Positions 1-64,000 of a DNA stretch of 64,000 nucleotides are shown here, piece by piece. The notes beneath the pieces are model-generated. The model had not been told where the DNA came from. It searched no databases and was given only the letters and a program-made list of their open reading frames with translations. How positions within the stretch are numbered: position 1 is the stretch's first letter; every line of letters starts with the position of its first letter. The translations under genes were made by a program, and so were the position numbers. Source of the stretch: Planctomycetota bacterium (GTDB lineage Bacteria > Planctomycetota > UBA8108 > SXIK01); NCBI GenBank assembly GCA_965223845.1, contig CBDCXR010000004.1, positions 3,520,001 to 3,584,000 of the forward strand, read 5' to 3'.

Positions 1-2424
1 GGTACCCCGCACATCGACATCGAGGAGATCTTTCGGCGTCAAACGATCCGCCGCCGCGTACTGAACGCGCACGTCGACGTCCTCGTCGAGCCGGCGGTCC
101 TTCACACTGCCGTGGATGAGACCGTCGTTCGCGGCACGGAGCGCGAGTGCGGCGTCCTCGGGAAAGAACCCGAGCGCCGAAGCGCGTTCCGTCTCGAGGG
201 AGAATCGATACTCCTTCGGACCGAGGTCGAAGTTGTCGGAGATCGAGTCGACGCCCTCGATCGTCCTGAGCTCTCGCTTGATCTCCTCGGCGACGCGCTG
301 CGCGGCTTGGTAGTCGTTCGACTCGACCCGCACGGCCACCGGTCGTCCGAGCGGCGGCCCGTCACGCGGCGCGAACACCTCGACCAGGTCGAAGCGATGT
401 TCGCTCTGCGCCTTCACGCTCGCATCGATTCCTGCCCGCAGCTCCCGGATGAGTTGCTCGGGATCGGCCATCAGCTCGGGAATATCGGCGAGTGTGCCCA
501 TGAAGAACGCGACGTCCGGACGGCGAAGGATCACCCCGTCGACCGTCATGCGAAAGCCGACGATCGTGTAATAGTTGACGAGAAGGCCCTTCCGGTGAAG
601 CTTGTCGAGCTCCTCCTCGATGAGACGCGCCGCATCGTCGCTCTGCTCGAGACTGTAGGACGGATCGCCCTTGAACGTCACGAACACGGCGTTGAAGTCG
701 CTCACCCACGGATCCTGCGGAATGTTGAGCACGAGCCCGACGAGAAGCACGGAGCCACCGAGTACGAGCGCGAGGAACGCGAGGCGGAAGCGAAGCACGA
801 GCCGGAGCGCGGCGAGATAGACTTTTCGCCCCCCGTCAAAGACCGCTCCCCGCATTCCACTGAAAAACCTTCCGACCGGTCCCGGTTTTCGTCCCTTCGT
901 GCGCGCGCCGAAGTCGAGATAGTGAACGGGAAGGACGGTCACGCACTGAACGACGGAGAAGATGAGCGCGAGAATGACGACCTTCGGGATGAAACTGAAA
1001 AACTTGCCGGACACACCCGTTTGAAGAAGGAGAGGCGACATCGCGGCGACCGTCGTGAGACAGGCGTTGAAGACGGGCCAAGCCACCTCGGATGCGCCCT
1101 CGAGAACCGCCTCGCGAATCGGCTTTCCCAGCTCCACGTGCCGGTAGATGTTCTCGAGCGTCACGATCGCGTCGTCGACGAGCATCCCTCCGACGAGCAC
1201 CATGCCGAAGAGCGTGAGGTTATTGATGCTCATGTCCGCGGAGGGAAAGAGGATGAACGCGCAGAGGTATGCGAACGGAACGCCGACGAGAGCGATGAGT
1301 GCGTTTCGAAGGCCCACCGCGAAAAAGAGGATCACCGCGACGAGACAGATCCCCCGCGAGAGATTGTCGAGAAGCACGGAGAACCGACTCCGCACGACAT
1401 CCGACTGATCGCCGACGATCTCCCACACGAAGCCGGCCGGCGCCTGCTCCATGAAGGCATCGATCACCCGACCGCAGTCTTCGCGGATCGAGATCGTGTC
1501 GCTGTCCTCTTCCTTCGCGATGTTGAGAACGATCGCCCGCTTCCCGTTCATGCGGGTGATTTCGCGCTCGGGCTCGAAGCCCTCCTCGACGCGAGCCACG
1601 TCGCGCACTCGGATCGGCGAGGCGCCCGGAACGAGACGCACAACGGCGCGCTCGATGTCTTCGCGATCGAGATGCTCGGCGTCGAAGCGGAGGCGGATCT
1701 CTTCTTCTCCGCCGCCTAGAGCTCCGGGCGGCGGCGCGAGACCCTCGCGCCGAATCGCTCCCGCGGAATGCGAACGACTCGAGCGCTGGAGCGCCGTGAG
1801 AACATCGAGAACCGATACGTCCGCACGTCGCGCGGCCAAGCGGTCGATGAGGACGCGATACTCGCGTTTTCGGTATCCTCCGTAAGTGACCTTCGTCACC
1901 CCCGGAACGGCGGTCAGCCGCTGCCGGAGCTCGCGTCCAACCTCGCGCAGCATCAGCTCGGTCGCAGATTCGTCCTCGCTGAAGAGAACGATCGAGAATA
2001 GCGGCCAGACTTCGCTCGTCGTCAGCTTCTGAAGGAACGGAGTCTCCGCGTCCTCGGGAAGATCCGTCGCGCGGTCGAGCGCGGCGCGGAGATCGTTGAA
2101 CGCGATCTCGAACTCGGCGTCGGTGAGCCCCTCATCGAACTTGACGTCGATGAAGCTCATCCCGGGGAGAGAATCACTGACGATCCGCTTCACTCCCGAG
2201 ATGTCTTCGATCTCATCCTCGAGCTCATTCGTGACGAGGCGCTCGACGTCTTCGGGGCTCGCACCGTCCCAGATCGTCGTGATCCAAGCCTCGGCCAGGG
2301 TCACCTCCGGCCACGGATCGACGGGGAGACGTCGAAAGACCCCGACGCCGACTCCGATGAGGAGCACGAAGAGAAGATTGATCAGCACGCGCTGATCGAG
2401 GGCGAGCGAGATGAGCGGCTTCAT
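1..2424 (-). CDS. RND efflux transporter permease subunit (AcrB/AcrD/AcrF family), 3'-truncated by the window edge
   Basis: Absent from the ORF track because no stop lies in the window. Manual translation from ATG 2424: MKPLISLALDQRVLINLLFVLLIGVGVGVFRRLPVDPWPEV...WDGASPEDVERLVTNELEDEIEDISGVKRI..., later GMLVDDAIVTLEN. ATGA overlap with the adaptor gene stop. Confidence 0.95.
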   Translation of the reverse strand, partial: MKPLISLALDQRVLINLLFVLLIGVGVGVFRRLPVDPWPEVTLAEAWITTIWDGASPEDVERLVTNELEDEIEDISGVKRIVSDSLPGMSFIDVKFDEGLTDAEFEIAFNDLRAALDRATDLPEDAETPFLQKLTTSEVWPLFSIVLFSEDESATELMLREVGRELRQRLTAVPGVTKVTYGGYRKREYRVLIDRLAARRADVSVLDVLTALQRSSRSHSAGAIRREGLAPPPGALGGGEEEIRLRFDAEHLDREDIERAVVRLVPGASPIRVRDVARVEEGFEPEREITRMNGKRAIVLNIAKEEDSDTISIREDCGRVIDAFMEQAPAGFVWEIVGDQSDVVRSRFSVLLDNLSRGICLVAVILFFAVGLRNALIALVGVPFAYLCAFILFPSADMSINNLTLFGMVLVGGMLVDDAIVTLENIYRHVELGKPIREAVLEGASEVAWPVFNACLTTVAAMSPLLLQTGVSGKFFSFIPKVVILALIFSVVQCVTVLPVHYLDFGARTKGRKPGPVGRFFSGMRGAVFDGGRKVYLAALRLVLRFRLAFLALVLGGSVLLVGLVLNIPQDPWVSDFNAVFVTFKGDPSYSLEQSDDAARLIEEELDKLHRKGLLVNYYTIVGFRMTVDGVILRRPDVAFFMGTLADIPELMADPEQLIRELRAGIDASVKAQSEHRFDLVEVFAPRDGPPLGRPVAVRVESNDYQAAQRVAEEIKRELRTIEGVDSISDNFDLGPKEYRFSLETERASALGFFPEDAALALRAANDGLIHGSVKDRRLDEDVDVRVQYAAADRLTPKDLLDVDVRGT

Positions 2425-3626
2425 GGCGAACCGGAAGATCGCACTTCCGCCCCCGGCGAGAGTTGATCGATCGGTGAGGCGATCAATCGATCGCCGGCGC
2501 TGACTCCGGCTTCTACGTGCCAAAAACCAGGCTCGTCGGCGACGGAGCGAACTTCGACGGTTCTCACCGCGGCGCGAAGCTCCTCACCGTCCGGGACGAC
2601 GACGTACACCGAGCGCTGACCGAATCGGTCGAAGACGATTTCCTTAGGAACGAGAAGGAGCGTCTTCGTACGTCCGACCCGAAACCGAGCCCGGGCGAAA
2701 AGTCCCGGAACGAGATCTCGGTTCTCGTTCGGGAGACGAACGATCACGGGAAAACGCCGCGATTCGGAGCGAGCGCCGGCGGGGAGCTCGCTGATCACGC
2801 AGCCCTCGCGATCCGAGGGGATCGAGTGGAGCGCGGGATCGACGTCGACGATCTCGACGCGAGCGGAGTCGCCGACGCGAAGCGAGAGCCTCACTTCGGC
2901 CGGAACCTCGACGGCGAGCTCGAGCGGATCGAGGACGCGCAGCTCCCCGATCGGTGCGCCGGTGCGCAGGTACTCGCCGACCTGGGCGTGATCCCGAAAC
3001 CAGACACCCGCGCGCGGAGCCGAAACGCGACAGCGCGAGAGATAGAGCTCCGCTTCGCGTTCGGCCGCGGCACTGGCCGTTCGCTCGGCCTCGATCGCGA
3101 GCAGCTCCGAGCGGAGTCGGTCCTCTTCGGCGACTCCGAGCGACCCCTCCGCGACGAGCTTCTTCACGCGGTCGAGCTCCGTGCGGAGAAACGCCGCCCG
3201 CGCTTCGAGTCCGACACCCCGCGCTCGCGCACTTTCGACGCGCGCCGAGTAGAAGACATTCTCGAGCCTAGCGATCTCTTCCCCGGCCTCGACCAACTCT
3301 CCTTCGTTCTTCCCGATCGCTTCGAGCTTGCCGTCGGTCTCCGCGGCGAGGGTGATCGTCGATGGCGACTCGAGGAATCCGGTCGACTCGTAGATGACCT
3401 CCTTCTCGGTCGCCTGAAGCTCGAGCACGCGAACCTCGATCGCGACATCCGTCTCGGGCGGCTCGATGTCTCGCATGCGATCGGAGAACTCCGCCATGAG
3501 GTCGAGTCCGATCCAGGCAAGAAAGAGAGCCACCGCGATGACGAGCACCGTCACGCTCAAATAAACGGGCTTCGGTACTCGGGGGAGGGGTTCGGCCGGA
3601 GGCGGCGCGGTGTCGGACTGGTGCAT
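2421..3626 (-). CDS. RND efflux periplasmic adaptor subunit (MFP)
   Basis: N-terminal TM, lipoyl-like half motifs (EGELVEAGEEIARL; VSAPRAG), coiled coil, LVPGLFAR; lies between TolC and RND genes. Confidence 0.93.
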   Translation of the reverse strand: MHQSDTAPPPAEPLPRVPKPVYLSVTVLVIAVALFLAWIGLDLMAEFSDRMRDIEPPETDVAIEVRVLELQATEKEVIYESTGFLESPSTITLAAETDGKLEAIGKNEGELVEAGEEIARLENVFYSARVESARARGVGLEARAAFLRTELDRVKKLVAEGSLGVAEEDRLRSELLAIEAERTASAAAEREAELYLSRCRVSAPRAGVWFRDHAQVGEYLRTGAPIGELRVLDPLELAVEVPAEVRLSLRVGDSARVEIVDVDPALHSIPSDREGCVISELPAGARSESRRFPVIVRLPNENRDLVPGLFARARFRVGRTKTLLLVPKEIVFDRFGQRSVYVVVPDGEELRAAVRTVEVRSVADEPGFWHVEAGVSAGDRLIASPIDQLSPGAEVRSSGSP

Positions 3627-3629
3627 CGC

Positions 3630-5204
3630 TTAGCGGTCCTCGGCAGGATCTCGATGGGATTCGCCTTCAGGTTCGCCCTCGACTTCGGATTCGGGCTCGG
3701 GGCTCGACTTCGGATCAGAAGGGTCGCCGTCGAGCGGCGCATCACCGAGCTCTTCCGACTCGAATTCCTCGATCGCCCCGTCCTCTCCGCCCACACCGCA
3801 GGCGTGAAGGAGTCGCGCGTAGGTGAGCAGAAGCTCGAATCGCGCGCGGATGCGAATCGAGCGTTCGGTGTCGAGCAGCGATTCGGCCTCGAGAACCTCC
3901 TGTCCGTTGGCGCGCCCTTCGCGAAAGAGGTCGCGCACTCGCCCGAGATGCTCTTCGGCCTGCGCGACGACGACGGCCGCGACCTCGATACGATCCTGCG
4001 AGCGAACGAGAGCCCGCTCGATACGCCGCACGTCGGCTACGACACGTCGCTGAAACGCGCGCTGCTCGGCGCGAACGGCGTCGGCGTTCGCCTGGAGCTC
4101 GGAGGCACGGAAGCGACGGCGCCCGCCCGCGAACACTTCCCACGTCGCGTTCACTCCGCCCGAGAAGAAGCTCGGGTCGCCGAAATCGCTCTCCGTTGAG
4201 CTGTACTCGTGCTGCGCAAAGAGATCGACCGAGGGAAGGAAGGTCGCGAGCTCCGATCGGCGCGCGTCGAGGATGGCGCGGTGCTCCGAGTCGAATGCGC
4301 GCAACTCGGGACGGTGAGTGAGCGCGAGCGCCTCCCAGGGAAGACGCAGCGCTCGCTCGACGGAAACGTCGTCCGGCGCGGCGAGCTCGATGCGCGCGCC
4401 GGGAGGTTGGTCGAGAAGGCGGGCGAGCTCCTCGGTTTCGCTCACGATCAAGTCGTCGAGGCTCCGAAGATCGAACCTTCGCTGCGCGACGCGAGCTTCG
4501 ACGATGAGGACGTCGGCCTGTGTCGCCCGTCCGACGGAGCGGAGATCCCGAGCGAGCTTCGCGCTTCCTTCGAGGCTCTCGACGGACGCGGCGAGCGCGA
4601 GACGCTCCTGGTCGAGACCGAGGATCGAGTAGTAGACGCGGGCCACCTCGAGGTCGAGATCCTGATCGGCTCGGTCCTTTCGCGCTCGCACGCTCAACCA
4701 CTCTTGTTGAGCCCCGCGGTGAGCGAAGTGCGCTCGGCCCCAATCGAGCACGTTGTAGGCGAGAGTCGTCCGCTGCGTGAAGAGGTCTCGATCGACGAAC
4801 ACGATGTCGTTTCCCCCCGGGTCGCGGAAGGACAGTTCTTCGTCGCGGCGTACGAACCGCGACTCCGTGGCGAGGCGCGGGAAGTACGACGCGCGTGCCT
4901 GGCGAACGCGATTTCGCAGCGCACGCACACGCGCCTCCCACTGCTCGACCGAAGGACTCCGCGCTCGGGCTTCCTCTTGGAGCTGACGGAGGGAGAGCGG
5001 TCCCGCGTAGCCGTAGTCGCCGCTCGAATCCCGTGCCTCCACCTGCGCGACAGCGCTCTCGCTGCTCGAAACGGAAATCGCGACGATCGGCGCCGGTTCG
5101 AGCCGCGGAAGACGCGGCGGGACGATCGGGGCGCGCGATACCGCGCAAGCGGCGATCCCCACGACCATCGATACGGCGGCGAGAGCTCGCCCGATCGTCG
5201 TCAT
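3630..5204 (-). CDS. TolC family outer-membrane efflux lipoprotein
   Basis: Start reassigned to ATG 5204 (TGATG overlap with TetR stop). Lipobox IAAC; two OEP repeats (ARASYFPRL; ELATFLPSVDL); acidic C-tail. Confidence 0.9.
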   Translation of the reverse strand: MTTIGRALAAVSMVVGIAACAVSRAPIVPPRLPRLEPAPIVAISVSSSESAVAQVEARDSSGDYGYAGPLSLRQLQEEARARSPSVEQWEARVRALRNRVRQARASYFPRLATESRFVRRDEELSFRDPGGNDIVFVDRDLFTQRTTLAYNVLDWGRAHFAHRGAQQEWLSVRARKDRADQDLDLEVARVYYSILGLDQERLALAASVESLEGSAKLARDLRSVGRATQADVLIVEARVAQRRFDLRSLDDLIVSETEELARLLDQPPGARIELAAPDDVSVERALRLPWEALALTHRPELRAFDSEHRAILDARRSELATFLPSVDLFAQHEYSSTESDFGDPSFFSGGVNATWEVFAGGRRRFRASELQANADAVRAEQRAFQRRVVADVRRIERALVRSQDRIEVAAVVVAQAEEHLGRVRDLFREGRANGQEVLEAESLLDTERSIRIRARFELLLTYARLLHACGVGGEDGAIEEFESEELGDAPLDGDPSDPKSSPEPESEVEGEPEGESHRDPAEDR

Positions 5205-5830
5205 CACGGGTCGCCACCCTCTCTCGGAGGCGCCAGCGCGCTCAAGAGGAGTCGCTTGAAGACGGGCTCGAACGCTTCGGGATCGATGTCCGTCGACGCG
5301 AACACCCGTGCGTAGGTGTACCCATCGAGCGCGCACATGAGGAGCGTGGCGACATGGCCCGGATCGACGTCACGCCGCACCACCCCACGCTCCTGCCCAC
5401 GAACGAGACCTCGCGCGAGCGCCTCGCGGAATTCGCGGTAGAGCTCGCGAAATCCGTGATGGCACTGGTCACGGTAGCGCTCGTCGTACGAGAGTCGGGC
5501 CCAAAGGGTAAAGTAGAGCGGCATCCGCTCGAGAAAGGTCGGCACCTCGCCGAGCATGGCGTCGAGGAGCTCGCCGAGGGTCGCGCCGGGATCATCCGAC
5601 GCCAGGAACGCCGCGTCGACCGCGCTCGGATCGACGTCATGGCCCGCGAGGCAAAGCTCGATGAAGAGATTCTCTTTCGAGCTGAAGTACTGGTAGAGCG
5701 TCCCCTTCCCAACGCGACACGTGTCAGCGATGTCCTGCATCGTCGTCCCCGTGAAGCCGTTCTCGAGGAACGCGCGAGTCGCACCCTCGATGAGGGCTCT
5801 CCGTTTCTGAGATCGATCGAGGGCGCACAC
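5204..5830 (-). CDS. TetR/AcrR family transcriptional regulator
   Basis: HTH motif FLENGFTGTTMQDIADTCRVGKGTLYQYFSSKENLF; heads the efflux operon. Confidence 0.95.
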   Translation of the reverse strand: MCALDRSQKRRALIEGATRAFLENGFTGTTMQDIADTCRVGKGTLYQYFSSKENLFIELCLAGHDVDPSAVDAAFLASDDPGATLGELLDAMLGEVPTFLERMPLYFTLWARLSYDERYRDQCHHGFRELYREFREALARGLVRGQERGVVRRDVDPGHVATLLMCALDGYTYARVFASTDIDPEAFEPVFKRLLLSALAPPREGGDP

Positions 5831-5837
5831 GTCGGAT

Positions 5838-5920
5838 ACCGACTGGTCGAGCTACAGACTCACCACAAGAACCTTTTATTACAAGGTTTGGGTTCCTACA
5901 AGAACCGACTGGTCAGTTTT
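5838..5920. promoter_or_regulatory. Probable TetR operator sites
   Basis: ACCGACTGGTC occurs at 5838-5848 and 5904-5914; the second lies in the imperfect palindrome AACCGACTGGTCAGTT. AT-rich context directly upstream of tetR. Confidence 0.65.
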
Positions 5921-5970
5921 TTCCTTCGCCAAACTCAAGATCGGGCGCTCGATTCGCCCCGCCGCTGCGG

Positions 5971-6864
5971 TCAGCGCGAGGCCCGGGTGAACCGAGCGCG
6001 CCGGGTCTTCTGATCGAACGTCGACACGAGTTCGCGGAGCACCCCTCCACCGAGGATCACCGGCGGCCCCATTCCGACCATCGTCTCGAGATCCTCGAAC
6101 TCGACCGACCCCAGCTCCACCTTCTCGCGCAGCGTTCCCACGATGACCTCCCGCGGCCCGGAGTGCGTCAGCACGGTCCTTGCGCCACCGGAATTGGGCG
6201 CGAAGTCGAGATCGAGCTCGCCGGGAATCGATCGCGCGAGATAGAGGAATCCGTCGAAGCCGCTGTCGATGAGGATGAGTGCGCGTCTCCCCGCGACGCG
6301 CCCGAACACCTCCGGACTCTCATGCACTTGATCGCCTTCGACCAGCTCGACGACACCGGATGAGTCCGCGCGCGGTAGACTCCCCCGCTCGAGAACGATT
6401 CTTCGCCCGGGACCATCGAGCGTGAGAAGGACATCGGCGAACACGGGAAACCCGAGAACGCCATCGATTCCGGGAGTCTTTTCCGCGACCACCGCCGGGA
6501 TCCCGGTGAATCGAGCTCCGCCGATCGTCATCTCCGGGATCGTCGTCGTCCCGACGCGATGGTCTCCAGCGGCGCCCGCCGCATCGATTCGCAAATCCGC
6601 CACGGACACATCGAGCTCCAACTCGCGGGCGACTCCCGCTGAGATAAACGTCGATTCGGCACCCGTATCGAGAAGGAATCGGTAAGGACCGCTCGCGCCG
6701 AACTCCACGGAGACGAACGGTAGGTTTCCTTCCCACGAGACGTCCACCGCGAGCCGATCCGAGGCGAAGCGAGTGGAGCGGGGCGCGGCGTTCGGATTCC
6801 ACGCGCAGCCGACCGCCGCAAAACTCACGGCGACGGCGAGAAAGACGTTTCGAGAAATCATCAT
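5971..6864 (-). CDS. Retropepsin-like aspartyl protease lipoprotein with two tandem domains
   Basis: Start reassigned to MMISRNVF. Lipobox AVGC; FLLDTGA...DGVLG and ILIDSGF...VILGG motifs. Confidence 0.88.
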   Translation of the reverse strand: MMISRNVFLAVAVSFAAVGCAWNPNAAPRSTRFASDRLAVDVSWEGNLPFVSVEFGASGPYRFLLDTGAESTFISAGVARELELDVSVADLRIDAAGAAGDHRVGTTTIPEMTIGGARFTGIPAVVAEKTPGIDGVLGFPVFADVLLTLDGPGRRIVLERGSLPRADSSGVVELVEGDQVHESPEVFGRVAGRRALILIDSGFDGFLYLARSIPGELDLDFAPNSGGARTVLTHSGPREVIVGTLREKVELGSVEFEDLETMVGMGPPVILGGGVLRELVSTFDQKTRRARFTRASR

Positions 6865-7484
6865 CGCAAACCTCACGCAAGCGCTGCCGTCGGAGGTGCT
6901 GCACAGCCGCAGGAGCAACAACGTCCAAGGCTCGCGATCCGTTCCCGATGAGATCGATGAGCCGCCGGTGCGCCGCTCCCGAGACAGGCGGCCCAGTCGG
7001 CTTCCCCTCTCCCCGACCCAGCGGGCGCCGTGATCAGCGCGGGCCAGCGGAGCGCGCCGGCCCGACCGTACAACGCGAAGAGTATATCGCGCTCGCGAGA
7101 AAACCCACCGAGCCGGCGATCGCCGGTCGCGCAGGCGATCGAATGGGAACACTCGAGCGGCGCGGCACTGCGAACACGCGATCGGAGAACAAGCAGTGGT
7201 TCGGCGGCGACCGTCCGCCGTCCGCGCGCTTCTTTCCCCCATCGATCGTTTCCTGATGTGACGTCGCATGCCGGCGGTGCCTCGGATCCCAGGGCGCGTG
7301 ATCTACTCCGGCTCCGGGTCGCGGTGCCATCTCGGGCTTCGATCGAAGGTGGAGAACGGGCTCGGCGACGCCCGCGTCTCTCGGTCTGACCGACCGCGCC
7401 TCGGTTGACGCAGCCGGGAGACCGTGCGACAAGTGCCTCGGTCCGTCCTCGCCGTTTTCGTTAGGCTTCGATCGTCGCCCTCCC

Positions 7485-8666
7485 GTGACCGACATCCTCA
7501 GCGCAGTTCTCATCGCGATCGCGTGCAGTTGGATCCTGTGCGCGATCCTCACGCTTTTAGGCGCGCGGTCGCTCCGGCCGTTTCGGCGGACGAGCTCCCC
7601 GCCGGAGCCGAGCGATGGCTGGCCGCTCGTTTCGATCGTCGTCCCGTGCCGGAACGAGATCGCCGGGGTGAACGACTCGATCGACTCACTGCTAGCGCAG
7701 AACTATCCCGCGCTCGAGATCATCGCGGTCGACGACCGGAGCGACGACGGCACCGGGGAGGTGCTCGATGCGCTCGCCGCGCGTGACGCGCGGCTCCGTG
7801 TCCTCCATCTCACCGAGCTTCCCGACGGCTGGCTCGGAAAACCGCACGCGCTTCACGCCGGCAGCCTCGAAGCCCGCGGCGAATGGATCCTCTTTTCCGA
7901 CGGGGACGTCGTTCACGACCCCGAACTACTCCGCCACGCGATCGCTCACACCGCGGAACGTCGCCTCGACTATCTTACGCTCCTCCCTCACAACGAGACG
8001 GCGAGCATCTTCGTCCAGGGTGCGATGGTGTTTGCGTACATATCGATCATCATCCTCTTCGGGCTCTGGACGCGGTGGCGGAAGGAGCAGGGTTGGATCA
8101 CCGGCGGGACAGGAGCGTTCATCGTGATGCGAACGGCGACCTACCGCTCACTCGGCGGACACGAATCCCTGCGGCTCGCAGTCGTCGACGACATGGCGCT
8201 CGGCGTCCTCGCGTCCCGGCGCGGCGTACGCTGCGAGATTCGCTCCGGCCTCGATTGGTGCCGCGTCCCCTGGGCGACGACGTTTCGTGAGTTCCTCGCG
8301 GTCACGCGCAAGAACGCGTTCGCCACCGTCGGCTACTTTTGGCCGGCGCTCATCGGGCTCACGCTACTCCAGACCGTTCTCTCGACCGTCGCCCCACTCG
8401 CGATCCTCTTCGTCCCGGGACTTTGGCCGTGGGCAGCCTCGCTCTGGGCGAGTCTCGCACTATCGTTTTTCCTCGTCGCACCACTCGCCGGCGCACCGCG
8501 ATGGATATTCGTCTTTCACCCGTTCACGTCGCTCACGCTCCAGATCGCCGGATGGTTGTCCGCGATCGAAACGACGCGCCGCGGTGGGATCGAATGGCGC
8601 GATCGGTTCTATCCGCTGCGCGATCTTCGCGCGGGAGGGAGACTGCGTGCGCGAGACGCGAGCTGA
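7485..8666 (+). CDS. Family 2 glycosyltransferase, membrane-bound (HpnB/CrtQ-like)
   Basis: VSIVVPCRNE, VDDRSDDGT, LPDGWLGKPHAL, FSDGD; N- and C-terminal TM helices. Confidence 0.9.
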   Translation: MTDILSAVLIAIACSWILCAILTLLGARSLRPFRRTSSPPEPSDGWPLVSIVVPCRNEIAGVNDSIDSLLAQNYPALEIIAVDDRSDDGTGEVLDALAARDARLRVLHLTELPDGWLGKPHALHAGSLEARGEWILFSDGDVVHDPELLRHAIAHTAERRLDYLTLLPHNETASIFVQGAMVFAYISIIILFGLWTRWRKEQGWITGGTGAFIVMRTATYRSLGGHESLRLAVVDDMALGVLASRRGVRCEIRSGLDWCRVPWATTFREFLAVTRKNAFATVGYFWPALIGLTLLQTVLSTVAPLAILFVPGLWPWAASLWASLALSFFLVAPLAGAPRWIFVFHPFTSLTLQIAGWLSAIETTRRGGIEWRDRFYPLRDLRAGGRLRARDAS

Positions 8667-8728
8667 ATCGGGAGCATTCGTCCAAGTTGGCGAGTGATGA
8701 TTCCGAGAATCACCGTCGACGCGATCGC

Positions 8729-9391
8729 TCAGATCGCGGCGCGCCGGCGGTACGCCGCGCCGGTAAGGATCGCGAGCGCGATGAGCGCGAGCGCGAGCGT
8801 CGCCGGTTCGGGAGTCGCGACGAGCCCGGAGACGAATCCCTCGCTGAAGCCGCCTTCGAAGCCCTGCACGTGGAGACCGACGCGGAGCTGCCCGAAGTAC
8901 ATCGAGTCCAAGACGTCGTCGAAGGTCGAACCCGGCGCGATGTGAAAGAGGATCCCGACTGATTCACCGGTTTCATTCACGCCGTTCTGCGATCCCGGCT
9001 GGGTCGCGGTGGCGTGGAAGTCGGACGTGAACCCGATGTCGACGGCGCCGGGAACGTCCGACGGACTGCCACCGGGTGCGAACTCGACGCCGGGGTCGGA
9101 GTTGTCGATCGCGGCGAGACTGCCGAGCGTCCCTTCGCTGTCGTCGAAGTAGATGTTCCGAATGAAGCTCGCGTGAGGCCCATCGTTCCGGAGCGTGAAG
9201 AGGACCTGCCCGCCGCCCGCGTCGATCACCTCGACGGAGAGCTGGGCCTCCCCCGCCGCGATCGAAGCGAGGGAAGGATCGTTCGCGGTGATGCCGATGA
9301 ATCCGAAGACGTCGGCTCTGACGGCGGCACTCGTGGGAACGAGCGCCAGCGCGGCGACGAGAGCGCCTCGCGCGAGAACTTGGAACACCAT
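8729..9391 (-). CDS. PEP-CTERM sorting domain protein
   Basis: Signal peptide; C-terminus TPEPATLALALIALAILTGAAYRRRAAI (PEP + TM + basic tail); GGAGA SD. Confidence 0.9.
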   Translation of the reverse strand: MVFQVLARGALVAALALVPTSAAVRADVFGFIGITANDPSLASIAAGEAQLSVEVIDAGGGQVLFTLRNDGPHASFIRNIYFDDSEGTLGSLAAIDNSDPGVEFAPGGSPSDVPGAVDIGFTSDFHATATQPGSQNGVNETGESVGILFHIAPGSTFDDVLDSMYFGQLRVGLHVQGFEGGFSEGFVSGLVATPEPATLALALIALAILTGAAYRRRAAI

Positions 9392-9438
9392 GTCGTCTCT
9401 CCAACGCGGAATCTCGAAACGTCTGCACGAGGAGACGA

Positions 9439-9455
9439 TTCAAGCGGCGTGCCAA
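9439..9455 (-). promoter_or_regulatory. Sigma-54-type -24/-12 promoter for the PEP-CTERM gene
   Basis: Minus strand TTGGCACGCCGCTTGAA versus consensus TGGCACG-N4-TTGC; about 50 nt upstream of the ATG. Confidence 0.65.
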
Positions 9456-9712
9456 TCCCCGCGCCGGCGGCGGTCGCCGGCCGGCGTCGAGTGAGATCGC
9501 CGAATCTATGCCCCATGGAGGTCGGCGAGCGATCAGCGGGCGTTCGGAGCATCCAGAAGCTGGACTCACCTCGACCGTCGGGACACGCGTGCGGCGCGCA
9601 CGCGCCCGAACTGGCGAGCTCGACCCAGTTTTTGAACCGGCGCAGACCGCGCACGGGTATAGTGTCGAGCCGCGGTCGCCCGAGCGGACGGTGCGCCGCG
9701 CGAGAGTTCGCC

Positions 9713-10744
9713 ATGCCTCGAATCGACCACAACACTCTTTTGCGCTTCGGCTCTGCCGTTCTCGAAGCCGTCGGAACGCAACCGCCGACGGCGCGAATCG
9801 TCGCACAGCATCTCGTCGACTCGAATTTGGCTGGCCACGATTCTCACGGCGTCATGCGCCTCCCGCAGTACTGCGAGCACGCGCGCGACGGGAAGGTCGA
9901 TCCCACGGCTGAACCCGTGGTCGTCAGTGAACGCGGATCGACCGCGCTCGTCGACGGGCGCTCGGCCTGGGGACCGGTCGCCGCGGGATTTGCCACGAAC
10001 GTCGCGATCGAAAAGGCGAAGGTGAACGGCGTGGCCGCCGTTGCCGTGCGCGGCGCTCATCATGTCGGCCGCGTGGGAGTTTATCCCGCACGCGCCGCGG
10101 CGGAGGGTCTCGTCGGCATCGCCTTCTGTAACGTTCGCGGAGTCGCTCGGGTCGCCCCCTGGGGAAGCGTCGATCGGCTACTCACGACGAATCCGATCGC
10201 GATCGCCGTCCCGTCGAAGCACGGAACGATCATCACCGATTTCGCGACGAGCGCGGTCGCCGAAGGCAAGGTTCGACTCGCGAAGACCGCCGGCAAACGA
10301 GTCCCCCACGGCTGGGTCATCGACGCCGACGGCAAGTTCTCGGACGACCCGAACGTCGCGTACGAAGATGGTGCGATCGCCCCACTCGGCGGCGATCAAG
10401 GACACAAGGGTTACGCGCTTTGCGTTGCGATCGATCTCCTCGGCGGAGTTCTTCCCGCTGCGGGTTGCGCCCTGCTCGCGGAGGGATACGGGAACGGGCT
10501 CCTCCTCAACGTCGTCGACCCCGCGGCCTTCGGGGACCGCGCCGAGTTCGACGAGCGTGTCGACGCCTACCGCGCGTACTTGAAACGTGCGCAGACGTCG
10601 CCCGAGGTCGAGGAAGTGCTTCTTCCCGGAGACGTCGAACGCGCCAGGGAGCGCGACCGACGCGCTCGCGGCATCGAGATCGCTCCCGAGGTCTGGAACG
10701 AACTGAGATCGCTCGGGCGCGAGCTGAACGTCGAGCTCGCGTAA
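9713..10744 (+). CDS. Ldh_2 family oxidoreductase (malate/L-lactate/ureidoglycolate dehydrogenase-like)
   Basis: Start reassigned to MPRIDHN. GHDSHGVMRL, HHVGRVG, TNPIAIA, DFATS, GHKGYAL, LPGD motifs. Confidence 0.92.
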   Translation: MPRIDHNTLLRFGSAVLEAVGTQPPTARIVAQHLVDSNLAGHDSHGVMRLPQYCEHARDGKVDPTAEPVVVSERGSTALVDGRSAWGPVAAGFATNVAIEKAKVNGVAAVAVRGAHHVGRVGVYPARAAAEGLVGIAFCNVRGVARVAPWGSVDRLLTTNPIAIAVPSKHGTIITDFATSAVAEGKVRLAKTAGKRVPHGWVIDADGKFSDDPNVAYEDGAIAPLGGDQGHKGYALCVAIDLLGGVLPAAGCALLAEGYGNGLLLNVVDPAAFGDRAEFDERVDAYRAYLKRAQTSPEVEEVLLPGDVERARERDRRARGIEIAPEVWNELRSLGRELNVELA

Positions 10745-10875
10745 CGCCGGAGGTCGCAAACGCCGAGGGGATCTCTTATCCTGGTGCGCTCGGGACGCGG
10801 GAGCACGCACGAAGTGCGCGCCGGTCGGCGACGCACGGGCGCCGCGCGTTTCGTTGCTAGTTCGGGAGAACAACG

Positions 10876-11754
10876 ATGAATGCGAAAACCAAAGTGATCG
10901 CGATCCTTCTCGCCGCGGCGAGTCTCGCGGCGGGCGGCACGGCGGCGGCGCTTCAGTCCGGAAGCAAGGTTCGCGTCGAACACGTCGCCGGGAACGTCCA
11001 CATGCTCGTCGGGCAGGGAGGGAACATCGGCATCAGCGCGGGCGAGGACGGAAAGCTGATCGTCGATACTCAGTTCCAACGTTTGGCCGCCGACATCGAG
11101 TCCGCGGTTGCGGGACTCGGCGAAGCCCCGCTTCGATTCGTCGTCAACACGCACTGGCACGGCGACCACACGGGCGGGAACCCGGTCTTCGGAAAGAAAG
11201 CCACGATCGTCGCGCACGAAAATGTCCGAAAGCGTCTCGCGAGCGGAGGCGGGCGAGGCGGCCCGCAGCCGGCCGAGGCCCTTCCCGTCGTCACGTACGC
11301 CGACGGGCTCAGCCTCCACTTGAACGGCGAAGAGATCCGCATCTTCCATCTCCCGAGCGGCCACACCGACGGCGACAGCGTCGTTCACTTTACCGAATCG
11401 AGCGTCGTCCATATGGGCGATCTCTTTTTCGCCGGTCGCTTTCCGTTCGTTGATCTCGGCAGCGGCGGCGATGTCGAGGGCTACCTGAAGAACGTCCGGT
11501 CGATCCGCGCGAAGCTACCCGAAGGCGTGAAGATCATCCCGGGACACGGCCCGCTCTCGACAACGAAGGAGCTCGACGCGTTCATCACGACACTCGACGA
11601 AACGATTTCAATCGTACGCAAGGGGATCGATGCCGATCGCTCGCTCGACGAGCTCAAGAAGGCCGGACTCCCGGCGAAATTCGACGCCTGGGGTTCCGGT
11701 TTCATCAAGACCGAGCGCTGGATCGAGACCATCCATCGGAGCCTGACTCGTTGA
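10876..11754 (+). CDS. MBL-fold metallo-hydrolase, exported
   Basis: Signal peptide; NTHWHGDHTGGN, GHTDGD, HMGDL, IPGHG. Confidence 0.92.
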   Translation: MNAKTKVIAILLAAASLAAGGTAAALQSGSKVRVEHVAGNVHMLVGQGGNIGISAGEDGKLIVDTQFQRLAADIESAVAGLGEAPLRFVVNTHWHGDHTGGNPVFGKKATIVAHENVRKRLASGGGRGGPQPAEALPVVTYADGLSLHLNGEEIRIFHLPSGHTDGDSVVHFTESSVVHMGDLFFAGRFPFVDLGSGGDVEGYLKNVRSIRAKLPEGVKIIPGHGPLSTTKELDAFITTLDETISIVRKGIDADRSLDELKKAGLPAKFDAWGSGFIKTERWIETIHRSLTR

Positions 11755-11755
11755 G

Positions 11756-12877
11756 TTGCCGTCCCGTGCTGAAGCGATCGACGTGAACCTCCCGACGGAA
11801 ATCCCGGACGACGACGAAGCCCTCCGTCGGTTGAGCGAGATGAGTGACGCCGACCTCGAAGCGCTGATGGGCGGCGGAGTCGCGGCGAACGAAGGCGACA
11901 TCGACGTCGCCCAGATCGAGCCCGGAACGCGACTTCAGGGAACCGTGCTCGAGGCGCGCGGTGACGAGCTCCTCGTCGAGCTCGACGGGAAGAGCCTCGG
12001 CGTCGTCGACCTCTCGGAGTTCGACGCGGGCGAAGTTCCTTCATCCGGCGACGAGCTCCACGCCGAGCTCGTCCGATACGACGCAGAGAAGGAAATCGCC
12101 ATTCTTTCGACGAGTGAAGTCCGAACGGAAGTCGCGTGGGAAGAACTTCGTGTCGGGACGCTCGTCGCCGGTCGCGTCACCGACAAGAACCGTGGTGGGC
12201 TCACGCTCGACATCAAAGGGATCCGCGCATTCCTCCCGATCTCGCAGATCGAGCTCTCCCGCGTCGAAGACCTCGACCCCTACGTCGGGCAGACGCTTCA
12301 ATGCCGCGTGACTCAAGTCGACCGCGCGGATCAGAATCTCGTCGTCAGCCGGCGTGAGCTCCTCGAAGAAGAAGCCGCCGCGGCGCGAGAAGAGGCGCTC
12401 GCGAAGCTCGACGTCGGCGCCGTCGTGACCGGCACCGTCGTTCGAATCAACGATCACGGCGCGTTCATCGATCTCGGCGGCGTCGACGGACTCCTCCACG
12501 CGAGCAAGATCCGCGCAGCGATTCAGGAAGACGAGGACGGTGAGCGCGTCCACGTCGGGAAGCGCATCGCAGTCGAGGTTCGCACGATCGACCGTTCTCG
12601 GGCGCGTATCGGACTCGATTTTCACCACGTCGAGGGCGACTCGTGGGACCGCGTGCTCGCGAACTTTGCGGTCGGCGACCTCGTCGTCGGGTGGCTCTCC
12701 GAGCGCAGCGCAGCCGGCGCGCGCATCAAGATCGACGACGGCCTCGAGGCTGCGATCCCACCGGAAGAGCTGGGCCACCTCGAACCGGACGCGTCGGTCG
12801 GAGCCATCGTCCGCGCCACCATCATCGCCCTCGACGCCGGTGCGCGAGAAGTGCGCGTCCGCCCGGTAGCGACGTGA
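11756..12877 (+). CDS. S1 RNA-binding domain protein (ribosomal protein S1-like, four S1 domains)
   Basis: Four S1 repeats (GIRAFLPISQIE; HGAFIDLGGVDGLLHASKI); acidic N-terminal helix; start codon uncertain. Confidence 0.85.
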   Translation: MPSRAEAIDVNLPTEIPDDDEALRRLSEMSDADLEALMGGGVAANEGDIDVAQIEPGTRLQGTVLEARGDELLVELDGKSLGVVDLSEFDAGEVPSSGDELHAELVRYDAEKEIAILSTSEVRTEVAWEELRVGTLVAGRVTDKNRGGLTLDIKGIRAFLPISQIELSRVEDLDPYVGQTLQCRVTQVDRADQNLVVSRRELLEEEAAAAREEALAKLDVGAVVTGTVVRINDHGAFIDLGGVDGLLHASKIRAAIQEDEDGERVHVGKRIAVEVRTIDRSRARIGLDFHHVEGDSWDRVLANFAVGDLVVGWLSERSAAGARIKIDDGLEAAIPPEELGHLEPDASVGAIVRATIIALDAGAREVRVRPVAT

Positions 12878-12970
12878 ATCGGTCAGGTCTGCTCGCGCGA
12901 AGCCGCGGTCAGGTCGATCCTTGAGGCGGGCTGGCCATCGCCCGATCCATTCGAAAAAGACGTACCGAAC

Positions 12971-14314
12971 GTGAACGAATCCAAACGCCGAAGCCCGATG
13001 GGCGTCATCTTTCTCACCCTCTTCCTCGACCTCGTCGGATTCTCGATCATCTTCCCGCTCTTTCCGTCGATGCTCGAGTATTACCTCGACAGCGGGGACG
13101 GCACGAACGCCCTGCTCGGCCCACTCCTCGAGGCGCTCCACTCGCTCTCCGGGACGGCGCCCGTCGACGGCCTGCCGCATCCCCAAGTCGTCGCACTGTT
13201 CGGCGGCATTCTCGGCTCCCTCTACTCGCTCCTTCAGTTCATCTCCGCTCCGTTCTGGGGAAGCCTCTCCGACCGCATCGGTCGCCGACCCGTGCTGATC
13301 GTGACGATCACCGGGATCGCGATCAGCTACGTTCTCTGGTTCTTCAGCGGCAGCTTCGAAGTTCTCGTCGCCGCTCGAGTTGTCGGAGGGCTCATGAGCG
13401 GAAACATCGGCGCCGCGACCGCTGCGATCGCCGACTCGACGACGGCCGAAAACCGCGCGAAGGGAATGGGAATGGTCGGGGCGGCGTTCGGCCTCGGCTT
13501 CATCGCCGGCCCCGCGATCGGAGGGGCGCTGAGCTTGGTCGACCTGAGCGCAGCGTCTCCGTCTCTCGCGGCGTTCGGTGCGAATCCGTTCTCCGCGGCT
13601 GCCGGCGGGGCTCTTCTTTTGAGCGTCCTCAACTGGATCTGGGTCTACCGCCGCTTCGACGAGACTCTTCCGCCCGAGAAGCGAGGCGAGGAAACCTCCG
13701 CGGAGCGTTCGTCGAATCCGCTCCGGCTCTTCCGTCCCGTAGACCTTCCGGGGACGAACCTGACGAGTCTCATCAACTTCTTCTTCATCTTCTCGTTCAG
13801 TGGAATGGAGTTCTCGCTCACGTTCCTCGCCGCCGACCGGTTCGACTACGGCGCCGGCAAGAATGCGCTCCTCCTCAGCTTCGCGGGACTCACGATGGCC
13901 TTCGTCCAGGGTGGGCTGATCCGGCGGCTCGCACCGAAGCACGGCGAAGTTCGGCTCGCGCGCGTCGGGCTCGCGACGATCCTCCCGGGACTCGTCCTCA
14001 TCGCGTTCGCGACGAGCGAGTTCATGCTCTACGTCGCGGTCTTTCTCCTCGCCGTAGGCGCTGCGATCGTCATTCCCTGCCTGCGCGCGCTCGTTTCCCT
14101 CTACACGCCCGCCGAGCGGCAGGGTGAGGTGCTCGGGATCTTCAACTCGCTCGGCGCCCTCGCGCGCGTCGGCGGACCGATCGCCGCGGCCGTGGCGTAC
14201 TGGACGTTCACCGCGACGTTCGCGTACGTCGGAGGAGCCGCGATTCTCCTGATTCCGCTCGCGCTCACCGTGAAGCTGATCGTCCCGCGGAAGGACGCGC
14301 CCACAACCGGTTAG
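12971..14314 (+). CDS. MFS transporter (TetA/DHA1-like)
   Basis: IFLTLFLDLVGFSIIFPL, motif A WGSLSDRIGRRPVL, motif C GAAFGLGFIAGPAIGG. Confidence 0.92.
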   Translation: MNESKRRSPMGVIFLTLFLDLVGFSIIFPLFPSMLEYYLDSGDGTNALLGPLLEALHSLSGTAPVDGLPHPQVVALFGGILGSLYSLLQFISAPFWGSLSDRIGRRPVLIVTITGIAISYVLWFFSGSFEVLVAARVVGGLMSGNIGAATAAIADSTTAENRAKGMGMVGAAFGLGFIAGPAIGGALSLVDLSAASPSLAAFGANPFSAAAGGALLLSVLNWIWVYRRFDETLPPEKRGEETSAERSSNPLRLFRPVDLPGTNLTSLINFFFIFSFSGMEFSLTFLAADRFDYGAGKNALLLSFAGLTMAFVQGGLIRRLAPKHGEVRLARVGLATILPGLVLIAFATSEFMLYVAVFLLAVGAAIVIPCLRALVSLYTPAERQGEVLGIFNSLGALARVGGPIAAAVAYWTFTATFAYVGGAAILLIPLALTVKLIVPRKDAPTTG

Positions 14315-14413
14315 CGGAGCCGGCGCGCGGAACGAGGACCCGCAGAGAACTGCAGAGCGCGCATCGGAAGCGTCGAGCTCCCGAGCGCGCCCGAGCCGCT
14401 CCGAGGTCGCCGG

Positions 14414-15001
14414 TCAATTGCGATCGGGATGGGGCGGCATGAGCGAAAAGAGACGGTACGGCCCCCCCACCTCGCCGATTGCGGCCGACCACAGTCGATC
14501 CGCCGGCGTCCCGAAGACGAGCTCCGACCTCGCGGGGATCGTCAACCACCCACCGACCTCCATCTCGCCTTCGAGTTGTCCCGCGCCCCATCCGGAGTAA
14601 CCGCAGAACAGTCGAACGCGATCGCTCACGATCGCGCTGTTCTCCACTCCCCGCCGTAGGAGCTGCTGGAGGATCGGGAGCTCGCTCGCGATGTGGACTC
14701 CCGGGACGACCTCGATGCTGCCCTCGGCGAGATCGTCGAACGAATGAACGAGGATCACCGAGTTCCCCTGAACGGGCCCACCGACGAAGGAGCGCTGGGC
14801 CTCCATTTCGTCGGACGTCGAGAGCTCCTCTCCGGGAATCGAGTCGAGGATCTGCCCCACGCGAAGCTCGCCGGGGCGATTGAGCACGACCCCGAACGCC
14901 CCCTCGTCATTGTGCTCGGCGATCAGAACGACGGTCCGAGTAAAGTTCGGGTCGGAGAGCTGCGGGGACGCGATGAGAAGGTGACCCTTGAGAGAGTCCA
15001 T
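14414..15001 (-). CDS. YqgE/AlgH family protein
   Basis: Start reassigned to MDSLKGHLLIASP. DPNFTRTVV, GAFGVVLNRP, GGPV, GYSGWGAGQLEGE. Confidence 0.93.
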   Translation of the reverse strand: MDSLKGHLLIASPQLSDPNFTRTVVLIAEHNDEGAFGVVLNRPGELRVGQILDSIPGEELSTSDEMEAQRSFVGGPVQGNSVILVHSFDDLAEGSIEVVPGVHIASELPILQQLLRRGVENSAIVSDRVRLFCGYSGWGAGQLEGEMEVGGWLTIPARSELVFGTPADRLWSAAIGEVGGPYRLFSLMPPHPDRN

Positions 15002-15147
15002 ACGGTGCAGGATTCGAAACCTCGGAATTCGACGAGGCGCGCGGGTATCGCCGGCGGATCCGCGCCTCCTTCGGAAGAATACCGCGGGCTCGAACGAGAC
15101 GAAAGGGATTCCGCCGCGACGACGGGGAGCGCGGTCGAGCCGCGGAC

Positions 15148-15645
15148 TTAGAACGGCCGCCGGCCGTCCTGCGTGTCGTGGCGCGTCCGCCGGATTCTCC
15201 AGCGTCCGTCGATCTTCGCGAGCTCGCACTCGACGTCGATCGTCCACGCCGGCTCGTAGGAACCGGCGCGAAGCCGCAAAAAGCGGACGGCGACGCTCGG
15301 GATCTTCGCCGCGTCGCCGTCGGATTCAACGGTGACGGGAAACTCCTTCGGATCGATCTCGATTCGGTAGCGTAGCTGTCCCGTCTCGGCGTGCTTCTCT
15401 TTGAGAAATAGGTACGCGAGCGCGCGGCCGAGAAGTTCGCGATCGATCTTCGACGTCTCATCGACGAAGTCCTCCGCGAACCCCTCGAGGCAGCCCGAGC
15501 GGCTCCCATCGTTGAACGCAGCGGCGCATTCTTCGACGAGCATCCGGATCCGCGTCGCGTCGTCCGCGAGCCAATACGGGAGCCAGCTCGCCGCGAGAAA
15601 CGCGGCGAGGGCCACCACCGCAGCGATGATTACGCGGCGATTCAC
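15148..15645 (-). CDS. Hypothetical membrane-anchored protein, possibly NTF2-like
   Basis: N-terminal TM, then helix AAAFNDG, FAEDF and terminal KIDGRWRI pattern resembling SnoaL/NTF2 folds. Confidence 0.6.
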   Translation of the reverse strand: MNRRVIIAAVVALAAFLAASWLPYWLADDATRIRMLVEECAAAFNDGSRSGCLEGFAEDFVDETSKIDRELLGRALAYLFLKEKHAETGQLRYRIEIDPKEFPVTVESDGDAAKIPSVAVRFLRLRAGSYEPAWTIDVECELAKIDGRWRIRRTRHDTQDGRRPF

Positions 15646-15703
15646 CGGCCCGACTCGGCCGAGCTACGCATTCCGATCGCGACGCTCGCGCTCGTCGCCG
15701 AGA

Positions 15704-16765
15704 TCACAAACGAACCGACCGGGCCGGATCACTCGCGCCGCGCTGCGCAACATTCACCCACACATGGACGTGCGGCGCACCGCGGAAGTGCCAGACAAAC
15801 GCCGGTCCCTCGACGCGCCAGCAATCCCAGATGCCGTCCTTCCCGATGTCCGCATCGCCCGCCGTAAAGTACTGGAGCCGGAGCGTGTCGATGCCGCCGT
15901 TCCGCGCGAGGTACGACATCGCTTCCTCGACATCCTTCGGCCGAAACATCCCCATCAGACTCTTCAGTGTCACTTCGAGGAGCTCTTTCTGATCGCCGGA
16001 GAGCTCCGAGCCGATGAGTCCGGGGATCTCCGCCTTCGAGCCGAGAAGCCGCATCGCCTTCTGGTTGTCCGGAGGAACCTTGCCGAGGAGTGCCTTTTCG
16101 CGCTGCTTTCCGTCGAGCGCCTGGAACACCTTGTTCGCCGCGCGCGACTGATGCCACCACACGTTGCCGGGATGGTCGGGCTTCTCATTGAACTCGACCG
16201 CGTGGCCGTAGAAGAGCGGCCCACCGAACGCCGCGCCATCGACGGAGTTTCCGTCGCAGCGAAGCGTCGTGTGGCGTCCGGTGAACACCCACTCGAACTT
16301 CGCCTCGCCCGGCTTACCGAAGATCGCGCAGGTGTACTTATCGAAGCCGCCCGCGTCGTCCTTCATCTGCTTTGAGAAGCGCTCGTAGCCATCCTCCGTG
16401 ACGATGCCGCGGAAAATGTTGTGAATGATCTCCTGCTGCTCTTTCGAGTACAGCTTCCCGATCGCTCCGACCTTGGGGTCGACCACATCCCAGTTGTTCG
16501 CGACGTGGCTGCGGAGCTCGTGGTCGAACGAGAAGTGCATCACTTTGCGCTGCTCGTCGTTCAAACTGTCGTAGAGCGCCTTCACCCAGGTTTCGGCCGG
16601 CTTCTTCGCCGCGTTCGCGATCGCCGGTCGCGCGGCGGCAACCGCGGGGATCGTCGGGGCCACGGCGCCGAGGGCGAGCCCGCCGCCGACCGTGCGGAGG
16701 AAGCGTCGTCGGCTGACTGCGTCGCAATCGGGACAAGACGAAGTGCGTGACGTTTCGTTCTTCAT
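15704..16765 (-). CDS. DUF3500 domain protein, Tat-exported
   Basis: Start reassigned to MKNETS with GGGAG SD. SRRRFL Tat motif; LYDSLNDEQR, GRHTTLR, GGPLFYG, WHFRGAPHVHVWVN. Confidence 0.85.
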   Translation of the reverse strand: MKNETSRTSSCPDCDAVSRRRFLRTVGGGLALGAVAPTIPAVAAARPAIANAAKKPAETWVKALYDSLNDEQRKVMHFSFDHELRSHVANNWDVVDPKVGAIGKLYSKEQQEIIHNIFRGIVTEDGYERFSKQMKDDAGGFDKYTCAIFGKPGEAKFEWVFTGRHTTLRCDGNSVDGAAFGGPLFYGHAVEFNEKPDHPGNVWWHQSRAANKVFQALDGKQREKALLGKVPPDNQKAMRLLGSKAEIPGLIGSELSGDQKELLEVTLKSLMGMFRPKDVEEAMSYLARNGGIDTLRLQYFTAGDADIGKDGIWDCWRVEGPAFVWHFRGAPHVHVWVNVAQRGASDPARSVRL

Positions 16766-17076
16766 GGCGAGGCTCCCTTTTGACCGGTGGCTCCGAGTGC
16801 GTGCTTCGGGATACGCGGAGCGGGCGAGCACAGGTCGTACTGCGCGCCGGTAACCGCGTCGACGAATCCCCATGGTAACGAGCACTGCGCGCCGCGCCAA
16901 AGCCGAGCTTGGGGAAAGCGCCGCGGAATCCGGACGATTCGCGGTGGAGCACCTCCGAGCTCGACACCAGCGGAGAGGCCGCGAAGGTTGATTCTCGCGA
17001 AGACGGGACCGATCATCCGGTGAACTGGATCTCTCCGGACGCGCGTTCCTCCTTCCTTCATACGAGCGACCCTGTC

Positions 17077-18261
17077 ATGACCCTCGACTCCGTTCTTCGC
17101 CACACCCGCCGCGCGATCGCCTCTCTTCTCTGCGTCGCCGTTCTCCTCGTCACGGTCGGCTGCCCTCACCGGTCCCCGACGTGGTCGCCGAACGGTCAAC
17201 GGATCCTCGTCCTCGCCGGCGAGAAGGGTGAGGACGTCGACAAGGCGGCCTCGCAGCTCTGGATCGTCGACGTCACGGACAAGGCAAAGCCGAGAAGATC
17301 GCGGATCGCGGTCCCGGAGCCAGGCTGCCGCTTCCTCTCCGCGACGTGGCTCGCGGACGACGACGACATCTTCGCCCTCACCGGAACGTGGGACGAAGAT
17401 TCCGTCGTCCCGGGATCGGAAAAAGTCTGGCGCCATCGCGGTGGAAAGTGGCAGGCGCTCGCGTTTCCCACGCCGAACGAGGCGCGGGGAACACGCCGGC
17501 TCCCAGTCGTCGTCACGACCTCCACCGGACGAGCCGTCGCGTACCCGGTTCGAGACGAAGCGGTCGCGCTCGTCTCCCTCGCGAGCGGAGAGACGATCGC
17601 TGAATACGAGCCGGCTGAGCTGATCGGTCCCGGACCGGCGGGCGGCCTACTTCTCTACCGTCCCGAAAAGAACTCCGACACCGGCGGATTCGAAATTGTG
17701 TCACTCGACGCGCAGCTCGAAGAGCGGTGGCGCCAGTCGTTCGCGGATCTCCGCTCGTCGATCGCGCAGCGCCTCGGCAGGAAGCCGGTCGAGGTCATTT
17801 TCAACGAGGCATCGACGTCGCACCTCCCGCGAACGGGGAAATCCGGCGCGGCGGCGGATTGGGTGGGCGTGACGATGATCTTCAGCGACGTCGGCTGGAA
17901 GGACGGGATTCGATCCTACTACGTCCAGCTCGACGCGAAGTCCGGAGCGTTGAAAACGGTCGCCCAGGGAACGGGAGTCGCCGGCAAGCCGGAAGTGCGC
18001 GGAGGCGACGTCTGGGCGGCCCTCGCGAAAGACTCGCTCACGAAGAAGCCGACGCGACTCGTTCGCATCGCCCTCGAAACGCGGAAGGTGATCGAAGAGC
18101 TCGCGGTGGGCGCCGGCAATGACGCGGTGCACGGATACGCCGTCTCGCCACAGGGAGACGCCTTCGTCGTATCGATCAACGACTCCCCGCCGCGCCTCGA
18201 GTTCTTCGCCGACTCACTCGCGAAGCCCGTCCGGGTGCCGCTGGTCACGACCGATGAATGA
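17077..18261 (+). CDS. Hypothetical lipoprotein, TolB/PD40-like beta-propeller
   Basis: Lipobox TVGC; SPTWSPNGQRI and AVSPQGDAF blade motifs; start uncertain. Confidence 0.65.
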   Translation: MTLDSVLRHTRRAIASLLCVAVLLVTVGCPHRSPTWSPNGQRILVLAGEKGEDVDKAASQLWIVDVTDKAKPRRSRIAVPEPGCRFLSATWLADDDDIFALTGTWDEDSVVPGSEKVWRHRGGKWQALAFPTPNEARGTRRLPVVVTTSTGRAVAYPVRDEAVALVSLASGETIAEYEPAELIGPGPAGGLLLYRPEKNSDTGGFEIVSLDAQLEERWRQSFADLRSSIAQRLGRKPVEVIFNEASTSHLPRTGKSGAAADWVGVTMIFSDVGWKDGIRSYYVQLDAKSGALKTVAQGTGVAGKPEVRGGDVWAALAKDSLTKKPTRLVRIALETRKVIEELAVGAGNDAVHGYAVSPQGDAFVVSINDSPPRLEFFADSLAKPVRVPLVTTDE

Positions 18262-19177
18262 CGGTGGTTCGGCTGCGAGCGGAGACCGGCCCGTCCCCGA
18301 CTCGACGAGCCACAAGCGAGAAAAGCGCACCAGCTCGTTTCGCGGTCTCGCCTTTCGCGTCGGGCGACTGATTGCGATCGGGTACATCGCGGTTCTCGCA
18401 CTCCTCTACTTCCGCCAGCGGGCGATGATCTACCTCCCGCACACGGACCGCCCTCCCGTCCCGCGCGCGGAAATCGAAGAGATCGAAGTCGACACGGACG
18501 ACGGCCTACGACTCACGGGATGGTACTGGCCGGGCGAACGACCGCTCACCGTCGTGATCTTTCACGGAAACGCGGGGCACCGCGGACACCGCTACGAATG
18601 GATGCGCCTCCTCAAACGACTCCTCGATGATCCGGGAGTCGCGGTCCTCGACTACCGCGGATTCGGCGGAAACCCCGGATCGCCGACGGAAGAGGGCCTC
18701 TACCTCGACGCCGAAGCGTTTCTCGCCGCGCTGAAGGCGCGCAGCGCGTCGCCACGGATCTATCTGGGTGAGTCCCTCGGCTCCGGCGTCGCGGTCGAGA
18801 TGGCGCGCCGCGACCCGCCGGCCGCGCTGATTCTTCAGGCTGCGTATTCATCTCTTCCGGACGTCGCGAGCCGCCACTATCCGTTTGTGCCGGCGCGGTG
18901 GCTTCTCAAGGACCGCTTCGAGAGCGTGACGAAGATCCCGGAGATTCGAGTCCCAAAGCTCCACGTCCACGGTGCGCGCGACCGCATCATCCCGATCGAC
19001 AGCGGACGCGCGCTCTTCCATGCCGCAGCAGAACCGAAGATCTGGCTGGAGATCGACACGCGCGGTCACAACGACCTCGTCGGCGGCGAGTACGACCGCG
19101 GGCTCGTCGAGTTCGTCGACGGACTCGACCTGCCGGCGCACGACGCGGACGCGGTCGGCGACGCGCTCGCCGAATAG
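18254..19177 (+). CDS. Alpha/beta hydrolase (BEM46/ABHD13-like)
   Basis: FHGNAG, DYRGFG, GESLG nucleophile, HGARDRII, GHND; start overlaps the upstream stop. Confidence 0.92.
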   Translation: MNDGGSAASGDRPVPDSTSHKREKRTSSFRGLAFRVGRLIAIGYIAVLALLYFRQRAMIYLPHTDRPPVPRAEIEEIEVDTDDGLRLTGWYWPGERPLTVVIFHGNAGHRGHRYEWMRLLKRLLDDPGVAVLDYRGFGGNPGSPTEEGLYLDAEAFLAALKARSASPRIYLGESLGSGVAVEMARRDPPAALILQAAYSSLPDVASRHYPFVPARWLLKDRFESVTKIPEIRVPKLHVHGARDRIIPIDSGRALFHAAAEPKIWLEIDTRGHNDLVGGEYDRGLVEFVDGLDLPAHDADAVGDALAE

Positions 19178-19227
19178 CACTCCCCACACGTCCCTCGAGA
19201 GGATCGAGCTCGCGGGCGTCCCGCCGC

Positions 19228-20478
19228 TCAACCCGCGAGGTGCTTCTTCACCCAACCCTCGTTCCCGGGCGAGTACTCGTAGAGCGCGTCCTTGAGCGAA
19301 AGCCCCGTGACGTCGATGCGACCGGGGTCGTGCGCTCCGATCCCCGCCTTCGCGAGAAGCTCGAGGTGGTTGTCGCCGCGCCAAACATCCTCGCCGCGGC
19401 CCGCCAGAGGATCGTAGCCCATCGCGGCCACGCAAACGGCGTCGACGTTGACCCCGTTTCGTCCCGCGACGACGAGACCGGGCTCGACCGGCTTCACGCC
19501 CGGGATCCAGGGGCCCTCGCCGCCCTTACACGACTCGATTCCCTCGACGATCGAAAGATCGGCGGGACGGGCGCCGAAGAGATCGGCCGTGACGCGCGGG
19601 ACGCGATGAAACGCGCAGAAACTCTTCTCGAGCGCCCCCCAGCCGTCGTAGCGCTCCGCCGTGATGCCGGCGGGCGGTTTCCGGCGACCGAAATGAAAGT
19701 TGAGCCCGCGGTTTTCCGTCGAGCGTTCGTTGTACGAGTCGTTGCCGTAGAGAGACGTCGGCGCGATTCCGAAGAGGTTCTTCACCGCTCCGGTGAACCC
19801 CGCGTTCGCGTGATTCTTCAGCTTCGCGATCGAGATCACGACGTCCGTGTCCTGATACCGGCGATTCAGGTGATAGGCCGGGTAGATGTATCCGCCCCAC
19901 GGAACGCTCAGCTTTACGTAGTCGTCGAACGAGCCGCGGTTTCGAGTGTCCTCGAACAGGACCTTCTGGTCGCCGGCGGACATCAGCCGCTCGATCTTCC
20001 AACCTTGGCGCTTCAGAATCTCGGCCGGGTCGAGGTTTCGGTAGTAGCTCTCGACGAGATAGATCCGCTTCGCGCCGTGCTTCGCGAGGAGACCGCACAG
20101 CGCCTCGATCATATTCGGGTGCACCTGATAGGTGCGCTCCGCCGGACGACCGCCGAGCCGCCGTCGCCCGTCGCCCGTCGTGTTCAGTTTCACCGTGACG
20201 GTCTTCCCGCCGACGACGGGGCGGAGTCCTCCGGTGCGATCGAACAGATCCTCCAGCGTCGCCGCGAGCTTCGGAACTTCGAACGCGCGGCAGCGCGCGA
20301 CCCCGACCGGAAGCGCGGGCGCGGACGCCGAGAGATCCTTCGCGAGCTCGATCGGCGGAAGATCCGCGACCTCCACCGATTCGGCGCGGGCCCCGGCGAC
20401 GGGAACCACGGCGGCGGCCGCCGTGCCGAGAGTCGTTTCACGCAGGAACGTACGCCGGCTGTAGGGACGCTGCTTCAT
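19228..20478 (-). CDS. DUF362 domain protein, Tat-exported
   Basis: SRRTFL Tat motif; VTVKLN, ISIAKLKNH, TGAVKNLFG, VDAVCVAAMGYDP. Confidence 0.85.
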   Translation of the reverse strand: MKQRPYSRRTFLRETTLGTAAAAVVPVAGARAESVEVADLPPIELAKDLSASAPALPVGVARCRAFEVPKLAATLEDLFDRTGGLRPVVGGKTVTVKLNTTGDGRRRLGGRPAERTYQVHPNMIEALCGLLAKHGAKRIYLVESYYRNLDPAEILKRQGWKIERLMSAGDQKVLFEDTRNRGSFDDYVKLSVPWGGYIYPAYHLNRRYQDTDVVISIAKLKNHANAGFTGAVKNLFGIAPTSLYGNDSYNERSTENRGLNFHFGRRKPPAGITAERYDGWGALEKSFCAFHRVPRVTADLFGARPADLSIVEGIESCKGGEGPWIPGVKPVEPGLVVAGRNGVNVDAVCVAAMGYDPLAGRGEDVWRGDNHLELLAKAGIGAHDPGRIDVTGLSLKDALYEYSPGNEGWVKKHLAG

Positions 20479-20576
20479 CGCGGGACCTCGTGCTCGGAAG
20501 ATTCTCGGAGTCGGTCGACCTCACCCGCCCGCGGCCGCGCGCGGATGGTGCTGGGACGATGCTACCGACGCGCGGA

Positions 20577-21551
20577 TCAGAGCCTCAAGACGATTTTGCC
20601 GCGGTTCGCGTTCGTCTCCATGTACTCGTGCGCGGCGCGAACCTCGTCGAACGGAAACACGCGGTCCATGACCGGAACCAGCTCGCCGGTCTCGACGCGA
20701 GGGAGGACGAGCTCCCGGATGTCGGCGGCGATGGCCGCGCGATCGTCCGCAGACCGATGGCGGAGATTCGTCGCGAGGAGACGAAGCCGCTTCCGGATGA
20801 GAACGCCGAGGTTCACCTCGACGCGCGCACCGCCGACGAGACCGATGAGGACGTGCCGACCGCCTTCGCGCAGTGCACGCGCGTTCTCCTCCCAGTGCTT
20901 CGCGCCGACGAGATCGAGGACGACATCGACACCTCCGGGAACCTCCGCACGAACGACGTCGGCGAAACTTTCTTCGCGGTAGAGAACCGCGCGCTCAGCT
21001 CCGAGCTTACGACACAGCTTCGCCTTCTCCTTCGAACTCACCGTGGTGAACACGCGCGCACCGGTGGCCCGCGCGAGCTGGATCGCCGCGCTGCCGACTC
21101 CGCTCGCACCGGCGTGGACGAGCACCGACTCGCCGTAGGCGAGCCCTCCCACTCGGATCAAGCTCTCGAGCGCGGTCGAGTAGGCCTCGGGGATCGCCGC
21201 CGCGGCGTCGTACGACAGCGTCTCGGGGATCCGCAGCACTTCGGTCGCCGGTACGCCGACGAAGTCCGCGTAGCCGCCGCCCGGGACGAGCCCGCAAACC
21301 GAATCGCCGACTTCGAACCCGCCCGATCCGTCGCCGGCGTCGGCGACCTCGCCCGCGAACTCAAGCCCGAGAACGTCGGTCACCCCTTCGGGCGGCGGGT
21401 AGAGGCCGCGGCGCTGGAGGAGATCCGCGCGGTTGAGCGCCGTCGCGAACACCCGGACGAGTACCTCACCCGGCCAGAGTTCCGGACGCGGACGCTCGAC
21501 GATCTCGAGAACGTCGGGGTCGCCCACTTCGCTGCAGATCACCGCTCTCAC
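20577..21551 (-). CDS. NAD(P)H-quinone oxidoreductase (PIG3/zeta-crystallin-like MDR)
   Basis: ALNRADLLQRRGLYPPP, LGLEFAG, HAGASGVG, GKIVL. Confidence 0.95.
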   Translation of the reverse strand: MRAVICSEVGDPDVLEIVERPRPELWPGEVLVRVFATALNRADLLQRRGLYPPPEGVTDVLGLEFAGEVADAGDGSGGFEVGDSVCGLVPGGGYADFVGVPATEVLRIPETLSYDAAAAIPEAYSTALESLIRVGGLAYGESVLVHAGASGVGSAAIQLARATGARVFTTVSSKEKAKLCRKLGAERAVLYREESFADVVRAEVPGGVDVVLDLVGAKHWEENARALREGGRHVLIGLVGGARVEVNLGVLIRKRLRLLATNLRHRSADDRAAIAADIRELVLPRVETGELVPVMDRVFPFDEVRAAHEYMETNANRGKIVLRL

Positions 21552-21682
21552 GTTCGAGTCCTTCCGAAAACGCGGCCCCAGCCACGGAAATGAACGGATC
21601 GACTGGAGTCAGCGCTCGTTCACAGCCGATCGATAGCGATGGAAACCCCTCTCTTTCCCGCACCGCAGGAACAGGAGACCCC

Positions 21683-21964
21683 ATGAAGACTCGCCCCTTC
21701 TTCGCCACCCTCGCCCTGGGCGCCCTCTGCTTCGGCGGGATCCTCGCGATGTTCTCCCAGTCTAGCTCGGCGACGTCCAGAGTGCGCTCGACGACCGGAT
21801 TCGGCAACCACATCTCGCTCAACCCGTCCGCGCGCAAGGATCGCTCCTTCGACGAGACGGTCGAGCGCGTGATCCGCTCGGGGCTCGAGCCGCGCGTCGA
21901 AAAAGCGTCGAGCTCGGACGACGGAAACGCGAAGCCGCGACGAAACGTTCTCCGGCTGCGCTAG
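21683..21964 (+). CDS. Small hypothetical exported protein (93 aa)
   Basis: AGGAG SD before ATG 21683; signal-peptide-like N-terminus MKTRPFFATLALGALCFGGILAMF. Confidence 0.55.
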   Translation: MKTRPFFATLALGALCFGGILAMFSQSSSATSRVRSTTGFGNHISLNPSARKDRSFDETVERVIRSGLEPRVEKASSSDDGNAKPRRNVLRLR

Positions 21965-22299
21965 CGGCGCTTCTTCATTCCGCCGAACAGGGCGATCACG
22001 AGCGCCACTACCATGAGCGTGCTGACGACCGCGACTGCGAGCGCGATCGAGTTGGCACCGCCCTGGTTGTAGTATCGGAAGCCCATCATCCCGGCGTTCG
22101 CGCCGGCGACGACCGCACCGACAAGGAATCCCGTCCGCGGACGCTTGAGCGAAAGAAAGCACGCGTAGAGGCTGAGAGCGCCTCCGATTCCGCCGGCGAT
22201 GATCGAGGGGAGGCTCCCGGTCTGCGCGTAGCCGATCCCCCCGCCGATCATGAGGAACAAACCGTAGAGGACCAGTAGAATCCGGGCTGCTATGCGCAT
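21961..22299 (-). CDS. TMEM14 family membrane protein
   Basis: YGLFLMIGGGIGYAQTGSLPSIIAGG signature; GGAAGAGG SD. Confidence 0.88.
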   Translation of the reverse strand: MRIAARILLVLYGLFLMIGGGIGYAQTGSLPSIIAGGIGGALSLYACFLSLKRPRTGFLVGAVVAGANAGMMGFRYYNQGGANSIALAVAVVSTLMVVALVIALFGGMKKRR

Positions 22300-22413
22300 C
22301 CTCTTCCTTCTCCGCTCGAACCATGCGCTCCGGGGACGCGCGGCCGCAGTCTGAGTGCCGAGCTCCGCTCGACGGCTCGCCGAGGCCGCCCCGTCCCGCT
22401 CACGCCCTTACCG

Positions 22414-23583
22414 TTACGCCTTCAGCGTATCGTCGTGCCGGCTGAAACTCGGCGCCGCGTCGCCGCGGTGCACGTTCGCGAGAGCGAGTCGCGCGCCGTC
22501 ACGCTTGTCGACGTCGTTGTCTTCCCACTCGATGTTCACCGCGCCGTCGAAGCCGGCCCGGTTGAGCTCGATGATGATCTCCTCGACCGAAACCGCGTCG
22601 CGCGCCGTCCCGGCGGTCACGAAATTCCACCCGTTGTGCTTCGTTCCCATGTCGCGGTGCCCACCGAGGAGGCCGCCGCGGCAATGGTCGCGCACGACCT
22701 GCACGCCTTTGATGTGCGCCGAGTAGATGTGCTCGCCGTGCGCACGGATGAACTCGACCCCCGAGACGTTTTGCCACTCCATGTGCGAGGCGTCGAAATT
22801 GAACCCGGCGACATCGCCGTAACCGGCGCCGGCCATCGCCTCGAGAAAATCGCCGGCCGATTCGATGTCGCCCATCGCGCGCTCGGTGGGATGGCACTCG
22901 AGGCCGAACTTCGTTCCGTACTTCTTGCACGCCTCGAACACGGGGCCGAACCGCTCGGCGAGGAGCTCGAAGCTCACGTCCCGAACGTCGCGGATGTCGT
23001 ATCCACCGATGTTGCTCGGGGGAGGCGGGAACTGAAAGAAGCTCGCCCAGCAGTTTGCGGGCGAACCGACGAAGCCCGGGACGACGACGATGCGGTCCTG
23101 CTCCTTCCCGAGGAAGTGGGCGAGCCGAACGGCGTTCACCAGGTGACGCTGTGACGTTTGGTGGATCAAGGCGCCGACCTCGCTCGGAACGAAGTACGGA
23201 TCCTCGCGGGGCGGCTCGTTGCCGGCGGCGCGCCAGGACCGGTAGGCTTCGACCGCCTCGCCGCCGACGAACTGAAGCGTTTTCGCACTCGGCTCGTCAC
23301 CCAAAGCTTGCCCCTGAAGATGAACTGCGACGGTGAAGATCTCGAGTCCGTGGGCCTTGGCCTTCCCGACTCGCTCCTTCGCGTAGGCCTCGGCGCCGGC
23401 ATCGTCATCGCAGCGGTCGAGATCGAGCTCCCACGCCGCCTCTTCCCAGCCATCGTAGCCGAGCTCGGAGATGAAACCGATCCATTCGTCGTAATCAATA
23501 TCGCCGAACTGACCGCGGACGAGTCCGATCTGATGGTAGGAGTGCTTCCCTCGTCGATGTTGAGTAGTTTGCTTGAAGCCCAC
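22414..23583 (-). CDS. Sugar phosphate isomerase/epimerase (TIM barrel, AP endonuclease 2 family)
   Basis: GTG 23583 with GGAGG SD; LECHP, NFDASH, HIK, IEWED metal-ligand motifs. Confidence 0.88.
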   Translation of the reverse strand: MGFKQTTQHRRGKHSYHQIGLVRGQFGDIDYDEWIGFISELGYDGWEEAAWELDLDRCDDDAGAEAYAKERVGKAKAHGLEIFTVAVHLQGQALGDEPSAKTLQFVGGEAVEAYRSWRAAGNEPPREDPYFVPSEVGALIHQTSQRHLVNAVRLAHFLGKEQDRIVVVPGFVGSPANCWASFFQFPPPPSNIGGYDIRDVRDVSFELLAERFGPVFEACKKYGTKFGLECHPTERAMGDIESAGDFLEAMAGAGYGDVAGFNFDASHMEWQNVSGVEFIRAHGEHIYSAHIKGVQVVRDHCRGGLLGGHRDMGTKHNGWNFVTAGTARDAVSVEEIIIELNRAGFDGAVNIEWEDNDVDKRDGARLALANVHRGDAAPSFSRHDDTLKA

Positions 23584-23821
23584 GGGTCGACCTCCGTTCG
23601 TCACCTGACCGTCGCTGCGGCCCATCGATCAATTCAGTCCATCGAATTCGTCGAGACCTCGTTGACCGGGCGGGGAAACGGGTCCGCGAGCGGTAAACGC
23701 TAACAAGAAGCCCCGATTCCTGCAACAGCGGGCGAGCGTCGAAGCCTTGAGCTAGCGCGCCCAGAATCGCTCCTTGGGACGCCGATTCGCGCTCGCCGGA
23801 TCGGTGCTCCCGCCGCGTCGG

Positions 23822-23851
23822 TTGCGCCCGTTCGGCAGGCGGTGCTACACT
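23822..23851 (+). promoter_or_regulatory. Sigma-70-type promoter upstream of the CNNM/hemolysin gene
   Basis: TTGCGC-N18-TACACT with extended -10 TG at 23843-23844. Confidence 0.5.
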
Positions 23852-24172
23852 CTGAGCGGTCTGCGGTGAGGATCCGCGCCCGTGCGCGCGTAGACCTCGC
23901 GCAAGCGAAGCCCGCGGAGGGCGTTCGCGCTCGCTCGTGGGGACTCGAGGGGAGAGGTTCTCCCCCACGCGCGCTTCGCCGTCGGCGTCGCCCGCAGGCC
24001 GCCGCCCCCCAGCTGGGAGTCGAATCTCGGTCGGCCCAACGCGAACGCAGTTTTGTTTCGCGACGGGACCGATCCGCGATGGCGCCGCGTCGAAGCGGCG
24101 ACGAAGCGCGCTGCGGCCCGCGAGCCGCGTCGGGTCGACTCCTCTGGTGGGACGGGCTGGTCAGCACACTCG

Positions 24173-25318
24173 ATGACGACCTTACTGCTCTTCTACGTAT
24201 TGCCGCTGCTCGTCTTCTCTGGACTCACGTCCATGATCGAAGCGGCGCTCTTTAGTGTGCCCATCTCTAGGGTCCACGTCGCCGTGGAACAGAAGCGTCG
24301 CGGCGCGCGTCGACTCCTCGCGATCCAAGAGAATCTCCAGCGGCCGATCGCGACCATCGTCATCCTGAACAACGCGATCAATATCGTCGGCTCGTCCTAC
24401 ATCGGACGCGCGTCGGTCGAAGTGCTTCGCGCGAGCACCTGGATCGAGAGTTTCGGCGATCGCTCGACCGCCCTCGAAACCGCCGTCGGCGCGTTCACCG
24501 CTCTTCTCACTCTACTCGTCATCGTGTTTGCCGAGATCATCCCGAAGACGATCGGCGAGCGCTTCGCGGAGCCCATTTCACTCGTCGCCTCGGGCCCGGT
24601 TCGGTTCCTGACGGCCGCGATGTTCCCACTCGTCGTTCTCATCGAACAGATCTCGAGCCCCTTCGCGCGGAAGGAAGCCCCGCCCGTCAGCGAAGAGGAA
24701 ATCAGTGCGATGGCGCGAGTCGCCAACACATCGGGAAGCATCACCGTCGACGAAGGCGAGCTCATTCAAAACGCGTTCACGCTCAATGACCGCACCGCCA
24801 AGGACCTCATGACCCATCGTCTGGAGCTCTCCTACCTCGCCGCGGATACGAAGCTCGGCGATTTGAATCCGGCGGAGCTCCACTCCGACTACAGTCGCAT
24901 CTTGGTCGCCGATGAGGGCGACCTCGACAAGATCAACGGCGTGGCCTACCTGCGCGATTTGCTCCTCGCGCTCGCGGAAGGACAGACTGGCCGCGTCGTC
25001 GACTCATTTCGCGAGAAAGTGCAGTTCGTCTACGAAGGAATGCCGGCGCACCGGCTCCTTCGCGAATTCCAGCGGACGCGTCAGCACCTCTTCGTCGTCG
25101 TCGACGAATACGGCGGGACGAGCGGCGTCGTGACCCTCGAGGATGTCCTCGAAGAGCTCGTCGGCGAGATCGAGGACGAGCACGACGAGCGCGAAGCGAG
25201 CTACTCGTCGAGCGAGGCGAGCGGGGTGCGAAAAAAGGCGGACGAGAGTTCGCCGTCATCCGGACCCGACTCGTCGGAATCGGCCGCGGGTGATCGTGCG
25301 GCGGCGCGAACGCCCTAA
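24173..25318 (+). CDS. CNNM/hemolysin family protein (DUF21 + CBS pair; CorB/MpfA-like Mg2+ transporter)
   Basis: SMIEAALFS, TIVILNNAINI, FAEIIPKTIG, YSRILV, VVDEYGGTSGVVTLEDVLEELVGEIEDEHD; no CorC_HlyC tail. Confidence 0.92.
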   Translation: MTTLLLFYVLPLLVFSGLTSMIEAALFSVPISRVHVAVEQKRRGARRLLAIQENLQRPIATIVILNNAINIVGSSYIGRASVEVLRASTWIESFGDRSTALETAVGAFTALLTLLVIVFAEIIPKTIGERFAEPISLVASGPVRFLTAAMFPLVVLIEQISSPFARKEAPPVSEEEISAMARVANTSGSITVDEGELIQNAFTLNDRTAKDLMTHRLELSYLAADTKLGDLNPAELHSDYSRILVADEGDLDKINGVAYLRDLLLALAEGQTGRVVDSFREKVQFVYEGMPAHRLLREFQRTRQHLFVVVDEYGGTSGVVTLEDVLEELVGEIEDEHDEREASYSSSEASGVRKKADESSPSSGPDSSESAAGDRAAARTP

Positions 25319-25348
25319 CCCGGGATTCTCCCCAGATTCTACGGCGCC
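25315..25348. repeat. 34-bp imperfect direct repeat, copy 1 (downstream of sodA)
   Basis: CTAACCCGGGATTCTCCCCAGATTCTACGGCGCC; 29/34 identical to 26236-26269 by manual alignment. Confidence 0.75.
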
Positions 25349-25413
25349 ACCGCATGTCGCGAACCGAGCATCGGATGTGCCGCCGCCCTGTTTCGGGACC
25401 GAGCTCGCGCGCG

Positions 25414-25464
25414 AAAACGAAGGACGGCGACGGCCCCCACGTAGAGGCCGTCGCCGTCCTTCGT
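25414..25464 (-). terminator. Intrinsic terminator of sodA
   Basis: Perfect 19-bp stem (25417-25435 with 25446-25464) followed by a short U-run on the minus strand. Confidence 0.8.
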
Positions 25465-25513
25465 CCGGCTCGTCACGCGCGGCCGGACGGACCGTGCGAA
25501 CTTCCCACGTCCG

Positions 25514-26122
25514 TCAGCTCGCGTCCGCGTAGCGTCTCCCGACCTCGTCCCAATTCACCACGTTCCAAAACGCCTCGATGTAATCGGGGCGGCGGTTCTG
25601 GTAGTTGAGGTAGTACGCGTGTTCCCAGACGTCGAGTCCGAGGATCGGAGTCTGACCGTTCGTCCGGGGGTTGTCCTGGTTCGCCGTGCTCGTCACGGCG
25701 AGCTTGCCACCGTCGACGACGAGCCACGCCCAACCGGAGCCAAAACGCGTTGCCGCGGCGTTCGCGAACTGCGCCTTGAAGTCGTCGAAGCTTCCGAAGG
25801 CCGCGTCGATCGCCGCCGCGAGATCGCCACTCGGCGCGCCTCCCGCTCCCGGTCCCATCACTTGCCAGAAGAGCGAATGGTTCGCGTGGCCGCCGCCGTT
25901 GTTCTGAACGGCACCCCGGATCGCGTCCGGAACGTCGGCGAGTCCGGCCACGAGGTCGTCGATCGACTTCGCGGCGAGGTCCGCGTGCCCGTCGAGGGCG
26001 GCGTTCACCTTGTCGATGTAGGCCTGATGGTGCTTCGTGTGATGGATTTCCATCGTCCGCGCATCGATATGAGGCTCGAGCGCGTCGTACGCATAGGGCA
26101 GCGGCGGCAATTCGTACGCCAT
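25514..26122 (-). CDS. sodA: Superoxide dismutase, Mn-type
   Basis: [49 protein letters not shown] and QD are Mn-type signatures. Confidence 0.96.
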
Positions 26123-26235
26123 GACAGACTCCGCAGATCGGGTTGAGTCTTCCGAATCATTCGCGCTGCGGCCGTCGCCGCAGTCCGCGTAGGTCGGCTG
26201 CACCGCCGGTACGTTCGGCGCAGCGAGCGAGGATT

Positions 26236-26269
26236 CTAACCCGGATCTCTCGCCAGATTCTACTGCGCC
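26236..26269. repeat. 34-bp imperfect direct repeat, copy 2; overlaps the probable sodA promoter
   Basis: CTAACCCGGATCTCTCGCCAGATTCTACTGCGCC; the minus strand here carries two TAGAAT -10-like hexamers. Confidence 0.75.
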
Positions 26270-26291
26270 TCGCGTCGGCGCGGCAGATCGA

Positions 26292-27860
26292 TCAGAGGCG
26301 GTTGTTGACGAGCCGCCGCTCTCGATCGGCGATCTCGACCCCGAGCTGATAGACGAGCCGACTCACGCGTAGAATCTTGCCGTAGTTGATCTTGTCCGGC
26401 GTGTCGGTGACTTTGTGATAGTCGGGATGGAAACCCGCGAAGAAGAACGCGACGGGCACACCGAGCCGCGCGAAATTGTAGTGATCACTCCGGCGGTACA
26501 CCGACTCCATGTCGTACTCGAGCTCGAGTCCGACCGCGCCCGCCAGGCGCTGCACCCACGGATCGAGCTCGAGGCTGTGACGCCGCGACCCGACGACGTG
26601 AATCGTCGATTCGTTGTCCTCGGCCTTCTCGTCCTTCAGCTCCTCGTTCCGCCCGACCATGTCGAGCTGAATCTCGACGACCATCCGTTCGATCGGAAAC
26701 GGCGGGTGATCGGCGAAGTAACGCGAGCCGTGGAGACCCAGCTCTTCGGCGCCGAAAAACATGAAGACGAAGCTCCGACGCGGGCGCCGCTCGTTCTGTG
26801 TCAGCGCGCGCGCGACCGCGAGTACCGCGCTCACTCCGGAGGCGTCGTCGTCGGCGCCGTAGAAAATCTGATCGTTCCGTCGTCCCATGTGGTCGAGGTG
26901 CGCGCCGACGCCGACGTACTCGTCGCGGCGAGCCGCATCGGAGCCGCGGAGAACGCCGACGACGTTGCTCGACTCGAGTCGCCGTTCGTCGACGCCGACG
27001 TCGAGCTCGATCTCGAGCCCGCTCAGGGGGATCGCCTCCGGGCGCCGCCCATTCGCGAGCATCGCGCTCAGATCGCGACCAGCTCGAGCGAGGATCCGAT
27101 CCGCGACCGCGCGTGCGATGTAAACGACGCGCACGCCGTGTGGAATCCCGTCTCGCTCGAGCGCGAGCTCGATCGACTGGAGTCCCGTGCGGAGACCGCG
27201 CCCTCGCTCGGCTCGCGTATCGGAGACGATCACCAGACGGGTCGCCCCCCGGCGAATCGCCTCGACGTGCTCATCCCGAGTTCGCTCGGCTCGCGGAACG
27301 ATGAGAACGACGCTCTCGGCGAGATCGAATCCGCTGAAATCGTCGATCGCGTCGTCGCTCGCGCCCTCACCGAACCCGGCGAAGACCCACGGACGACGCC
27401 ACTCGATCGAGCCGATGCCGCGCGTCCCGACCGAGAGAGGGTCGATCTCTTCGGCCTCCCCGCTCGCGGAGACGATCTTCAGCCGCGCCTTCTGAAGGCC
27501 GCGACGCTGGACGAGCTCGAATTTTTGCAGATACGTGCCGTCGGCCGCACCCGGCTCGATCCCCCACGACTGAAGCATCGACGCGATGTACCGCGCGGCG
27601 ACCGCGTAGCCGCGCTGCCCCGTACCGCGCCCCTCGACCTCGGCGGATGCGAGGAACTCGAGCCACGCCCGAATCTCAGGTTCGCCCAGGTCGTAGAACC
27701 CGGGGTGGAACTCGGGCGCGAGCGAGGGGCTCGGAGCCGCCGCGGCCGGTGCGGCAGCGGGAGCCGCCGTATCGGCGAGGAGCGGCGGGAAAGCGAACAG
27801 AAGTCCCACCGCGAGGAAGAGCGCCGCACTCTTGGCGGCGACCGGCGTAGAGTTCGTCAT
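26292..27860 (-). CDS. M28 family peptidase with PA-like insert, exported
   Basis: Signal peptide; [43 protein letters not shown]. Confidence 0.93.
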
Positions 27861-28119
27861 TTGCAGATGCGACTTTCGGGCTCGAAGACGTACGTGCGCT
27901 CGGGACGGCGGCGTCCCGCATTCCAGCTCCGCCTCGGACGCTCACTCCCGGATTCCGGCGCTTTGGCACGAGGCTCGCGTGCCCGAAGTTCGCCTCACGG
28001 CGGGAACTTGTTCGAGGTCGGGGATGGGCGATCCGTCCGGCGGCTCGATTGCCGCGCAGCGGCATCGAGGGTCCCGAACGAGTCCGGCCTGCACCGGCCC
28101 TGGGCAGAGAAGCGAAGGC

Positions 28120-28147
28120 TTGAAATACCACCCCACGAGGCTAGGAT
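28120..28147 (+). promoter_or_regulatory. Sigma-70-type promoter upstream of cysG-cysH
   Basis: TTGAAA-N16-TAGGAT in the 850-bp divergent intergenic region. Confidence 0.5.
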
Positions 28148-28708
28148 GGACGATTCTCAAGGAGAACGGCGCGAAAGTGAAGCGAGGAGCGGAGGAATCC
28201 CTCCGCACCGTCGAATCGCAGAGACGGGGTCGCCCCGGATGTTCGCGTCGCGGCGGGGACCACCGTCTTCACCGCACCACACGCTCGACTCGAGCGAGCT
28301 TCACCGCGCGGATCGCATGAAACATCGCGGCATTGAACTGGTAACAAGCGGCGGGGTCGCATCGGGCACCCTTCGGTCGCGCGAACGTCGCCTGGGTGCC
28401 GGCGCCCGACGGACCGACCGGTGTACCTGTACCAGGGGAGCGCGGCCGCGCTCCCAGCTCCTCCGAACTGGCTCTGCCTGAGGGCTCGGCCCGGTCTCGC
28501 GCCGAGCGACGACGAGAGACCGTCGTCGTCGACGATCGGAAGCTCTCGCCGCGCGCGCACCCGAGATCGCTCGTCAGCACGGCTCGTATCGAGCGCACGG
28601 ACTCGGGAGGCTGCGGCAAAGCCCGACGGACTGTCTCCCCCGAGGGTAGCGGCCTCAGGCGGCACCGCGCGGTGCGTCGGATCCGGCGTCCATTCTTTCT
28701 CAAATGCG

Positions 28709-30016
28709 ATGAATTACCTCTATCCGATCTTCCTCAAGCTCGAAGGACGCGACGTCCTCGTCGTCGGCGGCGGTCGCGTCGCCTCGCGGCGCATCGAGCG
28801 CCTCATCGAGACGGGAGCTCGCGTTCGCGTCGTGAGCCCGGAGGCGAGCTCGTCGGTCGAGGAGTCGTCGCGAGCGGGACGCCTCGAGTGGATTCGGCGG
28901 CGATTCGAGCCCCGCGACGTGACCCCGCAAACGACGCTCGTCCTCGTGGCGAGCGGAGATGAGTCGGTCGTCGACGCGGCCCGCCGCGCGGCCGCAGCGA
29001 CCGGCGCGCTATTCAATGCCGCGGAGGACGAGTCGCTTTGCGATTTCCACGTCCCCGCTGTCGCGCGCGAACGCGAAGTTCAGATCGCAATCTCGGCCGG
29101 CGGGCGGAACCCGTCGCTTGCTCGAAACATCCGACGTGAGCTCGATGCCTGGCTCCGCTCGAACGCGCCGGAGTTTCGCTCGTGCCGCCGTGCGGAGCGA
29201 CCCGAGAGTGCGCAGCCGGGGTGGGTCTACCTCGTCGGCGCCGGTCCCGGAAGTGCTGAGCTCGTCACCGTCCGCGCGCGCGACCTCCTTCGTTCCGCCG
29301 ACATCGTCTTCCACGATCGACTCGTCAGCCGCGAAATCCTCGACCTCGTTCCCGCAGACACGAAGCTCGTCTACGTCGGAAAGGAAGTCGGCGACGCGCA
29401 CCGCGAGAACATCGACCGATTGCTCGCCGAGGCGGCCGGCGCCGGGCGCGCCGTCGTGCGTCTCAAGGGTGGCGATCCGATGGTGTTCGGCCGCGGGGGA
29501 GAAGAGATGCTCCACCTTCGCCGCGCGGGGATCCCTTACGAGATCGTGCCCGGGGTCTCCTCCATCAGCGCGGTGCCGGCGGCCGCGCACATTCCGGTGA
29601 CGTTTCGCGGCGTGGCGAGCGAGCTCGTCGTGCGGAGCGGCCATCGCCTCCGGGACGAGGCTCCCGCGGACACGAACGACACGGTCGAGCGCACCTACGT
29701 TTACTTCATGGCGGTCTCGCGGCTCGACCGCGTCGTCGCCGAGCTCCGCCGCGAAGGCGTCGCCGGGTCGACTCCGTCGGCGATCATCGAGCACGGCACT
29801 TTGGGCGAACGGCAGCGACAGGTGGCGGCGGATCTCGTCGATCTCCCGGCGGCCGCACGGCGAGAGCAGATCGGCGCCCCCGCGCTGGTCGTCGTCGGCG
29901 ACGTCGTCCTCTTCCGCGAGCTGCGTCTATTCGAAGGCGATCTTCGAACCGTCGCCGAGGTTCCGGTGACGACGTCGTCGGCGAAGTCGCGATCTCCACA
30001 GGCGAGGACCCCATGA
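28709..30016 (+). CDS. cysG: Siroheme synthase (precorrin-2 dehydrogenase/ferrochelatase + uroporphyrinogen-III C-methyltransferase)
   Basis: Start reassigned to MNYLYPIFLKL. VVGGGRVA, LCDFHVPA; then VYLVGAGPG, RLKGGDPMVFGRGGEE, VPGVSS. Confidence 0.93.
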   Translation: MNYLYPIFLKLEGRDVLVVGGGRVASRRIERLIETGARVRVVSPEASSSVEESSRAGRLEWIRRRFEPRDVTPQTTLVLVASGDESVVDAARRAAAATGALFNAAEDESLCDFHVPAVAREREVQIAISAGGRNPSLARNIRRELDAWLRSNAPEFRSCRRAERPESAQPGWVYLVGAGPGSAELVTVRARDLLRSADIVFHDRLVSREILDLVPADTKLVYVGKEVGDAHRENIDRLLAEAAGAGRAVVRLKGGDPMVFGRGGEEMLHLRRAGIPYEIVPGVSSISAVPAAAHIPVTFRGVASELVVRSGHRLRDEAPADTNDTVERTYVYFMAVSRLDRVVAELRREGVAGSTPSAIIEHGTLGERQRQVAADLVDLPAAARREQIGAPALVVVGDVVLFRELRLFEGDLRTVAEVPVTTSSAKSRSPQARTP

Positions 30017-30843
30017 GCGGTGCCGCGAACCCCGAGCGACCGACGAACGAACCCGACGCTCGAGCGCCCGCGCCGCTCGCGGCGGGTGAGTCTCTGCGCG
30101 ATGCCGTCGCGGCTGCCCGCGCGGCCGGGACCGATCGCCGGCCGTCCGAACTGATTCCCTGGGCGCACGCCCTCCTCGGCGACGGGCTCATGATGAGCAC
30201 GGCCTTCGGCAAGAGCGGAATGTGCATCCTCCACCTCGTGCACGAGCTCCAGCTTCCGATTCCGATCTACTTCATCGACACCGCCTACCACTTCCCCGAG
30301 ACCATCGAATACGCCGATCAGCTCCGCCGCGATTGGGGCCTCGAGCTCATTCTCGAGCGGCCGAAGATCTACGGCGTCGAGTTCGTGAAGAAGTTCGGTG
30401 ACAAGATGTACGAGACGGATCCCGACTTCTGCTGCCAGAAGAACAAAGTCGAGCCCTTCTCGAATCTCCTTCAGCGCTACCGCGGCTGGATCACCGGTGT
30501 CCGGCGCGATCAATCGTCGACGCGCGCGACGGCCGAGCCGATCGAGATCCTCGAAGGCGGCAAACTGAAGCTGCAGCCGCTCGCGTTCTGGACCCGGGAT
30601 GATGTCGACGACTACATCGCACGTCACAAGATCCCCCTCCATCCGCTGTTCTCTCAGGGGTATACGAGCATCGGTTGCGCGCCGTGCACGCGGCCGAACG
30701 CGGATGCCGCAAACGAGCGCGCGGGGCGTTGGGCCGGGAAGGCGAAGACCGAATGCGGGCTCCATACGTACTGGAAAAAGAAGGGAAAGGACGTGAGCCC
30801 GACCGCGGCCGACGCGTCATCCGCCGGCGAATCCGCCGACTGA
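30013..30843 (+). CDS. cysH: APS/PAPS reductase, [4Fe-4S]-type (likely APS reductase)
   Basis: FIDTAYHFPET, CC (FCCQKNK), GVRRDQS, SIGCAPCT, ECGLH; ATGA coupling to cysG. Confidence 0.94.
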   Translation: MSGAANPERPTNEPDARAPAPLAAGESLRDAVAAARAAGTDRRPSELIPWAHALLGDGLMMSTAFGKSGMCILHLVHELQLPIPIYFIDTAYHFPETIEYADQLRRDWGLELILERPKIYGVEFVKKFGDKMYETDPDFCCQKNKVEPFSNLLQRYRGWITGVRRDQSSTRATAEPIEILEGGKLKLQPLAFWTRDDVDDYIARHKIPLHPLFSQGYTSIGCAPCTRPNADAANERAGRWAGKAKTECGLHTYWKKKGKDVSPTAADASSAGESAD

Positions 30844-30885
30844 TCCTCGTCCGGCACCGGCCGTCTTCTCGTCGCCCCGTTGCCG

Positions 30886-32472
30886 ATGCTTCCCCGCGAC
30901 ACTCCGTTCTACGGTCGCACCGACGCGCCCCATATCGCCCCCGCGCGGTGCGCGGCGTCTGCCGACGCGTCTCTCGTGCCGACAGACGTTCAGACGGCCG
31001 ACGAACGTCCCGTTCCCATCCGCTTTCTCGGTGGCTGGGCCCTTCACCGCGGCGACGGACTCCGTGACGCGATCGACCTCGCGAGTGCGGCGGGAGCGAA
31101 TCGTGTCCTCTACAACGGTTGGGGCTGGACGCCGAACGAGCGCGTCCGTCCCGGCGACGCGGAGCTGACCGAGTACGCGCGAGCGCGAGGCGTCGAGCTC
31201 GTCTTCGAGCTGAGGCGCATGAGCTTCGGCACGCGATTCGACATACGCGAGCCGGGCGCGATCCTCAGCGTCTTCGACGACGCCGTCGCAAGCGGATTCC
31301 GGGTCTTCGGTTTCCTTTTCGACGATGTGCCGTGGGAAACCGCGGACGACGAGTGCGGTCTCATCGCGGCGATCGACGCGAGACTGACCGAGCACCTCGG
31401 CGAACCGCCCGAGCTCTACTGCTGCCCCCAATTCTACTGGAACCCCGGTGAGATGAACTCCGCTTGGACCGGGCGAGCGGACGCGGCCGAAATCGAACGA
31501 CAAGCTCGGTACCTCGAGACGTACGGAAGACGACTCCCGCCGAACGTGCGGATCTACATTGCGAACTACTGGGGAGGACACCCTCCGGGCTACGAATCGG
31601 CGCTCGATCGCGAATTTACGGCGCGAGTGGGCAGAAAGCCGATCTACTTCGACAACCAGCTCATCAATGACTACCGCTCGGGCGCGTTGCTGCCCGTACC
31701 GCTCGTTGCGCGACCGCGAGACTTCGCGGATCACTACGCCGGCTACTACTTGAATGCCCCGCGACCGTTCGCCGCATTCGCGCCCGCGATCGCATCCGCG
31801 CTCGTATACGCATCGTCTCCGGGGACGTACGACCCCGCGACGGCGATGGGGCGATCGATCGAGTGGCTCTACGGGCCATCGAACGTTCGCGTCGGGCTCG
31901 CGCGAGAGGCGTTCGAGCTGACAGCACAGCTCGCGACGGAGTGGGCGGGCGGAGTCCACACCGCGGTGGATCACTACCGCACGATCTGGTCCCAGCTGCG
32001 AGACGGATCCCGCGGCTCGGCGGACATCGCAGAATGGCGCCGCACACTCGGGTCGGCGCGTCGACTTTGGACCGACGCGGCGGAGGAAGAGACCGAGAGC
32101 CTCAGCGCCGTAGGGCTCCAATCGCTCCGCGAGCTCGCACGCGGCTCGACGAGGCTGGAACGGGATCTCGATCTCTTCTCGGCGTATCTCGGGACCGAGT
32201 CGAACGCGAGCTTCGGACGCAGCTTCGACGCTGTCGCCGACGAAGCTCTCGCCGCCGTGGGCGAGCTGCTTCCGCGAGCGCCCGGTCTCGGCTCCCTGCT
32301 CCGGCGGTTCGCCGAGTTTCCGTCGACGACCGGCGCCGCCGCCCTCCCCGAACCGGCAAACTCACCGGCCTGGTCGTGGGTGGAGTACTTCTACGACAAC
32401 ACCGGACGTTCGCTCCGCCGGCTCCGCGGCGAAATGGACGCCACCCGCTCGGGCCGGACCTCGACTCGCTGA
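30886..32472 (+). CDS. Divergent GH84-like (beta-N-acetylglucosaminidase/O-GlcNAcase) domain protein
   Basis: FGFLFDDV (catalytic DD), CCPQFY, IYFDNQLINDY, GYYLN, then a helical region; no signal peptide. Confidence 0.65.
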   Translation: MLPRDTPFYGRTDAPHIAPARCAASADASLVPTDVQTADERPVPIRFLGGWALHRGDGLRDAIDLASAAGANRVLYNGWGWTPNERVRPGDAELTEYARARGVELVFELRRMSFGTRFDIREPGAILSVFDDAVASGFRVFGFLFDDVPWETADDECGLIAAIDARLTEHLGEPPELYCCPQFYWNPGEMNSAWTGRADAAEIERQARYLETYGRRLPPNVRIYIANYWGGHPPGYESALDREFTARVGRKPIYFDNQLINDYRSGALLPVPLVARPRDFADHYAGYYLNAPRPFAAFAPAIASALVYASSPGTYDPATAMGRSIEWLYGPSNVRVGLAREAFELTAQLATEWAGGVHTAVDHYRTIWSQLRDGSRGSADIAEWRRTLGSARRLWTDAAEEETESLSAVGLQSLRELARGSTRLERDLDLFSAYLGTESNASFGRSFDAVADEALAAVGELLPRAPGLGSLLRRFAEFPSTTGAAALPEPANSPAWSWVEYFYDNTGRSLRRLRGEMDATRSGRTSTR

Positions 32473-32488
32473 AGGCCGGTCGCCGAAG

Positions 32489-32875
32489 TCAGCTTCCCTC
32501 GGTCTCCGCCACGGCGGTCTCACCCGCGAGGGCGACGGCCTTCCCACAGTGGGGGCACTCGACGTCACCGTCGAGGCCGTTGATCTCCCGGTAGAAGCGC
32601 TGGAGATACGCGAGGTCGGCCGCGAACAGATTCTCGATCACGTCGGGCGAGACGGCGTCCCCCTCGAGGGGACCGAGTCGGACGACGACTCGCGCGAGCA
32701 GCAAGATGACCAAATACGCGCGGTTTCCCCGTACGCGCGGATCCTCGAGAGGCAGGATTTCGTCGCCGGCGCGCGCGAGACGCATGCGCCCGTCGCGGAA
32801 GAGCTCGCCCCCTCCGGCTCCGTCGCCGGAGTGCAGATAACCACGCGGGAGCGTAAACGCGAATTCCGTCTCCAT
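32489..32875 (-). CDS. Phage-tail/eCIS-type tail assembly chaperone-like protein with C-terminal CxxC
   Basis: TEFAFTLPRGY...GRMRLARAGDEILPLEDPRVRGNRAYLVILLLARVV...IENLFAADLAYLQRFYREING...CPHCG matches the family I recall from extracellular contractile injection system loci. Confidence 0.85.
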   Translation of the reverse strand: METEFAFTLPRGYLHSGDGAGGGELFRDGRMRLARAGDEILPLEDPRVRGNRAYLVILLLARVVVRLGPLEGDAVSPDVIENLFAADLAYLQRFYREINGLDGDVECPHCGKAVALAGETAVAETEGS

Positions 32876-32883
32876 GGGGCGAT

Positions 32884-32889
32884 ATTATA
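32884..32889 (-). promoter_or_regulatory. Perfect -10 box, 8 nt upstream of the ATG (near-leaderless)
   Basis: Minus strand GATATAATATCGCCCC-ATG; no SD. Confidence 0.6.
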
Positions 32890-33066
32890 TCCGAGGCGCC
32901 GTCCGAACCGTACGCCCGCGTTTCGTCGTCGAACGAGCATGCGGTTTCTACGGGCCGCCCGCCGCGAGACGAGCTCGGCCCGGTGTGCGGGTTCCGGGAG
33001 ACGTGGGCGGGAGCGTCGACTGCCGGTTGAAAAACCCCGCGGAGCGGTCGATAAATCAGAGAGACC

Positions 33067-33975
33067 ATGGGAATCCACGACCGCGAGTACTATCGAGCGA
33101 CGAAGAACGGAAACGCGCTCGCCCGGATCACCAGCACCGCCATCGGCACGATCATTCTGATCAATGTCGTCGTGTGGCTGCTTCAGGTGTTCACGAAGAA
33201 GGGGCTCGATCCCGGCCCGATCACTTCGTTTCTCGTGGCGAGCCCCGGCGAGGTGTTTTCGAGCTTCCAGGTGTGGCGCGTCGTCACCGCCGTGTTCGCC
33301 CACGACCCAGACGGTCTGTGGCACATCGCCTTCAACATGCTCGTCCTTTTCTTCGTCGGTCGAGAGATCGAGTCGATGCTCGGGACGAAGGAATTCTGGA
33401 TCTTCTACCTCACCGCGGGCGTGCTCTCGGTCCTCGCCGAAATCATCGTGATGCAGCTCACCGGAAGCGCGGGAGCGGTGCTCGGAGCGTCGGGGTCCGT
33501 CATGGCGGTGTTCGTCCTCCTGACGTTGTTCTATCCGACGCGGACGGTCCTGATCTATTTCGTCGTTCCCGTCCCGATCTGGCTTCTCTGCGCGCTCTTC
33601 GTACTCGGCGACCTCTCCTCTGCGCTCAGCATGAACTCGAACGGAGTCGCGAACTTCGCTCACCTCATGGGCGCGGTGTACGCCGTCTTCTTCAAACAGT
33701 TCGACTTACGTTGGTCACAGCTCAGTCGTCGCTTCGGGCGGGGACCGAGGCGGCCGAAGCGCCAGCGCGTGCGCGCACGCGCTGCGGCCGAGGGCAAGAT
33801 CGTTCCGTTCCGAGGCGAAGCGCCCCGCGACGCCTCGCACGAAACGCGGGAAGTTTCGGAGCGGATCGACATCCTTCTCGCCAAGATCTCCGCCGACGGT
33901 CAAGACAGCCTGACGGAAGAAGAGCTCGAATTCCTCCGCGAGAACTCGGGCCGATACCGGAGTCCTGATCGATAG
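33067..33975 (+). CDS. Rhomboid family intramembrane serine protease with C-terminal DUF6576-like tail
   Basis: MGIHDREY, QVWR, HIAFNM, GASG, AHLMG; tail IDILLAKISADGQDSLTEEELEFL. Confidence 0.94.
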   Translation: MGIHDREYYRATKNGNALARITSTAIGTIILINVVVWLLQVFTKKGLDPGPITSFLVASPGEVFSSFQVWRVVTAVFAHDPDGLWHIAFNMLVLFFVGREIESMLGTKEFWIFYLTAGVLSVLAEIIVMQLTGSAGAVLGASGSVMAVFVLLTLFYPTRTVLIYFVVPVPIWLLCALFVLGDLSSALSMNSNGVANFAHLMGAVYAVFFKQFDLRWSQLSRRFGRGPRRPKRQRVRARAAAEGKIVPFRGEAPRDASHETREVSERIDILLAKISADGQDSLTEEELEFLRENSGRYRSPDR

Positions 33976-34000
33976 TCGTCGAACGCGACTCGAGGAGAGC

Positions 34001-34546
34001 GTGGCCCGTCGCGAGAAAAGGCAGCTCGGAGTCGTTTTGACCGGCGGTCCCTGCAGCGGCAAGACGACCCTGGTGAACGAGCTCGAAGCGTGCGGCCATC
34101 GCGTCGTACGCGAGGCGGCGCGCGACATCATCGAGTCGACGGCGGAGCTGCCGGATCCGGTCGCGTTTCAGCGGGAAGTATTTCGCGTCCAGATGGCGCG
34201 CGAGTCCGAGGCCTTGGCTTCCCCCTCGCCGTCGGGGGCGGTGTTCTTCGATCGATCGATCGCAGACGGGCTCGCGTACCTCCGCATTCGCGGCCTCGAA
34301 CCGCTTCCCGAGATCGAACGCGCGTGGAAGGACCGACGTGCGAGCTACGATGTCGTCTTCGTGCTCGCCCTCCACCCCGACTATCCACCAGCGACGTATC
34401 GCCGAGAATCCCTCGCGGAAGCGATCGCGGTCCACGACGCCATTCTCGATGTCTATCGCGAGCGCCACCCGCGCGTCGTCGAGCTGCCGTGGGCGCCGGT
34501 CGACGCACGCCGCGAGAAAATCGACACGTTCCTCGCGCAACTCTGA
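34001..34546 (+). CDS. AAA_28/NadR-like P-loop NTPase
   Basis: LTGGPCSGKTT, EAAR, FFDRS, YDVVFVL. Confidence 0.85.
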   Translation: MARREKRQLGVVLTGGPCSGKTTLVNELEACGHRVVREAARDIIESTAELPDPVAFQREVFRVQMARESEALASPSPSGAVFFDRSIADGLAYLRIRGLEPLPEIERAWKDRRASYDVVFVLALHPDYPPATYRRESLAEAIAVHDAILDVYRERHPRVVELPWAPVDARREKIDTFLAQL

Positions 34547-34630
34547 CCGCGCGCCTCGCGACGACGATCGGCGCTCCGGCTGCTCCCCCGCGCACCCTTC
34601 TTCCGTGCGCTTGGGGTACACTGGTGCGCG

Positions 34631-36889
34631 ATGTCGAACCTACCCCACGCCCTCTCGCTCTTCATTCAACGCGCACACTCGCTCGCGGAGATTCTCCAGC
34701 ACACCGTCCGGCTGATCACGGAGGAGATGGGGACGGACGTGTGCTCGATCTACCTCCTCGAGCCGGGGACGAGATCGCTCGTTCTCACCGCGACGGAAGG
34801 ACTCTCGCCCAGTGCGGTCGGGAAGGTTCGTCTCGAGCTGGGCGAAGGCTTGACCGGTCGCGCCGTCCAAGAGATGCGCGCGCTCGCGGTCGAAGACGCG
34901 TCGTCGCACCCCGGGTACCGGTACTTCCCCGAGACCGAAGAAGAGCGATTCCACTCTTTCCTCGCCGTTCCATTGTCGATTCAGACGCGTCCCGTCGGCG
35001 CCATCGTCGTCCAGACGAGCACGACACGATCCTACCGCGAGGACGAGATTCAGACCCTCACGACGATCGCCGCGCAGCTCGTCGGCGTCGTCGAGAACGC
35101 GCGTCTCGTGGAGGCACTCGAGCGGCAACACGCCGATCGGTACCTCGACGGCCTAGCGACGTGGTCGGAAGGCACGGGACGAACGGATCTTCCCGACGAG
35201 ACTCTGCGCGGTACCGCGGTCTCGGCGGGAATCGCGATCGGGCCGGTCGTGCGTCGCGGCATGACCGACGTCTCCGTCGACAATCTCGAGCGATCGAGCG
35301 AAGGCTACGAGGCGGAGTGGTCACGCGTCGAAACGGCGATCTCGCTCACTCGCCGCGACATCGCGCGCATCCAGGAAGCCGCGGAGAAGGAGACGGACGA
35401 GGAGCACGCGCTCATCTTTTCGTCGCACCTCCTCGTCATCAACGACCCGGTCGTCCACGACCAAATTCGAGGCCGGTTGCGGGAAGGGCACCCCGCCGAA
35501 CGAGCGGTGTGGGACACGGTCGAGCGCTTCGTCGAGAAACTCGCGAGTGTTTCCGACGCGTACATCCGTGACCGCGTCGAAGATCTCTACGATCTCCGCC
35601 AACGATTGCTCTCCCACACCGGGAGTGAGCACTTCGAAAGAAACCTCGGCGAGAAGGTCGTCGTCGCGCCGACGATCGCCCCGTCGCTCGTGATCGAGCT
35701 CAAGGCCGAAGGTGCACGCGGGATCGTCAGTCTTCACGGCGGCGCGACCTCGCACGGGGCGCTTCTCGCTCGATCGATGGGAATCCCCGCGGTGACCGGA
35801 GTCGGCGCCGCCGCGCGGCGCATCGCTCCGGGCGAGCTCGTCGTCCTCGATGGCGGGGCCGGGAAGCTCGTCCGCTCGCCGTCGGCGGAGACCCTCGCTC
35901 GCTACGAAGCGCGCGCGCACGAGCTGTCGGAACGCGCGCGCTCGACGCGAAGATTCTTCTCGCTCCCGGGAAAGACCGCCGACGGCCGGAGCGTCTCCCT
36001 TCGGGCGAACGTCAGCGTCACCGCGGATCTCCGCACCGCGAGCGAGGTGGGAGCGGACGGCGTCGGCCTCTACCGGACCGAGTTTCCGTTTCTCATCCGC
36101 GAGCGCTTCCCGACGCTCCAGGAGCAGGTTCGCATCTACGAGAAGGTGTTCGAGCACTTTCCGCGCGGCCCGGCCCGCTTTCGCCTTCTCGACCTCGGCG
36201 GAGACAAACTCGTTCCCGTCGAAGGGATCGAGGCCGACCGCGATCCCTTCCGCGGGTTCCGGTCCCTGCGCCTTCTCCTCAGTCACCCGGAGATCTTGCG
36301 CGAGCAAGTCGCCGCGTTCGTCCGGGCCGCGGCCGGTCGGCCGGTCGAGATCCTCATTCCCATGGTGACGACGCTCCCCCACCTCCGTGAGGCGATCGCG
36401 CTCATCCGAGACGCCGCCGCGGACGCACCCGCGGGTTCGGTGAGCATCGGCGCGATGATCGAGGTTCCCGCGGCGGTCACTCTCGCCGGCGCATTCGCGC
36501 GCGAGTGCGATTTCCTCGCGATCGGCTCGAACGACCTCGTCCAGTACACGCTCGCCGTAGACCGCGAAAACGAACGCGCCGCGAGCGAGGACGATCCGTA
36601 CCACCCCGCGGTGCTGAACGCCATCGCTCAGGTCATCGCGGGAAGCCACGAACACGAGAAGCCGGTGACGCTGTGCGGTGAGATGGCCTCCGAGCGGCGA
36701 TTCGCGGCGTTACTGATCGCGCTCGGGATCGATGCACTCAGCCTCGCTCCCGGGGCGATTCCCGAGCTGAAGCGTCTCCTCAGCGAGACCGACATCACGC
36801 CGGTGGAGGAAGCGCGCGACTCGATTCTCGCGATCGAGACCGGCGGAGAGATTCGCTCGGCGCTCGCGCATCTTCTCGGCGAGGGCTAG
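34631..36889 (+). CDS. ptsP: GAF-containing PEP-protein phosphotransferase (enzyme I-Ntr)
   Basis: N-terminal GAF (VCSIYL, LGEGLTG, PETEEERFHSFLAVP); TSHGALLARS phospho-His; GVGLYRTEF, MIEVP, IGSNDLVQY, CGEMA. Confidence 0.93.
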   Translation: MSNLPHALSLFIQRAHSLAEILQHTVRLITEEMGTDVCSIYLLEPGTRSLVLTATEGLSPSAVGKVRLELGEGLTGRAVQEMRALAVEDASSHPGYRYFPETEEERFHSFLAVPLSIQTRPVGAIVVQTSTTRSYREDEIQTLTTIAAQLVGVVENARLVEALERQHADRYLDGLATWSEGTGRTDLPDETLRGTAVSAGIAIGPVVRRGMTDVSVDNLERSSEGYEAEWSRVETAISLTRRDIARIQEAAEKETDEEHALIFSSHLLVINDPVVHDQIRGRLREGHPAERAVWDTVERFVEKLASVSDAYIRDRVEDLYDLRQRLLSHTGSEHFERNLGEKVVVAPTIAPSLVIELKAEGARGIVSLHGGATSHGALLARSMGIPAVTGVGAAARRIAPGELVVLDGGAGKLVRSPSAETLARYEARAHELSERARSTRRFFSLPGKTADGRSVSLRANVSVTADLRTASEVGADGVGLYRTEFPFLIRERFPTLQEQVRIYEKVFEHFPRGPARFRLLDLGGDKLVPVEGIEADRDPFRGFRSLRLLLSHPEILREQVAAFVRAAAGRPVEILIPMVTTLPHLREAIALIRDAAADAPAGSVSIGAMIEVPAAVTLAGAFARECDFLAIGSNDLVQYTLAVDRENERAASEDDPYHPAVLNAIAQVIAGSHEHEKPVTLCGEMASERRFAALLIALGIDALSLAPGAIPELKRLLSETDITPVEEARDSILAIETGGEIRSALAHLLGEG

Positions 36890-36912
36890 CGGGTCCTCAC
36901 GCTCCCCTGTCC

Positions 36913-38088
36913 TCAATCGAATCGCCATTCGAGCGCGAGGTGGAACGCTACGTCCGGCGAGGCCGCGCTGCTCAAATCCTCCGAGAATCCAACGCGGATG
37001 AGACCTCGTTCCCCGAGGTCGACCGCGACACCGAGCGTGCCGATGACCTGGATGAGATCGAGCTCCTCGACGTCGGTATCCTCGAATACATTGCTGATCG
37101 CATCGATCTGAACGAGGATCGCAACCGGGTCGGCGACGCGCCACTCGATCGCTCCGGCGGTCGAGAACACGAAGTCGGCGAAGTCGAGCCCTGCGCGGCG
37201 GAGGCGCCGCGGACGATCGTAGAAGAGCGCGTCGGCGTTCCAGTAGAGCGATACGTCTTCGAAGTCGCGCTGCACGATGAAGCCGACGCTTCCGTCGACG
37301 CCTCCGCTCCCGAACCCGCTTCGCCGATCTCCGGTGGGGAGCTCGATACCGGCGCGCGCCGCGATCGTGAACGGAGACACCCCCTGCTCGAAAAGGCGGT
37401 ACTTGAGTTCGATCGGCAGATCGACGAGGGCGAAGCGATCTTCCGCGAGCTTGTACACCGTCCGGCCGCCGGCGGTCACTACGTGGTGGAACTGGTCGTC
37501 CTCCGCCGTATCGCTCCGGGGGAGTCCGGTCGTGCGGTGAAAACCATCGATCCCATCGTCGAGAAACCCGCTCGTCGTATAGTGAAACGGCACGCCGATC
37601 GTGAGCTCGAGGCCCTCGGCGATCGCGTACGTAACGGCGAGGTCCCAGCGGAGGATCTCACCGTCAAACATCGCGTCGGCTTTCGCGCTTCGCGAGCCGT
37701 CGGAAATGGACGCGTACTGAAGCGACGTCCGAGCCCGCAGCTCGCCCGGGGCGAGGGTCGCGGCTCGGTCGGCCACCGGGTGGTAAAAGATGAGTGAGAG
37801 TCCACCCAGCGATCGGACGGGAAACGGTCCGACGCTGCGGGGCAGTTCGCGACGTGCGCCGGTCGCCGGTCCGCTCTCCAGCTCGTCCTCGGAATTCCCG
37901 CGCTCGTCCACGGATTCGTCAGATTCGGTCGGCGCGGGTTCCGAGAGGGCGAGAGCAAGCGCGGTCGACTCGTCGCCCGCGAGACGCGCAAACTCCGGGA
38001 AAACGAGTCCCACGATCACGATCGCGACGACGCGCGCGCAGCCGCGTCGCGCTCGGGACGTCGATCGAAGGGCGTTCGCGATCGTCAC
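36913..38088 (-). CDS. DUF3187-like outer-membrane beta-barrel protein
   Basis: GTG 38088 with AGGAG SD; FDGE, GFLDDGIDGFH, IELPTGD...FGSGGVD, terminal WRFD. Confidence 0.75.
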   Translation of the reverse strand: MTIANALRSTSRARRGCARVVAIVIVGLVFPEFARLAGDESTALALALSEPAPTESDESVDERGNSEDELESGPATGARRELPRSVGPFPVRSLGGLSLIFYHPVADRAATLAPGELRARTSLQYASISDGSRSAKADAMFDGEILRWDLAVTYAIAEGLELTIGVPFHYTTSGFLDDGIDGFHRTTGLPRSDTAEDDQFHHVVTAGGRTVYKLAEDRFALVDLPIELKYRLFEQGVSPFTIAARAGIELPTGDRRSGFGSGGVDGSVGFIVQRDFEDVSLYWNADALFYDRPRRLRRAGLDFADFVFSTAGAIEWRVADPVAILVQIDAISNVFEDTDVEELDLIQVIGTLGVAVDLGERGLIRVGFSEDLSSAASPDVAFHLALEWRFD

Positions 38089-38315
38089 CGGGGCTCTCCT
38101 CACCTGCTCGCTCGTCGACCGCACCATCGCGCTCGGCGCCTCCGCGGTCGGCGCTCGCTCCTCTCGCCGCGCGGCGCACCGACGCGCAGAACGGTCGCGT
38201 GGTACCACAGCGGCTCGCGTCAGTGCAAGCACGCGCGACGACTGGGTCGCGATGACGCGACGATACTCGATCGCGCGTGTCCGCCGTTGCGGGCGCGCAA
38301 CGGAGCGAGTCCAAT

Positions 38316-39071
38316 ATGGGGCCGATGGCCTCCGCTCACCCTCGCCTTCTCGACTACTCTGCGTCCTCGCCCGCCGAGAATCTCGCGCTCGACGAGGCGC
38401 TTCTTCGTTCGGCCGGCGAAGCGATCGGGGGCGGATCGCCGGCGGCAGAGAACGAATGGCTGCGCTTCTGGGAGAGCGGGGTTCCGTTCGTCGTCCTCGG
38501 TGTCTCGGGGAAATGGCGCGAGGAGATCCGCGAAGAAGCCTGCGCCGCCGATTCCATTCCGATTCTTCGGCGGGCGTCGGGCGGTGGAACGGTCGTCCAG
38601 GGACGGGGCTGCCTCAACTTCTCCCTGGTTCTCTCGATCGGCCTTCGCCCCGAGCTCCGCGACGTTCACGGGAGTTACCGCCACATCATCGATCGCGTCG
38701 CCCGCGCGCTCGGGCCGGAGGGCGCCGCCCTCGCGGGGACTTCCGATCTGGCGATCGACGGGATCAAGATCTCCGGCAACGCGCAGAAGCGGTCGCGAGA
38801 CGTAGTCCTTCACCACGGGACCGTTCTCTACGACTTCGACCTCTCGCTCCTCGACCGCTACCTCGCGCATCCCCCGCGCGAGCCAGAATACCGTAAGGGA
38901 AGATCCCACAGAGACTTCTGCCGAAATCTATCGCTGGGAGCGACCGAACTCCGCGGACGGATCGCCGAGGAGTGGCGCGCGTGCGCGAGCGACCGGTCGC
39001 AAGCGATCCCCGCGGTGGACGCCCTCGTCGCAGAGAAGTACGGGCGGGATGACTGGAATCTCCGGTTCTGA
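38316..39071 (+). CDS. Lipoate-protein ligase family protein
   Basis: NLALDEALL, LRFWE, RRASGGGTV, KISGNAQ, HHGT, KYGRDDWN; start is 38316 or 38325. Confidence 0.92.
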   Translation: MGPMASAHPRLLDYSASSPAENLALDEALLRSAGEAIGGGSPAAENEWLRFWESGVPFVVLGVSGKWREEIREEACAADSIPILRRASGGGTVVQGRGCLNFSLVLSIGLRPELRDVHGSYRHIIDRVARALGPEGAALAGTSDLAIDGIKISGNAQKRSRDVVLHHGTVLYDFDLSLLDRYLAHPPREPEYRKGRSHRDFCRNLSLGATELRGRIAEEWRACASDRSQAIPAVDALVAEKYGRDDWNLRF

Positions 39072-39123
39072 CGACTCCGTGCGATTCGCATCCGCGCCCG
39101 ATGGGAAAAACCGCGAAATCTCC

Positions 39124-39148
39124 GGAACCGCGTCCGGCGACGCCCGTA
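39124..39148 (+). promoter_or_regulatory. ECF-type promoter (GGAAC-N16-CGTA), probably autoregulatory
   Basis: Canonical ECF AAC/CGT architecture upstream of the sigma gene; the same motif recurs at 41232. Confidence 0.7.
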
Positions 39149-39400
39149 TTAGATGAGAGGCGTTTCGATCGGATGGGATCCCCGAGCCGGAGACTGAAAC
39201 TCGGCGCCGCCCCGTTCGGTCGACGTACGGGCCGAACGTGGGAGCCCGATCCGAGAGACCCCATCCGAAGCGAATCGAGACGACGCATCGAAGGAAAGAA
39301 ACGCCGAAGAATGGGATTTCCGAACCGCCATCCGGGACCAAGCCGAGTGCGCCGCGCGCCGTCGAGCGAAGCGCCTCGAGGCGGGGCCGACGACTCGACG

Positions 39401-40009
39401 ATGACCCTCGCGCACCTCGACGACTCAGATTGCGTCGTTCTAGCACGGAGCGGACACGCGGGTGCGAGCGAGGAGCTCGTCCACCGCTACACTCCGATTC
39501 TCTATCGCCTCCAGCTTCGCGTTCTGGGCGATCGCGAGAGCGCTTCGGACGCCGCGCAGGAGACTTTTCTGCGCGCGTTTCGCGCTCTCGACTCCTACGA
39601 CGCCCGACGGAGCTTTCGCGCATGGCTCTGCACGATCGCCTGGAACATCGCCCGCGACCAGTTGCGAAGGCGACGGACCCGCCGGGAACTCGAAGCCTCG
39701 CGTCGCGCGGGAGCGTCCACGTTCGCCCCGTCGGAGATCGTCGACGCGCAGGCTGAATCGGCGCTCGACGCGCTCGCGCGGCGAGAGCGCCGCGACTGGA
39801 TCCAGGCGGGTCTCCTCGAGCTGCGGCCCACGCACCGCGTTCTGCTCTCGCTCCGCGAATTCGAAGGGATGTCGTACGGAGAGCTCGCGGAGCTCTTCGA
39901 CTGTCGAACGGGAACGATCAAGTCGAGACTCAATCGCGCGCGCCTCGAGCTCAAGCGAGTTCTCCTTCGTCACAATCCGCATGCGTTCCTCTCCATCGAC
40001 AAAGGATAA
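39401..40009 (+). CDS. ECF RNA polymerase sigma factor
   Basis: Region 2 DAAQETFLRAF...FRAWLCTIAWN; region 4 LREFEGMSYGELA...GTIKSRLNRAR; start reassigned to ATG 39401. Confidence 0.95.
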   Translation: MTLAHLDDSDCVVLARSGHAGASEELVHRYTPILYRLQLRVLGDRESASDAAQETFLRAFRALDSYDARRSFRAWLCTIAWNIARDQLRRRRTRRELEASRRAGASTFAPSEIVDAQAESALDALARRERRDWIQAGLLELRPTHRVLLSLREFEGMSYGELAELFDCRTGTIKSRLNRARLELKRVLLRHNPHAFLSIDKG

Positions 40010-40078
40010 CGCGATGGATCGACCGCTCCGGTACGGCTCAGATCAGTCAACACTTCCGGTCCACTCGGTGCACCCGCG

Positions 40079-41218
40079 ATGAACTGCTCGACCTGCGAAG
40101 CTCATTTCTCCGACGCGTACGAGTCCGCCCTCACCCCGTCGCGCCGACGGGAGTTCGAGCGGCACCTCGATGGCTGCACGGAATGTCGCCGCGGCTTCGC
40201 GGAACTTCGCTCCGTCCTCGCCCGATTGCGCGACGTCGCCCCTCCGTCTCCGCCGCCGGATCTCGCCGATCGCATCTGCGAGACGCTGGCCGCCGATCGA
40301 GCTGAAGCCGCACCGGTGCGCGTCCCCAGTGCGCGGCGCTGGCGACCGTGGGCCGGGATCGCTGCGCTCGTGCTTGTTACGATCAGCGCGTTTCTCATCG
40401 GCCGGTCGCTGTTGCGCGCGGAACGCGACGCTTGGCGGAGTCGCGCGACGGCGAGCGAAAGTGATGTCACGCGGCTCGGCGAGTCGGTTCGGCAGCTCGA
40501 AGGCGAGATCGAGCGCAGCCGGCGCGAGCGCGAGGCGATGTTCGCACGACTGGAGCAGCGGAACCGGACCGAAGGGGATTCGGCCGACGCGGCTCGTGCC
40601 CGCGCGGACGAGCTCGCGCGCGAGCTCGAGGCGACGACGGCACAGATCGAAGCCTTGACCGCGCTCGTCGCCGAGATGCGTTCGCGGCATCGCGAAGTGG
40701 AATCGGAGTCGTACCGACTGCGAACCGAGCTCGCGGAGGCGCGTCGGGCCGCCGATGCCACCGCGGCGAACGAAGCGCCGGCCGTCGGGGAGCAGACCGA
40801 CGCTGACGAGTCGGTCCTCATCGCACGGGCGGATCACCGCGAACAAACGGAGTGGACCGCATCGGACCGAACGCCGGCAGCTCGACTGCCGCGCACTCGC
40901 GTCGTGCGGCGTGGGTCGACGGTCGAGCTTCAAGTCGCGGGTTCGGAGTCGGACTACGTTCCCGAGCTCCTTCGCCTCGCACGCGAAGGCGATGACCCCG
41001 AGCTCGTCGACGCCGCGCTCGTCACGCTCGAAGAATCACTCCTCGTCGAGGCTCCCACCGCTCGACGCGGGCGAGTGCGCCCGCAGCACCCCGACCTCGC
41101 CTCCTGGTTCGGACGGCAAATCGGCCGGGACGCCACTCCCGTGGCGGCGACGCCGCTGACGCGAGAGGTTCGTCTCGAGCGCTGCCTCGCCGCCTGGGAG
41201 TTGAAGCAGAGGCGATAA
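40079..41218 (+). CDS. zf-HC2 (ZAS) anti-sigma factor with TM and long periplasmic coiled coil
   Basis: MNC...HLDGCTEC (HxxxCxxC), TM, about 120 aa heptad-rich segment, uncharacterised C-terminal domain. Confidence 0.88.
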   Translation: MNCSTCEAHFSDAYESALTPSRRREFERHLDGCTECRRGFAELRSVLARLRDVAPPSPPPDLADRICETLAADRAEAAPVRVPSARRWRPWAGIAALVLVTISAFLIGRSLLRAERDAWRSRATASESDVTRLGESVRQLEGEIERSRREREAMFARLEQRNRTEGDSADAARARADELARELEATTAQIEALTALVAEMRSRHREVESESYRLRTELAEARRAADATAANEAPAVGEQTDADESVLIARADHREQTEWTASDRTPAARLPRTRVVRRGSTVELQVAGSESDYVPELLRLAREGDDPELVDAALVTLEESLLVEAPTARRGRVRPQHPDLASWFGRQIGRDATPVAATPLTREVRLERCLAAWELKQRR

Positions 41219-41231
41219 TCGCGCCGCCGGC

Positions 41232-41256
41232 GGAACCTCGCGCTTCCGCGCACGTA
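41232..41256 (+). promoter_or_regulatory. Second ECF-type promoter (GGAAC-N16-CGTA), for the PDZ lipoprotein gene
   Basis: CGGAACCTCGCGCTTCCGCGCACGTACT; same boxes and spacing as 39124. Confidence 0.7.
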
Positions 41257-41365
41257 CTCTGAACGGGTGGCCCATGAGGGCCGCGCGTCACGCGACACGA
41301 AGTACGTCCTTCTCGTCACCGGACGAGAAACGTTCGTTCACGAAACATCACGAAAAGGGATTCCA

Positions 41366-42517
41366 ATGAGACTCGCTGCTAGATCCACCGGAGTGGTGCT
41401 CTCTCTCTCGCTCGTCGGCTGCGTCAACTTCTGCGACACGGACAACGACTCCGCATTGCTCCTCTCCCGGATCGCGATTCCCCCGACCGCGACGGTCGAG
41501 GGGAGTCTCGCCGAGTTCGATGTCGCCCCGGGCGAAACCGTCCTCCGGCAGCACTATTCGATCGAGGAGGGCGGCACCTTCGTCCTCCACCGGACGGTCG
41601 AGACCGAGGTCGCCTCGCTCCACGCGGCGATCTCTTCCATCGACGAGAACGCAGCCGAGGTCGAGGGTCACGAGCCGTTTTCGGCCGTGCTCGTTCGAGG
41701 TGTCGAGCGGGACGGCGCCGCCGCGGCCGCCGGTCTCCACGCTGGTGACGTGATCCGCTCGTTCGACGGGAAACCCGTCTCGCATCGAGATCAACTCCTC
41801 CATCTCCTCGAAGAGAAGAGCCCGGGTGACGTCGTGACGGTCGGCTACGGGCGCTACCGTGACGAGTTCGAGGTCGACGTCACTCTCGGCGCAGAATCTA
41901 GGCTCGAGAGTGCGAAGCGAACGCGAGTGGAGCTGCCGTTCGTGAACGACCAGGATCGCGCCGGGCTCTCCCTCGCGGAGCTGACGCCGCGGCTCGTTCC
42001 GCTCGTCAGCGCCGCGCCGGCGGTCGCGAACGAGGCGCGCGGAGCCCTCATCGTGACGAACGTGCTACCGGGCGGTCCGGCGTTCTTCGGCGACGTTCGC
42101 GTCCGCGACCTCCTCGTTCGCGTCGCCGACGTTCCCGTCGCTTCGGTCGACGACTACCTGCGCGCGCTTGCGGACTCTACGGTCGGAGACGACGTCCCGT
42201 GCGTCGTGATCCGCGATGGCGTCGAACACGAAACGACCATCGAGCTCGCCGATGAAGCGACTGCGGATGGTGGATTCAACTTGATCAGTCTCGTCAAGTA
42301 CCGTCGCCGCCCCGAGCACCGCGAGTTCTCTCTCGTGTGGGAGCTACTCTTCAACGCCGAGCGCTGTCACGCGGTCGAGTCGGAGCACAACCGACCCGTT
42401 CACAAGAGCTCGACGCGCTGGGGCGCCCTCCTCAATCTGGTCCACTACGCGAGCCACCGCGGCGGCGTCGAGATCCGCCTCCTCTGGTTCCTGCCGATTT
42501 CGTTCCGGCGCAGCTGA
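41366..42517 (+). CDS. Double-PDZ lipoprotein without protease domain
   Basis: AAAGGGA SD; lipobox LVGC; PDZ motifs AAAAGLHAGDVIRSFDG and VLPGGPAFFGDVRVRDLLVRV; aromatic/amphipathic C-terminus. Confidence 0.8.
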   Translation: MRLAARSTGVVLSLSLVGCVNFCDTDNDSALLLSRIAIPPTATVEGSLAEFDVAPGETVLRQHYSIEEGGTFVLHRTVETEVASLHAAISSIDENAAEVEGHEPFSAVLVRGVERDGAAAAAGLHAGDVIRSFDGKPVSHRDQLLHLLEEKSPGDVVTVGYGRYRDEFEVDVTLGAESRLESAKRTRVELPFVNDQDRAGLSLAELTPRLVPLVSAAPAVANEARGALIVTNVLPGGPAFFGDVRVRDLLVRVADVPVASVDDYLRALADSTVGDDVPCVVIRDGVEHETTIELADEATADGGFNLISLVKYRRRPEHREFSLVWELLFNAERCHAVESEHNRPVHKSSTRWGALLNLVHYASHRGGVEIRLLWFLPISFRRS

Positions 42518-42619
42518 ATCGCGCAGCACGGGCACCGGCTCGTCGCGTTCGGGTTGCGGCAGCCGTCGCGCTCCGCTACAAGGGGCGGGGACGGACCGTT
42601 TCACCCCTGCGAGATTCCC

Positions 42620-43741
42620 ATGAACGTCGAATCGCCCGGCGAGCCCGCTTCCGCCGACGCCCCGCGTCCTACGCTTCCCGTTCGCCACCGCGTGGCGGCG
42701 GCCGATGCCGGGACGCGCGTCGACCGGTACATCAAGCGGATCTACCCGAAGCTCCCGATCGGCGTCGTCTTCAAGCTCCTCCGAAAGCGCAAGATCACGG
42801 TCGATCGAAAGCGCACCTCGGCGAGCTCGCGCCTCGAGGCGGATCAGGTCGTCGAGGTGTTCGAGAATCTCGACGGATACACCTTGCCTCCCGGCGAGCA
42901 TCTCCGGCGAGCTGCGCGCGTCCGCGACGGCGGACACTTTCAGAAGCAGTTTCGCGTCCTTCACGAAGACACTGCGATCATCGTGCTCGACAAGCCGGCG
43001 GGAATCGTCGTCCACCCCGGTCCGAGGCATCATACCGGCGACACTCTTCTCGACCTTCTGAAGGCGCATCTTCCCGAGCTCTACGCGGACGACTCGGACT
43101 ACGCGCCCGGTTTCGCCCACCGGCTCGACCGCGGGACGAGCGGAGTCATCGTTGCAGCGAAGACGCGCGCGGCGGCGCAGGCGCTCGAGGTCGCGTTTCG
43201 ATCCCACCTCGCGCGCAAGACGTACATCACTCTTGTCGCGGGTATCCCCAAGAAGGGCGGAGGAAAGATCGACTACCCGATCGAGCACGAGCGGACGCCG
43301 TCGGGGAAGAACCGTTTCACCGCGGTGAAGGCGAGAGGGCGGAAGCGACAGCTCGCCGGTCGCATGCAGGCCGCGCTCACCCGCTATCGCGTGCGCGAGC
43401 GATTTCCGGGCGCGAGCCTCGTCGAAGTGGAGACCGAGACCGGACGGACGCATCAGATCCGGGCGCACATGACCGCGATCGGTCACCCACTCGCCGGAGA
43501 CGGCGACTACGGAAAGCGACTCACGAACCGCCGCTTCCGCGAGGACTACGGCCTCGAGCACCTTCTTCTTCACGCGTGGCGCCTCGAGCTGCCTCACCCG
43601 GCGACCGGAGAGACGATGCGATTCGACGCGCCGACACCGCCCGAGCTCGAGCGAGTGCTCGCGAAGCTTCGACGTCGCGCCGAGAAGGATCGGGAGCGGC
43701 GCGAGCAACTCCGGGACGCGGAGTCTCGCGCGGGCGATTGA
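42620..43741 (+). CDS. RluA family pseudouridine synthase (S4 domain; RluC/RluD-like)
   Basis: RVDRYI S4 domain, DKPAGIVVH, HRLDRGTSG, TGRTHQIRAH, LHAWRL. Confidence 0.95.
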   Translation: MNVESPGEPASADAPRPTLPVRHRVAAADAGTRVDRYIKRIYPKLPIGVVFKLLRKRKITVDRKRTSASSRLEADQVVEVFENLDGYTLPPGEHLRRAARVRDGGHFQKQFRVLHEDTAIIVLDKPAGIVVHPGPRHHTGDTLLDLLKAHLPELYADDSDYAPGFAHRLDRGTSGVIVAAKTRAAAQALEVAFRSHLARKTYITLVAGIPKKGGGKIDYPIEHERTPSGKNRFTAVKARGRKRQLAGRMQAALTRYRVRERFPGASLVEVETETGRTHQIRAHMTAIGHPLAGDGDYGKRLTNRRFREDYGLEHLLLHAWRLELPHPATGETMRFDAPTPPELERVLAKLRRRAEKDRERREQLRDAESRAGD

Positions 43742-43770
43742 TCGAAGGACGGCTTCAATCTCGCTCCATC

Positions 43771-43819
43771 AAAAAAAAGAGCGCGGCGGAACGCTCCTCG
43801 AGGAACGATCCGCCGCGCT
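43771..43819 (-). terminator. Intrinsic terminator of the MFS gene
   Basis: 11-bp stem (43780-43790 with 43809-43819) plus A8 on the plus strand (U8 on minus). Confidence 0.85.
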
Positions 43820-43846
43820 TCTCGCCGAAGGCTGGCGCGTGTTTCG

Positions 43847-45469
43847 CTAGCCTTCCGACTGCGACAGGTCGATCGGTTTGTACCCGCCGCGCGACTTGAA
43901 GTAGAAGATCAGGATCAAGTAGCAGACCAGCATGAAGGTCGGGAAGAGCGCCATCGTCGCGAGCGCGCCTTGGGAACTGCGACCTCGGATGTCTTTGATC
44001 TTCGCGCCAACGCCTTCGCGCTGCGCTTCGGGAAGCTGGTCGATTACCTCCTCCAGCCGAGCGTCATCGATCGCCTTATAGCTCCCGACGATACTCGTTT
44101 GATCTGCGAGAACGGAGATCTCCCCGTTCACGACGAGCCCTGGGATCTCCGCCTGAATCTCCTCGTTCGCTACGATCGCTGCATTTTCCTTCTCGACTTG
44201 GAGAAGGCCAATGAACGGAAAACCGATCGTGCCGACGGCGAGCATTCCGATGCCGCTGATTGCGTTCAGCGTAAGCGCTCCGCCCTTCGGACTCTGCTCG
44301 GTGACAACTCCGAGCATCGTCGGCCAGAAGAAGGTCTTTCCGATTCCGTACAGAGTTGCCGCCCCGAAGATGACCATGCCGGTAGCGAACGAAAGCCAGT
44401 AGAGCCCAGCGATCGCGAGGACCGCACTGACGGCGAGAAGACCGAGCGGCGAGAGGCTGTGAACGATCGGACCAGCGAAGAACCTCAGTACCAGCATGAT
44501 CGCGGCGGTGTAGACGAGCACCCAGCCCGAGTCAAACTTATTGTCGGCTGCGATACCCTTGAGGATGTTCTCGATCCATCCGTCCGTCCCGATCTCCGTG
44601 ACAGCGAGCGGCATCATGATGACCGTCATGAAAAACATGAATGGCCGGCCGAGCGCCTGCGTGTACGCGCCGAACGCGACGACCATCGCGATGCCGAGAC
44701 CGATGAACACCCACTGGTTCACGCCCGGGAAGTACGCCATGAGCTGGAGCACGAAGAGGACGGCGACGATGATCGCACCGAGAATCCCGAACTCCTGAAG
44801 CATCTCGCGGTAGCTCACGCCCGCCGAAACTCGCTCTTGGACGGGGAACTTCGCTCCGATCAACATCACGCCGTAGATTAGAGTGGGGATCGCGATGATG
44901 CCGACCTTGTACGCCCATGGAGTTTCGGCCATGAAGATCACGATGATCCCCGTGACCACGAGCCCACCGGGCCAGCCGGCATGAAGGATGTTCAGCCACT
45001 TGGTCTTTTCCTTGCTGAACATCGTCGCCACGACCGGGTTGATGAACGCTTCGACCGTTCCGTTCCCGAGCGCGAGAATCAGGCTTCCCCAGAAGAGGAG
45101 ATTGTACGCGAACGCCTTGTCGTCCGCAGTCGGAACGAACCCCTCGCCTCCGTGCGTCACAAAGTACGCCGAAACTCCCATCACCGCCCAAATCAGGTGG
45201 CACACAAACGCGAAAACCATCGAGCGTTTGTACCCCACGTAGTCGATGACGAGACTGAAGAGGATGATGCTGACGGCGAACGGCCAGATACCGATTCCAA
45301 GGAGCATGCCTCCCTGCTGCGCATCGAGGTCGAATTCCTCACTCCAGGTATCGACTAGAAACATCCGCCCCACGAACCCGAACGCGGTCGTGATGAGCGC
45401 GATGAAGCATCCCCAAAACAGCACTTGGGAGCCGCTGCCATTCGCAGCGGAATCGTTTTGATCTGACAT
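43847..45469 (-). CDS. MFS transporter, probable sugar importer
   Basis: [55 protein letters not shown]; start reassigned to MSDQ with GAGGA SD. Confidence 0.9.
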
Positions 45470-46174
45470 AGCGATTCGTCTCGTTCCTCGACCGCACTTC
45501 CCGTGCACCGACGGCACTCCCGTCGAACTCTCGCAATCGGCGCCCGCGAGCGGAAGCCTGGCGCGCCGTCACCTTCCCCCGAGGAAAGCGGAGAGTCCTT
45601 GTATCGAGCGGAGTGCCGTCGACTGCTGTCGACCCGGCGATCGCCGTGTGCTGCCGATCGGAGGACGAGAGTTCGCACGAACGAGGTCTACAGACGTACC
45701 CCGGCTCCGTCGCGCTCGCGAGTGGAGGGCGAATCGGTTCAGGTCGCCGGTCTGCGTCGGAGAACTCGTCTCGTCGGGCTCGTTTCTCTCGAACGGGCGT
45801 GAGCGCAGCGAATGCGCGCCCTTCGCGGTACGTGAACAACACGAAACCGCGAGCGAAGGAACAGCGCCGCCACGCCCGTGGGCGTTCGCCCCGGAAGCAA
45901 AGATGACCAGCGATGACCGGTCCGGAATTTACCGAACTGAGACCTTAACTGCGGGTAGAAAACCGGTCAACGCAATTCTCCATCTCCCAAGTCGAGTTAT
46001 CGGAATGACTTCCGACTTCGAGCGGACGAGCCCGCCGGCTCGACGGGGAGCCGTGCCGTCTTCGAGTCGATCGCTTCCGACCGCGAACTTGCCGGAGCGT
46101 TCGACTCGTTCGAGAATGCCGAGGACGACACACTCTCGCCGGCGACCGGGAGAAGCACTCGACAAGGAGACACG

Positions 46175-48547
46175 ATGGCGCAGAAGAGGCGCGGACGCGT
46201 CGTCGGCTGGCTGGCCACCGGCTCGCTGGTTGTCCTCATCGTTGGCGCCGTCCTCGGACGGGATCTCATCTTCGAGCGGTGGCACATCCACCGGCTGAAG
46301 CGGGGAAACGCCGAAGAGGCCATCGCGGCGTCGGCCGAGCTCGGTCGCCTGCGCTCCGGGCGAGGGCTGAGAGAGCTCATCCGCCTACCCGCGGAACGAG
46401 ACGTCGAGTGGACGGACTGCCTCGGTGCCTTCGGGGTGGAACCGCTCCGCGAGATCGCGTCGCGCGTCCTCCCCGATGTCGTCGGCGCCCTCGATTCACC
46501 CGAGGAAGTCACGCGCTCGCGGGCGCTCTCCGTCTTGGAGGCCCTGGGCGGAGCGGCGTCGGAGGCGGTCGTTCGGGTTGCGAAACGCAGCGCGAGCCTC
46601 TCGGCGAACGAGAGAGTTCGCGCGGTCAACGTCCTCAGTCAAGCGGTCGTCGCGCAGCCCGATGTGCTCACGGACATCATCGATGCTCTGCGTGATCACG
46701 ACGAGATCGCGGCGAACACGATTCAGTACATCCTCTTCTACGCGGCGAACGAATCCCCGGAGCTGATCGGTCCGCTCTTGAGCTCGATCGAACACCCTTC
46801 GGAGACCATGCGCTATCGCATCGTCCAGATCGTCGGGTCGATCGGAAGCGCCGCCGCGGCAGCGATCCCCAAGCTGGAAGCTGCGCTGGAGGACGCGTCG
46901 CCGCGACTGCGATCGGCCGCGCTCACCGCGATCGCGTCGATGCGCGAGCTCGCTGTCGACAGCGTCCCGAAGATTCTTGCGCGCTTCGCGGATGTCGACA
47001 GCGGCGTGAGAGATCAGGCCGCGAAGGTCGCAGCGTTTCTCACCCAACAGAACGAAAGCTTGCTCGACGCGATTCGGGAGCGACTGAGTGCGCCGCGTGC
47101 GGTCGTCCGCCGGCAGGCTGTACTTTCGCTCTCCTATCTGGGCGAAAAGGCCAAAGCGGCGCTTCCGGACATCGTCGCCGCCGCGCGAGACTCCGATCCG
47201 AGCGTTCGCCAAACCGCGATGGACGCATTCCCTGCCGTCGCACCGGCGAGCGACGATGCGACCGACGCACTCATCCGCGGACTCGACGACGCGGACTCTC
47301 GCGTCAAAACGGCTGCAGTTCAGGGCCTCGGCATGATCCAGAGTCCGGAACACGCGAAGCGCGCCGTTCCGGCTCTCGCGCGTAAGCTCTCCGACGAGGA
47401 CATCGACCTCGACATTCTCGGTGCGTTTCGAACGCTCAGCCACCGATTCGGCGACATCGTCCTCCGCGAGCACCAAATCCTCGAGTCCGAGAACGAGAGG
47501 ATTCGGGAGATCTACGTCTCCGCGATCGCGGGGATCGACGGTTCGGCCGAGTGGCTGGTCGCGGCGCTCGGCGATGCCTCTCCCCGTGTTCGTTTGATGG
47601 CTCTCCTGAGCTTGAAGAGCGAAGAGTCGATCGACGATAAGATCTTCGCCGCAGTACTCGCCCGACTGGACGATGAAGAGAGCGATGTCCGCACGGCGGC
47701 CGCGGAGGCACTCGCCGCGCTCACGCCGCAATGGGAGGGCTCGATCGCGAGTCTCCGGAACGTCTTTGAATCCGGCTCGGAGCGGCAGCGCATCGGCGTC
47801 GCCCTCGCGTGCGGTCATATGGGCTCGACCGCCGCGCCCTTCGTCGATCTCATCGCGCGCGCCGCGACGGACGACGCTTCGACCCTCGTCCGGGAACAAG
47901 CGACGTTCGCGCTCGGACACATTGCGATCGCCCGCGACGATCTCGTCGACGTCCTCTTTCGCGCGCTCCTCGACGACGAACCGAGCATTCCGCCGGCCGC
48001 GCGCAACTCGCTCGGCCTCATCGCGATCGCTGACCTCGATGAGATGAAGGGACGCGGACGCGGCGTGGCGAGCGTTCTCCGTGGGTTCGAGAGTGAGAAT
48101 CCCATCGTCCGGAGCGGAGTCCTCGACGCGCTGATTCACGTCGACCCGGCGATCACCGGCGTAAAGGATGCGTTCCTGCGCGCGCTCTCCGACTCCGACG
48201 TTCGAGTGAGGCGGCGCGCCGCGGATCAACTCGTCTACTGGAGCGATCCGAGCGGGGATCTCGGCGACGCGCTGAGCGATTGCCTCACCGACGAGCACGC
48301 CGAGGTGCGGGTCGCGGCGGCTTCGAGTCTCGAGCGATTCGCCGAGGTCTCGAGCTCCGTCGTGCCGCGGCTCGTCGCCGCTCTCGACGATGCGGATACC
48401 GACGTTCGCGAAGCGGCGGGGCACGCGCTGATACGGATCGCGGGGGCGTCTTCCGAAAGACGCGAGGAGATCCTCGCCGCGCGGGAGAAGGCGACCGGAC
48501 GAATTCGATCCGGGCTCGACGCCATGTTCGAGCCCAGCGAGGAGTAG
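46175..48547 (+). CDS. HEAT repeat protein with N-terminal membrane anchor
   Basis: AAGGAG SD; TM; many L-x-D-x-x-x-x-VR-x-x-AA-x-AL repeats. Confidence 0.9.
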   Translation: MAQKRRGRVVGWLATGSLVVLIVGAVLGRDLIFERWHIHRLKRGNAEEAIAASAELGRLRSGRGLRELIRLPAERDVEWTDCLGAFGVEPLREIASRVLPDVVGALDSPEEVTRSRALSVLEALGGAASEAVVRVAKRSASLSANERVRAVNVLSQAVVAQPDVLTDIIDALRDHDEIAANTIQYILFYAANESPELIGPLLSSIEHPSETMRYRIVQIVGSIGSAAAAAIPKLEAALEDASPRLRSAALTAIASMRELAVDSVPKILARFADVDSGVRDQAAKVAAFLTQQNESLLDAIRERLSAPRAVVRRQAVLSLSYLGEKAKAALPDIVAAARDSDPSVRQTAMDAFPAVAPASDDATDALIRGLDDADSRVKTAAVQGLGMIQSPEHAKRAVPALARKLSDEDIDLDILGAFRTLSHRFGDIVLREHQILESENERIREIYVSAIAGIDGSAEWLVAALGDASPRVRLMALLSLKSEESIDDKIFAAVLARLDDEESDVRTAAAEALAALTPQWEGSIASLRNVFESGSERQRIGVALACGHMGSTAAPFVDLIARAATDDASTLVREQATFALGHIAIARDDLVDVLFRALLDDEPSIPPAARNSLGLIAIADLDEMKGRGRGVASVLRGFESENPIVRSGVLDALIHVDPAITGVKDAFLRALSDSDVRVRRRAADQLVYWSDPSGDLGDALSDCLTDEHAEVRVAAASSLERFAEVSSSVVPRLVAALDDADTDVREAAGHALIRIAGASSERREEILAAREKATGRIRSGLDAMFEPSEE

Positions 48548-48660
48548 AATGCGCGATTGAGATGAGATCTCTCGTCTCGACCTCCCGCGACGCCCTGCGA
48601 GCCGTTACGCAGATCGATGCGTGCGATCGCCCTTCCGAAGCACCACCGAGACGAGATTCC

Positions 48661-50193
48661 ATGAATCGATCGACAACGCGATGGACGAACTCTCAGGCGA
48701 TGCTCGCGCTGCAACTCGCCTGCTTCCTCGCTTTCGTTCCGCTCGCACTTCGCAGCGAGGTGATCACCATCGCACACCGCGGCTCCTCCGCCGAGGCGCC
48801 GGAGAATACGCTCGCCGCGATTCGCCTCGCCGTAGCCGACGGAGCGGAAGCCTGCGAGTTCGACGTCTACCGCACGGCAGACGGAGAGCTCGTCCTTTTT
48901 CACGACGAGGAACTCGAGCGAACGAGCGATTTCGCAACCGTATTCGGCGGCGCGGGGGAAACGCGCACGAAGATCGAGGAGTTCACACTCGCCGAGCTCC
49001 GGCGGCTCGACGTCGGTTCGTGGAAAGACGCGCGCTTCGCCGGGGAGCGCATCCCGACGCTCGCCGAAGCGCTCCGGGCGATGCGGGGTGCAATTACCCC
49101 GGTGATCGAAATCAAACCCGCCGACATCGGACGCGACGTCGCACGCGTGATCTCAGAGGAGAACGCCGCGGGCGAGGTGTTCGTTCAAAGCTTCGAAGAC
49201 AAAGCCATCCGGGACGTACGAGCGGAGCTCGCAGGAGTTCCGACGGGGCTCCTCATCGGCGGCGAGCCGGAAGGGAGCTCGACGGAGCGCGCGCGGGACT
49301 TCGTTCGTCGCGCGCGCGAGGCCGGAGCGAGCGCAGTCGTGTGCAGCCACAAGCACGTCGACCGCGACTTTGCGTGGGCGATCCGGCGGCGCGGCATGGC
49401 GCTCTGGGTGTACACGGTGAACGATCCCAAGGACATGCGCCGTCTCGAAGCCCACGGTGTCGAGGGAATCATTACGGACGAGCCCGCGCTCCATCTCCGC
49501 GTGCGCTTTCCACCTCGAGAGCTCCCGACGAGCACGCTCGCGATCGCCGCGGGGACGACGAGCGTCACGGAGCTCGCGCGCGCCTACGCGTCGCTTCGGG
49601 GGCTTCCTCTCCTCAGCGAGCTCGACCCTGAGCGTCGGCGCGCGGCCGAGATCCGCATCCCCGCTCCGATGCCCGACGCGGACGCGGAAATCATCCGCCA
49701 TCTTCTCGAGGCGAACGGCTTTCGCCTGAGGACGAAGGTGCTCCCGAACGGGCGGCGCAGCGTCGTGCTCGCCGACGCCCGCGCGACGGACTCGGCTCGC
49801 GCGCTCGAACCGCTGCCCGTCGTCGAAGAGACCGGGCGGCCGCCGCGCCCGAGTCGCCGCCCCACCGCCGGCTTGGGCGCCGCGCCGGATGCGCCGTCCG
49901 ACGTCGTCAAAGCCTTCGGCATTCGATGGACTTCCGTCCCGCCCGCGCTCGCGGCCCATCTGAGACTTCGTGCGGGAGCCGGCGCAGTGGTCGATGCGAT
50001 CGACGACGATCAGCGCGCCCGCCTAGCGCGTGCCCTCGAACCCTACGACATCGTCACCACCGTCGGATCCACCCAGATCAAAGGCCCGACGAGCCTCGTC
50101 GATCGACTCAACGCCCCGAGACGGGCTCAGGAGCGAAGAGAATTGCGAGTCATCCGCAAGGGTCGAACCCTGATCATTCCGATCCGCGAGTAG
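48661..50193 (+). CDS. Glycerophosphodiester phosphodiesterase with C-terminal N0-like and PDZ-like extension
   Basis: Signal peptide; IAHRG...PENTL, EFDV, HD, IEIK, QSF, VYTVND, GIITDEP; about 230 extra C-terminal residues. Confidence 0.88.
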   Translation: MNRSTTRWTNSQAMLALQLACFLAFVPLALRSEVITIAHRGSSAEAPENTLAAIRLAVADGAEACEFDVYRTADGELVLFHDEELERTSDFATVFGGAGETRTKIEEFTLAELRRLDVGSWKDARFAGERIPTLAEALRAMRGAITPVIEIKPADIGRDVARVISEENAAGEVFVQSFEDKAIRDVRAELAGVPTGLLIGGEPEGSSTERARDFVRRAREAGASAVVCSHKHVDRDFAWAIRRRGMALWVYTVNDPKDMRRLEAHGVEGIITDEPALHLRVRFPPRELPTSTLAIAAGTTSVTELARAYASLRGLPLLSELDPERRRAAEIRIPAPMPDADAEIIRHLLEANGFRLRTKVLPNGRRSVVLADARATDSARALEPLPVVEETGRPPRPSRRPTAGLGAAPDAPSDVVKAFGIRWTSVPPALAAHLRLRAGAGAVVDAIDDDQRARLARALEPYDIVTTVGSTQIKGPTSLVDRLNAPRRAQERRELRVIRKGRTLIIPIRE

Positions 50194-50245
50194 GATCGTC
50201 ACTCCCCCTTACAACCGCGCCCTCTTCAATCAATTTCTTCCCTTC

Positions 50246-50749
50246 TCACTCCATTCTCTTCACTTCGTCTCCCTTCGCGACCCTTCGCGCACTTCGTGTG
50301 CGATTCTCCTCTTCCTCTTTCTCTCCCTCTTCCGCCCCGAACTCCCCCACCCGCGGCGGACAAAACGAAAGATCGAACGCCACCCAGAAGAGCCGCGCGT
50401 ACCGGAAGAACCACGCGGGGAACAGAACGGCAACCGCGACGAGCCACGGCCATTGCTCACTCAGGGGGACGCCGAACCCATCGGCGCGCACGAGGAAGAT
50501 CGCCGTCAGCAGCCCGGCCGTAGCGCCGTAGTGAAAGTAGAGCGACCCGGTGAAGTAGCCGTACTCGCGCTGGTAGCGAAACCCGCACGCCGGACAGCGT
50601 TCACGCATCCGAAACCAGCCGCGAAACGGTCGACCCTCCGTGCAGACGGGGCACCGCACCCGCAGCGCCGCCCAAAACCGCGAGCGCGGCGGCACGCGCT
50701 CGCGACCGAAGCGTTCCGCCGGACTCTCGACCGGTTCCAGGGATTCCAT
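50246..50749 (-). CDS. DUF983 domain protein
   Basis: RCPVCTEGRPF...CPACGFRYQREYGYFTG, two TM helices. Confidence 0.85.
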   Translation of the reverse strand: MESLEPVESPAERFGRERVPPRSRFWAALRVRCPVCTEGRPFRGWFRMRERCPACGFRYQREYGYFTGSLYFHYGATAGLLTAIFLVRADGFGVPLSEQWPWLVAVAVLFPAWFFRYARLFWVAFDLSFCPPRVGEFGAEEGEKEEEENRTRSARRVAKGDEVKRME

Positions 50750-50799
50750 GGCGCGATGTCCGAGTCAGCGACCGGCCAACTTCGAGCTTCGGGGCCGCA

Positions 50800-51384
50800 T
50801 CACTCGACGGAGATGGTGCACTCTGCCATCGCGAGCGGCTCGCTCGTCGCGCCGCTCGGACTGCCGACTTTCTCGAGCGCCTTCAGCGTCTCTTCGCCGT
50901 CGACGACTTCGCCGAAAATGCTGTGCTTTCCGTCGAGCCAGTCCGTCGGAACGAACGTGAGGAAGAACTGACTTCCGTCCGTCCCGGGTCCCGCGTTCGC
51001 CATACTGAGAAGTCCCGGGCGATCGTGACGGACGCTCGGGCTGAACTCACCGTCGTACTGATATCCCGGGCCGCCCGTCCCGTTTCCGCGCGGGCACCCG
51101 CCCTGCGCCATGAAGCCCGGAATGACGCGATGGAAACTCAGTCCGTCGTAGAAGCCGAGCAGCGTGAGGTAGATCGTACTCGACACGTGCATCGGGGCGA
51201 CATCCGGCCGGAGACGGACCTTGATCGCCCCCTTGTTCGTCTCGATGTTCCAGTAGTAGGTCTTGCTCGCGTCGAATTCGACCTCGGGCGGCCGATCGAG
51301 CAGGGTCTTCCAGCCGGTCTTGCTTTTGTCGATGCCAGATTTTTCGATGAATTCGGACAGAGCCGCGACGGCGGAGTCGGTCAT
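50800..51384 (-). CDS. Cyclophilin-type peptidyl-prolyl isomerase, cytoplasmic
   Basis: [44 protein letters not shown]. Confidence 0.96.
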
Positions 51385-51409
51385 GCGGTCGTCTTTCTCT
51401 CGATCGGGA

Positions 51410-52465
51410 TTACTCGGCGAGGATGCGAGCCGACTTCACGTAGTCGAGTCGCGGGAAATCTTGCTTCAGGTAGTCGTTCCCCTGCATTTGAATCCGCCCC
51501 TGGTTCGGCCCGCGTCCGCGTGGCGCTCCTTCGCCGTAGCCGCTGTAGAGCGCGTCGACGACCTTCATTCCTTCGGCGTCGACCGTGCCGATCGGAGCGA
51601 ACCCCATCCGATCGAGATTCGAGTTGTTCCCGAAGTTGATGAAGATCTGCGTCGAACGCGAGTTGGGAAGTCCGGTCTTCGCGAACGTAACGAATCCACG
51701 CAGATTGGACTTCTTCACGGGATCATCCGGAATATTGGCTTCACGCCAGCTCGCCATCACTTTCGGGTCGCCATTGATTCCGATTTGCGCCATGAACCCG
51801 CTGATCACTCGAAAGAAGCGAGTCTCGTCATAGAAGCCACTCCGCACGAGGTTGTAGAACCGGTCGGCTCCGTTCGGAGACCAATCGCGACGCACGTCGA
51901 CGACAAAGGCGCCCTTCGAGGTGTCGAACCGGGCCTTGAAGGTGTCGGGCGCCTTCTCCTTCGCTTTCGACGGGTCGAGGAGACCCGCGCGGTTCACCTC
52001 GAGCGTCTTGGGTAGATTCGCGTCCACCGCTTCCTTGGCTTCGTCCGCGGCGCCCGCGACCTCCTCCTTCGCCGCGTCTGCCGCCCCGTCGACTGCTTCC
52101 TTGGCCGCGTCCGCGGCACCGGCGACCTCCTCCTTCGCCGCATCCGCGGCGCCGGCTACGTCTTCCTTCACAGCGTCCGGGGTCGTAGCGGCACCTTCCT
52201 TCGCGGCGTTCGACGCATCCGCGGCCGCCGCGATGCTTTCGCCCGCGGAGCTCTCCGCTGCCGTCGCGGTGTCCTTCGCCGGATCGGCTGACGTCGACGC
52301 CGTCACCGAGGCGTCTCCACTCGGCTCGGGTGGAGTCTCGCCGGTCGGCGCGACGGGACTATTCGACGGCTGGCAGCCGAACGCCAGCACGCTACCGAGG
52401 AGCGCGGTGAGTAGACACCAAGTACCGGATGGAGACGGGGTGGATCGCTTCTTCATCATGATCAT
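51410..52465 (-). CDS. Cyclophilin-type peptidyl-prolyl isomerase lipoprotein with Ala-rich repeat linker
   Basis: Lipobox LAFGC; [40 protein letters not shown]; start among ATGs 52465/52459/52456. Confidence 0.92.
52022..52175 (-). repeat. 33-bp (11-aa) coding tandem repeat, about 4.5 copies
   Basis: [49 protein letters not shown]. Confidence 0.9.
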
Positions 52466-52560
52466 CGTCCGGAAAACGCCGTCGAATATCGTGCACCGCC
52501 CCCGCCGGGGCAGCTTTCTGAAGCGCCCATTCTGTGAAGAGCCGGATCGGGATGCAAGCG

Positions 52561-55500
52561 CTAGCGCTGAACGGTCCCCGCGCGCAGCGCGGCGCGATAG
52601 AGATCCCGGTACCGGAGCGCGGAACCGCCCCACGAGTGGTCCCGCGTCATGGCGCGCGTGACGATCCCGCCCCACCGTTCGCGATTCGCGTAAGCGCGGA
52701 TGGCGCGCTCCACGGCGTCGAAGAGCGCATCCGCGCTGTAATCGCTGAACGCGAATCCGACTCCCGATCCCGCGTGGACGTCGTCGTCGTCGACGGTGTC
52801 GGCGAGCCCGCCGGTCGCTCGGACGATCGGGATCGTCCCGTAGCGTAAGCTGTACATTTGATTGAGCCCGCACGGTTCGTAGAGGGACGGCATGAGAAAG
52901 AGATCCGAGCCCCCTTCGATCAAGTGGGCGAGGCCGTTGTCGAACTTGATCAGGGCCGCCACCTGACCCGCGTAGCGAGTGGCCGCGTCGCGAAAGAAGT
53001 CCTCGTACTTGCGGAGCCCCGTGCCGAGGACGATCACCGACGGTCCGAGCTCGAGGATCCGCTCGAGCTCTTCGTGAACGAGATCGAAGCCTTTCTGGTC
53101 GACGAGCCGCGAGATGATTCCGATGAGCGGCGCATCGAGTCGCGCGGGATCGAGATCGCCGAGCTCGAACAGTCGCTTTTTCGCGAGGAGCTTACCGGCG
53201 AGATCGTCTGCGGTGAACGGCGCCGGAAGGTGCTCATCGCCACCGGGATTCCACTCGTCGATGTCGATTCCGTTCAGGATTCCACTGAAGTCGCGCGTGC
53301 GCGATCGCAGCACGCCTCCGAGTCCGGCTCCGAGATCCTCGTCTTCGCAGATCTCGCGCGCGTAGTTCTCGCTCACCGTGTTCACCTTGTCGGCGAAGCT
53401 GATTCCGACCTTCATGAAGTTGACGGAACCGTAGTGCTCGAACGGTTGACCGGGAGCGAACTGGGACCGCCCGAACCCGCACACATCGAGAATCTCGGGT
53501 GGGTAGACGCCTTGATAGCCGAGGTTGTGCAGCGTGTAGACGGTCGCCGCGCCGCCGAGGATCGGATCATCGGGATAGTGGAGCTTTACGTAGGCGGACG
53601 CTAGCGCGGTCTGGTGATCGTGACTGTGGACGACGTCGACCCGCTCGCCGAGTGCACGCAAGGCCTCGAGGCAAGCGCGCGTGAAGAACACGAAACGCTC
53701 GCCGGAATCCGGATACTCCTCGCCCGTTTCGGGATCGACGTAGACGCCGTCGCGATCGAAGTACTCGTCGTTTTCGACGAGCAAGACGCGGACGCCCGTC
53801 GCGGGACTCCGCGCCTCGGAGAGTCGGAAGGCGACCGACCGCGCGCCCACCTGCGTCCACAGCCCGTCGAGGAGCGGTTGGACGCCAAACTTGCCGCGGT
53901 CGATTGTACGAAAACCCGGTATGAGGACGGTCGTCCGCAGTCCCCACTCGCCGAGAGCCGGAGGCAGCGCAGCGACGACATCGGCGAGCCCGCCCACCTT
54001 GACGTAGGGGGCGGCCTCAGCACTCAGGAACGCGACGTGACGCGGTGCGCTAACGAGAATGTCGGCTCCGCGCGAGTGATCTCCGGCGAAGACGTCCGAG
54101 TCGAGGCGCGGAAACAGATTGTTCTTTCGCTCGAGCCGCTCGAGCAGCTCGAGGTCGGTCCCCGAAGAGCCTGCGCCGGCGCCGCGAACACCGGCGGTGA
54201 GCTGCCGGAACGCATCGAGGTGTTGCGTGACCCGACTCCGGGCGAATTCCGTCGCGGTTTCGTTTCGGAGAATGAACGCCCAGTCGCTCGATTGCGCGAG
54301 CATCAACTCGCGGCCGGCTTGGGCGAGGACTCGCCGCCTGAGGTCGTCCCCCGCGTGTCCAGCGCGCGCGAGTCGCGTCATCTCGCTGCCCGCGGCGAGC
54401 AGCTCCGGCACGATCCAGTCGTTCGTTTCGTTGAGCCAGACTTGATTGTAGCCGCCGTCGCCCCAACTCGAAGCGGACGGAGTCGTCACTTGGGCATCCG
54501 AGTACTCGGCGAGATACTCGGACGGCGTCGCCGTCTTGAGCTCGCCTTGATCGAACGCGATCTTCCGCAATAAGAAGTTGATCCAATCCGGCCCCTCGAA
54601 CCACCAGTGCCCGAAGAGCTCTGCGTCGTAGGGAGCGAGGATGATCGGCCGGCGCTCCATGTGCTCGGTGAGCCACGCGAGCTGCTCTCGTCGCCACCGA
54701 AGAAAGGTGTCGGCGTGCTCGGCCGCTTGCTGCATGGCACGCGCGCGAACGTAGACCTCTTTTTCATCGGATCCCGTCACGCGGTGATACTTGATCCCCG
54801 TCTGGATTCGCATCCCGTCGGGACAGAGATACGGACCGACCGTTTCGAGCGGGAGATCGAAGCCGATGTCTCGGTAAAACTCGCGGTAATCCGGCGCGCC
54901 GGGAAATCCCTCCTCGACGCTCCAGACCTGTTTGGCGCACTCCGGATCGCGGGCGAACGCCGCGACGCCGGATGGACAGACAATCGGGGCGTAGACACCG
55001 TAGTGCGGCCGGTCACTCCCGTGGAGGACGCCGTGGCTCTCGAGAAAGAAAAACCGGAGCCCGTGCTCAGCGAGTACGTCGTCGAGTCCGGGGTAGTACC
55101 CGCACTCCGGAAGCCAGATCCCCTCCGGCGCGCGCCCGAATCGCTCACGGTAAGCATCGACGGCGACTCGAATCTGCGCTCCGACACTCGACGGCTCGTG
55201 GCGAAGGAGCGGCAGATAGCCGTGTGTCGCGGCGGACGTGAGAATTTCGATGCGCCCCATCTCCTGGAGCCGCGCGAACGCCCCGACGAGATCACGCTGA
55301 CAGCGCACGCGATAGAACTCGTCGAGTGCGCGAAAGCGATCGACGTAGAACTGCGCGACCTCGGCGAGCTCGGGCTCGCTCCGGAGTCGCCGCGTCTCCT
55401 TCTCGGCGAGCTCGATGAGTTCTCCCAGGCGACGCTCGCACCGATCACGGAGAAGCTCGTCGTCGAGCATCGCGATGAGCGTCGGCGTCAGAGTGAACGT

Positions 55501-55683
55501 CAGTCGGAAGTCGACGCCGTCCCGGACGAGGTTTTCGAGGCTGACGAGGAGAGGGAGATAGGTTTCGACGACCGCTTCGTAGAGCCAGTACTCCTCGAGG
55601 AAGCGATCGTGCTCGGGCTCGCGAATGAACGGCAGGTGGGCGTGCAGCACCATCGTGAAATAGCCCTGCGCGTTCGAAGCCAT
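52561..55683 (-). CDS. Fused GH57 1,4-alpha-glucan branching enzyme (DUF1957) + GT5 glycogen synthase
   Basis: Residues ~1-532: HAHLP, ATHGYLP, WLPEC, PYDAELFGHWWFEG, AQSSDW. Residues ~549-1040: KVGGLADV, HSHDHQ, TLHN, GILNGID, SRLVDQKG, PSLYEPCGL, TGGLADT. One frame; AAGGAG SD. Confidence 0.93.
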   Translation of the reverse strand: MASNAQGYFTMVLHAHLPFIREPEHDRFLEEYWLYEAVVETYLPLLVSLENLVRDGVDFRLTFTLTPTLIAMLDDELLRDRCERRLGELIELAEKETRRLRSEPELAEVAQFYVDRFRALDEFYRVRCQRDLVGAFARLQEMGRIEILTSAATHGYLPLLRHEPSSVGAQIRVAVDAYRERFGRAPEGIWLPECGYYPGLDDVLAEHGLRFFFLESHGVLHGSDRPHYGVYAPIVCPSGVAAFARDPECAKQVWSVEEGFPGAPDYREFYRDIGFDLPLETVGPYLCPDGMRIQTGIKYHRVTGSDEKEVYVRARAMQQAAEHADTFLRWRREQLAWLTEHMERRPIILAPYDAELFGHWWFEGPDWINFLLRKIAFDQGELKTATPSEYLAEYSDAQVTTPSASSWGDGGYNQVWLNETNDWIVPELLAAGSEMTRLARAGHAGDDLRRRVLAQAGRELMLAQSSDWAFILRNETATEFARSRVTQHLDAFRQLTAGVRGAGAGSSGTDLELLERLERKNNLFPRLDSDVFAGDHSRGADILVSAPRHVAFLSAEAAPYVKVGGLADVVAALPPALGEWGLRTTVLIPGFRTIDRGKFGVQPLLDGLWTQVGARSVAFRLSEARSPATGVRVLLVENDEYFDRDGVYVDPETGEEYPDSGERFVFFTRACLEALRALGERVDVVHSHDHQTALASAYVKLHYPDDPILGGAATVYTLHNLGYQGVYPPEILDVCGFGRSQFAPGQPFEHYGSVNFMKVGISFADKVNTVSENYAREICEDEDLGAGLGGVLRSRTRDFSGILNGIDIDEWNPGGDEHLPAPFTADDLAGKLLAKKRLFELGDLDPARLDAPLIGIISRLVDQKGFDLVHEELERILELGPSVIVLGTGLRKYEDFFRDAATRYAGQVAALIKFDNGLAHLIEGGSDLFLMPSLYEPCGLNQMYSLRYGTIPIVRATGGLADTVDDDDVHAGSGVGFAFSDYSADALFDAVERAIRAYANRERWGGIVTRAMTRDHSWGGSALRYRDLYRAALRAGTVQR

Positions 55684-56148
55684 CCGCGTCCTCTCCTTCG
55701 TTCCTCGTCCGGGGGAACCGTCCGGCCCCGATCCGGTACTCCACCACGCTCTCGCTTCCCTCCCCCGGGCGCCCCGGCGGAGGCGCGATCCTATCCGGGC
55801 GACGGCGCGGGCGCCACGGGTCGATCGTCACCGAAGACGAGAGGACGCAAGGACGAGACGACGCAACCGCGATCCGCCTCGCTCGCTCCCTCTTCTTCGG
55901 CCGGAAACGGCTCGAGACTGAGCGAGGGATTCGTGGCGAAGGCCGCGGAGAGACGGCGACGCGTCGGACGCCTCAACTGCGTCGAGGACGGGCTCTCTCG
56001 GCCGAATGTGAGCTGCTGCTGCACCTGGCTTCCGGGCGAACTCGGGTCGTTCACCATCGCCTGAGCGCGTCGGCAACGGGAACGAGTCGACGGAATTCGG
56101 CATGCGATCCATCGACCTCGCCCCGACCACCCGACCTGCGGGTCCGGA

Positions 56149-57477
56149 CTAGCCGCGATCGATGGCGCCGAAGAACGACGGGCAGTCGCGGAGCTCGATC
56201 TCCGCGGAACGATCGTCCGTCGCGAACCGCAGCGGGACCGTGAGCTCGAACGTGCCGTCGGCGCGAACGGGAACGCGGACGCCGTGAACGACAACGTGCG
56301 CTCCCGGTGTACCGCGACCGCGGACGACGACGTTCGCCTCGACGTGCTGCGCTTCCGCCGTCGTCGACTCTCGGCGGCGCCGCCCGCCGACGGTTGAGCT
56401 CGAGAACGCGCTAGACGTCGGAAGCGAGCCCGAGCTCGGAAGATCGAGGGCGGGTGCGGTCGGGATCGTCCGCGAGCGACGTCGCTGGAGCTCCCCCGAG
56501 CTGAACTGAATGTGCTCGACTTCCGACTCCATCGACGGGATCGCCGGTGCCGAGGGTTTGGCGTTCCGATCAGAAGGCGACGCACGAAACGAGCTCGGGT
56601 CATCGATCTCCGACGCGAGCGCCGCGTCGGCGACCGGGATCCCCGGGCCGGCTAGGGGTGCCTCCGCGCGCGGGCGCGAACCGCGCGCGCGCGACGGAAG
56701 CACCGAGCCGGTGTGGTACTCGAACCGAGCGGCTTCCCTCCCCGCGGGCAGCTCCACGAGGCTCGACCATGCAACCGCGACGAAACGATCCGCGCCGCGA
56801 GCACCGAGCTCGCAGAAGATCGTCCGGCCGGGGAATCCCACCTGCACGTACTGCGAACTCTCGCTGCCGTCGACTCCGACATCGATGTAACTGCCGCCGT
56901 CCGGCTCCGACTTGCTTCCCGGACCGGCGACGTGGATCCGAAGGACGAGCGGCGCCGACGCGTCGCGGACGAACGTTCGCGCCCGCTCGAGATCGGCCGG
57001 CTCGAGCCGCCAGAACACGAACGCTTGGCGCGGATCGACCGCGACCAAACCGACGTGACTCCCGCGCGGGATCGCGCTCGCGCGAGGCGGTGGACTCGGG
57101 CACGGCGACGGCGCGCGCGCGCGTCCGACTTCCGCACGAAGTCCGGCCGGAATGCGCGGGTGGTTGCCGCTGCTCCCGGCGCTGGGAACGTCACCGTCGT
57201 CCGTCGATGCGGCGGAAACCGAGACTCGATCGGCATCGTCTGCGAGAAGCCGTGCCGTACGCTCGGTCTCTACAGCGACCGTTTTCTCTGCCTCGCTCAG
57301 AATGTCGTCGCCGGCACGAAGGAGCTCACGAAATCCCGGCAGGCGCCGAAGGGCGTTCAGAAGCTGCGCTTTCCGCATGCGCCACCGCCCCTTGATGCCG
57401 AGCGTCTTCGCCGCTTTGCGCAGCTCGGCGACGGTGCAGGCCTCGGCGTCGTGCGAGCCTTCGTGTTCGAGAGTCAT
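56149..57477 (-). CDS. DUF4912 domain protein with N-terminal Rho_N-like domain and C-terminal Ig-like domain
   Basis: TVAELRKAAKTLGIKGRWRMRKAQLLNAL; LVAVDPRQAFVFW...CELG...SSLVELP; VVRGRGTPGAHVVVHGVRVPVRADGTF. Confidence 0.82.
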   Translation of the reverse strand: MTLEHEGSHDAEACTVAELRKAAKTLGIKGRWRMRKAQLLNALRRLPGFRELLRAGDDILSEAEKTVAVETERTARLLADDADRVSVSAASTDDGDVPSAGSSGNHPRIPAGLRAEVGRARAPSPCPSPPPRASAIPRGSHVGLVAVDPRQAFVFWRLEPADLERARTFVRDASAPLVLRIHVAGPGSKSEPDGGSYIDVGVDGSESSQYVQVGFPGRTIFCELGARGADRFVAVAWSSLVELPAGREAARFEYHTGSVLPSRARGSRPRAEAPLAGPGIPVADAALASEIDDPSSFRASPSDRNAKPSAPAIPSMESEVEHIQFSSGELQRRRSRTIPTAPALDLPSSGSLPTSSAFSSSTVGGRRRRESTTAEAQHVEANVVVRGRGTPGAHVVVHGVRVPVRADGTFELTVPLRFATDDRSAEIELRDCPSFFGAIDRG

Positions 57478-57800
57478 CAGTCGGTCGCGGAGATATCGTC
57501 TTCAGTGGGCTGGAGTTCCGACGAGGTGGGGTCGATCCACCGAGAGAGTGAGCGCGGGCGACCGCCGAACGGGCGCGCGAGCCTTCCCTCGCGGTGATGT
57601 CACCCGCGAGGGCGCTCTCACGCCGGAGTGGCCGGTCTACGGGGAGCGAGACCCTGCCTGATGGCCGAGCGCGCTCCGTGAGGGCGTTCGCCTCTCTCTG
57701 CGTCGACCGGATTCGCCCTCACCTTGAGGATCGAGGCGTTCCCGGCGCCTGATCCGAGTGGTCCGGACTGCGGCGGGACGACCGGATCCGCGCGAGACGA

Positions 57801-59969
57801 TCATTTTGACGATGCCGGCGCGGGCGGTCCGTCTTTTTCGGAACTATCGCCCCCCGCATCGCTTCCGGCCGTCGCCGCGACCGCCGTGGGCGGCAGCGCG
57901 CTCGATCGCTCCTTCGCGGCGTCGGACTCGCCCGATGCCGCCGGGCGCCGAACGCCCGAGTCGAGCTCGCGCTTCGCCGCCGTCGCGGCCGTCTCGTGCA
58001 CGTCGATCACCGCGGCGCCCGCCGCGGGAACGGGCTCGATGAGTCCCGGAATCCCCTCGTTCAGGATGACGAACCGATAAATGTACACCGCGACCGGAAC
58101 CGCGAGGAGAAGGCCCCACACCCCGAAGAAGTGCTCTCCGATCGCGAGGCAGACGAGCACCATCACGGGGTGGAGATGGAGCATGTCGCCGATAATCTTC
58201 GGATTGAGGAGGCTCGTCTCGATGAAGTGGATGACGAGGATGCCGATGATCGCTTGGAGCGCAAGCCAGACCGATCCCCCGGGCTGAACGATCGCTACGA
58301 TCGCGATCGGCACACTCGAGATCACAACGCCGAGCACGGGGATGAAACTGCAGAGGAATACGATCGCGCAGAGGAAGTACTCGTTCTCCTGCCCGATCCC
58401 AAGCATCTTGATGACCAGGTACGTCAGCACGGTGTTGCAGATCGCGATCACTCCCTGCGCGAGGAACGACCGCCCGATCAAGCGACCGAAGTTGATGAGT
58501 CCAGGCGCGATCTCGTCATAGAAGTTTCGGACGCGGCTTCGCTTCAGCTTCTCGATCCCGCGTCGCAGCTTCGCCATGTCGAGCGTGATGAAGAGACTGA
58601 GCAGAAACACGAGAGCGATCTGAGGCGGAAGCGCGATGAACTGATCGAGGGTACGCTTTCCGGCTTGCTCGAGCGGTGCGACCCAAGTCGCGGCGTTCTC
58701 GCGCACGTATCCCTGGATCGACTTGTAGAGATCGCCCTGGCGCCATTCGGCCGTGAGGCGTTTGTATTCTTCGGCGCGGAAGTCGAGGTGTTGCTTGCGA
58801 ACGAGCTCCTCCTCGTCGACCGTTTCGGTGAGGTTGTCGATCTCTTGGAGGAGTCGAGAGAACGCCTCGCGCCCGTCTGCGCTCGCAAGCTCGAGGCGAC
58901 GGTAGGTCGGGTAGTCGTAGACGATCTCGCTTTCGTTCAGCTTTCGCTGCTCCTCGTAGTAGATCTCGAACTCCTCCTCTCGCTTCGGATCGGCGAGGAG
59001 CCGCTCTTCGGACTCGGCGACGAGATCAGCGCGCCATTCCTCGCGGTCGGTCGCACGTTTTGCTTCGTCGCCTCGCCAATCGTCGACGACCATCTGAAGC
59101 ATTCCGTCCCGCCGCTTCTCCGCGAAATCCGGTTGTAGGCGAAGCTCTTCGAGCGGAATCAGCTGCGGGTAGAGCTTCGAGTCCTTCTCGTAGCGTGCCT
59201 CCCAGCGGCTGATCCACTGATCCTGCTGCGCGTCGAGAATCTCTGCCGCCTTGTTGACCCGGAACCAAGCGTCGAATTCGGCATCCGAGAGGGTGCCGTC
59301 GCGAAGGCTCTCGTCGATTCTTTTCCGCGCCTCCGCGCGGGTCTTCACGTCGAACGGGTCACGGAGCGCGCGGCGGAGTCGATGGAACTTGTCGTAGTCG
59401 ACGACGCGGAGGCCCTTCTCGCGAAACTCGGTGAAGGCGACTTGATACTCGTCGCTCTCCTCATCCCCGTAGGTGCTCTCAAAGAGCATGCGACCCACGG
59501 TGTTGTTGAGGACACCGTGAAACTCCTTCTCGTAGTCGATCTTGCTCACGCGGTCGTAGAGCTCCTTCGCCTGGTCCTGAAGCTCGGGACCGACGAACTT
59601 ACCGACCTGAAGGAGACCGAGGATGATGAGCGAGAAACAGGCGAGCGTGAGAGTTCGCTCGAGCCAGACGCGCTCTTGATACGGCGAGATCAACGACTGC
59701 GTCTTCACGACGATGCTCCGCACGATGTAGCAGAGGAGAAACGTCATGAAGAGAGTGAAGAAGAAACTTCGGAGCACGTAGACGAGTCCGAAGATCAGCC
59801 CCCAGATGAGGGCTTTCTCCCACGGCAAACGCTCGAGCAGTGTCTTCCGCCGGTTCGTTTGTGATCCACTCGATTCGCCGGCGGCGGGACCGTCAACTCG
59901 CGACGGCAGGAGCGGAACGCTCGAGTCGGTCGCTTCGGAGGAGAGCTCGCGCGAAGGTCCGTCGGTCAT
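57801..59969 (-). CDS. AI-2E family transporter with large soluble insertion
   Basis: LRSFFFTLFMTFLLCYI; AQGVIAICN, SFIPVLG, LNPKIIGDMLHLHP, GEHFFGVWGLLLAVP; about 280-aa hydrophilic insert. Confidence 0.9.
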   Translation of the reverse strand: MTDGPSRELSSEATDSSVPLLPSRVDGPAAGESSGSQTNRRKTLLERLPWEKALIWGLIFGLVYVLRSFFFTLFMTFLLCYIVRSIVVKTQSLISPYQERVWLERTLTLACFSLIILGLLQVGKFVGPELQDQAKELYDRVSKIDYEKEFHGVLNNTVGRMLFESTYGDEESDEYQVAFTEFREKGLRVVDYDKFHRLRRALRDPFDVKTRAEARKRIDESLRDGTLSDAEFDAWFRVNKAAEILDAQQDQWISRWEARYEKDSKLYPQLIPLEELRLQPDFAEKRRDGMLQMVVDDWRGDEAKRATDREEWRADLVAESEERLLADPKREEEFEIYYEEQRKLNESEIVYDYPTYRRLELASADGREAFSRLLQEIDNLTETVDEEELVRKQHLDFRAEEYKRLTAEWRQGDLYKSIQGYVRENAATWVAPLEQAGKRTLDQFIALPPQIALVFLLSLFITLDMAKLRRGIEKLKRSRVRNFYDEIAPGLINFGRLIGRSFLAQGVIAICNTVLTYLVIKMLGIGQENEYFLCAIVFLCSFIPVLGVVISSVPIAIVAIVQPGGSVWLALQAIIGILVIHFIETSLLNPKIIGDMLHLHPVMVLVCLAIGEHFFGVWGLLLAVPVAVYIYRFVILNEGIPGLIEPVPAAGAAVIDVHETAATAAKRELDSGVRRPAASGESDAAKERSSALPPTAVAATAGSDAGGDSSEKDGPPAPASSK

Positions 59970-60308
59970 GGTGTCTCAGCGAACACTAGACAGTGAGGAG
60001 CGTGGAGGTACGTCCACCGAATCCCGACCCATCAACTCTGAGTCGTTCGATGGCTCCCACGATTTCGTCTCGCCGCGGCCGGAAGAAACGTAACCGTCTA
60101 TAGAATAGCCACCGGGTCGGAGGGGAGCAACCGGACCGCACACACGCGCAGTGCATGTTCCGAGAACTCGATCGGCTGGCGACGTTCGAGCGCGAGCGCC
60201 TTCGCTGGCCGCGGAAACACGTACCCAAACCGCTTCGCGTCGTCGACAATGCGCCGCTCGTGATCCCGCGGAAAGACGGCGCAAACCAGGCGAGCGGAGA
60301 CGACGGCT

Positions 60309-61904
60309 ATGCACTGGCTCGACTACACGATCATCGCCGGCAGCTTGGCGCTCATCGTAAGCGTCGGTCTTTGGTTCTCCCGGCGATGGAAGGGGAGCGA
60401 GGGTTACTTCCTCGCGGGTCGGAACCTCACCTGGCCGCTGATCGGCCTCTCGCTCTTCGCGACGAACATTTCGACCGAGCACTTCGTCGGGCTCGCCGAA
60501 GGCGGTTTCACGCACGGTCTCGTCGTCGGCGGATACGAGTGGATCGCGAGCTACTGCCTCATCTGCCTCGCCGTAGTGTTCGCGCCGCAGTACCTGAAGC
60601 ACAAAGTGTTCACGATCCCGGAGTTCTTCGAGAAGCGCTTCGGCGTCGAGACGCGGATGCTGCTGAGCGGGTACTTCCTGCTCATGATCGTGCTCACGAA
60701 GGTGACGCTCGCCATTTACACCGGGGCGATCGTCATCAAAGAGTTCACGGGCTACCCCCTTCCGGCGGTGATGTGGACGATCGGCATCGCGACGGCGATC
60801 TACACCATGGTCGGCGGGCTCCGGGCGGTCGTCTACACAGACTGCATTCAGGCGGTGATCCTGATCCTCGGATCCATCGTCCTGACGATCGGTGCGCTCA
60901 GCGAAGTCGGCGGCTGGGGTGCGCTCGTCGAAACGCTCGACTCTCAGGGTCAAACGGCGCTGCTCTCCATGGTCGAGCCTCCAGACTCCGCGCACCTCCC
61001 GTTCACCGGGTTCCTTCTCGGGAATTTTCTCATCGGCGGAATGTTCTATTGGTGCATGGATCAGGTGAACGTGCAGCGCGTGCTCGGAGCCCGCGACGTC
61101 TACCAGGCGCGACGCGGCGCGCTGTTCGCTTCGGCACTCAAGATCATTCCGGTTTTCATCATGGTGCTGCCCGGTGTCGTCGCGAGCGTCCTCTACGCCG
61201 ACGAGATCGGAGGCGAGACGAAGAGAACGTACTCTGTGCTCGTCCGCAATCTTCTGCCGGTTGGCGTGCGCGGTTTCGTGATCGCGGCGCTCATCGCCGC
61301 GCTGATGTCTTCGCTCAGCTCTTCGTTCAACTCTGCCGCGACCATCATCTCCCGCGATTTCGTGGCGCGGTTTCGCCCGGAGACGCCCGTTCCCCGTCAG
61401 ATTCGGATCGGGCAGATCGGACTCGTCGTCGTCATGGTCTGCGGTATCCTCGTCTCACCGATCGTCGACAGTTTCGAGACGATCTGGTCGTACCTTCAGA
61501 CCGTCACCGGCTACCTCTCCGTGCCGTTCGCGGTCGCGGGTCTCCTCGGAGTGTTCTCGCGAAGGGTCAACCGCCAAGGCGCTCTCGCGGGAATCGTCGT
61601 CGCGGTCGTGGCCGGTGCGATTTGCCTCCTCGATTCGCAGCTCGAGCTCCAGTGGATCACGAGTCCATACCTCGCTTCGTTCCTCCATCGCCACGCGCTC
61701 TGCGCCTCTCTCACGGCCGCGGCGATGATCGCGGTGAGTCTCCTCACCGCCCCACCGTCAAAGGAGATCGTCGAGGGCGCATTTCACTTTGACGGTGAAC
61801 GCGCGCTCGCTCGGCCCGCGGGCGGAGGAATCCTGAGCGACGACCGCCTGTGGGCGGCCGTGATCTTCGCCGTCGTTACGGCGCTCTGGGTCGTCTTCGC
61901 CTGA
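60309..61904 (+). CDS. Sodium:solute symporter (SSS/SLC5, sugar-type)
   Basis: YFLAGR, SLFATNIS, YEW, GGLRAVVYTD, YWCMDQ..VQR, AALMSS. Confidence 0.95.
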   Translation: MHWLDYTIIAGSLALIVSVGLWFSRRWKGSEGYFLAGRNLTWPLIGLSLFATNISTEHFVGLAEGGFTHGLVVGGYEWIASYCLICLAVVFAPQYLKHKVFTIPEFFEKRFGVETRMLLSGYFLLMIVLTKVTLAIYTGAIVIKEFTGYPLPAVMWTIGIATAIYTMVGGLRAVVYTDCIQAVILILGSIVLTIGALSEVGGWGALVETLDSQGQTALLSMVEPPDSAHLPFTGFLLGNFLIGGMFYWCMDQVNVQRVLGARDVYQARRGALFASALKIIPVFIMVLPGVVASVLYADEIGGETKRTYSVLVRNLLPVGVRGFVIAALIAALMSSLSSSFNSAATIISRDFVARFRPETPVPRQIRIGQIGLVVVMVCGILVSPIVDSFETIWSYLQTVTGYLSVPFAVAGLLGVFSRRVNRQGALAGIVVAVVAGAICLLDSQLELQWITSPYLASFLHRHALCASLTAAAMIAVSLLTAPPSKEIVEGAFHFDGERALARPAGGGILSDDRLWAAVIFAVVTALWVVFA

Positions 61905-61932
61905 CGAACGGGAGTCGGAGCGGCTGCGCAAG

Positions 61933-61982
61933 AAAAACGCCCGTCGGAGCCCCCGGAAGAATGACGGGGCCCCGACGGGCGT
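61933..61982 (-). terminator. Intrinsic terminator of ppdK (possibly bidirectional)
   Basis: Stem ACGCCCGTCGG(A)GCCCC with GGGGC(C)CCGACGGGCGT; A-run on the plus side; between convergent genes. Confidence 0.78.
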
Positions 61983-62005
61983 CGACAGTTTCGCGAATCT
62001 TTGCG

Positions 62006-64000
62006 TCAGCGCGCGCGAGCCTTCGCCCGAGCCTTCGTTTTCTTCTTCGCGGCCTTCGGCTTTGTCTTCGCTCCGCCGTTCTTGCTCCGCGTGGCGACGC
62101 GACGAGCGGTCTTCCGTGCGCTCGAAGTCGTCTTCGACTTGCGACCCGCGGTGCGCTTCGACGCCGGCTTCGCCTTCGCCGCGGCCTTTTCGTTGGCCGC
62201 CGCCTGCGCCGCCGCGAGGCGTGCGATCGGAACGCGGAACGGCGAGCAGGACACATAGTCCATGCCGACCTCGTGGCAGAAGTAGACCGACTCCGCGTCG
62301 CCGCCGTGCTCGCCGCAGATCCCGACCTTGAGGCCCGGGCGCGTGCTCCGGCCACGCTCGATTCCGATGCGGACGAGCTCGCCGACACGCTCCTGGTCGA
62401 GCGTCGCGAACGGATCGTCCGGCAGAATTCCGCGCGAGATGTATTCCGGAAGGAACGCGCCGGTGTCATCGCGCGAAAAACCGAACGTCATCTGGGTGAG
62501 ATCGTTCGTCCCGAACGAGAAGAACTCGGCGTGCTCGGCGAGCTCGTTTGCCGCGAGCGCGGCGCGCGGGATCTCGATCATCGTTCCGACGAGATGCGCG
62601 ATCTTCCGGATACCCTTCGACGCGCAGACCTCTTTGTGAACTCGAGCGATGAGCTCGTACTTATTCTCGAGCTCCTTCGGCGCCACGACGACGGGAACCA
62701 TGATCTCCGGGATCGTCTTCACCTTCTTCGCCTGAAGATCGGCCGCGGCCTCGAAGATCGCACGCACCTGCATTTCGGTCACCTCGGGGAAAGTGATCCC
62801 GAGGCGAACTCCGCGGTGCCCCATCATCGGGTTCGACTCGCGCAGCCCGTCGGCGCGCTTCTTCGCCTGCTCAACGGAAATCCCGAGATCGTTCGCGAGC
62901 GCGCGTAGCTTGCCGGCGTCGTGCGGCACGAACTCGTGGAGTGGCGGATCGAGGAGTCGGATCGTGACCGGCAGACCCGCCATCGCCTGGAGCGTCGCCT
63001 TGACGTCCTTCTTGACGAACGGCGCGAGCTCCGCGAGAGCGCGGCGGCGCGAATCGGTGTCCTCCGCGAAGATCATCTTACGGAGCTTCTGGAGAGGCTC
63101 GTCCGCGCCCTTCCCGTAGAACATGTGCTCCGTCCGGAAGAGACCGATGCCCTGCGCCCCGAAGTTGCGCGCGCGGATGGCGTCGTCCGGGGTGTCCGCA
63201 TTCGCTCGCACCTTGAGGCGGCGGAGCTGATCGCACAAGCGGAGGAAAGTGTCGAGCGTCTTGTTGTTCGTCGAACCGTCGACGAGCGCGAGCGCGCCCT
63301 CGTACACCGTGCCGCGGCTGCCGTTGAGACTGAGAGTATCGCCGCTTCGGTACGTCTTGGCGCCGATCTTCATCGTGCCGGCTTCGACGTCGACCTCCGC
63401 ATCACCCGCACCGACGATACAGCACTTTCCCCAGCCGCGAGCGACGAGCGCCGCGTGCGAGGTCATTCCGCCGCGCGAGGTGAGGATCGCTTCCGCGGCG
63501 CGCATTCCCTCGACGTCCTCCGGGTTCGTCTCGTCGCGAACGAGGATCACCTTGTTCCCCTTCGCCGCGGACGCGACCGCCGCCGCCGCGGTGAACTCGA
63601 TCTTGCCGATGGCTCCACCGGGGCCCGCGGGGAGTCCCTTGAGTACGGGGTTCGATTCGCGCTCCGCCGCCGGATCGAGAATCGGATGGAGTAGCTCGTC
63701 GAGCTGCGAAGCGGACACGCGACCGACCGCTTCTTCCTTCGTGATCAGCTTCTCCCGGACCATGTCGACGGCCATCTTGACCGCGGCCGGGCCGTTCCGC
63801 TTGCCGACGCGACACTGCAGCATGAACAGACGACCGTTCTCGATCGTAAACTCGATGTCCTGCATGTCGCGGTAGTGCTTCTCGAGGCGCTTCTGAATCG
63901 CGTCGAGTTCGCGGTAGGCCTTCGGCATCGTGCGCTGGAGGGTCTGCTGCCCGGCGTTGTGATCCGTCGCCGACTCCTTGTTGATCGGTGCCGGCGTACG
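62006..64000 (-). CDS. ppdK: Pyruvate, phosphate dikinase, 5'-truncated by the window edge
   Basis: Frame open to the edge (RTPAPINK...); DMQDIEFT, GGMTSHAA, GIGLFRTEHMF, NPMMGHRG, FGTNDLTQ, CGEHGG, YVSCSPFRVP. Confidence 0.97.
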   Translation of the reverse strand, partial: RTPAPINKESATDHNAGQQTLQRTMPKAYRELDAIQKRLEKHYRDMQDIEFTIENGRLFMLQCRVGKRNGPAAVKMAVDMVREKLITKEEAVGRVSASQLDELLHPILDPAAERESNPVLKGLPAGPGGAIGKIEFTAAAAVASAAKGNKVILVRDETNPEDVEGMRAAEAILTSRGGMTSHAALVARGWGKCCIVGAGDAEVDVEAGTMKIGAKTYRSGDTLSLNGSRGTVYEGALALVDGSTNNKTLDTFLRLCDQLRRLKVRANADTPDDAIRARNFGAQGIGLFRTEHMFYGKGADEPLQKLRKMIFAEDTDSRRRALAELAPFVKKDVKATLQAMAGLPVTIRLLDPPLHEFVPHDAGKLRALANDLGISVEQAKKRADGLRESNPMMGHRGVRLGITFPEVTEMQVRAIFEAAADLQAKKVKTIPEIMVPVVVAPKELENKYELIARVHKEVCASKGIRKIAHLVGTMIEIPRAALAANELAEHAEFFSFGTNDLTQMTFGFSRDDTGAFLPEYISRGILPDDPFATLDQERVGELVRIGIERGRSTRPGLKVGICGEHGGDAESVYFCHEVGMDYVSCSPFRVPIARLAAAQAAANEKAAAKAKPASKRTAGRKSKTTSSARKTARRVATRSKNGGAKTKPKAAKKKTKARAKARAR

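Follow-up and report, generated by a model that had tools for sequence, protein, structure and literature searches.

The gene at 52561..55683 probably encodes a two-activity alpha-glucan enzyme, a synthase and a GH57 transglycosylase in a single polypeptide, that works with a DUF4912 partner protein. It lies in a 64,000-nucleotide stretch of DNA (the window) analysed here together with the genome that carries it. In the mechanism we propose, the C-terminal GT5 half (GlgA) would extend alpha-1,4 chains using ADP-glucose supplied by the genome's GlgC-like enzymes. The N-terminal GH57 half, tethered to it by only 14 residues, would belong to the retaining transglycosylases of the TM1438 type, which lack the loop. 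It would cut the chains made beside it and re-attach the fragments, for the most part through alpha-1,6 linkages that create branches; some alpha-1,4 transfer and some hydrolysis would accompany this. Nascent chains might be handed over between the halves, which may give an unusual glucan. The DUF4912 protein probably attaches to the rim of the catalytic cleft in the GH57 half, and further branching would be added by a separate GH13 GlgB. The GH57-GT5 protein is a fused variant of known enzymes, and our literature search found no bench study of such a fusion. It hints at the substrate of the poorly understood loop-less GH57 enzymes, and together with its one small partner it makes a convenient system for a direct test with ADP-glucose. 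One-pot builders of branched glucan are also of practical interest for starch modification.

Gene structure and domain organization

Read on the minus strand, 52561..55683 consists of 1040 codons without a stop and starts with ATG, which bears out the single uninterrupted frame claimed, with no strand given, in a preliminary description of this DNA. The plus-strand reading of the same interval is interrupted by stops. The features of the locus are as follows:

52561..55683, minus strand: fused gene, 1040 aa, GH57 (TM1438-type) + BE_C + linker + GT5 GlgA (ORF and family profiles)
54490..55653, minus strand: GH57 catalytic domain, residues 11-398 (Pfam Glyco_hydro_57, E 1.3e-29)
55105..55107, minus strand: GH57 nucleophile Glu193 (Pfam and colinear PDB 2b5d alignment)
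54625..54627, minus strand: GH57 acid/base Asp353 (Pfam and colinear PDB 2b5d alignment)
54088..54396, minus strand: BE_C / DUF1957 helical C-domain of GH57 branching enzymes, residues 430-532, including SSDW of CSR V (Pfam, E 3.1e-26)
54040..54081, minus strand: linker DHSRGADILVSAPR, 14 residues, D535-R548 (translation)
53305..54039, minus strand: GT5 N-terminal Glyco_transf_5 domain, residues 549-793, with KVGGL (Pfam, E 5e-68)
53998..54000, minus strand: GT5 Lys562 of KVGGL
52669..53136, minus strand: GT-B C-terminal Glycos_transf_1 domain, residues 850-1005, with R859/K864 and Glu936 (Pfam, E 2.6e-12)
52876..52878, minus strand: GT5 Glu936 of EPCGL
55684..56148, no strand: G+C-rich spacer between the DUF4912 and fused genes, 465 nt, no recognised feature
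56149..57477, minus strand: DUF4912 protein gene, 442 aa, directly upstream of the fused gene (domain search)
56728..57057, minus strand: DUF4912 domain, residues 141-250

The motifs named in the preliminary description are all found in the translation, with HAHLP (residues 14-18), WLPEC (190-194), PYDAE (351-355) and SSDW (465-468) in the GH57 half and KVGGL (562-566), SRLVDQKG (858-865) and EPCGL (936-940) in the GT5 half. Its short Met-less linker, placed at about 54040-54087, agrees with the 14 residues mapped here. Compared with the adjacent but unfused GH57 and glgA genes of genome G292, the linker stands where such neighbour pairs have a stop codon, a spacer and a start Met. G+C content and GC3 are alike in both halves of the gene. 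A full-length model of the protein has a pTM of 0.69, at which the inter-domain geometry is not firm, and a linker pLDDT of about 72. The DNA is 66% G+C, and long chance ORFs are common in it, for example a 485-aa ORF opposite the fused gene. The fused ORF is not one of them, because of its family E-values and its 118 colinear homologues.

Authenticity and conservation of the fusion

Assembly error does not account for the fusion. Among the 120 best database matches, 118 are colinear full-length fusions that keep the catalytic motifs of both halves. The preliminary description had proposed checking reads across the linker; contigs from 4 sequencing runs, spanning 52400-57600 or the linker, have 0 differences and 0 gaps there, and they represent at most 2 samples of 1 study, possibly the source data of the assembly. 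There is a negligible probability that sequencing or assembly has wrongly joined two adjacent genes, through the loss of a stop codon or through an indel: GH57 and glgA genes are indeed known as unfused neighbour pairs, and the four runs may be the assembly's own source, but the 118 colinear homologues come from many sources, the run contigs are free of differences and gaps over the linker, GlgA no longer has its start Met, and just 14 residues link the halves.

The fused homologues are 45-69% identical to the window's protein. The GH57 motifs are present in nearly all of the 118 full-length proteins (PEC in 118, HxH[LIM]P in 117, DAE.[FY]GHW in 116 and [SA]SDW in 115), as are those of GT5 (K.GGL and EP.G[LI] in 118 each, R..QKG in 117). 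Between SSDW and KxGGL lie 90-161 residues, with a median of 102 (117 proteins). E193, D353, K562, R859, K864 and E936 are invariant across the 118. Both halves of the window's protein keep their catalytic residues, as the preliminary description states. One half could in principle be a degenerate passenger, either inactive or a mere glucan-binding or regulatory module, and the inactive branching domain reported for the GlgA-GlgB of Criblamydiaceae and Waddliaceae (PMC11046441) is a precedent. We consider this very improbable here, given that 115-118 of the 118 homologues, at such identities, retain the motifs for catalysis and substrate binding in both halves.

The GH57 half

The best solved match of the GH57 half is PDB 2b5d (469 bits), colinear over residues 7-535. 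All five conserved regions are present, with the catalytic Glu in CSR III and the Asp in CSR IV. The fingerprints specific to GH57 branching enzymes, given as HxHLP, the CSR III Cys, ELF(Y)GHW and the S-D of CSR V (PMC9291813), are present as HAHLP, PEC, ELFGHW and SSDW. The BE_C/DUF1957 match (PF09210) reaches 92.1 bits against a cut-off of 25. Scores for the NCBIfam equivalogs are below their cut-offs (branch_enz_Thcocales, 347 against 1000 bits; branchenz_Thermus, 300 against 920). Compared with 5wu7 and 3n8t, the GH57 half lacks the insertion after P198 and the insertion after G229; the flexible loop (17-22 residues over the cleft) and the beta5-beta6 strands are absent. These two elements are the criterion for 'true' GH57 glycogen-branching enzymes sensu Xiang et al. 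2021. By these alignments, the half is assigned to the loop-less, low-activity class of Thermotoga TM1438.

The loop-less class makes up about 92% of GH57 "branching enzymes", and two papers call its role unclear (PMC6629080; PMC9291813). On amylose, the T. maritima enzyme is reported to have 10.5 mU/mg against 480-550 for loop-bearing enzymes, and the authors of that report propose that loop-less GH57 enzymes are not glycogen-branching enzymes (PMC9291813). The loop-less enzymes are described as branching weakly, with alpha-1,4 transfer in addition (PMC9291813; PMC10346327). From its fingerprints we infer a branching reaction for the GH57 half. The GH57-synthase fusion, a parallel GT4 fusion and the frequent neighbour pairs described below provide gene-level evidence that the loop-less class works on new alpha-1,4 chains.

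The GT5 half, sugar donor and other glucan genes

The GT5 half passes TIGR02095, 'ADP-glucose type' (484.3 bits against a cut-off of 328.45, residues 549-1031), and is under the NCBIfam GlgA equivalog cut-offs (best NF001903, 455 against 616 bits); its predicted identity as GlgA holds at the subfamily level only. The genome was searched for glgC, glgB and glgE, as the preliminary description had suggested. It has two GlgC-like genes outside the fused locus (413.6 and 374.3 bits, just below the cut-off of 424.9), one of them with an LbH_GLGC domain, and a separate GH13 GlgB gene (C4:1424028-1425887, 983.7 bits), while GlgE has a marginal match only (24.6 bits). The sugar-nucleotide donor, left open before, is probably ADP-glucose, since the GT5 half passes TIGR02095 and the genome has the two GlgC-like genes. 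Genome-wide, the fusion is the sole strong GT5 (the second match is a GT4) and should therefore be the cell's glycogen synthase.

A rather improbable reading is that ordinary glycogen is made alongside a second alpha-glucan, produced by the fusion and not for storage, which might be small, dense, capsular or specialised in some other way. This reading would leave ordinary glycogen without a synthase in this genome, and no export, methylation or lipid-anchor genes adjoin the fused gene. It draws on the three Acidobacteriota genomes with the fusion, all of which keep a standalone GlgA, so that the fusion there may serve another product; an intact GH13 GlgB is present in two of the three, and the third (G301) has only GlgB fragments below the cut-off. 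Also in its favour, the GH57 product of P. mobilis is reported to be much smaller than the branched glucan of its GH13 enzyme, and the mycobacterial GH57 Rv3031 has been tied, without experiment, to other glucans (both PMC6629080).

With a classical GH13 GlgB in the genome, glycogen does not require the GH57 half for its branches. The GH57 half could then be mainly a chain editor, which trims alpha-1,4 chains by hydrolysis or disproportionates them by 4-alpha-transfer, for instance to provide the tethered synthase with primers or to set its chain length, and leaves all branches to GlgB. The loop-less TmGBE57, reported to carry out alpha-1,4-transglycosylation and to branch little relative to its hydrolysis (PMC10346327; PMC9291813), would fit such a role, and GH77 (MalQ) is absent from our search of the genome, which is 91.7% complete, so that a disproportionating activity would fill a gap. 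This remains the less likely reading, as published loop-less enzymes are reported still to introduce about 6% branches (PMC9291813) and the GH57 half keeps all fingerprints that separate branching enzymes from GH57 amylases and 4-alpha-glucanotransferases. We favour an enzyme that both extends and branches its chains.

The DUF4912 neighbour

In the 442-aa protein encoded upstream, a Rho_N-like N-terminus is followed by the DUF4912 domain, a low-complexity stretch and a small C-terminal beta domain. The 465-nt spacer before the fused gene contains Arg-rich junk ORFs only and no frame with coding GC3. Over 52000-58000, a promoter and terminator consensus scan gave 0 promoter-like and 2 terminator-like sequences (3.2 expected), both on the plus strand, and Rfam gave 0 matches at E <= 0.1. 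The other neighbours of the fused gene are cyclophilins and an AI-2E-family transporter.

Of 87 related loci, 70 have a DUF4912 gene immediately upstream of the GH57 gene and on its strand, and natural DUF4912-GH57 fusions were confirmed in eight representatives. A predicted complex between the GH57 half and the DUF4912 domain scores 0.86 (best control 0.00). Of 157 solved complexes, 116 attain this mark, as do 2 of 215 mismatched pairs. Contact agreement between runs is at least 59%, and the partner has a pLDDT of at least 70. The most conserved DUF4912 positions (D148, P149, F153, F155, S239 and P244) coincide with predicted contacts; on the GH57 side, the contacts predicted include P198, H217 and the stretch 410-418. 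According to this model, the DUF4912 protein would probably bind to the rim of the catalytic cleft in the GH57 half. Searches for relatives of the domain returned nothing but DUF4912 clusters in the ESM Atlas, no sequence match for its profile among solved structures (best E 0.67), and, by fold, generic FN3-like beta-sandwiches only (Z about 9, Foldseek E about 1e-4).

A bolder and more tentative suggestion is that DUF4912 may be the missing subunit of loop-less GH57 enzymes. It would dock at the rim where the well-studied enzymes carry the loop and the beta5-beta6 strands, and the pair would act on chains during their synthesis by a dedicated GT5 or GT4. If so, the loop-less enzymes would be reported as nearly inactive in vitro only because the GH57 protein was assayed alone, on amylose, and the DUF4912 protein and the GH57-GT5 fusion would form a self-contained two-protein factory for branched glucan.

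Distribution and origin

The GH57-GT5 architecture is carried by at least 118 distinct 90%-identity clusters and recurs in a few soil and water bacteria. Automatic annotation names its members, for example, 'glycogen synthase GlgA' or '1,4-alpha-glucan branching protein domain-containing protein'. The fusion is present in 2 of 301 sampled genomes of the window's phylum, in 1 of 301 of a second phylum and in 6 of 151 genomes of one order of the latter. As to the novelty raised in the preliminary description, the architecture is known from other bacteria as well, though few of the genomes sampled carry it. Since the distribution is patchy, tethering is dispensable.

Other lineages have GH57 followed by glgA as separate adjacent genes (L055, L058 and G292); the G292/L017 locus, with a TGA and a glgA Met of its own, is a neighbour pair and not a fusion. 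A synthase as the universal neighbour of GH57 was considered and rejected: among 103 downstream same-strand ORFs, in a scan that left out the GT5 neighbours found earlier, GT5 occurs at L049 only. These ORFs are mostly unrelated genes or further glucan genes, and most standalone GH57 loci have no adjoining synthase gene. FastTree and IQ-TREE trees of each half separate the window's clade from the Acidobacteriota clade. AU tests nevertheless do not reject a single clade: on the GH57 tree, p is 0.32 when the two clades are joined and 0.125 when all 15 truly fused rows are, and on the GT5 tree p is 0.23.

Comparison with known systems

Each half has a solved standalone counterpart. T. maritima TM1438 (AmyC / TmGBE57, PDB 2b5d) likewise has the five conserved regions without the beta5-beta6 insertion or the flexible loop, and its Tyr is kept in the fused protein as Y228. 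TM1438 is a standalone protein of 528 aa, whereas the window's protein has GlgA on the C-terminus of the equivalent module. The GlgA structures of A. tumefaciens (1rzu) and E. coli (2qzs/3d1j) align end to end with residues 549-1034 (261-282 bits), with KxGGL, HxHD, R/K and EPCGL in register; unlike them, the GT5 half has no start Met of its own and is fused behind a GH57 enzyme.

Among other fusions, the GH57 (non-branching type)-GlgA protein P0244 likewise has GH57 N-terminal to a GT5 GlgA, but its GH57 part lacks BE_C and gives no alignment of more than 400 residues with that of the window's protein; it is an independent kind of fusion. The pairing of GH57 with GT4 mentioned in the preliminary description exists, also in fused form. 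In the GH57-GT4 fusions of Bacillota (Thermincola ferriacetica, L090; Alicyclobacillaceae, L056 and L087), the same GH57 and BE_C modules are N-terminal to a GT-B glucosyltransferase and DUF4912 lies upstream, as in the window. They differ in the GT4-type transferase, in their length of about 940-975 aa and in the NTP-transferase(-PGM) and GH15 genes that follow. The GlgA-GH13 fusion of some Chlamydiae, also mentioned there, is in print as the GlgA-GlgB of Criblamydiaceae and Waddliaceae, with an inactive branching domain (PMC11046441). It resembles the window's protein in joining synthase and branching enzyme in one polypeptide. Its branching part is GH13, reportedly inactive, and is said to have arisen in a decaying pathway, whereas the partner in the window's protein is GH57, N-terminal and conserved in its catalytic motifs.

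Structure of the fused gene

The fused gene occupies positions 52561-55683 of the minus strand, where translation gives an ATG-initiated frame of 1040 codons without interruption; read on the plus strand, the same interval contains stops and is not open. The preliminary description had claimed a single open frame of this length and a short linker lacking methionine. Both are borne out, the frame on the minus strand and the linker as a stretch of 14 residues, and each motif that it named is found in the minus-strand translation.

Domains (Pfam) and motifs (translation) of the fused protein, by residue
11-398, minus strand, Glyco_hydro_57 domain
14-18, minus strand, HAHLP
190-194, minus strand, WLPEC, with Glu193
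351-355, minus strand, PYDAE, with Asp353
430-532, minus strand, BE_C/DUF1957 domain
465-468, minus strand, SSDW
535-548 (nt 54040-54081), minus strand, linker DHSRGADILVSAPR
549-793, minus strand, Glyco_transf_5 domain
562-566, minus strand, KVGGL
850-1005, minus strand, Glycos_transf_1 domain
858-865, minus strand, SRLVDQKG
936-940, minus strand, EPCGL

Residues 549-1031 match the NCBIfam model TIGR02095 (glycogen/starch synthase, ADP-glucose type), scoring 484 bits where the cut-off is 328, and residues 7-545 match the GH57 branching-enzyme models with scores below their equivalog cut-offs. A full-length AlphaFold2 model built on a 118-row alignment has a mean pLDDT of 92.6, a pTM of 0.69 and a linker pLDDT of about 72; each half is modelled with high confidence, and their mutual placement is left unfixed.

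A search of 5.8 billion proteins, with 8000 candidates scored, returned 1708 matches to the fused protein at E <= 0.001. Of the 120 top-ranked matches, 118 span both halves with a length of 950 residues or more, and the remaining two fall short of this length and are probably partial sequences. Identity between the 118 full-length homologues and the window's protein is 45-69%; 115 to 118 of them retain the catalytic motifs of both halves, and E193, D353, K562, R859, K864 and E936 are invariant; with this conservation in view, we give very little credence to the reading that one half is a dead passenger. As proposed in the preliminary description, the linker was also checked against read data: Logan contigs from four runs (one study, at most two samples, and possibly the assembly's own source) cover 52400-57600 or the linker with 0 differences and 0 gaps. 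That the fusion is an artefact is, in our judgement, extremely unlikely.

Distribution and origin of the fusion

Among the 301 Planctomycetota genomes sampled, a full-length fused match occurs only in the window's own genome (G000) and in G128. Most of the others encode separate GH57 (~530 aa) and GlgA (~490 aa) proteins, often a few kb apart on the same contig. From the window's family just one further genome was sampled (G216, 96% complete), and it has no match to either half at E <= 1e-20. One genome, G292, carries an adjacent but unfused GH57-glgA pair (L017, on contig C46; locus positions 2920-3192, minus strand), which looked fused because the search alignment ran through its TGA and was rejected as a fusion. 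Its GH57 gene stops ('...DYRVWA*') at the place matching the linker, one in-frame TGA and ~30 codons part it from glgA, and GlgA keeps its own start Met. The window's fusion therefore takes the place of a stop codon, spacer and start codon.

A second and equally patchy set of fusions is found in Acidobacteriota (Acidobacteriaceae L039, Bryobacteraceae L076 and Bryobacterales L104), in 1 of 301 genomes of the phylum and 6 of 151 genomes of one order (E <= 1e-200). The fusion-bearing G301, G302 and G303 of this phylum also retain a standalone GlgA; GH13 GlgB is intact in G302 and G303 and represented in G301 only by fragments below the cut-off. At 50% clustering, over 1.84 billion representatives, GH57(BE_C)-GT5 fusions fall into a few clusters (P0044, P0097, P0126 and P0127). 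The two main fused clades stand apart in unconstrained trees of the GH57 and GT5 halves, and a single fused clade is not rejected by AU tests (p 0.32, 0.125 and 0.23).

A loop-less GH57

The GH57 half is colinear with Thermotoga maritima TM1438 (PDB 2b5d, 469 bits) and aligns far more weakly to the enzymes of Pyrococcus horikoshii (5wu7), Thermococcus kodakarensis (3n8t) and Thermus thermophilus (3p0b). Unlike these three, it has no insertion after P198, immediately behind the catalytic Glu, nor after G229. In the terms of Xiang et al. (PMC9291813), the two insertions are the beta5-beta6 strands and the flexible loop, and both are absent from 2296 of their 2497 GH57 branching-enzyme homologues. 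The same paper reports weak amylose branching by loop-less enzymes (10.5 mU/mg for T. maritima versus 480-550 for loop-bearing ones) and states that their cellular substrate 'remains to be established', a growing glucan chain being possible according to its authors. Its data set probably includes GH57 fusions, because homologue lengths span 418 to 1184 residues; a word search of its text returned neither 'fusion' nor 'fused'. The loop-less TmGBE57 is also reported to catalyse alpha-1,4-transglycosylation (PMC10346327), and in Petrotoga mobilis and Mycobacterium tuberculosis, where GH13 and GH57 are both present, the role of GH57 is said to remain 'unclear' (PMC6629080). The transglycosylation would suit a GH57 half that is mostly a chain editor, acting by alpha-1,4 transfer or hydrolysis; we think this unlikely, and prefer branching as its main reaction.

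DUF4912 and the gene neighbourhood

Genes flanking the fused gene
50800-51384, minus strand, cyclophilin-type peptidyl-prolyl isomerase, directly downstream
51410-52873, minus strand, second cyclophilin-type peptidyl-prolyl isomerase, directly downstream
56149-57477, minus strand, DUF4912 protein of 442 aa with a Rho_N-like N-terminus, directly upstream (family search)

The true start of the second cyclophilin gene is probably later, because its ORF overlaps the 3' end of the fused gene; in L081 (Gemmataceae), too, a cyclophilin gene lies a few kb downstream of GH57. The spacer between the DUF4912 and fused genes (55684-56148, 70% G+C) showed no Rfam match, promoter/terminator consensus or coding-like frame. 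It measures 465 nt, whereas the two genes lie within about 20 nt of each other in the fused loci L016, L039 and L104.

We compared 91 related loci (11 from the phylum search and the best 80 of the species-genome scan), of which 87 were usable and four had no suitable upstream ORF; in four other loci the upstream part was the GH57 ORF's own N-terminal extension. DUF4912 is present in the ORF immediately upstream of the GH57 match in 70 of the 87, the remaining 17 being unrelated genes or ORFs with no family match. The two are also naturally fused: all eight N-terminally extended representatives tested (P0125, P0140, P0151, P0158, P0190, P0191, P0198 and P0200) carry all three domains. A synthase gene near GH57 is not universal among the 91 loci: GT5 is fused in four, adjoins or lies near GH57 on the same strand in five and is on the opposite strand in two, and GT4 is fused in three. 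GH57 with BE_C is fused to a GT4-type transferase in Thermincola ferriacetica, in Alicyclobacillaceae and in five representatives tested.

Other arrangements were seen among these loci. In the Bacillota L056, L087 and L090, all with DUF4912 upstream, the gene after the GH57-GT4 fusion encodes an NTP-transferase, which in L056 and L090 is fused to a part resembling a phosphoglucomutase; L087 and L090 then have a GH15 gene as well. The loop-less GH57 gene of L024, L026, L051, L077 and L088 is followed closely by one or two additional GH57 paralogues, and those of L077 and L088 include a 4-alpha-glucanotransferase-type GH57 with AmyA-gluTrfs_C. A conserved ORF of ~476-479 aa, with no Pfam match, directly follows GH57 in the Omnitrophota L035, L051 and L062, and in L035 sits between GH57 and glgA.

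The DUF4912 domain (residues 125-270, 51-row alignment) is predicted to fold as a beta-sandwich plus a single helix (pLDDT 85.5); its likeness to FN3 domains is generic (Z about 9, Foldseek E about 1e-4), and a sequence search found no solved structure for the family. Three complex predictions with the GH57 half (1-545) scored 0.85-0.87 (median 0.86; best control 0.00), a mark attained by 116 of 157 solved complexes versus 2 of 215 mismatched pairs, with at least 59% contact agreement between runs and a partner pLDDT of at least 70. The prediction supports binding of DUF4912 to the GH57 half. Confident GH57 contacts comprise residues 158-159, 162, 198, 217, 221-222, 403-405, 410-414, 417-418, 422, 425-426 and 429. 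The beta5-beta6 insertion is missing at residue 198, 217-222 lie just ahead of Tyr228 and of the point where the loop is absent, and 403-429 includes the conserved Trp407 and Trp416. On the DUF4912 side, the predicted contacts fall on the positions that vary least in the family (D148 in 45, P149 in 49 and P244 in 50 of 51 rows; aromatic 153 and 155; N/S 239). From the model we infer that DUF4912 may act in trans as a cover over the cleft rim, in the place of the lid that loop-bearing enzymes carry themselves.

A Rho_N-like start is seen in seven of these DUF4912 proteins, the window's included. Those of L043, L060, L077 and L079 have a small C-terminal beta domain weakly matching Glucodextran_B (PF09136, E 1e-5 to 1e-6), and the C-terminal stretch of the window's DUF4912 protein (56149-56320) looks similar. 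A second DUF4912 protein in the genome (34-37 bits; 344-aa ORF, G000:C4:1387349-1387663, L107:8026-9060, minus strand) has no adjoining GH57 gene; it is flanked by genes for a PKD-domain protein of 1001 aa and an O-methyltransferase on the other strand.

Glucan metabolism and proposed role

The window's genome (7.93 Mb, 4 contigs, 91.7% complete) has the fused gene as its sole strong GT5 match; a second, weak one proved to be an ordinary GT4. It encodes two GlgC-like proteins (413.6 and 374.3 bits, cut-off 424.9), one with an LbH_GLGC domain, a classical GH13 GlgB (983.7 bits), another GH13/CBM48 protein, two GT35 phosphorylase-like proteins and a second GH57 of the DUF3536 type. No GH77 (MalQ) was found in this 91.7% complete genome and no clear GlgE, GlgE_dom_N_S matching marginally (24.6 bits) in a 1582-aa ORF at C4:929311-929532. 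The preliminary description, which suggested looking for glgC, glgB and glgE, had left the sugar donor open; this gene content, with a GT5 of the ADP-glucose type, largely answers that question, and ADP-glucose is the donor expected from sequence. It follows too that the GH57 half is not the sole possible branching activity.

On balance we lean towards a glycogen synthase working beside GH13 GlgB, in which the GT5 half would use ADP-glucose to lengthen alpha-1,4 chains, the tethered GH57 half would cut and re-attach them, mainly as alpha-1,6 branches, and DUF4912 would act as a bound helper of the GH57 half. That the product is instead a separate, specialised glucan seems to us quite improbable, and would fit the Acidobacteriota better than the window's genome.

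Comparison with known fusions

Full-text literature, with subscription journals and CAZy/InterPro tables outside its scope, yielded no paper describing or assaying a GH57-GT5 fusion, and the fused proteins stand in public databases under automatic names. Passages on fusions in a 2024 Chem Rev review (PMC11046441) describe TreS-Mak, MalQ-GlgB and GlgA-GlgB(GH13) and do not mention GH57-GT5; the words 'fusion' and 'fused' are absent from a 2026 branching-enzyme review. By itself the fusion is only mildly surprising; in combination with the GT4 and DUF4912 fusions it gives direct experimental access to a question that concerns most GH57 'branching enzymes'.
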